NCBI RefSeq assembly: GCF_018977255.1
Contig: NW_024704742.1
Coordinates: forward strand, 81,284,001 to 81,348,000
From: Callorhinchus milii
Lineage: Eukaryota
DNA: 64,000 bases
Direction of reading: 5' to 3'
Position numbers and translations under genes: made by a program. Positions 1 to 64,000 of this stretch are shown piece after piece. The first letter of the stretch is position 1; each line of letters opens with the position of its first letter. Under the pieces are notes generated by a model. It searched no databases and was not told the DNA's origin. It saw nothing but the letters and a program-made list of their open reading frames with translations.

Positions 1-971
1 GCTTTCTGAGAACTCATTCGAACTGGAGACAAGCATCCTCACAATCAGCCAGCAATACCTCTGTCTGTTACACATGGTGCATTTTCATCCAATTAATTCA
101 ATTAAAGTTCTATGGTGGTGTACTCACAGATAGTCCCCAGTCAATTCAGCACAGATCACAAGAAGACTTTGATTGGCCAGGTATTTTGCATTTTAGCCAA
201 GCCATATCTAGGCATGCAGCTTCCCAGTGCTCACCTTAAAAAAGTAAGGTTTTAATTTGGTGTATATCCTTTTGGAATCTCTTGATGAGGAATCAGTCAT
301 GAATGGGGACTTCCTCTGGCATGTCATGACAATCTGCTGTGGCTGATACAATCTACTTTCAAGAGGAGTTTCTGCATGTTAATGGAAAAGTTAACTTTAT
401 TACTTATTAAGGAATCCTATTAAGAAATACCACAAATTAGACCTAGGTTCTGGGTTAGTAAACTACTCATATCGAATTTAGGCTGTGCCTGCCTGGTAAG
501 TATAGAGGAGGATACTCCTTACAGAGTCTCCATATGTTCCCATTGGCAAAAGTGGAATGTGTCACTTTGGAGATGAGAGAGTGGACTGTATTTTTTTGTT
601 TGCAGTTGTCTTTGAATATTTGCTGTGTTAAACCAAATAACCTGCTAACGGCAGCAAGGAGGAAGGTGAGAATTAATCTCAACCAGTTTATCGGGTGAAG
701 TCATTTTATTTTTGGAATTGTTTGCATAATGAAAAGGTTGATGGTTTTACATAAAGACCATCACAAATGAGGAATTTCAGCATTCCAGGCACTTTGTTTG
801 CCTTGTTGTTGCTTGTTGTATGCCCAGTTCTATTCGAGGTAGAATGCTGTTTTATGTATCACATTGTCAGTGTCTTGATGGAGAAGTCCAATGGAATGCA
901 AAGACTTCAGCTGTTGTAGAAGTCATTGGCAATCTGGAAATGAAAATGAAAGAAATAGTGGTGTATTTGGA

Positions 972-1345
972 ATGTCAGCTTGGCTCAGTTGGGAGGGCTC
1001 TGACCTCTGCAAGTTGTGGGTTTAAACTCGACTTCAGGAATTTTAGCTCACAGTCTAGGCTTTCACTGTAAAAGCACATTTTCTGGATGATATGTAAAAC
1101 CAAGGTCCTGTCTGACTTTTGAAGATCCCATGGCACTATTGGGAAAGAGAAAGGAGTGTCCTGGCCAACAATCCCCCAGATAAATTGATTAATCGCTTCA
1201 TAGGTATTTGTAATACATTGCTGCATGTATTTGGTTGATACATTTACCCATAAATTTACACCATTACTAGATTTTAAAGAAACACTGTGAAGCACTTTGA
1301 GATATTCTTGACCTTATATGACCTTATATCAAACGCATGGGTTAT
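972..1345 (+). mobile_element. Old DeuSINE-like element (other remnants at about 10790-11020, 18110-18350, 23200-23420, 28110-28360, 33250-33470, 52890-53130)
   Basis: gaagatcccatggcactatt...gaaaggagtgtcctggccaacaat core, typical of the Deu domain (AmnSINE1/SacSINE1-type). Confidence 0.7.
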
Positions 1346-4300
1346 TACTATTTATGAGTGCCCGCCAGTATTTTCAACAGCATCTGGAAACATCTGCCCA
1401 ATAAATTCTAAAACATCTGTTAGAACAAGTTTGAGCCCCTCCCAATGCCATACTATTGTTTTGAATGCGAAGGTAGAATGCTAGTCTTTTCGTGAATGGT
1501 ATGAATGTTGCTCTTTATCCTGAGTGTAAGAAGAGATTTTTTCCCCTTTCCTCTTTTCCTGTATACTCTCTCTCCAACACTAACACACACACATGTTCTA
1601 TTTCTCCAATCCCCCCACCTTGCACCCTCCTTCCCCTCTTTTAGACCATGACTGAAGACCTTCCTTTTCAACCGTGCTTATGGTCACTTCCTCCGTCCCC
1701 CCAGCTTGGCATTAGACTTCGCCTCTGTTAAGCACTCTGAAATGTTGTCCCCCCCACCCCATGAATGGTGCTATATAAATGCAAGTTGTTGTTGTTATTC
1801 TTCTCACTCACAAACATACACTCCCATTTTATCCTCCCTTCCCCCAAAATGACAAAATCAAAAGGTTTGAGGAGGAAGGCTCCTTCACCCCATTTGATCT
1901 CCTCCTTCCAGAATACCAACCTACACTGTCTTCCTATTAGAGTGTCAGAATAAGTCCAGTAGGTTCAGTGGTGTCTGGTGACTGTTCTAACTGTTGATTA
2001 CATTGAAGGAATATCTCCTGGTGTCCTTGTCAACAATATCCCAAATAATAATAATAATAATTATCCTAGCATTTGATATAGCGCTTTTCACGTCTTCTAG
2101 ACATCTCAAAGCACTTCATAGAATATACTGTAAAGGGAATTGACCGTATATTTGTGGGCGAAATAAAATTCATCATTAATTCTATGGCCATTTGTGTAAT
2201 ACTGCTGTATGCAAATTGGTTGCCACATTCACCTAGAAAATATACACTCCACTTTTCCGGCAGGGTGAAACATTAGGCAAGTTTCCTTAATTCATATGCT
2301 TTCGTTTACCTAGCAATAAGCAGGAACCCGGTTATTAGTCGATTGGTGGATCGCTTTTCTGGGAGGAATAATTCGTTCAAAAAATAAATAAAAATAATTT
2401 GGTCACTCAATCCATGACTGTTTGTGGGACACTGCTGTGCACAATTGGCTGCCACGTTTCGCCCACAAAATATACAGTTAATTCACTTTGCAGTATATTC
2501 TGGGAAACACTTTGAGATGTCTCAATGAAATGATAAAGTGCTATATCAAATGCAATTACTATTATTATTATTACTATTATTAAATCCTGTGACGCACTTT
2601 GAGGTCTCTTCCCTATGTCAAAGTTGCTATATGAAATGCAAATATTATTGTTATTCAAAGTAAAGAAATGCTTCTTGGTGTCTTTCCTAAAATTGCCCTT
2701 CACAACCCTGAACTTGTGCCCTCTTGTCCTGCTTGCCTTACTGTATCTGACGATATTGTCCTTAGTTTATTTTCTCTGTCCTATGTAGCATCTTATACAG
2801 AGTTGAAAGGAATCCAAAGCTGACTTTTTTCACGGTTGAAGAGCCCAATCCATCTAGCTCTTCTGATAGCTCCTCCCGCTGACACTGGGAATCACCTGCC
2901 CACTGCACTGTTTCTGGAGCTTTAACGTCACAATGATTAGAATGAACCGGATCAAAGTGGTGCAGCCGCCTGGTGAGGCTTCCTGTAAAAATGGAATTCA
3001 AGTCTGTGATTTCCACTTTGAGTCTCATAGTTGGAATTCCAACACTTTAGAGAGCAGGGCACCAGTGCAGATATCTATGAAATCACCATCCAGAATCCTC
3101 TACACAAGAATTTCTAGGCTCAGTACTCATTCCCACACAAACGTGTGATACTAAGAGATGAAAAATTCTATACGAGCACAGAGAAGAAAATCAATAGTTC
3201 ATTAAACAAATCAAGTTCGGAAGTGCAAAGCTAATCCTGTTGTGGTTAAACAAAGTGAGACGTGCAGGCAATAAAGGAAATCTTGCAGTGAGCAGGGTCT
3301 TAACGGAGTGCTTGTGAAGAGGGAGGAGGGAAGGGGTGTGGTAGGAGTGCTGTCAGAGAGAAAGAGCAGTGACAGATTGCAATGTGCCAGGCCAAACTCA
3401 AGAGCTTCTTTGTAGTGAATGGATTGAGAGGAGGCGTGTTCTCCCCTCACACAGCCCCAGCTCTCTGACATCACTTGATGCAGGAAAGGAATTTTTGAGG
3501 AAAGCGAGAGAGAGAGAGAGAGGACATTGTGATACACTATCAAGCTGCAGAAACGCAGGGGAGACTACATCTGTCTTACTGCATATATAATCTGCTGAGG
3601 ATTTTGTTTGTGTGGGTGAAAAACTTTGACGAAGACAGCAGTACGAAGGTGAGATTCAGTACTTTGATAGTTTTCATTCATGGTGTTGAATGTGGTAGAA
3701 GTAAAATCATGTGGCTCCCAGACTAGTAGATGGGAGTATAATGCAGCCCTGAACTAGTAGAGCGATGCTTTATACTGTCCAGCAAATGCTTGACAGTCTT
3801 TTCATGACATCCTGTTGTGGAGTCGTACTTTAAAGAAGAACCAAACTGAAAGGGATAAATGATGGTCACTCATTTAGGGTACACAGCACTTGTAAAGACA
3901 GTTCTGTCTTTCCAGAGCGGGTGAATCCAAACTTTTAGGGCTTTATCATTGAGTTTAATTGCACAGTGTCAGGAGACTCTTCATCTGCTGTAAAACAGGA
4001 GCGACTGGTGCTTTAGTGCTTCCCAGAACGTGTGCTTTAGTTTGCAAGGTTGCAGCTGTTAAGTTGTGAAGTGCAGTGAGAGGCGGTGGAGATCTGTAGA
4101 CTATTTCCCTCCTGCTTGGGTCCTGACCCAACTGTCCAGCACCTTGGGACGTCCTCCCGACTTGAAAGGCGCTCTATAAATGAAATCTTGTTGTTGTTGT
4201 AGAGTGCTGGAGGTGGCCTTGCTTGATGGGTGAATAACTCATAGAAGCACAACTGCAGACTGAATTTTTTCTTTGCCTCTCAAAGCGCTTCACAGAATAT

Positions 4301-7300
4301 TCTGTAAAGTGAAGTGACTGTATATTTTGTGGGGGAAACAATAAATAATGTGGATGTGCACGCATCCCATGTTGGGAGTTCCAGTAGACTTAGTTACTCA
4401 GTTGTTTCAGACAAATAGCATTCCCTCTCTGGCTTTACATTTTTGTTCAAGCATTGTTAGTTAATGAGATAGACAAGAGTAGTGAAGATGGCATTTCTGC
4501 TACATTGTGCAATTCAGTACAGCTTGTTCATGTAGCCCCATTTCTGTATATAGATTTATTGTTTCAAATCAATAATGAACTGTAAGGGCCACTTAAGAAT
4601 ATAAGAAATGCTAGACAAAGATAGAATCTCAACAAAACTTTGCTTGAAAAATGCATGACACTTTATGGCAATTACTTCAGACGTGTCCTTTGCGTGTGAC
4701 ATGTACGACAGGAAAATGTTGTGTAAACAGAAAGGAGGTTTGCCAAATATCTTTCATGTAGACGGTGCCTATTTAAGAGACCCTGGCCTATTGCAAGATT
4801 TACCTTAGCCTAACTGTGTCAGTGCTTCAGCAGAAGGTTGCAATTGCCTTGAATAGGTCAGAGCCATGAAGTATAGTTTGGCTTGCCTTTGAGTATAAAT
4901 CTGAAGTTCTCTCTGATAATCCTTGAATTTGATATAGAGCATATAAAGGAGAAGTTGGGTCTCCTTAGGGTTAAATTAGCTCCAAGGTGACTTGCTTGGC
5001 CACAGAATGTCTGAATTGAGTAATTCCCCTTTGGTGATTCGTTGTTGGGAAACCAGTCTGGCTGCTGGGGAAAATGATCCCCAGTACTCCAGAGCAATGC
5101 TGATAATGGACCAGCCAACCTGGCTAGTGAGTAGATTTTGGATGGGTTGGACCAGTCATTAGACCCAGAGATATTTCCCACTTGGCTTCTGTTTACTCTG
5201 CAAGCCAGAGCCTAACTGGTTCTAGATTGCCAGACAGTACTGCCATTGGCAAGCTGTGCAGTTTTAGCTGGTTAGACTTCATCAGTACCCCAGTAGATAC
5301 TCTGGGGACCCCAAGTGTTAACTCTTGCCAATCTGCAACTATACTCTCTGAAATTATAGAAACAAGCAGGATGTGTCCCTTCAGAGAGAAAGTGCGCAAT
5401 CAATCCCAGACAAAGGGAAATTTCCATGTGTAGATGAAATACATAAGTGGAACTCTCAAGCTCATTTGGATACTCTTCAGCAGTGTGATGAGTTTTCACA
5501 TGTGTCAGACATCCAGCTGACCAATATATATATGATGCACAAAACATCAAAATGCCTCGAAGCACGTCCCAGGTAATTGCTTTCAAGTGCAGTGACTGTA
5601 TATTTTTTCGGCAAATGATAAGATAATAAGCATTCGCACACTCTGCCACTAATCCCTGCTGTCATATTATCATCAGCATCGGAAGGAATGACTGCACTAA
5701 AGAGTCATTCTTTAATACTCCTCGGGGTAGGTTCTCATTGCGTTTTTTGTTTGCAGGGCTTTTAAGAAGCCTTATCTTCCATAACTGGTTGTTTCTAAAG
5801 GAAATACTATGATGTCTATTTCTTGGCGGAGCATGGTGATGATGGAGTTCAAATCTCACTGTTATTTCCAAGCAGTTTGGTGCAATGAGGAATGCTGATC
5901 AGAGAAGAACAATAACGTGTACCTTAAATTTATGGGAATAAAAATGCAATTTGAGCAGCTTCAGAAAGGCTCAGTGGGCAGCTCAAGCGGTGGTAGTTGG
6001 TGCTTGATTTTTTTCATGTTATATGATTTTATACAAGGTTTTTCATTGTATTGTGTGTTATTTCATATAGAAAGACGGGACTCTGTCTATGAGTCAGGCT
6101 GACACCTAAACTGCTTAACAGTTCCTACAACTGCACTTGCCAACATATGTTAAACCAGGTCAGTGAATGGCATAGTTTAGTGTAGCTTTATCTAATCAAG
6201 TAATCAGAATCAAAATTCAAATTCATAGAAAAAAAATGTGGAAATGCTGAAAATCCAGAGCAGATCAATCAATGGTTTGGTTGGAGTCATACGGGAAATG
6301 TTAGCCTATTTTTCTCTTTCAGACACTGAATGACCTGCTATGTATTTTCAGCCTTTTCTATTATTGCAAAAAATCCTAATTGCCTCATTGGAAAGGAATT
6401 TAAATGGTGCTTTGTTATTAGGTTAATCTGTTTCAGGTCACCAAGAGAGAGTATTTGTGATATAATTTTTTTTTGGTCAGCCAGGTGCGGAAACCCATCA
6501 CGATGCTTAAGAATATGCATCCCACCGACAAAAATAATTCCCATGTATGGAACTCTCACTGGAGGAACCCAACCTAATTCCTGAGAGTATAAGGCTTGGA
6601 GATTCCAGTGTGAGTTGGGGTACTGCTGGAGTTTAACCAACTAAATCATTATAGCCATTGAGAGCATTGCCTGGTGAGCTTTCCCGCTGTTTATTCAGTG
6701 AGGAACACCCTACCCGTTAGGGCTTTTGCTTGCAGGGTTAACAGGAGCTGAGTGGGAAGAGTCACAGCCTTCATTGAGATGCAAATTCGTCAGCTGATAG
6801 GATCCATTATTAATGTTGATTACAATTTGCACATTGTTCATAAATAGGTGCATTAATATGGATGAGTTATAGATGAACAAGGATAAACTAACAACTGCCA
6901 GTGCAGCTCATAAGTGCAGTGTCCTATCGATCTCATCTCACCATTGTATACTCCACTATTCGCAAAGTAAAATTCTGGCTTGAAACAGAGCATAACCAAT
7001 TATTTGCAAAAATATCAGATTTGATTTAGAGGCAATAAAAATCCACAAAGTTTTGAAAAAAATCTGGAAAATTTTCCTGTTTAAATCCACATTTGAGGCA
7101 TGAACATGACAACAATTGGGTTCCTCCGATAGCACCATGTCATTGTGTCTCAACTTTCAGTTGAAACAAAGACTTGAAAACTATCATGTGAAATGTGTGG
7201 TGTAACAGCTATTGAGCATTTACACCAGAGTGGTGGAGCTGCATCAAAATAGCTGGCTGAAAACTCACCAGCAAACCAGCTATGCCCCTTTCAATAATAT

Positions 7301-8477
7301 GTCAACTTTGTCAACACAGTGCAGTTTGGTGCTGGTGTTTTCAATATAAACATCCAAAGCCAGCCTAAAGACCTTATTACACACACAGTACATTTACCCC
7401 TAATATTTTGCATTCAAGCACTCCAGTAGAGATACTAAATCCCATGTGGGCCAAAGGTCACACCATCCAAACTCCCTGAAATGAGCTGGTTATTGATCTG
7501 TTTGAAAGGAGAATGTGGGGACAAGCTTCTGTTTCTGGTTCAATGTACTTTAATTAATAGTAGTGCCAGGAAAGTAATCTTTGTCAGAACTGAAATCTGA
7601 GACCCTCCCATTGAAGAAACTAGAAAAATTGACCTGCTGCTGCTCAATCTGGCTGAATGCATCATCGAAGAACAGGCTGGTAACTTAAAACATCTCTAAA
7701 GAGAAACAGCCCTTGCATTTGGGTCAAACACAATCCAGAGAAACAGACTTTCTCCCAGTATTTTAGTTGTAGGGGAAGGTTATCGTAGGTGGTTTTGCTG
7801 CACGGTTTAGATGAAGCGTTCACCTGAGACCATTCATAGCACGATAACTGGGTCAAGCTTTTTCTGAACACAGCCAATGTGTTCAGCACGTCTCAGCTGC
7901 ACACGAGTGGTCAGAGGTCAACCCCGGCCTTGAAGGTAGAGGGATGTACTGATTGTAAGTCAGCTCATGAGGAGGAGCTACAATAAGAAGCCTGATTGTG
8001 TTAAAGTGAAAACTAATTGAAAAGCAACACACGGCCATGAGATCTGTTATATCATTCCAGACCCTGTTACATACATCTAAGAACAGAACATAGCTTGAGG
8101 CAATGTCACAGTTAGTGAGAATATCATTGCCCAGTTCTTCCGATGAGTTCCTGCAATAGGATAGTGAGGGAGGCAGAAGGCATCATGTAATATTAATATC
8201 AGTGACAATAGCACATGTCATGTTCCCCCTTTCTCACCACAGGGAGTTCCTCTCAATATCTGGCCAACAATCCCTCTGATAAATTGATCATTCATATCCT
8301 GGCAGTCTGTTACTGTGTGTAAATTGGCTGTTGCATTTGCCAGAAATAGACAGTTACTATACTTTACACTTTTCAACTTTGAGACTTTTCAGCAATGTAC
8401 TATGGTGTTATATGAACTGCAAGAATTGTTATTTTTCAATCGTAGAACTCCTATTTGGTACCTTATTTTAACTTTTA

Positions 8478-8820
8478 TTAACCTCGCAAGCAAGAGACTT
8501 GAGTATGATCCCCTGCATGACAAAACGTTGGGCAAATTTCTTTACTCCACGTGCTTCTGTTTACCTAGCAGTAAGTAGGAACCCAGATGTTAGTCATTTG
8601 GTGGATCGCTTTTCCAGGGATAATAATAATTCCTTCAAAAAAATAATAAATTGGTCACTCAATCCACAACTGTTTGTGGGACACTGCTGTGCGCAATTGG
8701 CTGGCGTTTTTCGCCCACAAAATATACAGTCAACTCACTTTACAGTATATTCTATGAAGCGCTTTTAGAAGTCTTGAAGACATGATGAGGCACTATATCA
8801 AATGCAAGGATAATAATTCA
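8478..8820 (+). mobile_element. Long-form SINE, degraded (a similar copy lies at about 2257-2582)
   Basis: Contains the tctgtttacctagcagtaagtaggaaccc module, Deu-type body and tail. Confidence 0.8.
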
Positions 8821-11601
8821 CACTGAGTATGGTGTATGAGTTTGGTTGAAAGTTCAGCTTAATCTTACTGGACACCATTTCTAATCAACCCCAAACTCCA
8901 GTGCCACCCCCTTTGCTCATGTCTTCAGCCACCATGAAGCCACCATTCACCCTGCTGGGAATCGAACCCAGGACACTTGCTTGTAAAGCGAGTGCTCTAA
9001 CTACTGAGCTACAGGACTCTTAATATAGATTGTCCTGGGCAACAGTCCTCCTCATAAATTGGTCATTTACTCATAGTTGTTTGTGCAAATTGGATGCCAA
9101 GTTCGCATGCAAATACATGCACTACACTTGGCAAATACAAGGACTTATTATCTGGATAGATTGGGAAGGTGGGCTAACATGAAGCTGATTCAGTTCAATG
9201 TAAATAATGTGGAGTGCTGTGAGTATGAAAGGACGATAGTTTCAGGTGTACTCAAACTCTGTACGCCCATCAACCCTGTCCTTGCCAGGTTCCATTGGCC
9301 TTCTGACTCTGAAAGGATTGATTTCGAGATCCTCACCTTCACATAGAAATTCCTTCATGCCATTGCACCTCTTTACCTCTCTGACTTGCTCATACCCCAC
9401 TTCTCTGCCACCCACTTTGCTCATGTGTTCAGCCACCATGCTCCTAACCTCTGGAACATCTGCATCAACCCCTTCTTATCTATCTTTATATCTCACCTTA
9501 AGACCACCTCTTCGACCGCACCTATGGTCACCTCTCCTTCCCTCTTCTCCTTTGCTTGTCTCGAACAGACATTTAGAGATCAAGAAACTGATAATGAAGT
9601 TATACAGAGCACTGGTCCAGCCCATCCACTGTATTGTGTACAATTCTGGACTGTGTCACCCACTGTACTGTGTATAATTCTGGACACTATTGTAGTACAA
9701 ACATGCTGTTACCAGTATTGTAACAGCTGAAGACAACACAATTGGTTCCTGATATTAGGCACCCAGGGATTATTGTTAATTAAACTGACCTTGAGTCTGC
9801 TTTTAGAATGGGACTTGCTATATACCCCAGCTGGAGGAGACTAATGAATGACAGTTACAAGGTCTCAAAGCTTTAATACTTTACTGTGGCAAAATTGGTG
9901 CAGGTCTGTTTAGTAACACTCTTATACTGTTCTAATAATTCTCCTTAGAGGCAATTGTTTTCAAATGTTCCATATTTTATTGTGTGATATTAAAGGATTG
10001 CCTACATATCTTCAGCATCGCCCAGTGTTAATTAAACAAAGGAATGTCGTAAACAACAGTAAGACCTGTAGACAGCACATCTGTGGCTCAGTGAATTTAG
10101 CCAATTTGTTGTTGAGCCATAAAGTAGCAAGTTCAAATTTCAGTCTGTGCTGTTAACTGCCCTCAATTGAGAAAGTGACCCAACATGAAGGGCACTATTG
10201 TATATTAATGCAAGTTGTTATCATCTCAGTAATGGCCACTTGGGCAAGATACTGGAGGAAAACCATACCCAGCAGAAGAACAAAGAAATCAGAATGCATT
10301 CGGGAGAGGGGAAGTTATCGGCAAGAATAAAAAGTATTCTGTACATCAGGAAATACTGTACCCACAAATACTGGCCATGATGTAAAAAACACAGTTTGAT
10401 GCCTTGTTTTGAATTTACTAAAAGCAGTTGTTTTTTGAATGATATAATATATTTCATCATAATTTTTACAGCACTTAATAAAATGGTCTGGGAGCTGAAA
10501 TGATACTGTTGTACCTCCTGAAGGAGATTCAGTGGCTTTGTTCCCTGGTTTGAAGTGAACTGATTGTGAAATGCTAATCCTTCGAAACAGAGAGGTTTTT
10601 AGACAAAGGAAATGTAGACGTCTTGACATCATGATAAGGTGCTATCTCAAATGCTATTATTACTATTATTATTAATATAATATAAAGCATCATACCGACT
10701 CCAGTTATAGAGTAATGTACATGTGGAACACCCTCTTATTGACACATTATTGCTGAGGCAATTAATACCTTTTAAGATGGGAAGCCATCTCAAAGCGCTT
10801 CACAAGATTTTACTGTAAAGTGTAGTGACTCTAGTTTGTAGGCAAACACGGCAAGCAATTTGCACACAGCAATGTCCCACAAACAGCTATGAAGTGCATA
10901 ACCAGTTTTATTTGGGGGATTATTGGCCAGGACACGGAGAAAATCCCTTCTCTTTTCAAATACTGTCGTAGGATTTTTAAGATAGGCAGACAGAGCCACA
11001 GTTTAGCGTCTCATCTGAAGGTCATCTGGGAAAGTGATTTCTCAAGTTTTTTTATTATGGCGTAAGTATGTGATGAATTTGTAGCATTCGTTGATCTGTC
11101 AGGGAGAAATATTATTGATTTGTTTCTCAGGAGATTAAGTAAATGGGGTAGATGTTTACCTTGCTGCTTTGCTCATTTCTTTAGCAGAAATGTAGGAACA
11201 GTGGGCATTTCTATAGAGATGTCATAAGAGCATTTCCAGATTCAGTAATAGGAGGCTTTTTGCTTTGTCCTGGTACAGCTAGGTTATCCTCCCCTTTCCC
11301 CAAACCCACCCGCTTTAAATTGGACCATTCCACGTGGTGCTCCATCCAGCAGTTTGACCTGGAAAGTCAAATGTCATGCACTGAGGGCAGACATGCTCCA
11401 GAACTGGTTGAGGCTGGGATCAGACTCAATCCTCTATGGATTGAGAGCCCAATTCTCTATGCTGTGTAAGCCATTTGCAGCTGCTGCAAATTAAAATCAG
11501 GCGTCAAACTGAACAAATGTCCTCACTTTGATGCAGCTCAAAGTGAAGTCTCCCTTTCCCTAAATCCTCTTTGGACCCTGGCAATAAAATCATACTTTTG
11601 C

Positions 11602-12250
11602 ACAACAACAATAACAAAATTACATTTGTATATTGCCTTTCACGTTGGGAGGAGGTCCCAAGGCGCTAGACAGACAGAGTTACGGACCCGAGCTGAGGGT
11701 CGGAGTGGGGGAGGGTGGAGGGCAAAGGGGGAAGCAGGGAGATCGAAAGCACGGTCAAAGAGGAGGGTCTTGAGGTGGGTCTTGAAGATGGTGAGGGAGG
11801 CGGTAAGATGGAGGGACTGCGGGATGGAGTTCCAGAGGGTGGGTGCAGGTTGGTGGAAGGCCCGCCCGTCGATAGTGGGGCGAGCAAGGCCAGAGCCTGA
11901 TGAGCAGAGGAAGCGAACAGAATGATAGGGGGTTAGGGGTCAGAGAGGTAGGGGGAGCAAGACTGTGGAGGGCTTTGAAGGTGAGGGACAGGATCTTGAA
12001 CTGTATCCTCTGTGTGATGGGAAGCCAGTGGAGTTGGGCAAGGATAGGGATGTTAGGGTCGCGGAGCCTAGTGTGAGAGAGGACATGGGCTGCAGAATCT
12101 GGATGATCTGCAGTCTATGGAGGGAGGAGTTGGGGAGCCCGACAAGCAGTGAGTTTGCGTAGTCGAGTCTCGATGTAATGAAGGAGTGTATGAGGGGTCT
12201 GTGGTGTGAGACAGTGTCGTAGCCGGGCGACGTTGTGGAGCTGGGGGAAG
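11602..12250 (-). mobile_element. L2 3' fragment
   Basis: Reverse (CAA)n tail, tcacgttgggaggaggtcccaaggcgct stem-loop and purine-rich L2 body. Confidence 0.8.
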
Positions 12251-12768
12251 GCAGAGTGAGTCATGGTGCAGATGTGGAGTAGAATTCACTTTTCAATAAC
12301 AACAACAAACTACATTTGTATAGCGCCTTTCGCGTCGGCAGGACATCCCAAAGCATTCAGCCTTTGCTGTAACTGTAATATAATAGTTTTGAGAGTCTGT
12401 GCTGGTTGTGGGAGATCATGGGTGCGAACAGAGCAAGAATGTCAGTTCTGGATAATACAACCAAAAATTCTGCTGATTGACTAATTGTTTGTTGGTTTAA
12501 AAGTGAAACTGTTAATCACCCACTATGTCATCCATCCTACCATGCGGCCAGTGATCAGTGCTGGGTGCTTGTTTGATGTGATCGGCTCTTTCAGACCCTG
12601 CTCGGCTGAAAACATCTGCCATTGTTGCGGCAACAGAACAAACAAGGAGACCCATTCTGTAGCTTTAGTCATTAGCCAGGTATTTGACATGAACTGCGCC
12701 CTCGCTGACTGAGGGAAGCCAGGCAAAATTGATTTAATTCACTGTGACATTAGCATATTGCTGCACAA

Positions 12769-12934
12769 GAATTCGAATGCCGATTTAACCGAGATTTAAT
12801 CTTTTTTTCTACCTTTCCTTTCACCTTCCCTCCCCTCCCCCCCACAGCCCCATCCGATCCTCTAAAGTGCCTAAAAGGAAGTCGTTCCCATTCTCAATGA
12901 AAATAATGAAGCGCTCTGAACGCATTGAGGATTA
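12769..12934 (+). repeat. Direct repeat unit 1 (unit 2 at 14046-14201), unassigned family
   Basis: Shared gaattcgaatgc...ccgagatttaatc...cccatccgatcctctaaagtgcct.aaaggaagtc...tcaatgaa.ataatgaagcgc. Confidence 0.85.
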
Positions 12935-13340
12935 ATGTGTCCCAGCAGTCAATATCGGGTTTCAGGATAGAGAGGATATTCCATTATTAGAATTAATTGG
13001 CTGGCACTGTCCCTCACACAATTCAAATTGAATCGAGTCCCCAAAGAGCAGGTCTATGAGCAGCCAACTGCTTTGAAAATGGTGCTGAAAGTGATGCAGA
13101 TGATGAGGAGTCAGGTCTCAGAACTTCATTATTGGATGAACCGTGCCTGTTCTCAGCACGTTTGGTGAATTCAGAGCCTGTGGTAGGGAGGTGTCCAAGG
13201 TCAGGGGTAGGGGAGAAACTGAGAAGGGCATCTAAAAAGGACTAGCGTGTGACCACCAGCAAAAGCGCCCCTGACGTAAACAGTATTTTCTCGGGGGAAT
13301 CTCCTGTCTGGCACAGGCTTGGCTCAGACCTGAGTTCTCA

Positions 13341-13910
13341 TCAACAACAACAACAAAATTACATTTATAGAGCACCTTTCACATCGGGAGGACGTCCCAA
13401 AGTGCTGAACGGTCAGATGTCGGGGCCCGTGCATGGGGGAGGGGTGTGTAGGGGTGAAGGAAGGCAGAGAGGTGGGAAGGTGACCAAACGCACGGTTGAA
13501 GAGAAAGGTCTTGAGGCCAGCCTTAAAGGAGGCAAGGGAGGAAGCGAGGTGAAGGGACCGTGGGATGGAGTTCCAGAGTGTGGGGGCAGAGAGGCTGAAA
13601 GCCTGGCCACCGATAGTAGGGCGGGTCGGGCGGGAGACATGGAGCCCGATGAACGGATGGAGCGGGCAGGTTGGTAGGGAGTCAGCAGGTCAGAGAGGTA
13701 GGAGGAAAAAGGGACATGAATGGCCTTAAAGGTGAGGATGAGGATCTTGAACTGGATCCTCTGGCGGATGGGGAGCCAATGGAATCGGGTGAGGGTGGGA
13801 GTGATGGGGTCACGGAGCCTGGTGCGCGAGATTACACGAGCTGTAGAGTTTTGGATGATCTGCAGCTTGTGAAGGGAAGAGTTGGGAAGGCCGATGAGGA
13901 GGGAGTTCCC
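13341..13910 (-). mobile_element. L2 3' fragment
   Basis: Reverse tail and ggtgaggatgaggatcttgaa (FKILILT) segment. Confidence 0.82.
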
Positions 13911-14204
13911 TTAATCAGAGTTAAAGTCTCACCATTCTGCACATCGTGCAGGGATTCTCTTGAGCAAATGCCCGTCCACCTCAGTCACTGTTGCTGGCTC
14001 TTTGTGTGAATCAGCCGCAGGGCAATGATGCTGCTGGATTAAATAGAATTCGAATGCAGCATTATCCGAGATTTAATCATTTTCTCTGCCTTTATTTTCA
14101 CCTTCGACCCCCCCACCCATCCGATCCTCTAAAGTGCCTTAAAGGAAGTCATTCCAATTTTCAATGAAGATAATGAAGCGCACCGAATACAGTGAGGATT
14201 TAAC

Positions 14205-15531
14205 TTTGCGTACAGCTCTCCTCCCACTCCCTCTTTGAACGCCTCCAGTCCGGTTTCCGCCCTGCCCATAGTACAGAGACTGCGCTTGTGAAAGTCACAA
14301 ACAACATCCTCTCTATCTGTGACCAGGGCTCCCTCTTGCCTCCTTGTCCTACTGGACCTCTCAGCCGTGTTCGACACAGTCGATCACACCATCCTCCTCC
14401 ACCGCCTTTCCTCCGTAATCCACCTCAGTGGGACCGCACTTGCCTGGTTCAAGTCCTACCTCACAAACCGCCAGCAGTATATCTGCACAAACGGCTTCTC
14501 CTCCCACTCTCACACAGTCACCTGCGGGCTACCCCAAGGATCCATCCTTGGCCCCCTCCACTTTCTGATCTACATGAACCCTCTTGGGGATGACATCCGC
14601 AGACATGGGGTACACTTCCACATGTATGCAGATGACACCCAACTCTATTTTTCCACCTCTCTTTGCGACCCCAGTCCCCTGATGTTCTGTCAGCCTGCCT
14701 GTCAGATCTCAGCAGCTTGATGAGCGCAAATTTCCTTCAGCTGAACGTTGACAAGACGGAAGCAATACTCTTCGGTTCTCGTCAATGTCTAAAATCTCAC
14801 GACTCTCACCTCCTCCACCTACCCGACCTCCACCTAAAACTCTCTGAACTTGTATGCAACCTCGGCATCAGGTTCGACCCCCAATTATCCTTCCTCCCCC
14901 ACATCCGATCCCTCACCAACACCGCTTTCTTCCACCTCCAACGCATCGCCCGTCTCCGCCAATACCTCACTCCAAAAGCTGCTGAAACCCTGGTCCATGC
15001 CTTGTCACCTCTCGGCTGGACTACTCTAATGCCCTCCTCTCCGGTCTCCCCTCCACTACCATCCATAAAATCAAAATCATTCAAAACTCTGCTCCCCGAT
15101 TACTCCAGTCCTTGCCAGACTGCACTGGCTGCCTGTCCCAGAGAGGATCGATTTCAAGATCCTCACCCTTGTATTCAAGTCCCTGCACTCCTCCCTACCT
15201 CTCTGACCTCCTCTCTCCTCAAAACAGTACCCTTTGCCTTCATTCCTCCGGGTCTGGCATCCTCATACCCCGAGTCCTCCGCTCCACCCTCAGCGGCTGT
15301 GCCTTCAGCCACTATGCTCCAAGGCTCTGGAACTCCCTTCCTCACTCCCTTATCCTCGCTCCGTCCCTTCCTATTTACAGGTCTCTGCTGAAGACCTTTC
15401 TTTTCGACCGTGCCTTTGGTCACCTTCCTCCCCCTCCCCCTGGCTCAGCCCCAGGATCCGTTACTGTGAAACGCTCTGAGACGCCATCCGGCGTGGAGGG
15501 CGCTATATAAATCCAAGTTGTTGTTGTTGTT
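14205..15531 (+). mobile_element. L2 LINE 3' fragment, second family
   Basis: [40 protein letters not shown]; (TTG)n tail. Confidence 0.9.
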
Positions 15532-16467
15532 AACAATCTTAATGATCCTTATACTTTTCACATCAGGATCGGTCACAGGAGTTTACTATAACGTGTAATA
15601 GTGACTGAGTTCTCGTAGGCTGACAGTTAGATGCACTTGTCCGTTTTGAGCTGTGCCACTTGTTGGCTAACCACAGAACAACAACTTCAGTTCATCACCT
15701 TAGGTTGACACACCAGTCAGTACAGTGGGAGTGACTTATCAGAGGTGTCAAGGCATTGTCTCACCTATCTCATCTCATGAGTGAGGATTCACCATAGCAC
15801 TGTTTCAAAGTATTCTGACCAACATTATAATATTATTAAAAATAATAATTCTTGCATTTGATATAGTGCCTCTAACATCGGGAGGATGTCCCAGAGCATT
15901 TCACAGGATTTATTATAAAGTGAAGTGACTGTGTACATTGTAGGCATATTTTGTGGTACAGTACTACCTGATCCATGATAAATCACTAAAACACAAAAAT
16001 GTGCCTATATTTAATAGTTGTGTCCTGTCCAGATTACAGGCTGCATTTGCCGATTTGAAAGTAACTGATTGTATGCAGCCCCTTGCAGCATTTCCATATG
16101 ATATTAGATGCAAGTATTTATAACCCAAACACTTCTGTTCATATCTTCGGGTCCACCAGCACACAATCCAGGAGGTAACTCATTTCTCTCCCTACCTGGG
16201 CCTCTGATAGGTTGTGACTCTTTCGGAAAAAAATGAAATATCACATCAAGTTTAATCTGTCACTTTGCTGACACAATGAATATCAAACCACAAGCATCCT
16301 TCTCTTTGTCTTTCTCTTGTCTTGTAAATATGTTAGGTTTCAGCCATTTAGAAGACTACGTTAAGTGTTTCATTAAGTGTTGGTTAGCCAACAAGTGGCA
16401 CAGCTCAAAACGGACAAGTGCTTCTAAATGTTTGCCTACGAGAGCTCAGTCACTATTACACTATTAA

Positions 16468-17567
16468 CTGTCTCGTGCGGTGTCCCTCAGGGCTCTGTCC
16501 TCGGTCCCCTCCTCTTCACCCTCTATATGCTCCCCCTTGGTGACATCATCCGCAGACATGGGGTTAACTTCCACATGTGTGCGGATGACACCCAACTCTA
16601 CCTTTCCTCCTCTACCTTCAACTCCACGACCACCGATGTCCTGACAGCTGCCTGTCCGACATCGAGTCCTGGACGAGAGATAACTTTCTTCAGCTCAACG
16701 TGCGCAAAACTGAGGCCCTCCTGATTGGCTCACGTCAGCGCCTCCGCACCTCAGGCGCTGACAGCATCAGCATCCAAGGCTGCACTCTCCACCTCTCAAA
16801 GCCACTCAGGAACCTCGGTGTTCTGTTCGTCCCTGAGCTGTCCTTTCTTCCTCATATCCGCACCACAACTGGCACCGCCTTCCATCACCTCCGAAATATC
16901 GCCAGTCTACGGCACTACCTCACCCCTCACGCTGCTGAAACCCTGGTCCACGCCTTTGTCACCTCAAGGCTGGACTATGGGAACTCTCTCCTCGCCGGCC
17001 TTCCCGCCACCTCCCTCCACAAGCTGCAGGTCATTCAGAACTCTGCAGCTCGTGTACTGTCCCGCACCAGGCTTCGGGACCACATCACTCCCACCCTCGC
17101 TCGCCTCCACTGGCTCCCCATCCCCCAGAGGATCGAATTCAAGATCCTCATCCTCACCTACAAGGCCATTCACGGCCTTGCTCCCTCCTACCTCTCCGAC
17201 CTACTATCCTCCTACCTACCTGCCCGTACCCTCCGTTCCTCTGGCTCCGGTCTGCTCCACATCCCCGCCCCAACCGCCCTACCATCGGTGGCCGGGCCTT
17301 CAGCCTCTCAGCCCCTAGGCTCTGGAACTCCATCCCCCAGTGCCTTCGCTGCCTCCTCCCTTTCCTCCTTCAAGGCCGGTCTCAAAACCTTTCTCTTCAG
17401 CCGTGCCTTCAGCTCCCCTCTCGACTCTCTACCCCTCCTCGCTCCCTCCCATCCCTCCCCTCACCCTGACCATTTCCTCCCTGCTCGGGTCCTGACCCAA
17501 CTGTACAGCGCCTTGGAATATCCTCCCGATGTGAAAGGCTCTCTATAAATGAAATGTTGTTGTTGTT
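16468..17567 (+). mobile_element. L2 LINE 3' fragment (same young family as 33551-36458)
   Basis: [40 protein letters not shown]; (TTG)n tail. Confidence 0.92.
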
Positions 17568-17639
17568 CATTTCCAAAGCTCTGAAAAGGAAGTGGTAGGG
17601 TGTGTTGTTAAATCAGTTTCAGTGTTACAGTGGTGTAAA

Positions 17640-17995
17640 GCAATAACAACAACAAAATTTGTAAAGCGCCTTTCACCTCGGGAGGATGTCTCAAGGTGCT
17701 GGTCAGACAGAGTTATGGACCCGAGCTGGGGGTCAGGGTCGGGGAAGGTGGAGGGCAGGGGGGAAAGCAAGGAAATCAAAAACCTGGTCGAAGAGGAGGG
17801 TCTTGAGATGGGTCTTGAAGGTGGCAAGGGAGGGGGAGAGGCGGGGGAACTGTGGGATGGAGTTCCAGAGGGTGGGGGCAGAGTGGCGGAAGGCTCGCCC
17901 AGCAATAGTGGGCGAGCGAGGCGGGGGATATGAAGCAGGGCCGGAGTCCGCTGAGCGGAGGGAGCAAGCAGGATGGTAGCGGGTTAGGAGGTCAC
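17640..17995 (-). mobile_element. L2 3' fragment, tail-to-tail with 16468-17567
   Basis: Reverse (CAA)n tail and L2 3' body. Confidence 0.78.
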
Positions 17996-19179
17996 CATCT
18001 TATGCTGCACAGTGTATGAGGTGCGGTCTTGGAAACCTAGAGGTACAGAATACTTCAAAGGTACCTACTGTAAGTCTAAAGTGGTATCTGTAGTCTATTT
18101 ATGGTGGTTCAGATGGAATTGAAAGATCCCATGGCACAATTTGAAAAGAGAAGGGAGTTTCTCCTGGTGTCCTGACCAACAATATCCCAAATAAAATTGG
18201 CCATTCACTTCATGGCTGTTTGTGGCTGGTTGTGTTGCATTCAAATTGGTTGCCACATTTGCCTGCAACATACACAGTCACTACAATAAATGCCTGTGAC
18301 GTCCTTTGAGGCGATTTGGCAACTTGTCAACACACTATATGCAATATAAGAATTATTATTATGATAGCTTATCAGTAGATTGATATTGTAAGTGTGAAGT
18401 GTTATTTTATGTATTGAAGTATATTGAAACTGTACGTAGTTTAGTTTATCAGTCTGAGTTGGGTCTGGGTGGGGAAATACACAGATATGAGCTACCTCTT
18501 GTGTTGTGCACAGGATTCAATAGTCCTGAATAAAATTACAGTGCTTCGTTTATAAATACAGTACTTGAATTTGTTAAAGCCCCTAATCACACTGAACCGC
18601 TTGTAAAATAAACCGTTGAATTGGTAAAGCACCAACAGGAAACTCTACACTGATAAAATCAGCTGTGTGCAGTTTAGCTTCAAGAAGGGGATCCCCAGGA
18701 CTCAAAGGCTCGGTCACTTTCTACACTGCGTGCATTTTAGTTTGTTACACACAACCAACTCGTGCCTCTACCCCTCACAACCTGAAGAAAAGGTGAGTGG
18801 CAAATGGCCTACCTTGGGAGAAATGGGAATTTTGGGGAGAATTCCTTACTATAACCTAGGGAGTATCATTTCTTTTGCCCATGTTAATATTTAGTTGTAA
18901 CTGATAAATGCTTGTCATCAGCGATCATCTACAATTCTCTAAAAGGCACTGGGCGATGGTGTTGTAGCTATGTAACTTCATAAGGTAAGATTGTTCACAA
19001 ACTACCCAACAACTACATACTGCGATTGGGTCATGAACTGAGAGTGCAATGGTCCATAGAAGATACTCTCTGGCAGCCTAATACTTTACTGATTTATGTT
19101 AGTTTCCTTTTTAAACCTGTTGTTGTTCTAAATCTTGTTGTTGTTGTTATTTAATGGAATGCAATCTCCACGTATTAGT

Positions 19180-19910
19180 ACAACAATAACAACAATAATT
19201 AATTAAATTGCTTTAGTGCCTTTCATGTCTGGACAATGTCAGGAATTTGGACCCAAGCAGGGGGTTGGGATTGGGTGGGGGGTGGAAGGGGATGGAGGGC
19301 AGGAGGGTGGCCGAAGGCGCGGTCAAAGAGGGATGGACTTGAGACGTGCCTTGAAGGAGGCAAGGGATGGAGCAAGGTGAAGGGACTGTGGAATGGACTT
19401 CCAAAGGGTGGGGGCAGGCAGGCTGAAGGCCCGACCGCCGATGGTGATGTGGGCCGGCCGGGGGACGTGGAGGGCCTGCTGAGCAGAGGGAGTGGACAGG
19501 TTGATGTTGGGTTAGCAGGTCACAGAGATAGAGAAGAGCAAGGCCATGGAAGGCCTTGAAGGTGAGGACAAAGATTTTGAATTCTTCCCTCTGGGGGATT
19601 GGGAGCCAGAGGAGCTGGACGAGGGTGGGGGTAATGGGGTCATGGAGCCTGGTGAGGGAGAGGGCATGAGTTGTAGAGTTCTGGATAAACTGCATCTTGT
19701 GGAGGAAAGAGCTGGGAAGGTTGACAAGCAGGGAGTTGGCATAGTCAAGCCTAGATGCGATAAATGCGTGGATTAAGGTTTCGGCGGTCTGAGGGGAGAG
19801 CCAGTGACGAGGCCGGACGATATTGTGGAGGTGGGGGAAGGAAGAGCGGGAGCTGGCACGGGTGTAGGGTAGAAAGGACAGGTGAGGGTCAAACAAGACT
19901 CCCAAGTTTT
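19180..19910 (-). mobile_element. L2 3' fragment
   Basis: [34 protein letters not shown] on the minus strand. Confidence 0.85.
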
Positions 19911-21980
19911 CATACTGGCTCAGTGAAACCGAGATTGTGTATGGATCCAATGCAATATTTTAAAATTACTTTAAAGGCCATGTTATGCCCATTTCTTGCA
20001 GTTGGAAACCTTCAGAAGTGCCATCCTTCAGATGAGACATTAAACCGAGTTCTGGAATCTCTCCGACTCGCTACCCCCTCACTCCTCCCTTTTGAAGGGC
20101 GGAGGGTTAGAGAGGCATGCCTTGAACAAGGGGAGCGGATAGAGAGTTGGAGGGACTCTGGAATGTAGGACGAACATCTCAAAATATTCCCCTAAGACGA
20201 TAGAGATCACCAAGCTGGGAGGAAATGAGGGCAAGTTTAACAGAGTTGACCAAATGTATGGTTGAAAAAGAAATTTTAAAATCATTTAGAAAACAGGTAG
20301 AGAAAGCATAAGGCAAAGGGATTTTGGAAGGGAATTTTATGTTTGGGGATTAGTGGCCACTGACGATGAGATGGAAGTAATAATAATAATAATCCTTCCA
20401 TCTGATATTGTCAAGGCTGTTCCTGGTATTCTTTCTGCTAAGTGCTGTACTGGTTCTTTCCCATTGTAAATCGTTGGATTTTTCTGTTTAGTTCCACACC
20501 TAATATGATTGATCTGTTGTTGAGTGCTCATATTTACAGTCCCACTGGTTTGATTTTCAGCTTCTTAATTGGACTGATTTCAAGTGTTTTTCCTGTTGGG
20601 CCTACTTAATTCAACTATTGGGAAGAAATCTAATGTCTTTTGTGACTGCGCTCACCATCAGTTTGCACAGCTCCTCTGAATTTTCCAGTACATGACGGCA
20701 TTAGGCAGAGTGTAACCTGCTGCACCGCTTCTCACCAATGCTGTTAACTTTGGGGTTACGAGAGCAAATTGTACTTTACTTTTACTAAAGAAAGAGAGGA
20801 AGTTAATAAGTTAATAATAATGATGATAACAATAATCCTTTCATTTGATATCCATGCTTTTCCACATTATCAAAATCTCAAAGCGCTTTAAAGGATATAC
20901 TGTGTATTTTGTAGATGTAGATGGCTTAAATCTCAAACATTTCCCATGTGGAGGGGACTGGCTTGCACGGATGGGAGGAATAGTTTTGCTGAACCTGGGA
21001 ATTTGTGGTCAGGCTCAGTTCACAGGATAGCCAAGTATCCAGTGCAGGGCCCTAGTGTTGGCTACCTCTGGCTGAAAACCAGCAGCCACATTTTGCCCAC
21101 AAAATACACAGTCAATCAACTTTACAGTATATTCTGTGAAGTGCTTTGCGATGTCTCAGCATGTTTTGGTTTCAGGAAAAATAAAAACATTTGTCACGGA
21201 TCTTTTCGTATTTTTATTTAAACTAGTCTTTGAAAAGAATTGAGTTTAACATTGGAGTCATCACGTTAATAACAATTCTTGCCTTGTGCCTCATCACTGT
21301 GTCGAGACATCTCAAAGCGCTTCACAGGATATACTGTAACATGTCGCCAGAGAAAACTACACCACACCCTGAAGTCTCAATTTGATGTTGGTTTCTGAAT
21401 CAAAAATAAGCTGTCAGTATCACCCTCTTGTTGTGTCCAGCTGCTTCCTGCTCCCTTCCTTTTATCTGTTTAGATTACATCAAGGCAAAAGTTTAAACAT
21501 AACAATAAAATATGACAAAGTGTTTGAAATTTCCCTGCGCAGGAATGCAGACCCTTAGCCAAGTAATGCTGTCCGAAAAATCCCTGGTTCTCGTAGGATT
21601 TCTTTTGTTAGTAATTTGCGGTTTTCCTGATCCTTTGATTCAGACTGCAACTCAAATGATTTCATGGAAATTTTCACGTTTTTTAAGCTTGCAAACCTCA
21701 GTTTTGCAAATTGGACTGACTTTCAGTTTTTGTTCCCTTTAAGCAACGCCCCAAAGGGTTTATATTTAATGACATTATACTGTATCCCTGTGCTAGTCGA
21801 AAAAAAGAGTAGGGAGTTTCTCCTCATGTCCTGGCTAACAATCTCCCAGATTAAACAATCGGCTTTTGCAACAATTTCCTACAAACAAGGGAAATTGTTG
21901 CATGCACTTTGGCTGCTATGCTTGCCTACAAATACACAGTCACAGAAATTTTTGTGAAGCATTTTAACGTTATAGGCTCT

Positions 21981-22530
21981 ATCATAGAATCATAGAATTA
22001 TACAACGCAGAAGAAGGCCATTTGGCCCATCATGTCTGTGCCAGCTCTTTGAAAAGAGCTACCCACATCAATCCCAGTCCAATGCGCTCTCCCCATAGCC
22101 CTGCAAACTTGTCTTCCCCAAATAATTATCTACTTCTCTCTTGAAAGTTGTTATCGATTCGGCTTCCACCACCCTTTCAGGCAATGCATTCCAGATCCGA
22201 ACAACTCGCTGTGTGAAAACATTTCTCCTCACCTCCCCTCTGTTTCTTTTAACAACTATTTTAAATCATTGTCATCGGGTTACCGACCCACCCGCCAGTG
22301 GAAATAGTTTCTCTTTGTTCACCCTATCGAAATCCATAATTCATAAGAATTATGAATCCCATCATTATTTTGAAAACTTCTATTAATGAAGTCCCTCATT
22401 GCTGGTACCATCCTGGTAAATCTTCTTTGCACCCTGTCCAATTTCTTGACATCCTTCCTAAAGTGTGGTGCCCAGAACTGAGCACAGTACTCTAGCTGAG
22501 GCCGAACCAGTGTTTTATAAAGGTTCATCA
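21981..22530 (-). mobile_element. CR1 3' fragment (smaller ones at about 23945-24160, 2640-2990, 50420-50720)
   Basis: LYKTLVRPQLEYCAQFWAPH on the minus strand; (catagaat)n tail. Confidence 0.85.
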
Positions 22531-24958
22531 TCCATATCAAAAGTAAGGATTATTATTATCATAATACAATGTAGATCAGGAGAGAACATTGCCTAAAACC
22601 ATGCTTTGTGGAGCAGCAGTTCTTTATGGCAGAAATAAGTAAGACCAATTTTTTTTCTTAATTTGTCATTTGCGGATGACTTTTGTGCTATTCACAGGCA
22701 GTGATTTCACTGACTTGATCGCTGACCATGGAGGTTTAGCCCTCTGTTTGTAACATCTGAAAGAATGCCACTGCAAACTCCACCAATGGTAGAAATGCTT
22801 CACCGTTACTACACTTTAGTAGTAAAATACACTTTAGTAGTAGTAAAATAAAATATAAGATGCCTCCTGCATGTCCCTCGAGCTCTCCATTTGGCCATTG
22901 GTGGCCGCACTTTCAGCCACTACGTCCCGAAACTCTGGAACACTCTTCCTCTATCATCTTCAGATTATGTCTGAAGATCTTCTTCATCGACTGTGCCTAT
23001 GGTCACCTCTCTCAGCTCGGCGTCGTGCTCCGCCACTGTCAAGCGCTCTGGGACACTGCGTGAGGGGATCTATACAAATGCAAGTTGTTGATTCTACCCT
23101 TTATGAAAAGGCTTTTAGAAGCCCCCTCCCCCAACAGATATCAATCTCGTGGTTTATGCAGCATAACATTATTTGCACTTGGTATCAAAGATTCCCTGCT
23201 CACTGGGCTACCTAGAACCCTGGTAGAAACTCCCTTCTCATTTCGAATAGTGCAATAGGTTCTTTTAAATCAACATTAGGGACTTTAAAGTTCTGTCAGG
23301 CAGTCTGTGGTTTGGTTTAGCATGTGATCTGAAGCACGGCACCTACAACAATGCTGTGCACCCCCAGTACTGCACTGGAGTGTTAGCCTGGACTGTGAGA
23401 TCAAAGTACCAGTGTGCAGCTTGAAGCCGCAACAATAACAACTTACACAGATCTTTCACGTCAGAACATCTCAAAGTGCTTTATACAACTGACTGGGAAG
23501 CCCAAGCTGGAGATGGGAATGGGGCAAAAGATGACAAAAAGAACATTAAAAATAATTCTTCAAGTGGGCTTTAAAGGTGGGGAGGGAGGGGACAAGTCAG
23601 GAGGACTCAGGATGGAGGTCCAGAGAATGGGGACAAAGTGGCTGAAGGATAATGCATTGATGGTGGGGCAGATTGATCGAGGAACATGAAGTATACCAGT
23701 GTTCACTGAGCTCCTGAGCAAGAGTGCTACCAACTGAAGCAAGTTACCACCGAATGTGCATGTGAGCTGCACAGGCAAAGGAGGGCATAAAATGGTGCTT
23801 GGGTGAGGCACGGTAGAGGTATTGGTGCTCCCAGAACCAAACCTTGTCGCATTGGCATAACAATAAGAATGGAAAGGAGGAAAAGGGTAGAGTGAACAGG
23901 CCCTGACTTTCTGAACGAGTGTGTGTCAAATCCTGTTTATATTGTTATAGAATGATAGAATCTTACAACACAGAAGGATGCCATCCGGCCCATCGTGCCT
24001 GTACTGGCTTTTTGAAAGAGCTGTCCAATTAGTCCCATTACCGCAATCTTTCCCCATAGCCTTCCAAATTTTTCCTTTTAAAGTACCTTACCAATTCCCT
24101 TTTGAAAGTTATTATGAATCTGCTTCCATCATTCTTTTAGGCACTGCATTCCATTGCAACAACTCAATGCTGATTCTTAGAAAGATGGGCAGCGGTGGCA
24201 CAGACTTGCCCAAACAGCTTCCTGTGCTGAAAATCTGTGTTTATAGTGTGCTTAGCTGATTACTAAAATTCATGAGCTTTTGGGTACTAATTGAGGTCTC
24301 TTGTGAAGTACCAACTGACCTATCTGTATGGAAGGTGCCCTTGTTGGTAATGTGGTGGTCGTGATGCCACAGGCATTCTTAACAAATTTAAGAATCAGTT
24401 ATCTTGAACACAAATGGGCAGCTGGTACTACAGGCTGCTAAGTCTCAGAACCAAGGACGCTCAAGACCCCAAATTCCACTTTATCTTAGCCTGTGAGGCC
24501 ATTTGGGCTTAGAAAAATTAACTATTTCAAATTCCCGCTGAATTTAGAAACTAATTTGCAGCAGCGTGTAAAAAGAACTGGCTTCCACATTGAGACTGAA
24601 TTTGAGAATGTTTCACAAGCAAACAGATTTTATAGCCAATTTTTTAACATCTCGTGATAGCCACACATTAGGTGACAATAATATTGGAACAAGTCAAGGT
24701 TATTGTTTGAAATGTAAACTGAGCAACTTGATTCATGATCTTTCGTCTCAAGGTTATGCGGGCTGGGAATTGCAACCTGCATTTTGCTAAATGATTTAAA
24801 GGACACTGGTATGTATACCTATTCAGTCTGGTTGACTTCATGGATTTCATTATATATATATAATAGTACAAATAATCTTTGCATTTGATATAGTGCCTAT
24901 AAATGTCTGTATTTATGGATAATTATTGTCAAGTGGAGGTGATTGTGTACATCTACAT

Positions 24959-25030
24959 TACAGACTGACCCCGTTATAACGTGGCGATTTAAGTCCATAA
25001 ACGTATACCCATGTTATAATGAGGCACATA
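24959..25030 (+). mobile_element. Possible Tigger/pogo-type DNA transposon end
   Basis: TA-cagactgaccccgttataacg with an internal repeat ccccatgttataatg. No partner TIR found. Confidence 0.4.
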
Positions 25031-25935
25031 AAGAATGACTGTCAGTCAATTGCTCGGGGTTGTCAAGTCACTGCTGATACCACTTCCTACAAATAGTGTA
25101 CTGAACTTCTAATATAGTGCAGGTTCACGGTGCAGTGTTGGAAGCGAACTCACGCTGCACTGAAGCAAGTTGAACTGGTTGGTTTATACTGTAATAATAC
25201 AGCACCTCTACTGTTGATGCATGGGGACTTACTGAACCACTTACTCTAAAGTTACATTTACAGTTTGGTCTCGCTAGATCACGACGTTCAAATCTATTTT
25301 ACTATCCCCTCCAGCCTAAGCTATAGTCATTAACCCTGTTGTTTTTTTTTCAATTATCCTTTAGCTCCTTGGGGACAATTTTATGAGTACTTTGTTATTT
25401 TTAGTTAGAAAAATTGCTAAATATATCTCAGATTTTATTCTACTTTTGTCCAAAAATGGAAACTGAAATGACTCAGTGAAAAAAAATATAGCAGCTTGCA
25501 ACAGATACTGTATTGTGCCTTTTCTTGGAACACAGGACTCATATATATATAGAATTTATTTAAACAGAATTATAACAATATTTAAAGACTTTCTTGACTT
25601 GAGAGAAAATACTGTTCAAGTTATATGATTGCATGTTACATACAGACACTAATATTGGGAAATTTAGGATTCTAACTATAAACCGTGAATAATTTGAACC
25701 TTCACAACAACTTGCATTTATATAGCACCCTTCACCAGGATAGTGTCTCAGAGTGTTGTACCATGGTGGGGTTGGACCTGAGCAAGGTGTGTGAGTGGGG
25801 AAGTGTCACCACAGGCACGATAGGTCTTCAAGTGAGATTTGATGGTAGGACTTGAGGCAGGGATTAGGGGCAGACCAATTCCATCCATTTAAAGTTACAC
25901 TTGTATTTAATGCGATGGATCCCAAGAAGAAGACT

Positions 25936-26887
25936 GATATCACTCCCACCCTCCCTCGCCTCCACTGGCTATCACTCCCACCCTTGCTCATTGGCTCCCC
26001 AAACCCAGAGGATCGAATTCAAGATCCTCATCCTCACCTACAAGGCCATTCACGGCCTCGCTCCCTCCTACCTCTCCGATCTACTATCTCCCTACTTACC
26101 TGCCCATACCCTCCGTTTTTCTGGCTCCGGTCTGCTCCACATCCCCCGCCCCAACCGCCCTACCATCAGTGGCCGGGCCTTCAGCCTCTCAGCCCCTAGG
26201 CTGCTCCCCCTTGGTGACATCATCCGCAGACATGGGGTTAACTTCCACATGTATGTGGATGACACCCAACTCTACCTTTCCTCCTCTACCCTCAACTCCA
26301 CGACCACCGATGTCCTGACAGCTGCCTGTCCGACATCGAGTCCTGGACGAGAGACAACTTTCTTCAGTTCAACGTGCGTAAAACTGAGGCCCTCCTGATT
26401 GGCTCACGTCAGCGCCTCCGCACCTCAGGCGCTGACAGCATCAGCATCCAAGGCTGCACTCTCCACCTCTCAAAGTGCGACCCTGAGCTGTCTTTTCTCC
26501 TTCATATCCGCACCACAACTGGCACCGCCTTTCATCGCCTCCGAAACATCGCCAGACTATGGCACTACCTCACCCCTCACGCTGCTGAAACCCTGGTCCA
26601 CGCCTTTATCACCTCAAGGATGGACTATGGGAACTCTCTCCTCGCCGGCCTTCCCGCCACCTCCCTCCACAAGCTGCAGGTCATTCAGAACTCTGCAGCT
26701 CGTGTACTGTCCCGCACCAGGCTTCGGGACCACATCACTCCCACCCTCGCTCGCCTCCACTGGCTCCCCATCCCCCAGAGGATCGAATTCAAGATCCTCA
26801 TCCTCACCTACAAGGCCATTCATGGCCTTGCTCCCTCCTACCTCTCCAACCTACTATCCCCCTACCTACCTGCCCGTACCCTCCGTT
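25936..26887 (+). mobile_element. Rearranged L2 fragment (same young family)
   Basis: A 3' segment is followed by a jump back to the RT region at about 26201. Near-identical to 16468-17567. Confidence 0.88.
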
Positions 26888-27196
26888 TGTCTGCTCATCT
26901 GAGTATATCTCAAGGACTTTAATATCCTTTCTAAGATTAGTTTACAACCAGATACAGAAACAAAGTGACTTCTTTTGATTTGAACTATTAATGCAATCTC
27001 TAGTATTATCTTATTTGCCTTTTGGTTTATTGAAGCAACATTTTCTGCTATTATAATTTGTCCACTCTAACTTCTGGATCCCTTTCCTGACCAGCACGAG
27101 GTATAGTCAACACACACACAGAGGGAGAGGGTTAAAATAATCTGATTATTGTCACATGACTGAAAATTATGATCCAAACCTGTCTTTCATTACTCT

Positions 27197-27860
27197 CGTG
27201 GAGTCCTGCAGCTCAGTGGTTGGAACACACACCTCACAAGCAAGAGGATCTGGGTTCGATTCCTGGGTAGGGTGAAATGTTGGGCAAGTTTTCTTACTCC
27301 GCACATAATAATAATAATAATAATCCTTGCATTTGATATAGCGCTTTTCACGTCGGGAGGACATCCCAAAGCGCTTCACAGAACACACTGTAAAGTGAAT
27401 TGACTTTTTGTGGGCGAACGCGGCAGCCAATTGCGCACAGCAATGTCCCACAAACAGTCGTAGATTGAAAATGACCAATTTATTATTGTTTTTGGTTTTT
27501 GGAGGGATTATTATTAGGCTCTGTGTGGAGTAAGGAAACTTGCCCAAGGTTTCGCCCTGCCTGGAATTAAACATCTCTGTTTACCTAGCAATAAGTAGGA
27601 ACCCACTTATTAGTCGATTGGCGGATCGCTTTTCTGGGGGTAATAATTGCTTAAAAAATATATATATTTTTAAAAATAATAATTTGGTCACTCAATCCAT
27701 GACTGTTTGTGAAACACTGCTGTGCACAATTGGCTACCGCGTTTTACCCACCAAAGATACAGTCAATTCACTTTACAGTAAATTTTGTGAAGCACTTTAA
27801 GATGTTTCGAAGACGTGATAAGGCGCTATATCAAAAGCAAGGAGTATTGTTATTTTTATT
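27197..27860. mobile_element. Nested SINEs: long-form SINE (+) interrupted by a young short-form SINE (-) at about 27306-27567
   Basis: Head at 27197-27303, then the inverted copy, then the long form resumes at tctctgtttacctagc. Confidence 0.85.
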
Positions 27861-29226
27861 ATTTTGTATCAGCAGGTTCAGGAGTGAATATAAAGAGATT
27901 TTTTTAATCGCTTTTGATTTTTTTTCTTGGTGAAATTCACTTAGAAAATGCAGAATATTGCAATTCTGAAACAATTTTGCAAACAGCATTTTGCTTTCTG
28001 AACTTAATTCAAGCTCTTTTTTTCAGCCAAGAAAATGCCCCAAATGTCTAGCCAAAGGTTGTAAAGTGAAACGGCTGTTGCCTACGTTTGTGGGAGTCAG
28101 AGTTTGTCATAATAATAATACTTGCGTTTGATATAACAATTACCACATCATTGAGAGGTCTCAAAGAGTTTCACAGGATATATTGTAAAGTGAATTGATT
28201 GTGTATTTTGTGGGAGAACACAGCAGCCAGCTTGTCCACAGCAATGTCCCATAAACAGTCATGAAGTGAGCGGCCAATTTTAATTAGGGGATTGTTTGCC
28301 AGGGTGAAACTCCCTTCTCTTTTCGAATAGTGCCATGGGGTTGTTAACGTCCACCAGAACAGGAGGACGAAGTAAATTGCACAACTTTTAGGTGCAGCCC
28401 GAAAGCCACAATAAATGCAGCGACTTGCAGTTTGAGAATGCCGCATTTTTTCAAAATATATCGTGATCAGTACGCAGGCATTCGCTCTACCGAAATAAAC
28501 TTCCTGGCTTCAATATCAGATCAGATGCTACATCCTTCAATGAGATTAAGGGTTCACAGGCCCTACAAATAGCTTTGTTTTAATCTCCACATGCTTGTAT
28601 AACAGGCTTCTTGGAATCACTCCAGTAACCTCAGTGCAATTTATTAGTGTCCTATCTATCAGTACCACATCACAAATGGCATTTGGAGAACCAGAGGGCA
28701 GGAGCTTGAAATGAAATAGCCTCATGTAAACTGGAGACAAGAATTGGTGTTCCCCATAGAGTAATGGATAAGTGGAATTGATTCCCAACAGTGAACACTG
28801 AAACAATTAACCCCTTTGAATATTGAACTGAAGAAGCATATTGGGGTAGATGGAGACTGAGGTGAAAAATTGTCTACAAGAGTCATTTGTTTCTATGCAG
28901 CTGGTGCCAGACAGGGGATGTTGTTGGTGGAAGCAAGGAGGTCAAATTTGAATAATGATACTGTACTTATCTTTGATATTAATGTCAAAATGCCTCAGAA
29001 TATTTCACAAGTAATTGCTGTTAAGTGTAGTGACTGAAGAACGCATTTGCCGACAAAAGCACAATTTGCGCACTGCAAGTTCCACAATCATGAAGTGAAT
29101 GACCAATCACGTATCTCGGTGATACCTGGCAAGGACATCATGAGAAACACTCTTCTCTTTTTAACTAGTGCCACGGGTTCTTTAACGTCCACCTGAGCAT
29201 GCAAAGAGACTTTGTGTTTAATAATT

Positions 29227-29489
29227 CATCTGCTGGGTAAAGACTTAGTGTGAATTTTTGTTAAGGACATGTCTTCAACTCTTATGTCTGTGAATTTCCT
29301 CATTTATTTCTAGCAATGAGTAAGGAATGGAATGTGATTAAGGCAGGCAAAATAGACTTCATGTGTAACAACCCATCTGATGGGTAAAATCTAAAGTGTG
29401 GTGTTTGGTAAGAGCGTGTTTTCAACTCTTATATCTGTGATGTTCCACATTTATTTCCAGCAATGATTAAGGAATGGAATGTGGTTAAG
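29227..29489 (+). repeat. Diverged local duplication, period 147 bp
   Basis: catctg.tgggtaaa...ttcaactcttat.tctgtga...catttattt..agcaatga.taaggaatggaatgtg.ttaag starting at 29227 and 29374. Confidence 0.85.
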
Positions 29490-30165
29490 AAAATTGCAAC
29501 TTTGAACCCTTTTCATAAATTTATTTCTCTCTTGAAAGCACTCGATTCCTTTTACGTTTTCAGGAAGTATAGCTTCTTCAATATTTTGCCCAATTGACAT
29601 TTATTTATATGCAAGAGTTGACAGTGAGTGTATTGGCAAGATATTTGACAGGGTTGTGTGTGCGTGGGTGAGTGGGGGAAACATGGTGCGGAGGCATCAA
29701 AACCAGATCTGATCCTGACCACATCCAGTGTTCACACATGCACGTAAGGAGTGGGGTCGTGTCAAGAACCATCTGCCACTCTGTCTGAATATGTAAATTG
29801 TATTGTATCTGTAGGGGTCGGATGTTCGCTTAGCAGTCAATGAAGTTTTAAATATCTGTATCTCAGTTATAAAAGACATATATCAGAGATGTATTGAAAT
29901 ATTTTGAGATTGGTATCTGAGTGTGAGAAATATTGCGAATATCAGTAAAAAAGTGTGAATGAATTGGTTCACCTTTGCAGTGCAGCAGAGTTGTAGAATA
30001 TCTGGGCTAATAGTATAAATAATAATAATCCTTGCATTTGATATAGTGCCTTATCACGTCATTCAGACGTCTCAAAGTGCTTCACAAAATGTACTGTAAA
30101 GTGAATTGACTGGAATTCATTAAGAAGCCTTCCTTAATGGTCATCTCCCCATTCTTCTCTCTCAG

Positions 30166-32674
30166 AAATCTGCGCCCAGGCTCCTAGAGAATGCCACTGA
30201 ACTGAGAAAAGAAAAGAGCAGGAAACAAGCAGATCCACCAAACACTCTTCCTGTAATTCCTGGAGAAGAAAATAAAATGGAGATCGAAGAGCAGCTTCAG
30301 GGATCAAAGAGTGTTACCGTCATCACCCCAAAGGTCACTGTAACAGAGCCTGCTGTTGGAGGTAACCAAACCGATCACTTTGTTAACAAAGGGCGAAATG
30401 GCATTCAGAGTCGAGATGAATCCTTGGACAGCGATGTGGCCAAAGAGATCAGGTATCTGGATGAAGTTCTAGAATCTAACTGCTGCGAGTCCGTGGTGGA
30501 GAATGGCTCAAACACAGCGGCACCTTGCGAGCCAGTTTCAATCGCAGTGGATGGGCACGATCCATCTGTTAGTGTGACGTCAGATAGTCCAGTGTCAGCT
30601 GCCAGCAATGTCATAACCGTTGTCAGAAAAGAGCCAGCTTTCATCCACATGGAGAAGGCGGATGAGGTTAAGTCTAATGGACATTCTCCAAGTACCAGGA
30701 AGGTGGAAACTAGCCCTGAGTTGAACAATGTGGCAAAGGAGCAGCAGATAGACAGCTCCAGGAGGTTTTCGAAGGATGGAGAGGTGGCAATGATCACCCT
30801 GAAAAAAGAAGCCAAGTTTGAGCTCCGAGCCTATCATGAAGACAAAAAACCCTCCAAGCTTTTTGACGACGACGATGGAAAGGAAACCTACAAGATTAAG
30901 AAAACCAGAGCATCCGATGAAATAGCAGAACTGGAACGAGCGAGGCAGGAAGTCATTAGAAGTCAGGCCGTGAAGAAGAACCCGAGTATTGCAGCAAAGT
31001 GGAATCCCCCGCAAGAGAAGCCAATGGAGGCCCATCTAGATCCGGATAAGCTTGAATCGCACAAGAAGTACGCGGAACGTAAGCAGAAGAAGCAGGATGG
31101 AGGTCTGTCCCCGGTGTCTCCCAAACACAAACACCACGTGTTTGTAGCACCCGAGCCTATCAATATCAACCGAGAGGACATTGTCACAGAACAGATAGAC
31201 TTTTCTGCAGCCAGAAGACAGTTTTTAATGATGGAGAATACGTCTCAGCCCAGTACACAGTACATGCACAAGCGACCATTAACCACTAAAGGGGTCTCTA
31301 TAAAGCCGGTGGTAAAGATGTCAGAACCGCCCAAGAAGGGAAGGAATGTGGCTTCGGTTACAGTAAGTGAGTCAGCCCCTCTCCAAAGGGAGGCAGTGCA
31401 AATAGAAGCAACTGAAGTAACTGTGGTCAAAGCTTGCAAAGTCAGTTTTGTACCTGAAGAGGGGCAAGAATCTGGAATTGAAAGGATTTCTGTATCACCA
31501 CAATCTACACCACAGAAGGAAGAGTGGGACGTGGGGCAAAGACTCCGAATCTCCCCCGACCAGTGCATCACTGTCAATGCAACACATGATACAGTCAGCA
31601 ACAGATTGGTAGACGACGAAGGATTTACCAGAGTAAGGGCTGTGTTGACGGTTCTAAATGATGATGATGACAATGATATTTCTGACCATTATTCAACATC
31701 TGTTAGTATTCCTGTACCTCCAGAGGAACTGGATTCTGGCTTGGATGATCTATCCCTCCGATCCCAGGACACGACAGTGCTGGAAACCCTTTCCAATGAC
31801 TTTAGTATTGACAATATCAGTGACAGTGGGGCTTCAAATGAAACCATGAATGTTTCCCTGGACCACTCGCTGGGAGGCTCACAAGAGTTTTCACAGCCAG
31901 CAACACCCCAAGCCATAAACCCTGTTGACAGGGAACATGGCTTTTATGCGGATAAAGAGGAAAGCACTTATAAGAGAGAAGGGATTTTGAAGTGCAGTGA
32001 CAATGGGTTGTACGGTCAGCCCTACTCGCTCGCATTGGATTCAGATCAGCAGCTCCAGTATCAGGCAGAAATTGTGGTGCAGAACGCAATTCAGCTTGCT
32101 CTTGCACAGGAAAACCACACAAACAATCATACAGAAGATGTGTCCCAGAACCAGCCAGTGCTAGTGGAACAGAGAATGGACCTCAATTCTGCGTGTAAAG
32201 CCCAGGCTCCGGCATCAAACCAACCACAAACAGCAGCTCCACTGCAGGAGCATAAAAACTGCACACCAAAGAGTCCACTGCAGGAGCTGCCAGAGCACGA
32301 GGAGAAGAGTTGCTTCCAGCTTCCTGAGGCAGCTGAGCAGAGCAGCGTCACGGAGACCAACGCTGTGTCGCAGCCCTCGCTGTACCGGCCAGAATTCAGC
32401 CCTTTCAGCGACAACGCTAACTACCTGCAACCGCCAGATTATTCCAAAAATAATGTGTTTGTCAGCCACCCGCAGGAACCTGAAGTCATCGCACAGACCG
32501 GACCCTTCAAGCTGCGCTCCCGCAAACAGAAAACACTGTCAATGATTGAGCAGGAAATCAGAGCAGCCCAGGAGCGAGAAGACGAGCTGAGACGCCAAAG
32601 GCAGGCAGTACGGACTGTGCAGAGCCCCACTAAATTCAACCTGCCGTCAGGATGCGCTTCCAAGACAACTCCAG
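30166..32674 (+). CDS. AKAP2: AKAP2 / PALM2-AKAP2 large coding exon (phase 0 start, phase 1 end; internal ATG MEIE at 30277)
   Basis: Acceptor cccattcttctctctcag ends at 30165 and the frame is open from KSAPRLLE. Recognisable AKAP2 motifs: ESLDSDVAKEIRYLDEVLE, LKKEAKFELRAYHEDKKPSKLF, EDIVTEQIDFSAARRQF, EELDSGLDDLSLRSQDTTVLETLSNDFS, GPFKLRSRKQKTLSMIEQEIRAAQERE. Donor CCAG|gtagga at 32674/5. Confidence 0.96.
32053..32106 (+). other. AKAP2: PKA regulatory-subunit-binding amphipathic helix of AKAP2 (LQYQAEIVVQNAIQLALA)
   Basis: Matches the mammalian AKAP2 RII-binding segment LEYQAGLLVQNAIQQAIA (recalled from knowledge). Confidence 0.85.
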
Positions 32675-33550
32675 GTAGGACTCTTAATCCCTCTGTAGGT
32701 GTTGTGCTGTGCACTCAAATCCAGGTTTGGCCACGTAGATCCTGATGAAATCCATGGACAGACTCAATGGGCAAAATGGCTACTCCTGTCCCTATTCTAC
32801 GACATGTCTTGTAATGGGCACTATGTCCTTTGATTGGAGCTGGAGTGAGCTGGATCACTTCTCTCGGTGTGAGTGTAAACACAGCCTTAATAACGTTTTG
32901 CTTTGCTCAGTCAAATAAACTGAGTAGTTTAATTTTGCTAAGTGTTTGAGTTCAGTATTTCTTGCTGGCAGTCAGACAACTCCCACTTACAGGACTTGTC
33001 ACAAAGCCAGAGTGAAGTCATCGGCAATAAATGTCAGTTTTCCTACTAAAATGTCACGTTCTTTCCAGTCCTACACAGGACACAGGAAATGAAATATTGC
33101 GGGATGGCGGGGGGACGGGGTGGGGGGGGAAGAGTCACATTCTTCTGATATGAAAGCCTCCCATTGCCACTAGTGAAGAGGAGGGATGACCGGGTCAACG
33201 GCCAACAATGGCCGGGAGTGACTCAGGCTCTAAGCCAGCAGCCAATTTGAGCGAACAATTTTATTTGTGGATTCATTGGCCAGGACACTGGGAGAAACTT
33301 CCTTCTCTTTTCGAAATACATCTTTAATGTGCATCCAGACAGGCAGACTCTGTGTAATATCTCATCCGAAGGACGACACTGTCAACAATGCAGCACTTCC
33401 CCAGCACTGCCAGCCCTGACTATGAGTTCAAAGTCCCAAAATGGGGCTTGAATTCACAACCTTCTGACTCAGCAACAACAAATTGCACTTGTATAGCACC
33501 CTTCACATCAGAAAGACGTCCCAGGGTGATGGACAGTCAGGGCTTGGCCA

Positions 33551-36458
33551 AACAACAACAACAGCAACAATAACACGATTCCATTTATTGAGCGCCTTTC
33601 ACGTCGGGAGGACGTCCCAAGGCGCTGTAAAGTTGGGTCAGGACCCGAGCAGGGGGGAAATGGTCAGGGTGAGGGGAGGGAAGGGAGGGAGCGAGGAGGG
33701 GGTAGAGAGTCGAGAGGGGAGCTGAAGGCACGGTCAAAGAGAAAGATCTTGAGACCGGTCTTGAAGGAGGAAAGGGAGGAGGCGGCGAAGGCACTGGGGG
33801 ATAGAGTTCCAGAGCCTCGGGGCTGAGAGGCTGAAGGCCCGGCCACCGATGGGAGGGCGGTTGGGGCAAGGGATGTGGAGCAGACCGGAGCCAGAGGAAC
33901 GGAGGGTACGGGCAGGTAGGTAGGGGGATAGTAGGTCGGAGAGGTAGGAGGGAGCAAGGCCGTGAATGGCCTTGTAGGTGAGGATGAGGATCTTGAATTC
34001 GATCCTCTGGGGGATGGGGAGCCAGTGGAGGCGAGCGAGGGTGGGAGTGATGTGGTCCCGAAGCCTGGTGCGGGACAGTACACGAGCTGCAGAGTTCTGA
34101 ATGACCTGCAGCTTGTGGAGGGAGGTGGCGGGAAGGCCGGCGAGGAGAGAGTTCCCATAGTCCAGCCTTGAGGTGATAAAGGCGTGGACCAGGTTTCAGC
34201 AGCGTGAGGGGTGAGGTAGTGCCGTAGTCTGGCGATGTTCCGGAGGTGATGGAAGGCGGTGCCAGTTGTGGTGCGGATGTGAGGGAGAAAGGACAGCTCA
34301 GGGTCGAACAGAACCCGAGGTTCCTGACTGGCTTTGAGAGGTGGAGAGTGCAGCCTTGCTTTCCGATGCTGTCAGCGCCTGAGGTGCGGAGGCGCTGACG
34401 TGAGCCAATCAGGAGGGCCTCAGTTTTACGCACGTTGAGCTGAAGAAAGTTGTCTCTCGTCCAGGACTCGATGTCGGACAGGCAGCTGTCAGGACATCGG
34501 TGGTCGTGGAGTTGAGGGTAGAGGAGGAAAGGTAGAGTTGGGTGTCATCCGCATACATGTGGAAGTTAACCCCATGTCTGCGGATGATGTCACCAAGGGG
34601 GAGCATATAGAGGGTGAAGAGGAGGGGACCGAGGACAGAGCCCTGAGGGACACCACACGAGACAGTGCGGGGGGTGGAGGAAAAGCCATTCGTGGAAACA
34701 AAGTATAAACCGTGGGAAAGGTACGAACTAAACCACTCAAGGACAGGGCCTTGAAGGTTGAGGTGGGAGGACAAGCGGTGGAGGAGGATAGCGTGGTCGA
34801 CCGTATCGAATGCTGCCGATAGGTCGATGAGGGTGAGGAGGCAGAGGGAGCCCTGGTCGCAGATGGTCAGGATGTCATTGGTGACCTTGACCAGGGCGGT
34901 TTGTGTGCTATGGGCAGCACGGAAACCTGACTGAAGGGGTTCGAATAATGAATGGGTGGAGAGGAAAGAGCGCAGCTGGGAGGCGACAACTCGTTCCAGG
35001 ACCTTGGACAGGAAGGGGAGGTTGGAGATGGGCCGGTAGCTTGATAGCTGCGACGCATCAAGGGAGGGTTTTTTCAAGGTGGGAGTGATGGTGGCAGTTT
35101 TTAAGGGAATGGGAACAGAGCCAGAGGAGAGGGACAGGTTGACGATGTCTGTGATATGTGGGGCAAGGAGGTGGAGCTGGGAGATAAGGAGTGGAGTGGG
35201 GATGGGGTCAAGGGAGCAGGTGGTGGGTTTCAGGGATAGGATGAGTTTGGTGACAGAGGGTGGGGAAACGGGTACGAAAATGTGTAGGGGAGGATGGGTA
35301 GGAGTCGGAGTGTGGGAGGGAGGGGGTGGGGGTGGGTGGATGTTGGAGGGGAAGTGACCGCGGAGCGGATTCCCTTGATTTTGGATTCAAGGAAATCCAG
35401 CATCTCCTCGCAGTGAAGGTTGGAGGAGATGACCTGCGCGGGGTGGCGGGGGGGACGGAGGAGTCGGGATGTGGTAGAAAACAGTAGCCTGGGGTTGTTC
35501 TTCGCCTCCAGGATTATCCTGGAGTAGAAGGATGACTTGGCCGAGTGGAGTGGTAGATTTTGAGGAAGTTCAGCCAGATTTGTCGGTGGACCGTTAGGCC
35601 AGATTTGACGCAGGTGCGTTCAGCGGCCCGCACCTGGCTCTTCAGTGAGCGGAGGTGGGTGGTGAACCAGGGGGAGGAGCGAGAGTAGGAGACAGTACGA
35701 GAGGTGATGGGGGCAAGAGTGTCGAGTGTGGAGGAGAGGGTGTTGTGGAGGAGGGTGAGAGGAGAAGAGGGGTCAGTGAGGGTTGAAGGCCAGAGGGAGA
35801 GGAGTTCAGAGGACTCCAAGGCAGCGGTTAGGGATTGTGGGGGTAACTTCTTCCAGGGGCGGTAGAAGATGGTGGTGGGTCTGGTGGAGGTGGGGAGGGG
35901 GTGGAGGTGGTGAAGGAGATGAAGTGGTGGTCGGAGACGGCCTTGTCGGTGATAGTGACATCCGAGACACTGAGGCCCCGGGTGATCACCAAATCGAGTG
36001 GGTGGCCGTGACTGTGAGTGGGGGAGTTGATGTGGAGGGAGAGGTTGAGCGAGGAGAGCAGGGAAGAGAAATCTGAGGAGATGGAGCAGGAGGGGGTTGA
36101 AGTCGCCCAGGATGATGAGGCGATCAGAGCAGGGGCAGAGAGATGTAAGAAGTGTCGAAATATCGGAGATGAAGGTGGGAGAGGTTTTAGGGGGCCGGTA
36201 GAGGAGGAGGATTTTGAGTGAGAGGAAGGAGGGGTGGGAGAGGGTGAGGTGCTCGAAAGAGGGGAAAGAGCCAGAGGAGTAGGGGGATAGGGCAAGTGGT
36301 GTCCTTGAGATAAGGGCTACACCACCGCCACGGCGGTTGGGGCGAGGGATGTGGTGGGAGGTGTAGCCGGGTGGTGTGGCCTCTGTGAGGGGGAAGATGT
36401 CGCCTGGGGTGAGCCAGGTTTCCGTTAAGGCCATGATGTCAATGCTCTCATCAAGGGG
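33551..36458 (-). mobile_element. L2-clade LINE, ~2.9 kb, 5'-truncated in the endonuclease domain, frameshifted
   Basis: APE endonuclease motifs (MALTETWL, GGGVALI, YRPP, ILGDFN, HGHPLDLV) and RT motifs ([44 protein letters not shown]). 3' tail ends in (TTG)n. Confidence 0.93.
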
Positions 36459-36459
36459 T

Positions 36460-37110
36460 GAGGCAGAGGGATTGTGGGATAGAGTTACAGAGTGTGGGAC
36501 AAGAGATGCTGAATGCCTGTTGACCAATGATGGGGTGGAAAGTCCAGGGGATCTGAAGGAGGTTGGTATCCACCAACCTGAGGGAGCGGAAAGGCTGATT
36601 TGGGGTAGGAGGTTGGAGAGATAGGAGGGGGCAAGACCATGGAGGGCTTCAAAGGTAAGAACAAGGGTTTTTTACTCGATTCTCCCTGAGGGATGGCGAG
36701 CCAGTGAAGATGGGCAAGAAGAGGGTGATTGGTTCGCGGAGCCTGGTGTCGGAGAGGACATGAGCTGCAGAGTTTTGACTAATCTGTAGCTTGTGGAGAG
36801 AAGAGTTGGGAAGTCCAGCAACCAGGCCGTTGGCGGAGTCAAGTTGGGATGTGATGAAAGCGTGGATTGGTCTCAGCAGCCTGCGGTGAGAGGCAATGGC
36901 GGAGGTGGGCAATGTTGCGGGGGTGAGGAAAGGCGGAACAAGTCACGGCACAAATGTGGGGTTTGAAGGATAGCTGCGGGTCAAAAAGGACACCAAGGTT
37001 TTGTATTGGCTTGATGAGGTAAAGAGTACAGCCATGAATAGTGATAATGTCAGCGGCTGAGGTATGTAGGCGCTGCCAAGATTCAAGCAGGAGGGCCTCC
37101 ATCTTACCAA
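36460..37110 (-). mobile_element. Older L2 fragment; its tail is probably 33472-33550, so the young 2.9-kb L2 is nested in it
   Basis: NLGVLFDPQLSF, SQLDSANGL. An L2-type tail lies immediately left of the young element. Confidence 0.7.
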
Positions 37111-37786
37111 CTTTGGTTAAAACGTTGGTGACTCACCATTTAGAAGCTTGTTCCCCTCTTTACCATATTGTAGACAGAGATCAGATAATGCAAGAGAATT
37201 CCATCACACATAACAGCACTTATTTAGGCAACAGCTGATGGTGGTAGATTATAGAGGAGCCTTGACTACTTACACTGTTCCATGAGACATGGTCTAACCT
37301 GGTCAGATCGATCTCGCATTCAGTTTTGGTATATTTAATCAGCAGCGCTTCTAAGCAGTGCTGTACCATTGGTTACAGGAGCTGGTATAAAGGGCAGCTA
37401 TCTTTATGTTTTCTGCCCCTCCCAAACATCCAGTGAAATCTGCAAGGTGTTGTGGATATACATAATGTAGTCCTAGCTATGTCATCAACTACATTAGCAA
37501 TCTGTATTCACACAGTATCCATTCTCCAATAAGCTTTTCAATGGATCAGAACCTCTTTGGGATCAACACCAGTTTGTAGCTGTATTGACCTAAGTGCACT
37601 GAGATGAGTAAACCCAGTACAGGCTAGCTGGCACATTGGCCCCTTCATAATTTGTATGGCTCAGGATAAGACAGGGTTTACTTGCTTGGCTCAGTTGGTC
37701 ACACTTTGGGTGTGAAGGCTGTGGGTTCAAGCCACAACCCACAGTGTGACTTGATTTCATGATCTACTCTGATATTCTTGTACATT

Positions 37787-38106
37787 GTGGAGTCCTGTAG
37801 CTCAGTGGTTAGAGCACTCGCTTTGCAAGCGAGAGACCTGAGTTCAATCCCAGGCAGCGCGAAACCTTGGGCAAGTTTCCTTACTCCACACACCTAATAA
37901 TAATCCCTCCAAAACCAAAAACAATAATAAATTGGTCATTTTCAATCTACGACTGTTTGTGGGACATTGCTGTGCGCAATTGGCTGCCGCGTTCGCCCAC
38001 AAATATACAGTCAATTCACTTTACAGTGTGTTCTGTGAAGCGCTTTGGGACGTCCTCCCGACGTGAAAAGCGCTATATCAAATGCAAGGATTATTATTAT
38101 TATTAT
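37787..38106 (+). mobile_element. Full-length tRNA-Ala(TGC)-derived SINE with Deu-type body and L2-like tail; TSD TACATT
   Basis: A box tagctcagtggtta, anticodon arm CTCGC-TTTGCAA-GCGAG, B box gagttcaatcc, body tgtttgtgggacattgctgtgcgcaattggctgccgcg, (TTA)n tail. TACATT at 37781-86 and 38107-12. Confidence 0.92.
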
Positions 38107-39175
38107 TACATTAGGATGAGGTTGAAAGTGTTACATTTGGTCGAGAGGTCAAACTGAGGTCTGCCTATTAAGGTGGACATTGAAGATTCCATGGCACTAT
38201 TGAAATAGGAGAAAGGTATTTTTTTCTTGATGTCCTGGCCAACAATCTTCCAGATGAATTGAACATTTATCAACCAGGACCTGGCTAGTGTGAAAAACTG
38301 TTGGATTGTCCACAAAAACTTTCACTACACTGACTTGTGAACCTGAGGCACTATAAAGTTTCATAGACAGACATTTCTACTTCAGACACTATAAATTTCT
38401 GTCTATATGATTGTAACCACCAAGATACTGGGAGATCCCCAATGCAGTGTTTTATTCATTTTGGTGTCCTCTTTTTGACAATAATGGACTTTGAGTGCCA
38501 GTATGCTTAATTTTTGCAAGATAAGTTTAGCTTATGCCATCAGTGTTGTATGTTTTCAGACATCAATTTGCACATGATTCCTGGCTGACTCCATAGTAGT
38601 GTGTATTGCTGGATAATTCATGAACTTCAGCAAATCGACATTTGTATATAAGAGTCCTACTCCCAGACTAATCCGTGATGTGAGTTAGTCACCAGTTAAT
38701 ATAAACTCAGAATATTGCTGTGGCACATGATTTACTACATCAACAACATGTTCCCATGACCAGCATGAAGCCTGCAGTGCTATGTGCCTGGGGGTAGAAA
38801 CGATTTCAGTGCAAGCCACACAGAAATCTATAACCACATTATTTCCTTAGTCTACAAATATGCAGGCACGCATTTTGCAGTAAATCCTGTGAAGGATACA
38901 GTGGATGCTTTGAGAAGTTTTAATGATGTAATAAGGCGCTATCCCAAATACAAGGATTATTATTGTTAATAATCTTTGGGTAACATTCTTGGGTTGTCAG
39001 ATACCGCCACAGAAATGATTGTGCACATGAAAACTCAGAACTAAATGTACTGGCAAGGCCCTCTTTTATACAAATTATATCAGCTCCACTAGAAGAACAT
39101 TCTCAATGATTGAACACTACAACGTAATGTTGTTAGAAACCACTGCCCATGTGTTACACAACAAGGTTTATTAAG

Positions 39176-40040
39176 AAACTGGAATACTGCGTTCAGTTTT
39201 GGGTACCGCACCTCAGGAAGCTTGAAGAGGGGGTACAGCACAGATTCACCAGGATTATACCAGGGCTTAAAGGGTTAAATTATGAGGACAGGTTGCATGA
39301 ACTTGGTCTGTATTCCCTTGAGTTTAGAAGGAGGAGGGGTGATCTAATTGAGGTTTTTAAAATAATAAAGGGATTCGATAGTGTAGATATAGAGAAACTA
39401 TTTCCTCTGGTTGGGGAATCCAGAAACAAGGGGGCATAATCGTAATATTAGAACTAGGCCAATTAGAAATGAAATCAGGAAGCATTTTTTCACACAAAGT
39501 GTAGTGAAATCTGAAACTCTCTAACCCAAAAGGTTTTGGATGCTGGATCCATTGACATTTTCAAAACTTGAGGTGGATAATAATAATATAATAATAATCC
39601 TTGCATTTGATATAGCGCTTTTCACGTCGGGAGGATGTCCCAAACCGCTTCACAGAATATATTGTAAAGTGAATTGACTGTATATTTGTGGGCGAACGCG
39701 GCAGCCAATTGCGCACAGCAATGTCCCACAAACAGTTGTAGAATGAAAATGACCAATTATTGTTTTGTTTTGGAGGGATTATTATTAGGCTCTGTGTGGA
39801 GTAAGGAAACTTGCCCAAGGTTTCGCTTTGCCTGGAATTGAACTCAGGTCTCTCACTTGCAAAGTGAGTGCTCTAACCACTGAGCTACAGGACTCCACTA
39901 GATTTTTGTTAGGTAAGGGTATCAATTGATATGGGGCAAAGGCAGGTAATTGGAGTTGAGGTACAGATCAGCCGTGATCCAATAGAATGGTTGTACAGGC
40001 TCAAGGGACTGAATGGCCTATATCTGTTCCTATGTTCCTA
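39176..40040 (+). mobile_element. CR1-clade LINE 3' fragment (SINE-interrupted)
   Basis: LEYCVQFW.PH, L.LYSLE.RR.RGDLIEVFKI; tail gaatggcctatatctgttcctatgttcct. Confidence 0.88.
39577..39898 (-). mobile_element. Same SINE family, inserted in a CR1
   Basis: Reverse complement of 37787-38106; interrupts continuous CR1 sequence. Confidence 0.9.
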
Positions 40041-40763
40041 ACTGCAAAAGTGGATTGCAAAATAGTACAATGTGGGTTTTTAAAATAGCACTCCAGGTGG
40101 TTTTAATTAGAGAGTTGGACTGTCTCGCAGGTGTATTATTGAAGGACTCTTTCAATAGAAGTGCTGATCAATCATCAACTGCAGTGAACTTAATATACTT
40201 TAATACTGGGGACGAAACTGGGCTGCAAGTTCCTGCCCCACCTCTTTAACACAGAACTGCTTCTTGAGTGTCCTCTGCTGACAGCTGTGAGAAACCACAA
40301 CACAACAAAATAGCTTGAGAGACACACACCTAAAGACAACACAAAGTAGTTTCCGAGAGCTCCTGATGGAGATGCAGTTAAGAGCTCATTTATCCACATA
40401 GATTGGGACTGACCCCAGTGTGGAGAAACAAAGAGTGGGGATAATTGGACTCCACACAATACACAAATAGCTCTAACTAAAAATATGTTCCATCAGGAGT
40501 TTAACACACTACTATTTCTGTAGTAACACACTGTACCAGGCATTCTTTCTGTGTCTGTCACACTTTGACAACCCCCCCCCTCACTGTCTCTCTCCCACTC
40601 TCTATCACATTCCACCTTTCTTTCACACACACTATCTCCTTTTATTTACACTGTACCCCTCTGTCATACTGTGCTTTCTCTCTCACTGTGCCCACCTCTC
40701 ACACTTGCTCCTTTCTCTAACACTATGGCCCTCTCTCTCTCTGACTCGAGAATCTCTGACTGA

Positions 40764-41190
40764 TTCAAGATCCTCATCCTCACCTACAAGGCCATTCACG
40801 GCCTTGCTCCCTCCTACCTCTCTGACCTACTATCCCCCTACCTACCCTCCCTTCCTCTGGCTCCGGTCTGCTCCACATCCCCCGCCCCAACCGCCCTACC
40901 ATCGGTGGCCGGGCCTTCAGCCTCTCAGCCCCGAGGCTCTGGAACTCTATCCCCCAGTGCCTTCGCCGCCTCCTCCCTTTCCTCCTTCAAGGCCGGTCTC
41001 AAGACCTTTCTCTTTGACCGTGCCTTCAGCTCCCCTCTCGACTCTCTACCCCCCTCCTCGCTCCCTCCCTTCCCTCCCCTCACTCTGAGCATTTCCCCCC
41101 TGCTCGGGTCCTGACCCAACTGTACAGCGCCTTGGGACGTCCTCCCGACGTGAAAGGCGCTCTATAAATGGAATCTTGTTGTTGTTGTTG
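40764..41190 (+). mobile_element. L2 3' fragment (young family) inserted in a CT-rich tract
   Basis: Near-identical to the 3' end of 16468-17567; tail gggacgtcctcccgacgtgaaaggcgctctataaat(..ttg)n. Confidence 0.9.
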
Positions 41191-41483
41191 ACTGCCCCCC
41201 TCTCACACTTTGCCCCCATTTTGCTCACATTCTGACCCGTCTTGCTCCCTCACATACACCTGCCCACTCTCTTTCAATCTCTAGCCCTTTCTCTCAAAAT
41301 GTTCTCTCTCTCACACACACACATTGTGCCTCTCTCATACTATTCCCTCTCTAGCTCTATCCCTCTCTCACACACTCTGCCTCACTCTGCTCTCTCTCTC
41401 TCCCTCCCACGCACACACATATCTTTCTCTCACATACAAATACTCAATTATTGTTTTCCATAGTTTGGCATGATCTGAAAATA

Positions 41484-41559
41484 TTAACCCAACACCAACG
41501 GGGCCACAAATACCACATCTGAACATGTGCTATTTGTGGCCCCGTTGGTGTTGGGTTAA
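41484..41559. mobile_element. TTAA-flanked 68-bp palindromic piggyBac-type MITE
   Basis: TTAA-CCC...GGG-TTAA; 29-bp perfect inverted arms 41484-41512 / 41531-41559 including the TTAA. Confidence 0.75.
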
Positions 41560-41660
41560 CATTCAGCAAGACATTCCTGTAATCTCTTGCCCTTGTGTTA
41601 AGTGTGGTTAAACACCCAAGGAAAAGGCTATGCTTAATGATTAAGCTCTTCTCTTTGCAG

Positions 41661-41854
41661 GTAAAATCGAGAAGCTTAAATCCAGCCCACCCTCGCCCAC
41701 TACAGAAGCCCCGGTAACATCACCCCAACCAGATCCCACACCTCAAGAGCTGGATGGTTCAGGACAGACCCGCTCGAGGGGGCTGATGGAGACACTGATG
41801 GAGGACTTTGAGATGGAGAAGGTTAAACGGCGGGAGAAACGGGATCAACCCAAT
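41661..41854 (+). CDS. AKAP2: AKAP2 internal coding exon (G|KIEKLKSSPPSPTTE...LMETLMEDFEMEKVKRREKRDQPN)
   Basis: Acceptor ctcttctctttgcag, donor AAT|gtaagg. Phase 1 start joins 32674. Translation resembles human GKIEKVKPPPSPTTE...LMQTLMEDYE. Not in the ORF track. Confidence 0.93.
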
Positions 41855-42214
41855 GTAAGGAACAGGGAATATTTATGCTGATAGTGTCGCAGGTGATAGT
41901 GTTGGGAATTAAAATAGTGTTACAAGTAACGCAGGCAGATAAAGCATTGTAGACCTGATCATGCTCTGAAACTGGTCCACTGACACTGATCTCGAGGTAC
42001 ATGTCGGTCCAGGAGACTAGGTGGAACCAGCAGAGAGTCGGTCAGATCCGGACTCCACCACTGTCACCTGGTGAACCAGGAATATCACACTGATGCCACT
42101 CGCTCAGGTATGACATTTTAGTGTAGCCAACTTATATCAGCAATCATTTCCATTCAGACTCAAAGGAGTTTCTTTACATAAGCACAGAAAAAAGTTAGCC
42201 AACAGGCGCATGAT

Positions 42215-42610
42215 AGAAACGAAAACAAAAGTTACTGGGAAGACTCAGCAGGTCAGGCAGCATCTATGGAGAAAGGAAAGTGAGTCAATGTTTCGGGTCC
42301 ACAACCCTTCGTCAGAACTGGAGCATGTTGGGAGGGAGAGGCTTTTAAGGACTAACAGAGAGGGGGGAGGCAGGGCAAGGAAGACAAAGGAAAAAATAAG
42401 GTAGAAGACAGGGTTAAAGAGGTGTTAATGATGCAAAACAAAGGGGGAGATTTCAACAAAACAGGCAGACCAGAGAGAGAAAAGGTGTGTCTGGGACCCA
42501 GGTGATGTGGTAATGGTCACAGAAGAGGGGTGGGGGGTGGAAGGTAAGCTATTATGATTTGAAATTGTTGAAATTGATATTGAGGCCAGAGGGCGGTAAG
42601 GTTCCTTGCA
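42215..42610. mobile_element. Penelope-like element fragment
   Basis: actcagcaggtcaggcagcatctatggaga...gtttcgggtc..cccttcgtcagaact terminal motif, recalled from shark Penelope-type repeats. Contains a hammerhead core on the minus strand. Confidence 0.6.
42283..42319 (-). ncRNA. Degenerate minimal hammerhead ribozyme motif (Penelope type)
   Basis: Minus strand reads AGTT-CTGACGA-AGGGT-TGTGG-ACCC-GAAA-CATT-GACT. Confidence 0.55.
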
Positions 42611-43696
42611 GCGCATGATAGACCCCTTTTGTTGACTTGAAGCACACCCTGGTCAGCTTCAGCGTGGCAGGCCATGCGGAAAACAGCTCTCAGGACATTA
42701 ACCTATTTACTTACCAACACGAGTGGGATAATCCATGTGAAATATTACCAATGAATAACCAAAAGCACAGCAGTGGGCACGTGGATTACGGTCTAATCCT
42801 AGTGAGCAGCCACTCTACAGCAGCAAGAGAGGTTTGGAATCACTCTGTCTCTGGCAGGGTCCTGCCAAACTACTTTCAACTGTTTCAGCTCTCGCTATGA
42901 GCTTGCGATGTTCTCATGCTTTTGGAGAGGTGCAACGATTATCAAAATTCTTTGGCAAGAGTTGCCTCGTGGACAGTTAAGCATCTCTCGAGCAGTGTTG
43001 TCCAATACAAATTGCTGACTAGCCAGAAGCAACACCATTTTAGCCACTGAACAAACTCACAAAAAGGTCAAATACACATGTACACGCCATACGAATATTA
43101 GTATTGATATTGCATGCCCAGCAACGGTGTCTATCACTCACACTCATTTTTAAATTACTAATAAAAATGTAATTTTGCCACATCTGGATTACAATTTGCC
43201 ACATGTGATGCATTGGACAAGCCTGCTCCAGAACAACGGAACCAAATTGTCAGTGAGGAAATGGAAGCAAAAAGTGCTGCGTTGAGCACCCAAAAAGGGG
43301 AAACGTGCAAAAATCTGACTGAGGAAATAAGAGCAATATTAGCATCCTGACCTAAATTATCTTGTGCTTCCTGGCTGCAGGTAAGTTAGTTATCATCTCA
43401 TAGTTTGTCAGGTCATCAAAGGAGGTCTAGTGAAAATAATTTTTTCTATGCAGTAGTATCGCTGAACATACATGTTCTTCAGTGAATAAATTAAGGAAGA
43501 TTTTTCCGATGCTTTTCTGCCATTGTAATGTCCCCCTGTTTTACGTGGTACATACAGGTGGAGTAATCCGCACGGAAGGAGAAACCCAGGAAAGTGAGTT
43601 TGAAAGGGGCAATGACTCAAATTCTGATTAGTTGACCCAATAATCAATTCCTTTTTTCCTCATGAATTAACTACAAGCCTCTGTAATGGTTGCACC

Positions 43697-43698
<2 letters not shown>

Positions 43699-43733
<35 letters not shown>
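43699..43733. repeat. (CT)n microsatellite
   Basis: Pure CT run. Confidence 0.95.
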
Positions 43734-43735
<2 letters not shown>

Positions 43736-44561
43736 GCTTCTTCTTTTAACTCACTCATTGATTCCAGCCATTCCTGGTGGTACTGCCTGGTACCCAAATG
43801 TGTGACCAAGTAATCAACCCTGCCGGACCACCGCATCACCCGGCGGTACTCGTAGGCTGACATACTTACCCCCTCCTCCACTCCACCCTGTGCTTCCTGA
43901 TTTACGTGCTATTAACAAAAGAATCATTTCACCCAGGCTGAAGGAGATGAGAATAACCCTGGAGCAACGTGTTTCACAAGGAACAAAGTTAGAGGTCCTC
44001 ATTGGGCTGTTGTAAGTGGGTTATTCTAAGTGTACTCCTGTGACTCCCATACTCTTGTCATTGCTAATACCTCATGCACTAAATGAGAGAGCAAGCAAAC
44101 TAAAATTGCAAAGTGAAACGGTGACCAGCATGAAATAGCCCATGTCATTCCCAGGGTAGATATTCTGAGTGTTCTGTGTTGATGTCCAATTGGTTTCACT
44201 GTCAGCATGTGTTTCTTTGGTAGCCAGGCAGCAGCCGTGGTCAGGAGCTGCTACGACAGCTGATTCTGTTCCTGATGGAGCGGAGACACCGAGCGATCTG
44301 ACTGTTCATATTCAGATTTACCGTGACAATGAATGTGTTTGCTCCAGTCTCCATGTGGTAAAGTGATGGCTTTCAGCAGGTTCAGTAGCACTCCTTCAAC
44401 TGCAGCATTGGAACACAAATTTCTGTGCTGTAAATTTACATGGAAGCAGAGAGACTGACATTATGTCACTCACTGTTCATTCAGTCACGATCACAAGGGA
44501 GCTTGCCACATAGGAATTGCTGGGCGAAAAAGACCAAGGTCCATCTAGTTCACCCTCTACG

Positions 44562-44891
44562 ACAACAACAAGATTGCATTTATAGAGCGCCTTTCACGTC
44601 GGGAGGACGTCCCAAGGCGCTGGACAGTTGGGTCGGGACCCGAGCAGGGGGGAAATGGTCAGGGTGAGAGGAGGGAAGGGAGGGAGCGAGGAGGGGGTAG
44701 AGAGTTGAGAGGGGAGTTGAAGGCACGGTTGAAGAGAAAGGTCTTGAGACCTTGAGGTTAGGGCGGGGGATGTGGAGCAGACCGGAGCCAGAGGAACGGA
44801 GGGTACGGGCAGTTAAGTAGAGGGATAGTAGGTCGGAGAGGTAGGAGGGAGCAAGGCCGTGAATGGCCTTGTAGGTGAGGATGAGGATCTT
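44562..44891 (-). mobile_element. L2 3' fragment (young family, internally deleted)
   Basis: Reverse complement of the same tail and body. Confidence 0.85.
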
Positions 44892-45187
44892 CTACCATCG
44901 TGGTAGTCGCATGCTACAATAATGGAGATGTTGATAGCAATTAATTCTGTTTTTTTCCGTTCATTAGTTTGATCCGATTCTCCCAATGATCTCACATCTG
45001 TGAAGCATGTTCTCTCCCCAGCACTGGACCTTTCGCAAACATTGCCCACAGGGGGCGGTCAAGCACACAAATTGGTGGAAAACATGGAGGGGGGTGTCAT
45101 TTTCAGTATTTAATAATTTAATCCCAACGTTCATTATCACCACAAATTACGAGCTTTTGTTTGAAACTCACATTGTTAGATTAACAT

Positions 45188-45509
45188 TAATAATAATAAT
45201 CCTTGCATTTTTGATATAGCACTTTTCACGTCGGGAGGATGTCCCAAAGCGCTTCACAGAACACACTGTAAAGTGAATTGACTGTATATTTGTGGGCAAA
45301 CGCGGCAGCCAATTGCACACAGCAATGTCCCACAAACAGTCGTAGATTGAAAATGACCAATTTATCATTTTTTGGGGTTTTGGAGGGATTATTATTAGGC
45401 TCTGTGTGGAGTAAGGAAACTTGCCCAAGATTTCGCCCTCTGCCTGGAATTGAACTCAGGTCTCTCACTTGCAAAGCGAGTGCTCTAACCACTGAGCTAC
45501 AGGACTCCA
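45188..45509 (-). mobile_element. Same SINE family, full length
   Basis: Reverse complement match from head to tail. Confidence 0.9.
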
Positions 45510-47049
45510 AACACAATGTAATGCAATATATGACCACTAGAGAGTCCCATAAGCCCAGTTATGGGGCAAAGTGCTGCTCTGTACTGAGGCTGGATCTCAG
45601 ATACATTGTTAGAGCGAAGTGGAGCCTGAATTGTTATTATTATCTGAACTGCAGGGTAACTCACCTTAGAGTTGGTAGCTTGATAATTACTGCCAGATTA
45701 CAGTAATACCCCATGTGCTCCATTCATATGAACCACTGTTTAAAAAGCAAGATTGCGGCCTCTTTCTCATGATTTACGTACACTGGACCTCAACAAACTC
45801 TGATTGATGTGCTCTTTCAACGACTTTTATTCAATGCCACTTTGTTCCTTTGCTCAGTTTCCCCATTTAACATAAATGTTTGTGTCTCTGACGTTCCCCT
45901 AATGCCACAGAGCTGCTCAGAGAGGATGCAGGAGGATGTCTCAAGATCACATCTCAACATGTGGCCATGTACCACTTTACAACCCAGCCTACGATAAGCC
46001 AGTACAAAGAATGTGCCATCTTTAGTTTGTGTAATGCTGTCTGCCTGATTTACACACCTAATCCCTTCCCAAAGTGACAAACAATGATCCTTTATTTCAA
46101 CCCCTGAGGTGACAAATTTGAAATGAAGCAGAAGTGAATAAGAAACACTTTGATGCGGCTGGGGATTTGCCAAACCAGTGTTTGTACTATTGAGCAAGGT
46201 GGAAGTCAGAGCTGTGGCAATCACTGGCATGGACAAAATCTCTTCACGCACTCACTGGCCTTCTCGTTCATTACTGTGTTAGATCCACTACCCGCCAATC
46301 CGTTTTGTTGTCTTCCCCACTTGCGCTGTTAGATGATCTTAGTCTACGTGACCGTAAGAGGTCCTGCCATTGTCTCAAGTAGGGAGAAGAGAATTATCCA
46401 GGGTTCAAGCTCCTGTTCATTGTTCATTGACATGTTAAACCTTGAGTCAAACAGCCAGCCAACATTCACTGTCAAGGCATGAGTGATGATTGGGCACTGG
46501 AGAGCGATCAGTGCCCAATGTAAAAAGAAAAGAGTGAAACACCTTTGGGGGAAATGGGGGTGAGAAAATGAGCGAGAGAAAGAAAAACATATTGTTTGTA
46601 AAGCATTAAAGTGCGAATTACCAAATTTAGAAAGAATATGGCAATTGGTCATAGAGGCAGTGAAGCAAAGGATTGTAAGAATTAGAAGACCCAATATTTA
46701 ATTCATGTGTCCGTGTGTATGTATGCAGTTAGGATGGAGGGTGGGGTTAGTAGGGCTATGTTAAGACAGTTACAGAGTTGTTCTGAATTGACACTTCACT
46801 GAATGCTTGAATTTCTGTTGTATCTCTTTGATCTTCATTGTATGCATGAAGTGTTCCATTCATTCAAAGGAATATAGTTCAGTATATCAGAAAACAATGA
46901 TAAGAAGCATGGCAGGATTATTTAAAAGTGTAGGATCCAAGGGTCTGGATCTTTTTGAAAGCTGGATGTTCAAGAGGAGCCATAAGATAAACAAAGTAAC
47001 CTGTGAGCTTGACAGGCGTTCACTCTAAAGGGAGGGTAACAACGTTTAA

Positions 47050-47196
<147 letters not shown>

Positions 47197-50079
47197 TCCT
47201 TCCACCAGGCAATCAGAAACACAGGAAAGGTCAAGGAGTTTGCTCAAAGGACAATCAAACGCAGCATATTTATTCATGCAAAGCCAAGCTGTGCTTCCTG
47301 CGGAAACGAAACTGTAGAAGCCATCTTTATGAACATAACCGGACCATGTACGAAGAGAAGCTTCTGCATTTTCTTAATATTCAAACAGATACTGCAAAAA
47401 TTAAATATCCCCCAAAAATAATTCCATGACAGTCACTGGCAGTTGTGAAGAGTCAATAGCTTGTGTATAAATACTACAAACACCCCTTTTGGTCCATCTG
47501 CATAGGCTATGCTTCACTGCACTGCTGGTCACTACCACTGCTGGTGGTGTTAACTTCCCTGTACACAGGCATAGGCAGCTTGCAAAAATGTCATGCTTTT
47601 TTTTCTGGAAAATAATTGTTCTTGCTTACACCTGGGATGAAGCTGGGAATGGGAGACGCATTGATGCAGCCTTCATCTTCAAAGATTGCATGGTGTGCTG
47701 TGTGTACATTGAGTTATTGGCACATCCATTGTCCTGTTAACTGCAAATTATTCATAGACCTAACTGTTCTTTGGTGCATATCCATGATCTGTCTGGCTGC
47801 GGTCATTTACACAGCAGAGACATCGGTAACATAAATAACAGTTGAAATCCACGCCATTGAGAAACAGTATTTTGTTAATTTATTGCAATGAGTATGGGCA
47901 CGATATTGAAAATCAAGGAAAAACAGGACAATCTTTTTACCACTACGGGACTGTGTAACAGAAGTGCGAGTCTGTTCGAAGGGTTAGGAGGTTAAGAGGA
48001 ATGTGAGCAGGACAGGTGGAACAATATTCATGCCTTAGGCAACAATCAGCCCAAATAGCCAAAACATATCTTTTACACGTCACTTCACTAAACTTGTGTA
48101 CGGTTGACGATGGATTCCCTTCCTACCCCCCCTCCCCTTCCCCCTTTCCTGGTGAAGTCACACCCTTAGTTGTGGTTTTTTCTGAACATGCCCAACTTAA
48201 AGGCAAACTATCAGTGTGCTGCACTGTTTAAAAGCATAAACAGATAAAGCCCAGTCTGTCACAACAATGGGTCATCTGCATCCCACATGTGCAGTGCAGG
48301 TATCATTTTCTATTGTTACTTCCGCCTCTCTGCCAATGCTGAGAGGCAAACATAGCAATAGGAAATGGCAGAAAAAAAAGGAACTCCTTCCACAGCTTAG
48401 AATGAGCAGTTGTTCATAGTCTCTGACTCACAGATCTCTATGTAGAAATATTTCCTAAAAAGCACTGAATTTTTTAAATCAATTGAACAAAAAAGGACAG
48501 TTGAAGTGAGCATGATACGGTATTTGCATGATTCCTAATAACTAGTGTTATTTTTTTCAGTGGGTAATAATTTTGACACTTAAGAAGAATTGTGGTATTT
48601 ATCCCTATGCTTTTTTAAAATACATTGACGATTGTTAAGTGGCAGGGAGTGAGGAGGGAGGGGGGAACGCTGTGCTAGTTTTATTTGACAAGCGTTTTCT
48701 CATTTTTAGCTTTTAATTTTCTTCTGTTAAAAAGGCAGCACAACTCAAATATTTTATATCCATCTGAAGGGTCTTGCTGTGGCCAGCTGGGTGGGCTGGT
48801 GATGTGCCAGTGCTGTGGTTGCATGTCATGCAGCTCCTAGTCTTTTCAGTACCTCATATGCATGTACTATTCTAATTGTAGGTAGAGTATTTGAATATAC
48901 GCTGCAAAGCGAAAAAGGAGCAGACTTGACTACTCCCATTTCATCTCCACCAAAGCATATTGAAGCCCTCACTACAGTAGACCAGATTATTCCTCAAGGT
49001 ATCAGAGAATGTAGTTTGTAGCCTGGCAGGACATTTCAGGGGTTAGTTGTTTAATTTTTTGTGTGTGTGATATGCAATTTGCTTTATGAAAAGTTATCCA
49101 TCAATAATCTAATGAGCCAACGATTTTGGTGTAGCATTGATCCTTATGGGACTGAGAGCCGAGCTAATTTTGCAAATGAAGATGAGGGGGAGGATTAATC
49201 CATCACACATTTGACTTTTTTTTATTATATGTATGTAGTATTCATTATTATGCATTGAGTATATGCTGTGTACCTGTGAGTAAACACATGTACAGTGTTA
49301 TGTTTTCAGTCATGTTTTTCTCACTTGCAATGTCATTTGTCACTAAGGTTTAGGCTGTGTATATCCTACAACCACACCATTCACTTATTTGTTGGTTTAG
49401 TTAACTCTAGCAATGTTTGCAGACTGACTGATGACTGATTGATGTACAGTATTTGGAGGCGGTTGAGTAATCTAAAGCTCTTTCACCACAAACCTCAGAG
49501 CCTGCTGTTAGCAAGAGTGAATTATTTTGCTGTTCAAGTGGAAGGTAATTACAGAGGTATTTCAGGTCTCAGCACTTACCTTTTGTATCCTGCATTGTTA
49601 ATATTACAACCATCTCGCATTCTAGAAAAACTCAAATTTAGGAGACTAAGATTTGAAGGTATCTGGTTTTAAGACCATTGTTGTCAAATTTCATATCCTG
49701 CAGAATTTTGGAAAATTCTTAAACTCAACTAAATTTCGAAACCTTCTTTTACAAGTTCTAAAATGAACTGAAGAAGGACAGATACAAAGTTATAACTGAA
49801 TTTAAGATTTTGCCAAAATTCTGTGAGCAGATCTGAAATTTTTAGATGGTGGTCTAAAGAATTAAACCAAGTTGAATTTCAGGCCCTAGAAAATGGACAT
49901 GCTCAGGTAAAGGGTAGTGTACTCATGCCCTGTGCATAACAGAAGAACTCCTCACTTCAGTTTTATGTTTAAAGATAGGAGGTTGGTGAATATTAAAGAT
50001 CCAGAACATTGAAGGGCTAAAAAGGATTAGAGGAACCGTTCCCTAATGTCTTTTTTGAAGGACCAGTCTTTTTTTTTAG

Positions 50080-50390
50080 GTGTGTGTGTGTGTATGACAG
50101 CCTGCAATATGGGTGATGCTCTGTTTATGTGACAGTCAATGTGCATATGAGGATGAGTGTGATGACTTGTGTGTTTGTGAGGGTCTGTGTGTGTGTGACA
50201 GTAACTGTGTGTATAGGGCCTGTGTGTATGAGTGTCTGTGTGTGTGACAGTCACTGTGTGGCAGAAGAGGGGTGGTGTATGTGATGATCACTGTGTGCAT
50301 GTGAGGGTCTGTTTATGTGTGAGTGTATGCATGTGATTGTGTGTATGTGATAGTCTTTGTGTGTGTGTGTGTGTGTTTAGTGTGTTGGGA
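50080..50390. repeat. (GT)-rich degenerate tandem repeat
   Basis: Repeated gtgtgtgacagtca.tgtg units. Confidence 0.8.
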
Positions 50391-51489
50391 GTGGGGGAGA
50401 GGAACAGGCTCATCCTGCTGTGTTCCAATGAAAATAGGTTCAGATCCTAGTCTCTGCTCATTGGTCACACCATTCATCCCTGTTATTATCCTAATATATC
50501 TCTTCTGCACCCTCTTTGTGGCCCTGAAATCCTTCCTAAAATGGAGTGACCTAAACAGGACACAATATTCTAACTGCGGTCTAACTAAAAATTTGCACAA
50601 GTTAAGCCTCACCATTTTGGTTTTGTATTCTATGGCAGTATTTGTGAGACCAAGGATCCATCCAACTTTCTTCACAACCCTGCCCACCTACTATCCTTCC
50701 CACCTATAAAGATTTACGGTCTGTAAAAGGTGGCATGAAAAGCAAGTTAAGTCAACTTGTGAGGTGTTAGCACCTCAAGGTGAAGACTGAAGTATCTGAA
50801 TTTTTTCATGATTGTAAGGCTAAGTCCATGAATTTCAAACCTGTGATGCTAACTACAGTCACGCCAGCACTCTGTAAAATTTTCAGTCCTGGTATTCCCA
50901 CACTGTGCAGACATTGTTGCATCATTGTCTTTCGTCAAGCTAGGTGTTAAATTAGCACCAATGTTTTATTGGTAGCAAAGCAAAAAGGGATAGCAATATA
51001 TTACACCCTCTTAGCGCAAGCATAAATAGTACAAAAATGCCTGGTTTACTGTGAGGCACTCACGCCACCAGGCAAAATGAATAGAATATTAAAGACCACT
51101 TTAAACCTACGTCAGCTCCTGCTCAGTTTTGAGGATTTGGCACATGATAAACCTAAAAGGTTTGTTTTCAGTTTGTTTACTGTGGGTTGTGTTGCCCTAA
51201 AAGCTTCTCTCGTCTTTGGCTTGATATTTTCTCAGCTAAATGGTCAGAACTGAGGTGAGTCCAGCTTCCATGGCACGTTTCTTCTCTTTGTCATCTACAG
51301 TGACTGAAGGAAAGCGAGTCTTTAGATCTGGTGGTTGAAGAATTTCACCACCTCCTACTTACAAATAATTCATGGTTCACAGTCTTGGAATGGAGAAAGA
51401 AATTTCACCATGGGCACAAATACATTTTGACACAATTGTCTAACCACTCTAAGGAATTGTTCAATTGCAGCAGGTAGGAAATAGGAACA

Positions 51490-51850
51490 ATTGTGAATGA
51501 TAATGTACGACATGTCTGGTAATGTGTGTGACAGTGTAGTGAGATAACATGTTAGAAGCAGAGTGTGTATAATAAAATAGGGAATATGTAATGATAGGGT
51601 GTGTGGTAGTGTCAGGTGTGTTATGGTGTACTGGATAATCTAGAATATGTTATAGTGTATGGTATATATGTGATAAAGGGTATAATGAAGAGTGGTACAA
51701 TGCAGAGTGTGTTGCAATATGGAGTATATGTGATAGCTTAGGATGTATTATAGGATACATGTGATAATATATAGTGTGATAATATAGGGCGTATGTTATT
51801 GTAGTGTGTAATAGGGTGTATTTGATAATGTAAGATGTTCTAATATTGGG
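51490..51850. repeat. Degenerate ~20-bp minisatellite (tgtgataatatagggtgta-like)
   Basis: C-poor periodic tract. Confidence 0.7.
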
Positions 51851-52169
51851 TATTAATCATTGACAGAAATCTCAGTCTTCAGTCAGTCAGGTAGGAATTC
51901 CTTTTTGATCAAACCTGCAATGACTCATTACATGACTGCTCCACCAGAATAGCTGGAAGCTGTTAAGGTTTTTGTTGGTAACGCCAAAGTATTGAAACCT
52001 TGTTTTTCTAGCACTCGTGTTATGAACTTTTATTATGTAGTTATCCACACAATGCCTAAACTTTATGGAATTATAAATATATTTTAAATTGAATATTGGC
52101 TTGGTATTTTTGTAAGGAGAGCTCCAATGGAGTACCAGAGATATATATCACTATGCAGGACTACGTTGC

Positions 52170-52175
52170 AATAAA
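52170..52175 (+). terminator. Candidate polyadenylation signal AATAAA
   Basis: gttgcAATAAAaactg followed by downstream attgtgtttattcaatctttgtgtcctcgtgtgtgg (GU/U-rich element). Confidence 0.6.
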
Positions 52176-52573
52176 AACTGGCTTTGCTTAATATTTCCCT
52201 ATTGTGTTTATTCAATCTTTGTGTCCTCGTGTGTGGAATGGTTCCACTTTTGTTTCACAGAGTTGAATACGAGAGGTGCACCCAAAGCCTAATGCAGAAA
52301 AATGTGTTCAAACCACCCAGCCTTTCATGTGTTTAATTTCATAATTTCCCTCCATTGACACATCGTGTTTCAAAAGCCTTAGCTCCAAAATACACCCCAA
52401 CTTCACTCTTAAATGTGCAAGAACACTGAGGAAGTCCTGTTGTTTCAGGAGACGCTTCCATTTTAGTTTGAGTCATACCAGTTGTCTCTCTCTGTTTGGA
52501 GAAATAATCCTTTAAATTTGATATTGCGTCTTTCATGTTAGGACATGTCCCAAAGTACCTCAAAGGATATATT

Positions 52574-52885
52574 GTGGAGTCCTGTAGCTCAGGGTTAGAG
52601 CACTTGCCTTGCAAGCAGAAGACCTCGGTTCGATTCCCGGCAGGGCGAAACCTTGGGCAAGTTTCCTTACTCCACGCTCTTGATAATAATCTCTCAAGAA
52701 AGAAACAATAATAAATTGGTCACTTCAATCCACGACTGTTTGTGAGACACTGCTGTGCGCAATTGGCTGCCACGTTTTGCTCACAAATATTCGGTCAATT
52801 CACTTTACAGTATATTCTGTGAAGTGCTTTGAGACGTCTAGAAGATGTGAAAAGCGCTATATCAAATGCAAGGATTATTATTATT
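52574..52885 (+). mobile_element. Same SINE family (short form, older tail loop)
   Basis: tRNA head, Deu-type body, tail gagacgtctagaagatgtg. Confidence 0.88.
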
Positions 52886-54091
52886 CTGCAAAGTGGTATT
52901 ACTGTGTATTTTGTGGGTGAACACAGTAGCCAATTTGGGCACAGAAATGTCCCACAAACTGCCAGGAAGTGAATGACCAATTTTATTTGGAGTACGGCTA
53001 AACAGACCACCAGTAGAAACTCACATTTCTTTTCAAATAGAGGACTTGGTCTAACATATCATTCGAAGGACAGCATCGCCAATAAAGTAGCCCTGCACTG
53101 AATTGGAATGTCATCTTAGACTATATGAATTCCACGTTCATTATTAATGCCATTGTACTAAAGCACCCACCTGTTACAGAGTTAGTTAATCACTGACAGC
53201 TTTACAACAGCATTGAGACTGATCTCTACTAAGCCTGTAGATGAGTTTAATGAAAGAGCTCATGCTAATGTCAAACTGAATGGCCTTTAGTCAACGATAA
53301 CAACTTTTATTCATATAACCCCTTCACATAGGACAATGAGACATCCATAAGGACGGGTTCGACCCCTATGGGGTAGTCTCCCACGCATTTTTATATTGTT
53401 ACACATTTAGAACATTCCTTGGAGCAATAACAGAAATCAGTAAGGAAAACTTTACGAAGAAAATTAAAAAAACACAAATCATTAAAATAATAGGTCGGTA
53501 TCTTGACCTGAACTGGCCATGGCTCCTTATCGGCACAGAGCTTCGTGTTTTAAAATCCATAGGATGGCACTACACTGCAATGGAGGTTGTGCTCACAACT
53601 GCAAAGGAGTGTCAGCCTAGGTTCCAAGCTCAGGTCTTGGTGAGGGGCACCAATACCAGAAACCCCCTAACCCAGAGGCAAACCAGCTGATGCAAAATTA
53701 AATGTGATCTTACCCACCATTGTCTGCACAAAAGCTTTTTCCAAGCACTGTTGTCATAGGGACTTCTGTGTTTAAATTATAGTTGAGGAGTTATTGGATT
53801 GATCCCAGGCCATCTGAATGGATATCTACTGTTGTATGACTGGAGCTACTGAGTTTTCCATCTGAATTTAAAGCACAATAATAACATAAGTATAAAAACA
53901 TGACATGGTCTTACAAAGTGTATATTATTTCGACAGCAAAGGGCCACAAATAGCCACAAAGTAACTCACCATTTTTTTTTGTCTAGGGGGACAAAGAGAA
54001 ACTCCCTTCTCTTCTCCAATTGCGCCATGGGATCCTTGAAGTCCACCTGAACAAGTACCTTGGTTTAACATCTCACCCAATGTACGGCATC

Positions 54092-54303
54092 TAATAATAA
54101 TAATAATAATCCTTGCATTTGATATAGCGCTTTTCACGTCGGGAGGACGTCCCAAAGCGCTTCACAGAACACACTGTAAAGTGAATTGACTGTATATTTG
54201 TGGGCGAACGCGGCAGCCAATTGTGCACAGCAATGTCCCACAAACAGTCGTAGATTGAAAATGACCAATTTATCATTTTTTGGGGGTTTTGGAGGGATTA
54301 TTA
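54092..54303 (-). mobile_element. 5'-truncated SINE (young form)
   Basis: Tail and body match 37787-38106. Confidence 0.88.
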
Positions 54304-54611
54304 TAAATCTCCAAATATAGTGCCTCCCCTTCCCCAGGAACTGAATGTCAGCCTTCCCTTCTGAATGAAATAATTCACAACTCTTCAATGTGGTAATCCA
54401 TTCAACATCCTAATAATTCTTCAAATACACTCCCACAAAATGATCCCACAAAATACACCGTCACTACACTATACAGTGCATCCTATGAAGGCCCACCTGC
54501 CAATGGTAGGATGGGCCAGGTGGGAGACATGGAGCAGGTTGGAGCCCGCTGAATGAAGGGAGTGGACAGGTTGATAAGGGGGTCAGTCAGCAGGCCACAA
54601 AGGTAGGAACA

Positions 54612-55430
54612 AAAACAACAACAACTTGCACTTGTATGGCGCCCTCCACTCCGGCAGCATCTCAGAGCACTTAACAATGGTGGAGCCCAAGGCTGAGCCA
54701 GGTGGAGGGGAAAGTGACTATAGGTGTGATCGAAAAGGAAGTTCTTCAGGCGTGACTTGAAGATGGGGAAGGAGTGGGCGAGGTGAAGGGGTTGAGGGAG
54801 GGAGTTCCAAAGTTTCGGGGAGTAATGGCTGAAGGCACGACCACGGATGGTGGAGCGGAGGATTCGTGGGTGGGGAGGAGGAGGCCGGACCCAGTAGAGA
54901 GGAGGCAGCAAGTATTACTGTGGGGACAGAGGAGGTAAGAGAGATGGGGAGGTGCCAAGGAATGGAGGAATTTAAACACTAGAGTGAGGATCTTGAAGTC
55001 GATCCGCTCTATGACAGGGAGCCAGTAGAGTCTGGCAAGGACTGGGGTAATCGGGGTATGGAGTTTGGTGCAGGTGAGAATGCGGGAGGCGGAGTTTTGA
55101 ATGACCTGGATTTTGTGAATAGTGGAGGAGAGGAGACCGGCGAGGAGGAGGTTAGAGTAGTCCAGCCGAGAGGTGACAAAGGCATGGACAAGGGTTTCGG
55201 CAGCTTTTGGTGTAAGGGATTGTCAATGTAGCAGAGATGGAAGAAAGTGGTGCTGGTCAGGGACCTGTGGGGGAGGAAGGATAACTGGGGATCGAATTTG
55301 ACGCCTAAATTGCGCTCGGGTTCAGAGAATTTTAAGGACAGGTCCGGTAGGTTGAGGAGGTCGGAACCGTGGGACAGAAGATGTCAGTGGGAGCCAAAGA
55401 GTATGGCTTCTGTCTTGTTGACGGATGGAT
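54612..55430 (-). mobile_element. L2 3' fragment (second family, related to 14205-15531)
   Basis: VNKTEAILFGSH, RAFSHYSPKLWNSLP on the minus strand. Confidence 0.82.
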
Positions 55431-55649
55431 CCTTGGAGTAACCCGCAGGTGAAGGAGCAACTACATGGAGGGCCTTGAACGCAAGGACAAGCTGCAGCTT
55501 GTGGAAGGAAGAGTTGGAAAGGCTGACAAGCAAGGAATTAGCGTAGTCAAGCCTGAATGCCATTTTAAAGCAAACCTTAGTGTGAACGGAATATCTTTTG
55601 CCTTCATCCACACGTGTCTGTTAAAATCCTGCCTTTATGCCGGTTTGTT

Positions 55650-55720
55650 ATAGTGTTGCCAACTGTCCAGTTTTAAACTGGAAAATCCAGTTTTAAGGGA
55701 TCTCATACCGTGCCCAGTTT
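55650..55720 (+). mobile_element. Possible hAT (Blackjack-type) transposon end
   Basis: tagtgttgccaactgtccagttttaaactgga resembles TAGGGTTGCCA-type TIRs. No partner TIR found. Confidence 0.35.
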
Positions 55721-56429
55721 GAAGAACTAACTCAACACTAAATGTCTGGTTACTGCCCACAGAACTACAACTCCCAGCATCCCCCATGCCCTGGGCATGC
55801 TCAAAGCACTGTGCATGTGCATAAAGAACATAGCTCATAGTGAGAAACTGGAAAGTTCACAAGTCCACTTAATCACCAATTCATCAACCAGTGAAAATGA
55901 TATGTGCTCAGAATGGCTGTCAGATGATCAGCCAGTACCCGGTAGTCTCCTCCCACCTGGAGGTTTGGGGAACTGCTGCAAAACACTGACATATTTTGCG
56001 GTACTTTAGTCAGTATCACTTTTCCATGTGGCATCTAAAATTACATTACAGAAGTTTTCTAACCGAATCACACTTCCTGCTTCCTTGTCATCCCTGTGTA
56101 AACAAACCTTAGGTTCACAAGCAAAAACATGCCCTCAGGTCTCTCTGTCAATGAAAGCTACCACAACCTGTTTCTCAAATACTGCACCTGCATTTTTTTC
56201 TTATCAAAAGGCTTAGATTGTTGTGAGCGTAGGAAAGTTTACTGATTAGTTTTCCTTTAGTAACCTGTTTAAAAATCTTTCAAAGCAACTTTGTTTAAAA
56301 AAAGTATGTTTAATTGTTAATATGTTTTTACCAATTCTAAACATGTCATGTAAAAAATGATATGAATTGAGAAGGTTTGATTTATTTTTTTCAATGTTGA
56401 AGTATTGGAGCATGAGGTTTAAAGAGATA

Positions 56430-56783
56430 AGTCCTGTAGCTCAGTGATTAGAGCATTCGCCTCGCAAGCGAGAGGACCGGGGTTTGATTCCCGGCAGGGC
56501 AATTTTCCTCACTCCACACGCCTCTGTTTACCTAGCAGTAAGTAGGAACCCACTTGTTAGTCGATTGGCAGATCACTTTTCTGGCGGTAATAATTCCTTC
56601 AAAATAAATAAATAATTTGGTGACGCAATCCGTGACTGTTTGTGGGACATTGCTGTGCGCAGTTGGCTGCTGCATTTTGCCTACAACATATAGTCAATTC
56701 ACTTTACAGTATAATCCGTGAAGCGCTTTGAGACGTCTCGAAGATGTGATAAGGCACTATATTAAATGCAAGGATTAGTATTA
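56430..56783 (+). mobile_element. SINE, long form with an extra ~68-bp central module
   Basis: tRNA head + gcctctgtttacctagcagtaagtaggaaccc...tttctggcggt (56520-56587) + Deu-type body + tail. Confidence 0.88.
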
Positions 56784-57724
56784 TGTGAGTCACTGAGACA
56801 TATCTTCAAGGAATATCTGAAATTCATGTTTGGGTGTGTCTATCAACAGTTGACAAGTTGTTGGAAACTTGACAGACATTGCTTTCAAGGTAAACTATAT
56901 AGTTTTAGCTGATTAAACTCTAGCAGTATCATCATACACACTTTGGAGACTCAAGCCTTGGCTCTTGCCGTCTATGCCCTATTAGGTAAACAGAGTGGAT
57001 TCCTGAAGGGAGAGAGTTTACATTCGATTGCAAACATTGGGAAATTTCTATGTCTAAGTGGGCATATACCCTTTGAACTGTGAACGCAAAATATGCAAGA
57101 AAAGCTTTTTCAAATAGTTTTTTGCATGACTTCATCGTTGCAAACATGTCAACTACATATCAAACCTTAGTGTACATGTCAAATCATGCTCAATGGACAC
57201 TATTGGGAGTGCATTCAATCTGTCCTGGATCATGGTAGATCTGAGTGAGTTTTTGATGAGACTCATCTTTGAGAATAAGTGTTCTTCACAGACTGTTACT
57301 GATCATGTTAAGAAAATACAAAGAGCAATAACCCACTTTTTGAAATGTTGATTCCACTAAGTGATTCTATTTCATATACTTTAGCATTTCTCCAACTCAA
57401 TATGTGATAAGAAATCCAGAAAATGCAATTTCATCAATAAATGCATCAAAAATCATTTTTCAGCACCACTAAAATTAAACTGTTTTGCTGCCAGACATGG
57501 CTCATGCTCTCCACACTGTCTCTTACCTAATCTGACCTCCTGGAGGTGTAACTCATACCTCCAGCCCAGCCCATCTTGCTGTCATCCACTGCGCTGCCTC
57601 AGTCAACCTGGTGAGAGCTTGCAGTTGTGAGCCACACTGTAAAATTATATTCCTGATGTTTAATGGTTTTAAGGCTTTTAATGAATCTTTATGTACATTT
57701 AGAATGTAACCTACCCATAATAAG

Positions 57725-58042
57725 AATAATATAATAATCATTCTTGCATTTGATATAACGCTTTTCACGTCTTCTAGACATCTCAAAGCGCTTCACAGAA
57801 TATACTGTAAAGTGAATTGACTGTATATTTGTGGGCAAAATGTGGCAGCCAATTGCGCACAGCAGTGTCCCACAAACAGTCGTGGATTGAAAATAACCAA
57901 TTTTTTTGTTGTTGTTTTTGGAGGGATTATTAGTAGGCGTGTGGAGTAAGGAAAGTTTCCCAGGGTTTTGCCCTGCCTGGAATTGAACCCAGATGTCTCG
58001 CTTGCAAGGCGAGTGCTCTAACCACTGAGCTACAGGACTCCA
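57725..58042 (-). mobile_element. SINE, short form
   Basis: Reverse complement match from head to tail. Confidence 0.9.
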
Positions 58043-58939
58043 TAATCCTTTAATGAGGTTTGTTTGATTTAATAACTAGCTTAGCAGGGGTTAAAATTAG
58101 CTTTGCTGGATGGGTTGAGGTCAGCTTCTGATTACATTCCATATTTTCCTGGGAAGATGTTCACTTCTCTGAACATCTTGTAACGTCTTCATCCGAATCT
58201 CAAATAAGTTGGTGAGCCAGCCAGGAGGAAACTGTGTAATTGATCTAGGATTAACTGAGTAAGTCATATAGATAGGTTTCAAAAAGCTAAGTTTGTGAAC
58301 TAGTCAATTGAGATGAAGGAACTGTATTGCAAGAGTGTAAGTTAAGAATAAGTTAAAATATTTGAATTACTTAACAAACCTTGGATTATTACACCACCAT
58401 ATTGATCTTCTCCATCCAAATCTCTTACAACACTACAATGCTGCACAGAGAGTGATGCTCTGGTTAACCTGTTCTTGCAGCTGGGGAGTGGGTAAGTCAG
58501 CAGCAGTTACCATATCCCTGTCAATGCCCCTGGCAGGACATCCCTGCCTAATATTGCCGCCCTCAAAAACAATTCTCTCTCCTCCTTTCAAGGTCTCGGT
58601 ACAAAGCTTAATTCCGATCAGGAATTGAGCAGAGCGGTGAAATAAAATTTACATTAACCCATTTCTTGGCAATGAATATTAACCCAACAAGTTCAAATTA
58701 ACGATTTGAATGAATATTCATGGTACTTCTCGATTGCATATCATTAAAATAAGTTTTCTTCTGGAACAGGGAAGTTATATTTTCTCCTTATGATAAAAAC
58801 TATTCAACGGGTTAGTGAGTCATTCATCACTTCCCTGTAATAGTCATGGCAGGACATATGGTATGAACAGTCTTTATTTTCATGTATTCAAGTGCTTAAA
58901 AGGGACTGAACCAAACCATTCTAACTATCGTTAGTAAAG

Positions 58940-60179
58940 ATGTGTGAATTTGTGCGTACCCTCATTGAGCCTGTGGTCGCTTTGAACCAGATTGGCAGTT
59001 CTTTCTTTGACACTGCTCTCTTGATTGTAGTCCAAGAAAGATATGAAGTTATAAACTCAACTGCTTACAACTCTACACCAACTAATATCAGTGCAGGGGA
59101 AAAACATCAGGATGGTATGACTCGTTTTTTCATGATATACCACATTCTGTCGAAACTGATCACCCTTTTCTCCACCTTCTACTTTGCAAAGCTTGAAGAC
59201 TTCAGGTCAAGAAAGATCATCATTGTTGTGCCTCTCCTGGGCTGCCTTATCTCCAGATCTCTGCTTCTCTTTGTGATCTTTTTCGATCTGCCCTTGGAGG
59301 TGATATTTGCCACAGCCTCATTGGATGGTCTGAGTGGAGGATTCACCACTTACTGGACTGGAGTTGTAGTATTGGTCTGCAGCACCTCTTCAGAGAAGAG
59401 AAGATCAATCAGGCTCATCACGACCGATTTTGCCTATGGATTAGCAGGATTTGTTGGAAGCATCTTATCGGGATACATCTTCCTCCATTTAAAGATATTA
59501 CATTACCATGGCATCATATTGGTAGCTCTCAGCCTTGCTCTGTATGTTGTCAACCTGTTTTATTGTATTTTGGTGTTGAAGATACCACCTAAACAACAAA
59601 AATCTGGACCACAAGGTGACAAAGAGCAGAACGAGGAAAGTGACACATTTACTGAAAAACTGCAATGCGACAGCGCAGGACATTTGGTTAAACATGAGCA
59701 TGTAACAGGTGACATTCAACACAAAAACAGACCACCTGTGGAGAAAACTGAACACAAAACTGCAAGAGTTGTGGATGACAAAAATGGAAGATGTGTGAAT
59801 GGACAGTGCTGCAAAGCTGTATCAAGGATATTCGATGGAATCATCCGAGACAATTGGAGCTCTTGGTGGGCAGATGGTCACGGAGATAAAGGCACTTTGT
59901 GGTTCATGGTTGGGGCTGCTGTGCTTTATGACATGGCTACAAAAGGGGCCATGGATGTGCTGCCAATATTTGTGCTGAATTGGCCTCTCAAATGGAATGC
60001 CGTCCTGCTTGGGTATGGAAATGCCTCAGAGTACGCCATCTACTTCACCAGCTTCCTTACCATTTGTTTGTTTTCCAAATGTGTGAAGGACACCTCCCTC
60101 ATCGTGATTGGAATGCTGTCCTTTTCCGCAGGGATGCTGGTCATGGGCTTTGTCAAGTGGACCTACTTGTATTTCGTTG
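58940..60179 (+). CDS. SLC46A2: SLC46A2-like (TSCOT, MFS transporter) first coding exon, copy A
   Basis: 413 open codons. IEPVVA..Q, DTALL, RK...PLLG..SR, LPLEV, SGGF..YWTG and VL.WPL.WNAV..GYGNA motifs as in SLC46A2. Donor G|gtaagg at 60179/80 (phase 1), where SLC46A2 exon 1 is expected to end. Confidence 0.88.
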
Positions 60180-60334
60180 GTAAGGTTTTTGGTGTCATTT
60201 ACCAAATAGGGCAGTAAAGGCAAAACCAATAGGTCATTTGCTGACAAAAAATCAAGTTAGTGCACTCAACGCAATTATCTATAAAGTGCTTTTAATGTTA
60301 TAGGCATTTCTCAAAATGGTACTTCCCATACAAA

Positions 60335-60690
60335 CCAGCTTGTCGGTTAGCACCTTCAGCTCTGGGTCAGAAGGTTGTGGGTTCAAACCTTATGTTGTGG
60401 CTTGGGTTGCCACTCCGGTCCAGTTCAGTACTGGGGGAGCACTGAGTTGTCGGAGGTGCTATCCTTCAGATGAAGTGTTTAGCTGAGGTCCTGTCTGCTT
60501 GTATAGGTGAATGATAAAGATCCTGAGACACTATTTGAAAAGAGAAGAGAGGTTCTTTTTGTATCCTGGCCAACAATCCTAATAAACTGATCAATCACTA
60601 CTTAGCTGTTTATGGATCTTTGCTGTGTGCCAATTGGCTGTTACTTTTGCATTCAAAACCAAAGTCACCACACTTGACAACAATTGCTTT
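60335..60690 (+). mobile_element. Old DeuSINE-like element in the intron after SLC46A2 exon A
   Basis: tcagaaggttgtgggttcaaa head; ggtgctatccttcagatga; aaagatcctgagacactatttgaa; gctgtgtgccaattggctg. Confidence 0.75.
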
Positions 60691-60889
60691 ATAGATGATT
60701 CAATGCAAAATCAAAGCTAAAGATTTAATTTTTGCTATCCTTATGTTGTGAAATGAATACCCAATTCTGTGCCGTGGGGCTCTCTCCTAACATAGAGCCA
60801 TGCTATCACCCAAATTAGTTTTATGTAAAATAATCCACAGGAAGACCTGTGGCCCTTTTTAAACACTGTAGAAAACAATTTCCAAATTA

Positions 60890-61210
60890 ACAAGACAAGT
60901 TGAACTTGTAGAGTGCCCTTCATGTAGGATAAAGTCTGAGAGGGCTTCTGAGTAATTGGGTCAGACGCTGAGCAAGGAACAAGAGGGAGGGGGAGGGGAA
61001 TATAGGCAACCTAAAGGTATTAAGGTGGGATTTAAAGACCAGTTGAGAGGACGTGAAGCAGAGGGATGGAGCAGAGAGATCCAGAGGTTAAGAACATAAT
61101 CGCTGAAGGTTCAACAATAATAGTGGTACAGAGGAGGCAGAGCACATGCAGCAGGTCCATGTTAGCTGAGCAGAGGAATGTGTTTGAGAAGATCAGAGAG
61201 ATGGGGAGGT
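60890..61210 (-). mobile_element. Degraded L2 3' fragment between the two SLC46A2 exons
   Basis: Reverse tail (acaagttgaacttgtagagtgcccttcatgt) and purine-rich body. Confidence 0.6.
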
Positions 61211-61254
61211 ACTCAGACTAAACTTTTTTTAAAAAAAATTTGAAGGTAACATTA

Positions 61255-61607
61255 ATACTAATAATCCTTGAATTTGATATAGTGCTTTTAATGCTTTCTA
61301 GATGTCTCAAAGTGCTTCTCAGAATATACTGTGAAGTGAATTGACTGCATTTTTGTGGGCAAAACGCGGCAGCCAATTGCTCAGAGCAGTATCCTACAAA
61401 TAATCGTGGACTGAAGTGATCAAATTATTATTGTTTTTTTTTCTTGAGGGATTATTATTAGGCATGTGAAGAAAGGAAACATGCCCAAGGTTTCACCCTG
61501 CCGGGAAAAGAACCTCGGTCTCTCGTTTGTGAGGCGAGAACTCTAGCCACTGAGCTACAGGACTTAAAAATAATAATAATAATAATTCATTGAGCTACAG
61601 GACTCCA
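61255..61607 (-). mobile_element. SINE, short form, between SLC46A2 exons A and B
   Basis: Reverse complement match, with a duplicated head end (tgagctacaggact x2). Confidence 0.85.
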
Positions 61608-62243
61608 CAAACCAGTAAATCTTGAAAAAGAGAGAAAATGGTCTGGTGGACAAAATTAAAATAATCAATGCCAATGGAGGCGATGTTTGTTAAAAACATA
61701 AATCACTATTGTATTTTGAAAAGAGGTTTAATTCTGCTTCACACACTAGATTCTAGCTTTAGAAAAAAATCTGCATGTTTCATAAGAGTCAAATATTTGG
61801 AATAGTCACAAACAGGTTGGGCGTAACGTAGATTGAAATCATCCAGGATAAGACTAAGCCTTACATTCTTTCACACAAATACGCCTACTACTAATTACAA
61901 ATCCCAGGAGGTTCTAGATATTTACAAATATGCGTCAGTAAAAAAAGAAGATAGTTATCAAACAGGAAATTCAATGTTGCGAGGTCTGCGATCAGAAACA
62001 TTAACATAGGGTCATCAATTTTTTTTTTATTTGTCCTTTGGTGTCAGCCAGCATGATGGATGGAAAACTGATCCTCAAAATGCAGAAACACCAGAAACAG
62101 TGAAACTTTTCAGAAAGGAAAAAAAACGCTTAATTCTGCAGAATTACTGAAGGGAAATAGCAGCCAGACCGGTTTGTAAAGTAAGGCTGGAGAAGAAAAA
62201 AAAGGCACCAAAAATAAAGCGGAGGTTTAATTTGTGAGTGAGG

Positions 62244-63420
62244 ATGTGTTCGAAATTGATTTCTCTCATCGAGCCTGTTGTAGCCTGTAGCCAGATAGCT
62301 AGTGCTCTGTATGATACTGCTCTGCTGATGGTGGTGAAGGAACTCTGCAACTTGAACTCGACCCTCAGGGGCCAGGAGCACAGCTACCAGGGAGGGGTGT
62401 CTCACTTCTACATGATCTACAACCTTGTGGCTGGCCTGACCTCCCTGATCTTCACCTGCACGCTGGCCAGGCTGGGAGACCGCCGTTCCAGGAAGCTCAC
62501 CATATGTGTGCCTCTCCTGGGCTATCTGATCTCCAGGGCTCTGCTTCTCCTCACTATCTTGCTCAGGCTGCCTTTAGAGGTGATGTTCGGAGCGGCTGCA
62601 CTGTACGGTGTGAGTGGTGGCTTCACTGCCTACTGGACCGGTATCATGGCTATAGCCTCAGTTACTTCCTCAGAAGGGAGCAGGGCCACCAAGCTCATTA
62701 CAGTTGAGCTGGTCTATGGGCTATCAGGCTTACTGGGAAGCTTGGCATCTGGTCACATCTTTATCCATTTCAAGATCTCCCATTATCAGGGTGCTGCCCT
62801 GGTCTGTCTTTGTCTTGTTCTTTACACTTTAAGCTTGCTTTATAGCATTTTTGTGCTGAAGGTCCCACCTGAACAGTCAGAACCCGGGACTCTGAGGAAC
62901 CAGCAGCCTGATAGCAGAGGCTTTCCTGAACCTGGACCAGGTGACACAAGCCAGCCTTCAGATGGATCACCATCGGTCAGGCAATCCCCAGCTGAGACAT
63001 CTAACTGTTTGGCTGACAGCGGGCAAGGATACCCGAGAACTGTGGACAGGACTCCCTGGGAGACTTCAGGATTACCAGATGACCAGGACAACACAAGCTC
63101 TCCAATTGCAAGCAGTGTTTCTGTGGATATATTCACTCTTGGGCTGCTGCTTGCGGGTGGAGTGTTGTTTGAGTTAGCAGTGACAGGTGGAATAGATGTG
63201 CTGTCCATATTTGTGCTAAAGGAGCCTCTCAGTTGGAATGCTGTCTGGGTTGGATATGGGAATGCTGCAGGATATTGCACATTCATGACCAGTTACTTGG
63301 GAGTCAGGTTCTTTTCCAGGTGTATGAAGAATACTTCCTTGATAGTGATCGGAATGGTATCCTTTTCCTCAGGGATACTGATCATGGCATTCGTGAAGTG
63401 GACTTTCCTCTTTTTTATTG
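62244..63420 (+). CDS. SLC46A2: SLC46A2-like first coding exon, copy B
   Basis: ATG at 62244 (the track starts at an upstream GTG); 392 open codons. IEPVVACSQIAS.LYD, FYMIYNLV.GL, GDRRSRK, FVLKEPLSWNAVWVGYGNAAGY. Donor G|gtaaga at 63420/1 (phase 1). Confidence 0.9.
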
Positions 63421-64000
63421 GTAAGAGCCATCATCCTTTACACAAACTGTATTTTCAAGGTCAAAGCTGCATGGCCTGCTGTCAATTGAGGCCATTCATG
63501 GATTTTAGTGAAATAGCAAATGTATTTGGACATTAAAACTATGTAAGTTGTAGCGTGTATACAGAAAGTTCACAGAAAATACAGGATGACTCCTTTGTGA
63601 GGTGGTAGATGGGTTCCATATAATGCAAGCTCATCTTATAATTCTTTGACTGAGCTTTCAATCATCTTTCCCTTTCCCACCTCCTGGGTTCCCATCCCTG
63701 GCTTGGGTGACCATCTGGCAAATATAAAAGCATCTAAATCAACTAAAATGAGAGAGAGGTTATGTTTTGATAGTGGCATCTTATAAAGTCATAAAATGAT
63801 AATTAATGCTCATCATATAGTGTTTTAATGTTGCAGTATGTCAAAGCACTTCATAAGTAACTGCTATCAAATCCGTCTGTTGCTGTCTCCCTCCAGGATT
63901 CTATGTTGCGTGAAGAGCTCTGTATAAATGTTGTTGTTGTCATCAGACATGAAGTCCTTGATGAGAGCTAATTTTCTTCAGTTGAACCTCAACAAGACCG

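Follow-up and report, generated by a model that had tools for sequence, protein, structure and literature searches.

The locus considered here raises the question of whether two adjacent, homologous SLC46A2 coding exons of Callorhinchus milii belong to two separate genes or provide alternative beginnings for one transporter. Both exons are on the forward strand of the window, the whole 64,000-nucleotide stretch of DNA that was analyzed, for which an earlier note had proposed a UGT1A- or protocadherin-style arrangement in which the upstream exon splices past the downstream one to shared 3′ exons. Exon A, an A-type paralogue of SLC46A2, occupies 58940..60179 (1240 nt; 413 codons from the ATG plus 1 nt), and exon B, which is of the B type, occupies 62244..63420 (1177 nt; 392 codons from the ATG plus 1 nt). 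The corresponding ATG-initiated open reading frames extend over 58940..60217 (425 aa) and 62244..63536 (430 aa). The splice donor of exon A reads TTCGTTG|gtaagg at 60179/60180 and that of exon B reads TTATTG|gtaaga at 63420/63421, and these G|GTAAGG and G|GTAAGA donors both have phase 1 and fall at a residue that is homologous between the exons (KWTYLYFV in A and KWTFLFFI in B). The exons thus possess the features of tandem exons, namely adjacency, homology, and matching phase and donor. The encoded polypeptides are 44–48% identical (184/419 positions, 44%, E 2e-101 in BLASTP), with 109/205 identities in TM1-6, 53/95 in TM7-10 and 22/86 in the central loop, and the best matches of each are proteins named SLC46A2 or thymic stromal cotransporter by their sources. 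When the bases were shuffled 2000 times, no stop-free sequence was recovered for either exon, the mean number of stops being 23.5 for A and 17.4 for B. Overall, the reading frames, donor letters and BLASTP alignment confirmed the earlier description of two intact first coding exons with homologous phase-1 G|GTAAG donors.

Exon 1 of either type specifies helices 1–9 in full and helix 10 as far as its fifth residue, a portion that constitutes most of the 12-helix fold as the earlier note had suggested, but is less than the approximately ten helices that it assigned to each exon. Because exon 1 terminates five residues within helix 10, exon A alone does not specify a whole transporter, and the claim that it cannot yield a 12-helix protein without 3′ exons was borne out. 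The tandem layout is unlikely to be an assembly artefact: the RefSeq numbers of A and B from the older C. milii assembly adjoin, both exons are on a 139,202,109-base contig of the newer assembly, and annotation of a shark implies the same layout. Comparison of the two assemblies gave 1 differing residue out of 355 in A and 4 out of 392 in B.

The intron that follows exon B begins at 63421 and continues on the forward strand to position 64000, the end of the window, towards 3′ exons that are situated beyond it. Exons 2, 3, and 4 were located by tblastn on the same strand at window-equivalent positions 66026-66109, 67340-67496, and 67788-67845 (contig coordinates 81350026-81350109, 81351340-81351496, and 81351788-81351845), with AG...GT at all boundaries. 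The first of these shared exons is 2.6 kb downstream of exon B, and the locus contains one set only. A genome-wide search with exon 3 reported four places, two of which had E<1e-5 and correspond to the locus described here and to the C21 paralogue's own copy. Exon B joined to exons 2–4 reproduces exactly the RefSeq protein XP_007890254.2 (P0149, 491 aa), which matches Pfam MFS_1 (9.6e-13). Exon A joined to the same three exons forms an open frame of 512 codons without an internal stop and with the 99-aa tail found in P0149. Thus, the common downstream exon set anticipated in the earlier note is a single set past exon B, and exon A is in frame with it.

The interval between A and B (60180-62243; 2,064 nt) holds interspersed repeats, and exons 2–4 were not found within it by tblastn. 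More generally, the C-terminal 99 residues of three full-length proteins produced no tblastn match in the interval at E≤10, and when exon 2 was aligned locally with the interval at the DNA level, 187 of 200 shuffles attained the observed score. A faint likeness, noted by eye, to a decayed exon 2 at the 62048 acceptor was also rejected, as the score for exon 2 with its flanks against 61988-62243 was reached by 393 of 500 shuffles. A high-copy interspersed repeat was delineated at 60300..60660, without strand assignment, with 3284 first-look candidates genome-wide, 40 of which were scored and proved 70–77% identical, the self-match excepted. The tRNA-like head of a high-copy SINE is present on the reverse strand at 61493..61564, where ARAGORN identified a tRNA-Val(cac) and the Rfam tRNA model scored 34.3 bits; the surrounding region, 61430-61620, gave 3057 first-look candidates genome-wide, and the scored copies were 84–89% identical. 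The earlier characterization of the interval, in which a putative DeuSINE and L2 remnant were named beside a tRNA-SINE, as repeat-filled and lacking a 3′ exon therefore stands, with high copy number and the tRNA-like head being the two repeat claims that hold.

The leader of exon B (62048..62243, forward strand) is bounded by a 3′ splice acceptor, ...tgtcag|CC, whose long T-rich tract makes it look strong. When read in the frame of exon A, this leader comprises 18 codons followed by TGA at 62101-62103. The only current RefSeq model for exon A, XP_042201720.1 (P0148, 431 aa), is an exact translation of exon A joined to 62048 and ending at this stop: its residues 1–413 are 100% identical to exon A, it omits exon 2, and it is filed as a separate gene. 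The older RefSeq record, XP_007890253.1 (P0121), likewise was assigned a gene of its own. A direct splice to the first constant exon is therefore modelled for exon B in RefSeq and for the A-type exon in the annotation of the shark Heptranchias perlo, but not for exon A in C. milii RefSeq, and the C. milii entry that gives A its own gene and a truncated product of 431 aa is probably incomplete. A probable non-coding leader exon 5′ of A, at 58455..58545 on the forward strand, is known from Ensembl-derived models only. The N-terminal extensions of two of these database models, P0150 and P0003, map to this segment in two different frames; both leaders end at 58545, where the next bases in this assembly are GC and not GT, and are joined in the models to acceptors ending at 58934 or 58939, immediately before the ATG of exon A. 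The same two models and P0002 jump from the first 11–20 codons of A to the homologous position in B, using GT...AG pairs within near-identical sequence. These chimeric junctions are likely to be alignment or template-switch artefacts, and only the upstream leader exon was taken from the models.

The closest counterpart of the locus is in H. perlo, for which RefSeq annotation lists SLC46A2 isoforms X1 (XP_067839705.1, A-type) and X2 (B-type) that have different first exons and tails identical at 99/99 residues, although the X1 model may be partly computational. Exon A shares 59.4% identity with the exon-1 part of X1 and 50.1% with that of X2. In a tree of 28 rows built on exon-1 columns, C. milii A and Heptranchias X1 formed a clade with 100/100 support, and A and B were placed inside the SLC46A2 group, which was set off from the distant C4 and C10 paralogues at 100/99; the node uniting A with all B sequences of cartilaginous fish, on which the timing relative to bony vertebrates depends, had support of only 64/44. 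The terminal branches of C. milii A and B measured 0.48 and 0.47, respectively. A species-specific duplication, in which C. milii A was held with C. milii B, was rejected with p-AU 2.7e-8, the group having been named after the tree was seen. The copies are old, as the earlier note had proposed, and the duplication appears from the tree to predate the split between chimaeras and sharks. Pristiophorus japonicus supplied a third A-type sequence, P0129, which over 235 aa has 80.9% identity to X1; A-type proteins were found in these three species only. Among the matches listed, annotated galeomorph sharks and rays contributed no A-type protein, which shows that exon A can be lost. Similarly, among the best 120 of 502 matches to Heptranchias X1, the query and the C. 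milii cluster were the only A-type proteins, and no transcript-derived (Logan) A-type protein was among the protein-search matches.

An AlphaFold model of the Heptranchias A-type isoform (P0021) has 12 helices with pLDDT 80.6 and pTM 0.79, and the exon-1 part ends at residue 418 within the helix spanning 413-440. The solved structure that matches this model best is that of the folate transporter PCFT (7bc6_A; E 1.8e-15, TM 0.80). For C. milii A, the 12-helix fold is available only if the exon is joined to exons 2–4. Neither exon-1 product by itself, nor the truncated P0148, nor full-length A-type P0021 matched any Pfam family. The two exons have diverged from their orthologues equally, with identities of 59.4% for A and 60.6% for B, and dN/dS between A and B was 0.24–0.45 in the helix regions, so is not near 1, the value which the earlier note took as evidence against a functional exon A. 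Across 23 other SLC46A2 rows, 67 columns show conservation of 95% or more, and of these A retains 53 in C. milii and 60 in Heptranchias. Both copies are, by these measures, evidently under constraint and retained by selection since the duplication. Both A-type orthologues carry changes at six near-invariant positions (L82F, Y102C, H179Y, V334T, G364E, and F368Y). The A-type lysine 335 in helix 7 occupies a position that is charged in 2 of the 23 other rows, and glutamate 364 in helix 8 a position that is charged in none of them. The loop following helix 2 has the motif LEDF in C. milii A in place of the LGD(R/L/Q) of the other rows.

The explanation that is favored, and which is considered probable, is that of a single SLC46A2 locus in which the 5′ coding exon was duplicated in ancient times, the two copies are used alternatively, and one set of 3′ exons is shared. 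As there are two old, intact first exons, a single 3′ set and the same layout in a shark, the gene probably makes two versions of the transporter. Each 5′ exon would contribute its own ATG, helices 1–9 and the first turn of helix 10, and the three short 3′ exons would contribute the remainder of helix 10 and helices 11–12. Exon B with exons 2–4 would produce the 491-aa transporter, and splicing of the exon A donor at 60179 to the exon 2 acceptor at window-equivalent position 66026, with skipping of the 1.37-kb exon B, would produce a complete transporter of 512 aa. Splicing from 60179 to the strong acceptor at 62048 would instead introduce the stop after 18 codons; a transcript with both exons probably would be non-productive and, because of the stop at 62101-62103, cannot encode a full protein from the ATG of exon A. 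The choice between A and B could be made by separate promoters or by either/or splicing from a common upstream leader. From the sequence we infer that mRNA joining A to exon 2 is made in C. milii and that the A form would be a working transporter. The earlier interpretation is upheld in its single shared 3′ set, in the need of exon A for that set and its compatible frame, and in the shark isoforms X1 and X2, but not in the proposal of an array of variable first exons, and the immune ligands that it assigned to the alternative transporters are conjectural.

It is unlikely that exon A is a separate gene whose sole product is the nine-helix, 431-aa protein with a short polar tail generated by splicing 60179 to 62048, a protein that might regulate or partner the full transporter or fulfil another role. 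Although this splice reproduces XP_042201720.1 exactly, the pyrimidine tract at 62048 is strong, and the older XP_007890253.1 also was filed in this way, the product would halt five residues into helix 10 without the rest of helices 10–12, and the model of the orthologous Heptranchias exon includes the shared tail. Moreover, the 18-codon tail resembles nothing, the alignment of exon 2 with the interval is no better than that of shuffled sequence, and the mRNA has its stop codon far upstream of later junctions, which usually triggers mRNA decay. A related account, to which somewhat less credence still is given, holds that exon A works in squalomorph sharks but in C. milii is transcribed only as non-productive RNA, by the 62048 join or by read-through, and is being lost. 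The confinement of A-type proteins to three species demonstrates that loss does happen, and C. milii A has forfeited 14 of the 67 conserved columns compared to 7 of 67 for Heptranchias A and has the deviant LEDF loop. Against this, the 413-codon frame is intact when none of the 2000 shuffles was stop-free, donor and phase are kept, the terminal branch of A shows no lengthening relative to that of B, and the residue differences between assemblies are 1/355 in A and 4/392 in B.

Loci of the UGT1A and clustered protocadherin type combine constant exons with arrayed variable first exons, for each of which there is a separate promoter. That the C. milii locus truly is of this type, with a first-exon array, individual promoters, no upstream acceptors and more variable exons nearby, is very improbable, notwithstanding the two homologous ATG-started exons that precede one constant set and the X1 and X2 isoforms of Heptranchias. 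Neither the genome-wide search with A nor that with B revealed a third exon-1 copy on the chromosome, including the window and the 49 kb downstream, and the constant exons that begin 2.6 kb past B leave no space for further copies; the variable exons which the earlier note envisaged beyond position 64000 are not there. Furthermore, public gene models use acceptors ending at 58934/58939 before the ATG of A and at 62047 before that of B. As acceptors are placed upstream of both ATGs, neither A nor B is clearly a true first exon. The UGT1A/protocadherin comparison was overstated for two copies with modelled acceptors 5′ of both, and this alternative is already largely refuted on exon number.

Mammalian SLC46A2 has been reported as a cGAMP importer and as a muropeptide transporter (10.1101/2020.04.15.043299; 10.1101/2022.09.29.509906). 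Tentatively, the locus may encode a two-headed SLC46A2 kept since before the chimaera-shark split, providing two transporters with different helices 1–9 and a common helix 10–12 module, in which the helix-7 lysine and helix-8 glutamate of the A form might confer a different substrate preference, perhaps for another immune messenger or cell-wall fragment. A natural pair of transporters differing in nine of twelve helices would help to map the helices that set substrate choice, and would demonstrate that a system in which alternative 5′ exons exchange most of a transporter can persist for hundreds of millions of years. In the literature on SLC46A2, judged by titles and abstract openings, no report of a two-first-exon arrangement was found. 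The locus is probably a further case of duplicated alternative 5′ exons, and its shark counterpart is already in RefSeq annotation.

In comparison with known systems, exon B and exons 2–4 together encode the protein annotated in C. milii as ‘thymic stromal cotransporter homolog' and conform to SLC46A2 (TSCOT) in that a large first coding exon precedes three short 3′ exons; SLC46A2 of birds, reptiles, frog, and lungfish is 47–49% identical to this protein. The B product also shares the 12-helix MFS fold of SLC46A1/PCFT (PDB 7bc6), its best structural match. Unlike SLC46A2 of other vertebrates, that of C. milii has the large exon twice in tandem. Heptranchias perlo, in which both exon types recur together with the shared tail, is the direct counterpart in public annotation, whereas C. 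milii annotation files A and B as two genes, with a truncated product for A. As in UGT1A and the clustered protocadherins, the ligand-facing part comes mostly from the variable 5′ exon and a common C-terminus from the shared 3′ exons, but there are two exons here and no array, and acceptors are annotated upstream of both. Compared with tandem duplicated alternative exons, whether mutually exclusive or alternative first exons, the duplicated unit, known here from sequence and gene models, is unusually large, covering three quarters of the protein in ~1.2 kb, and has its own start codon. Several features are held in common with them: the exons are adjacent and homologous, have the same phase and donor and are conserved across species, and inclusion of both A and B breaks the frame.

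Exons A (58940..60179) and B (62244..63420) were delimited by ATG-initiated open frames in the window ORF listing (58940..60217 and 62244..63536, respectively) and by a G|GTAAG donor at the homologous codon of each (60179/60180 and 63420/63421), giving lengths of 1240 and 1177 nt with both exons in phase 1. Their products share 44% identity across 419 aligned positions (BLASTP, E 2e-101), with helices 1-6 being 53% identical, helices 7-10 56% and the central loop 26%. When each exon was shuffled 2000 times, every shuffle contained a stop codon. Between the older assembly of the species and the newer one, four of 392 residues differ in exon B (P0001 versus P0149, i.e., XP_007890254.2) and one of 355 in exon A (P0121, i.e., XP_007890253.1, versus the window). 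The two-exon anatomy is real: the earlier note's description of two intact first exons is confirmed. The interval separating the exons contains two high-copy repeats, one bearing a tRNA-like head, in line with the presence of repeats described there in the earlier note.

The location of the remaining coding sequence was assessed by tblastn with three full-length proteins as queries against the window and 49 kb downstream. The C-terminal 99 residues are encoded only once, in three exons downstream of B whose refined boundaries, each flanked by AG...GT, are 66026-66109, 67340-67496 and 67788-67845 in window-equivalent positions. Joining exon B to these exons exactly reproduced the translation of XP_007890254.2 (491 aa), and the B product is 99-100% identical to XP_007890254.1/.2; exon A with the same three exons forms an open frame of 512 codons. 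Between the exons (60180-62243), no sequence resembling the 3′ exons was found at the protein level (tblastn, E≤10), and at the DNA level alignment scores were no better than those of shuffles, bearing out the claim that 3′ exons are missing there. Across the 991.5 Mb genome, first-exon copies comprised A, B, a paralog on contig C21 and distant SLC46 relatives on contigs C4, C10 and C3, and exon 3 had one other copy only (E<1e-5), in the C21 paralog. Thus, the locus has two heads, one tail and no additional variable exons, and the suggestion that more might lie past 64000 did not hold in either the 49 kb downstream or the genome-wide search. The C21 paralog is a third SLC46A2-like gene (C21:5177229-5178185, locus L003, and C21:5181689-5181838) with its own large first exon and exon 3. 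The former is 45% identical to B, has a short central loop and starts METLLSC; in the exon-1 tree the gene branches as the sister lineage of the whole SLC46A2 set, bony vertebrates included (support 72/85).

A full-length A-type protein, Heptranchias perlo isoform X1 (P0021), was folded using a 35-sequence alignment. The model has twelve long helices (pLDDT 80.6, pTM 0.79), and among solved structures it best matches the folate transporter PCFT (7bc6_A, E 1.8e-15, TM 0.80 to target). The exon-1 part stops at residue 418, five residues inside helix 413-440, so that in the model the first exon supplies nine complete helices and only the first turn of the tenth, rather than the approximately ten proposed earlier. 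The remainder of helix 10 onward would be supplied by the shared exons, which A would need for a complete fold.

The annotated models differ in how A is used. Heptranchias X1 and X2, the latter B-type, have different first exons and an identical 99-residue tail, and this comparative evidence favors the core proposal of the earlier note that A would be spliced to shared downstream exons. However, the C. milii RefSeq model XP_042201720.1 (431 aa), treated as a separate gene, matches exactly the translation obtained when 60179 is spliced to an acceptor at 62048, which lies 196 nt upstream of B's ATG and is preceded by a long T-rich tract; this frame stops at 62101-62103. No transcript-derived A-type protein was present among the protein matches listed. 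In Ensembl-derived models, a leader exon (58455-58545) is spliced to either of two acceptors, 5 nt apart, that immediately precede A's ATG. The leader end at 58545 is common to two models, and the next bases in the current assembly are GC instead of GT; either the intron is of the GC-AG type or the assemblies differ here. Since acceptors have been modeled ahead of both large exons, A and B seem able to serve as internal exons. Choice between them might involve separate promoters or either/or splicing of transcripts that start upstream; an mRNA carrying both could not yield a full protein from A's ATG. Three Ensembl-derived models (P0002, P0003 and P0150) begin in A (58940-59000) and continue in B (62244-62304) at the homologous position, jumping across GT...AG pairs within near-identical sequence and lacking parts of B's central loop. 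These jumps are likely model artifacts, and the chimeras stand in UniProt as C. milii SLC46A2.

A maximum-likelihood tree was constructed from exon-1 columns only (28 rows, 351 of 527 columns, partial Pristiophorus row omitted). C. milii A paired with Heptranchias X1 (support 100/100) and all elasmobranch B-type sequences formed one clade (97/96). Forcing both C. milii exons together, a grouping chosen after tree inspection, cost 55 log-likelihood units (p-AU 2.7e-8). The tree and this rejection indicate that the duplication predates the chimaera-shark split, in keeping with the great age ascribed to the copies. That split dates to roughly 400 million years ago. The node bearing on the order of the duplication and the bony-vertebrate split has support of 64/44. 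A and B are conserved to the same degree between C. milii and Heptranchias, with identities of 59.4% and 60.6%, versus 50% in cross-comparisons. Of 67 columns whose conservation reaches 95% or more in 23 further SLC46A2 rows, A retains 53 in C. milii and 60 in Heptranchias, and six carry the identical changed residue in both orthologs. A-type sequences also share a helix 7 lysine and a helix 8 glutamate at positions almost never charged in other rows. The conserved A-type changes fit functional divergence rather than decay. The A versus B dN/dS ratio, which the earlier note had proposed computing, was 0.24-0.45 in helix regions with dS near saturation. Separately, the shark Mustelus asterias has two distinct B-type 'SLC46A2-like' proteins (P0012 and P0019), paired in the tree (80/64), suggesting that either the whole gene or its first exon was duplicated there independently and more recently.

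Other elements were noted in the window. An 873-codon open frame at 30124-32745 (+) matches the AKAP2 C-terminus family PF15304 weakly (22.3 bits; cut-off 27 bits) and is probably the large exon of an AKAP2/PALM2AKAP2-like gene that lies upstream in the same orientation. One retrotransposon family has several copies on both strands (13.2-17.9, 25.8-27.0, 33.6-36.7, 40.5-41.1 and 54.5-55.4 kb) that have long similar frames in common, include a reverse transcriptase match (RVT_1, 34409-35386 (-), 2.5e-31) and are the source of the GC-rich blocks. A tRNA-like element at 57968-58039 (-), ~900 nt upstream of exon A (Rfam tRNA, 54.9 bits), is probably a young SINE head and not a tRNA gene, because its overlapping frame is similar to those spanning the window's other SINE copies.

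The reading favored here, with moderate confidence, is that two transporters are produced by this gene, each beginning with one of two alternative 5′ coding exons that arose by an ancient duplication and ending in a common C-terminal module. RefSeq isoforms of one shark, Heptranchias perlo, already imply the two-headed arrangement, and the C. milii annotation divides the locus into two genes, of which one is truncated. Literature searches found no published account of two SLC46A2 first exons. The role attributed to mammalian SLC46A2 in the earlier note, import of cGAMP and muropeptides, agrees with two reports (10.1101/2020.04.15.043299; 10.1101/2022.09.29.509906). The locus had been likened to the UGT1A and protocadherin clusters. 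The likeness fails on exon number, as there are two first exons only, but holds only in the principle that a variable head is joined to a constant tail.
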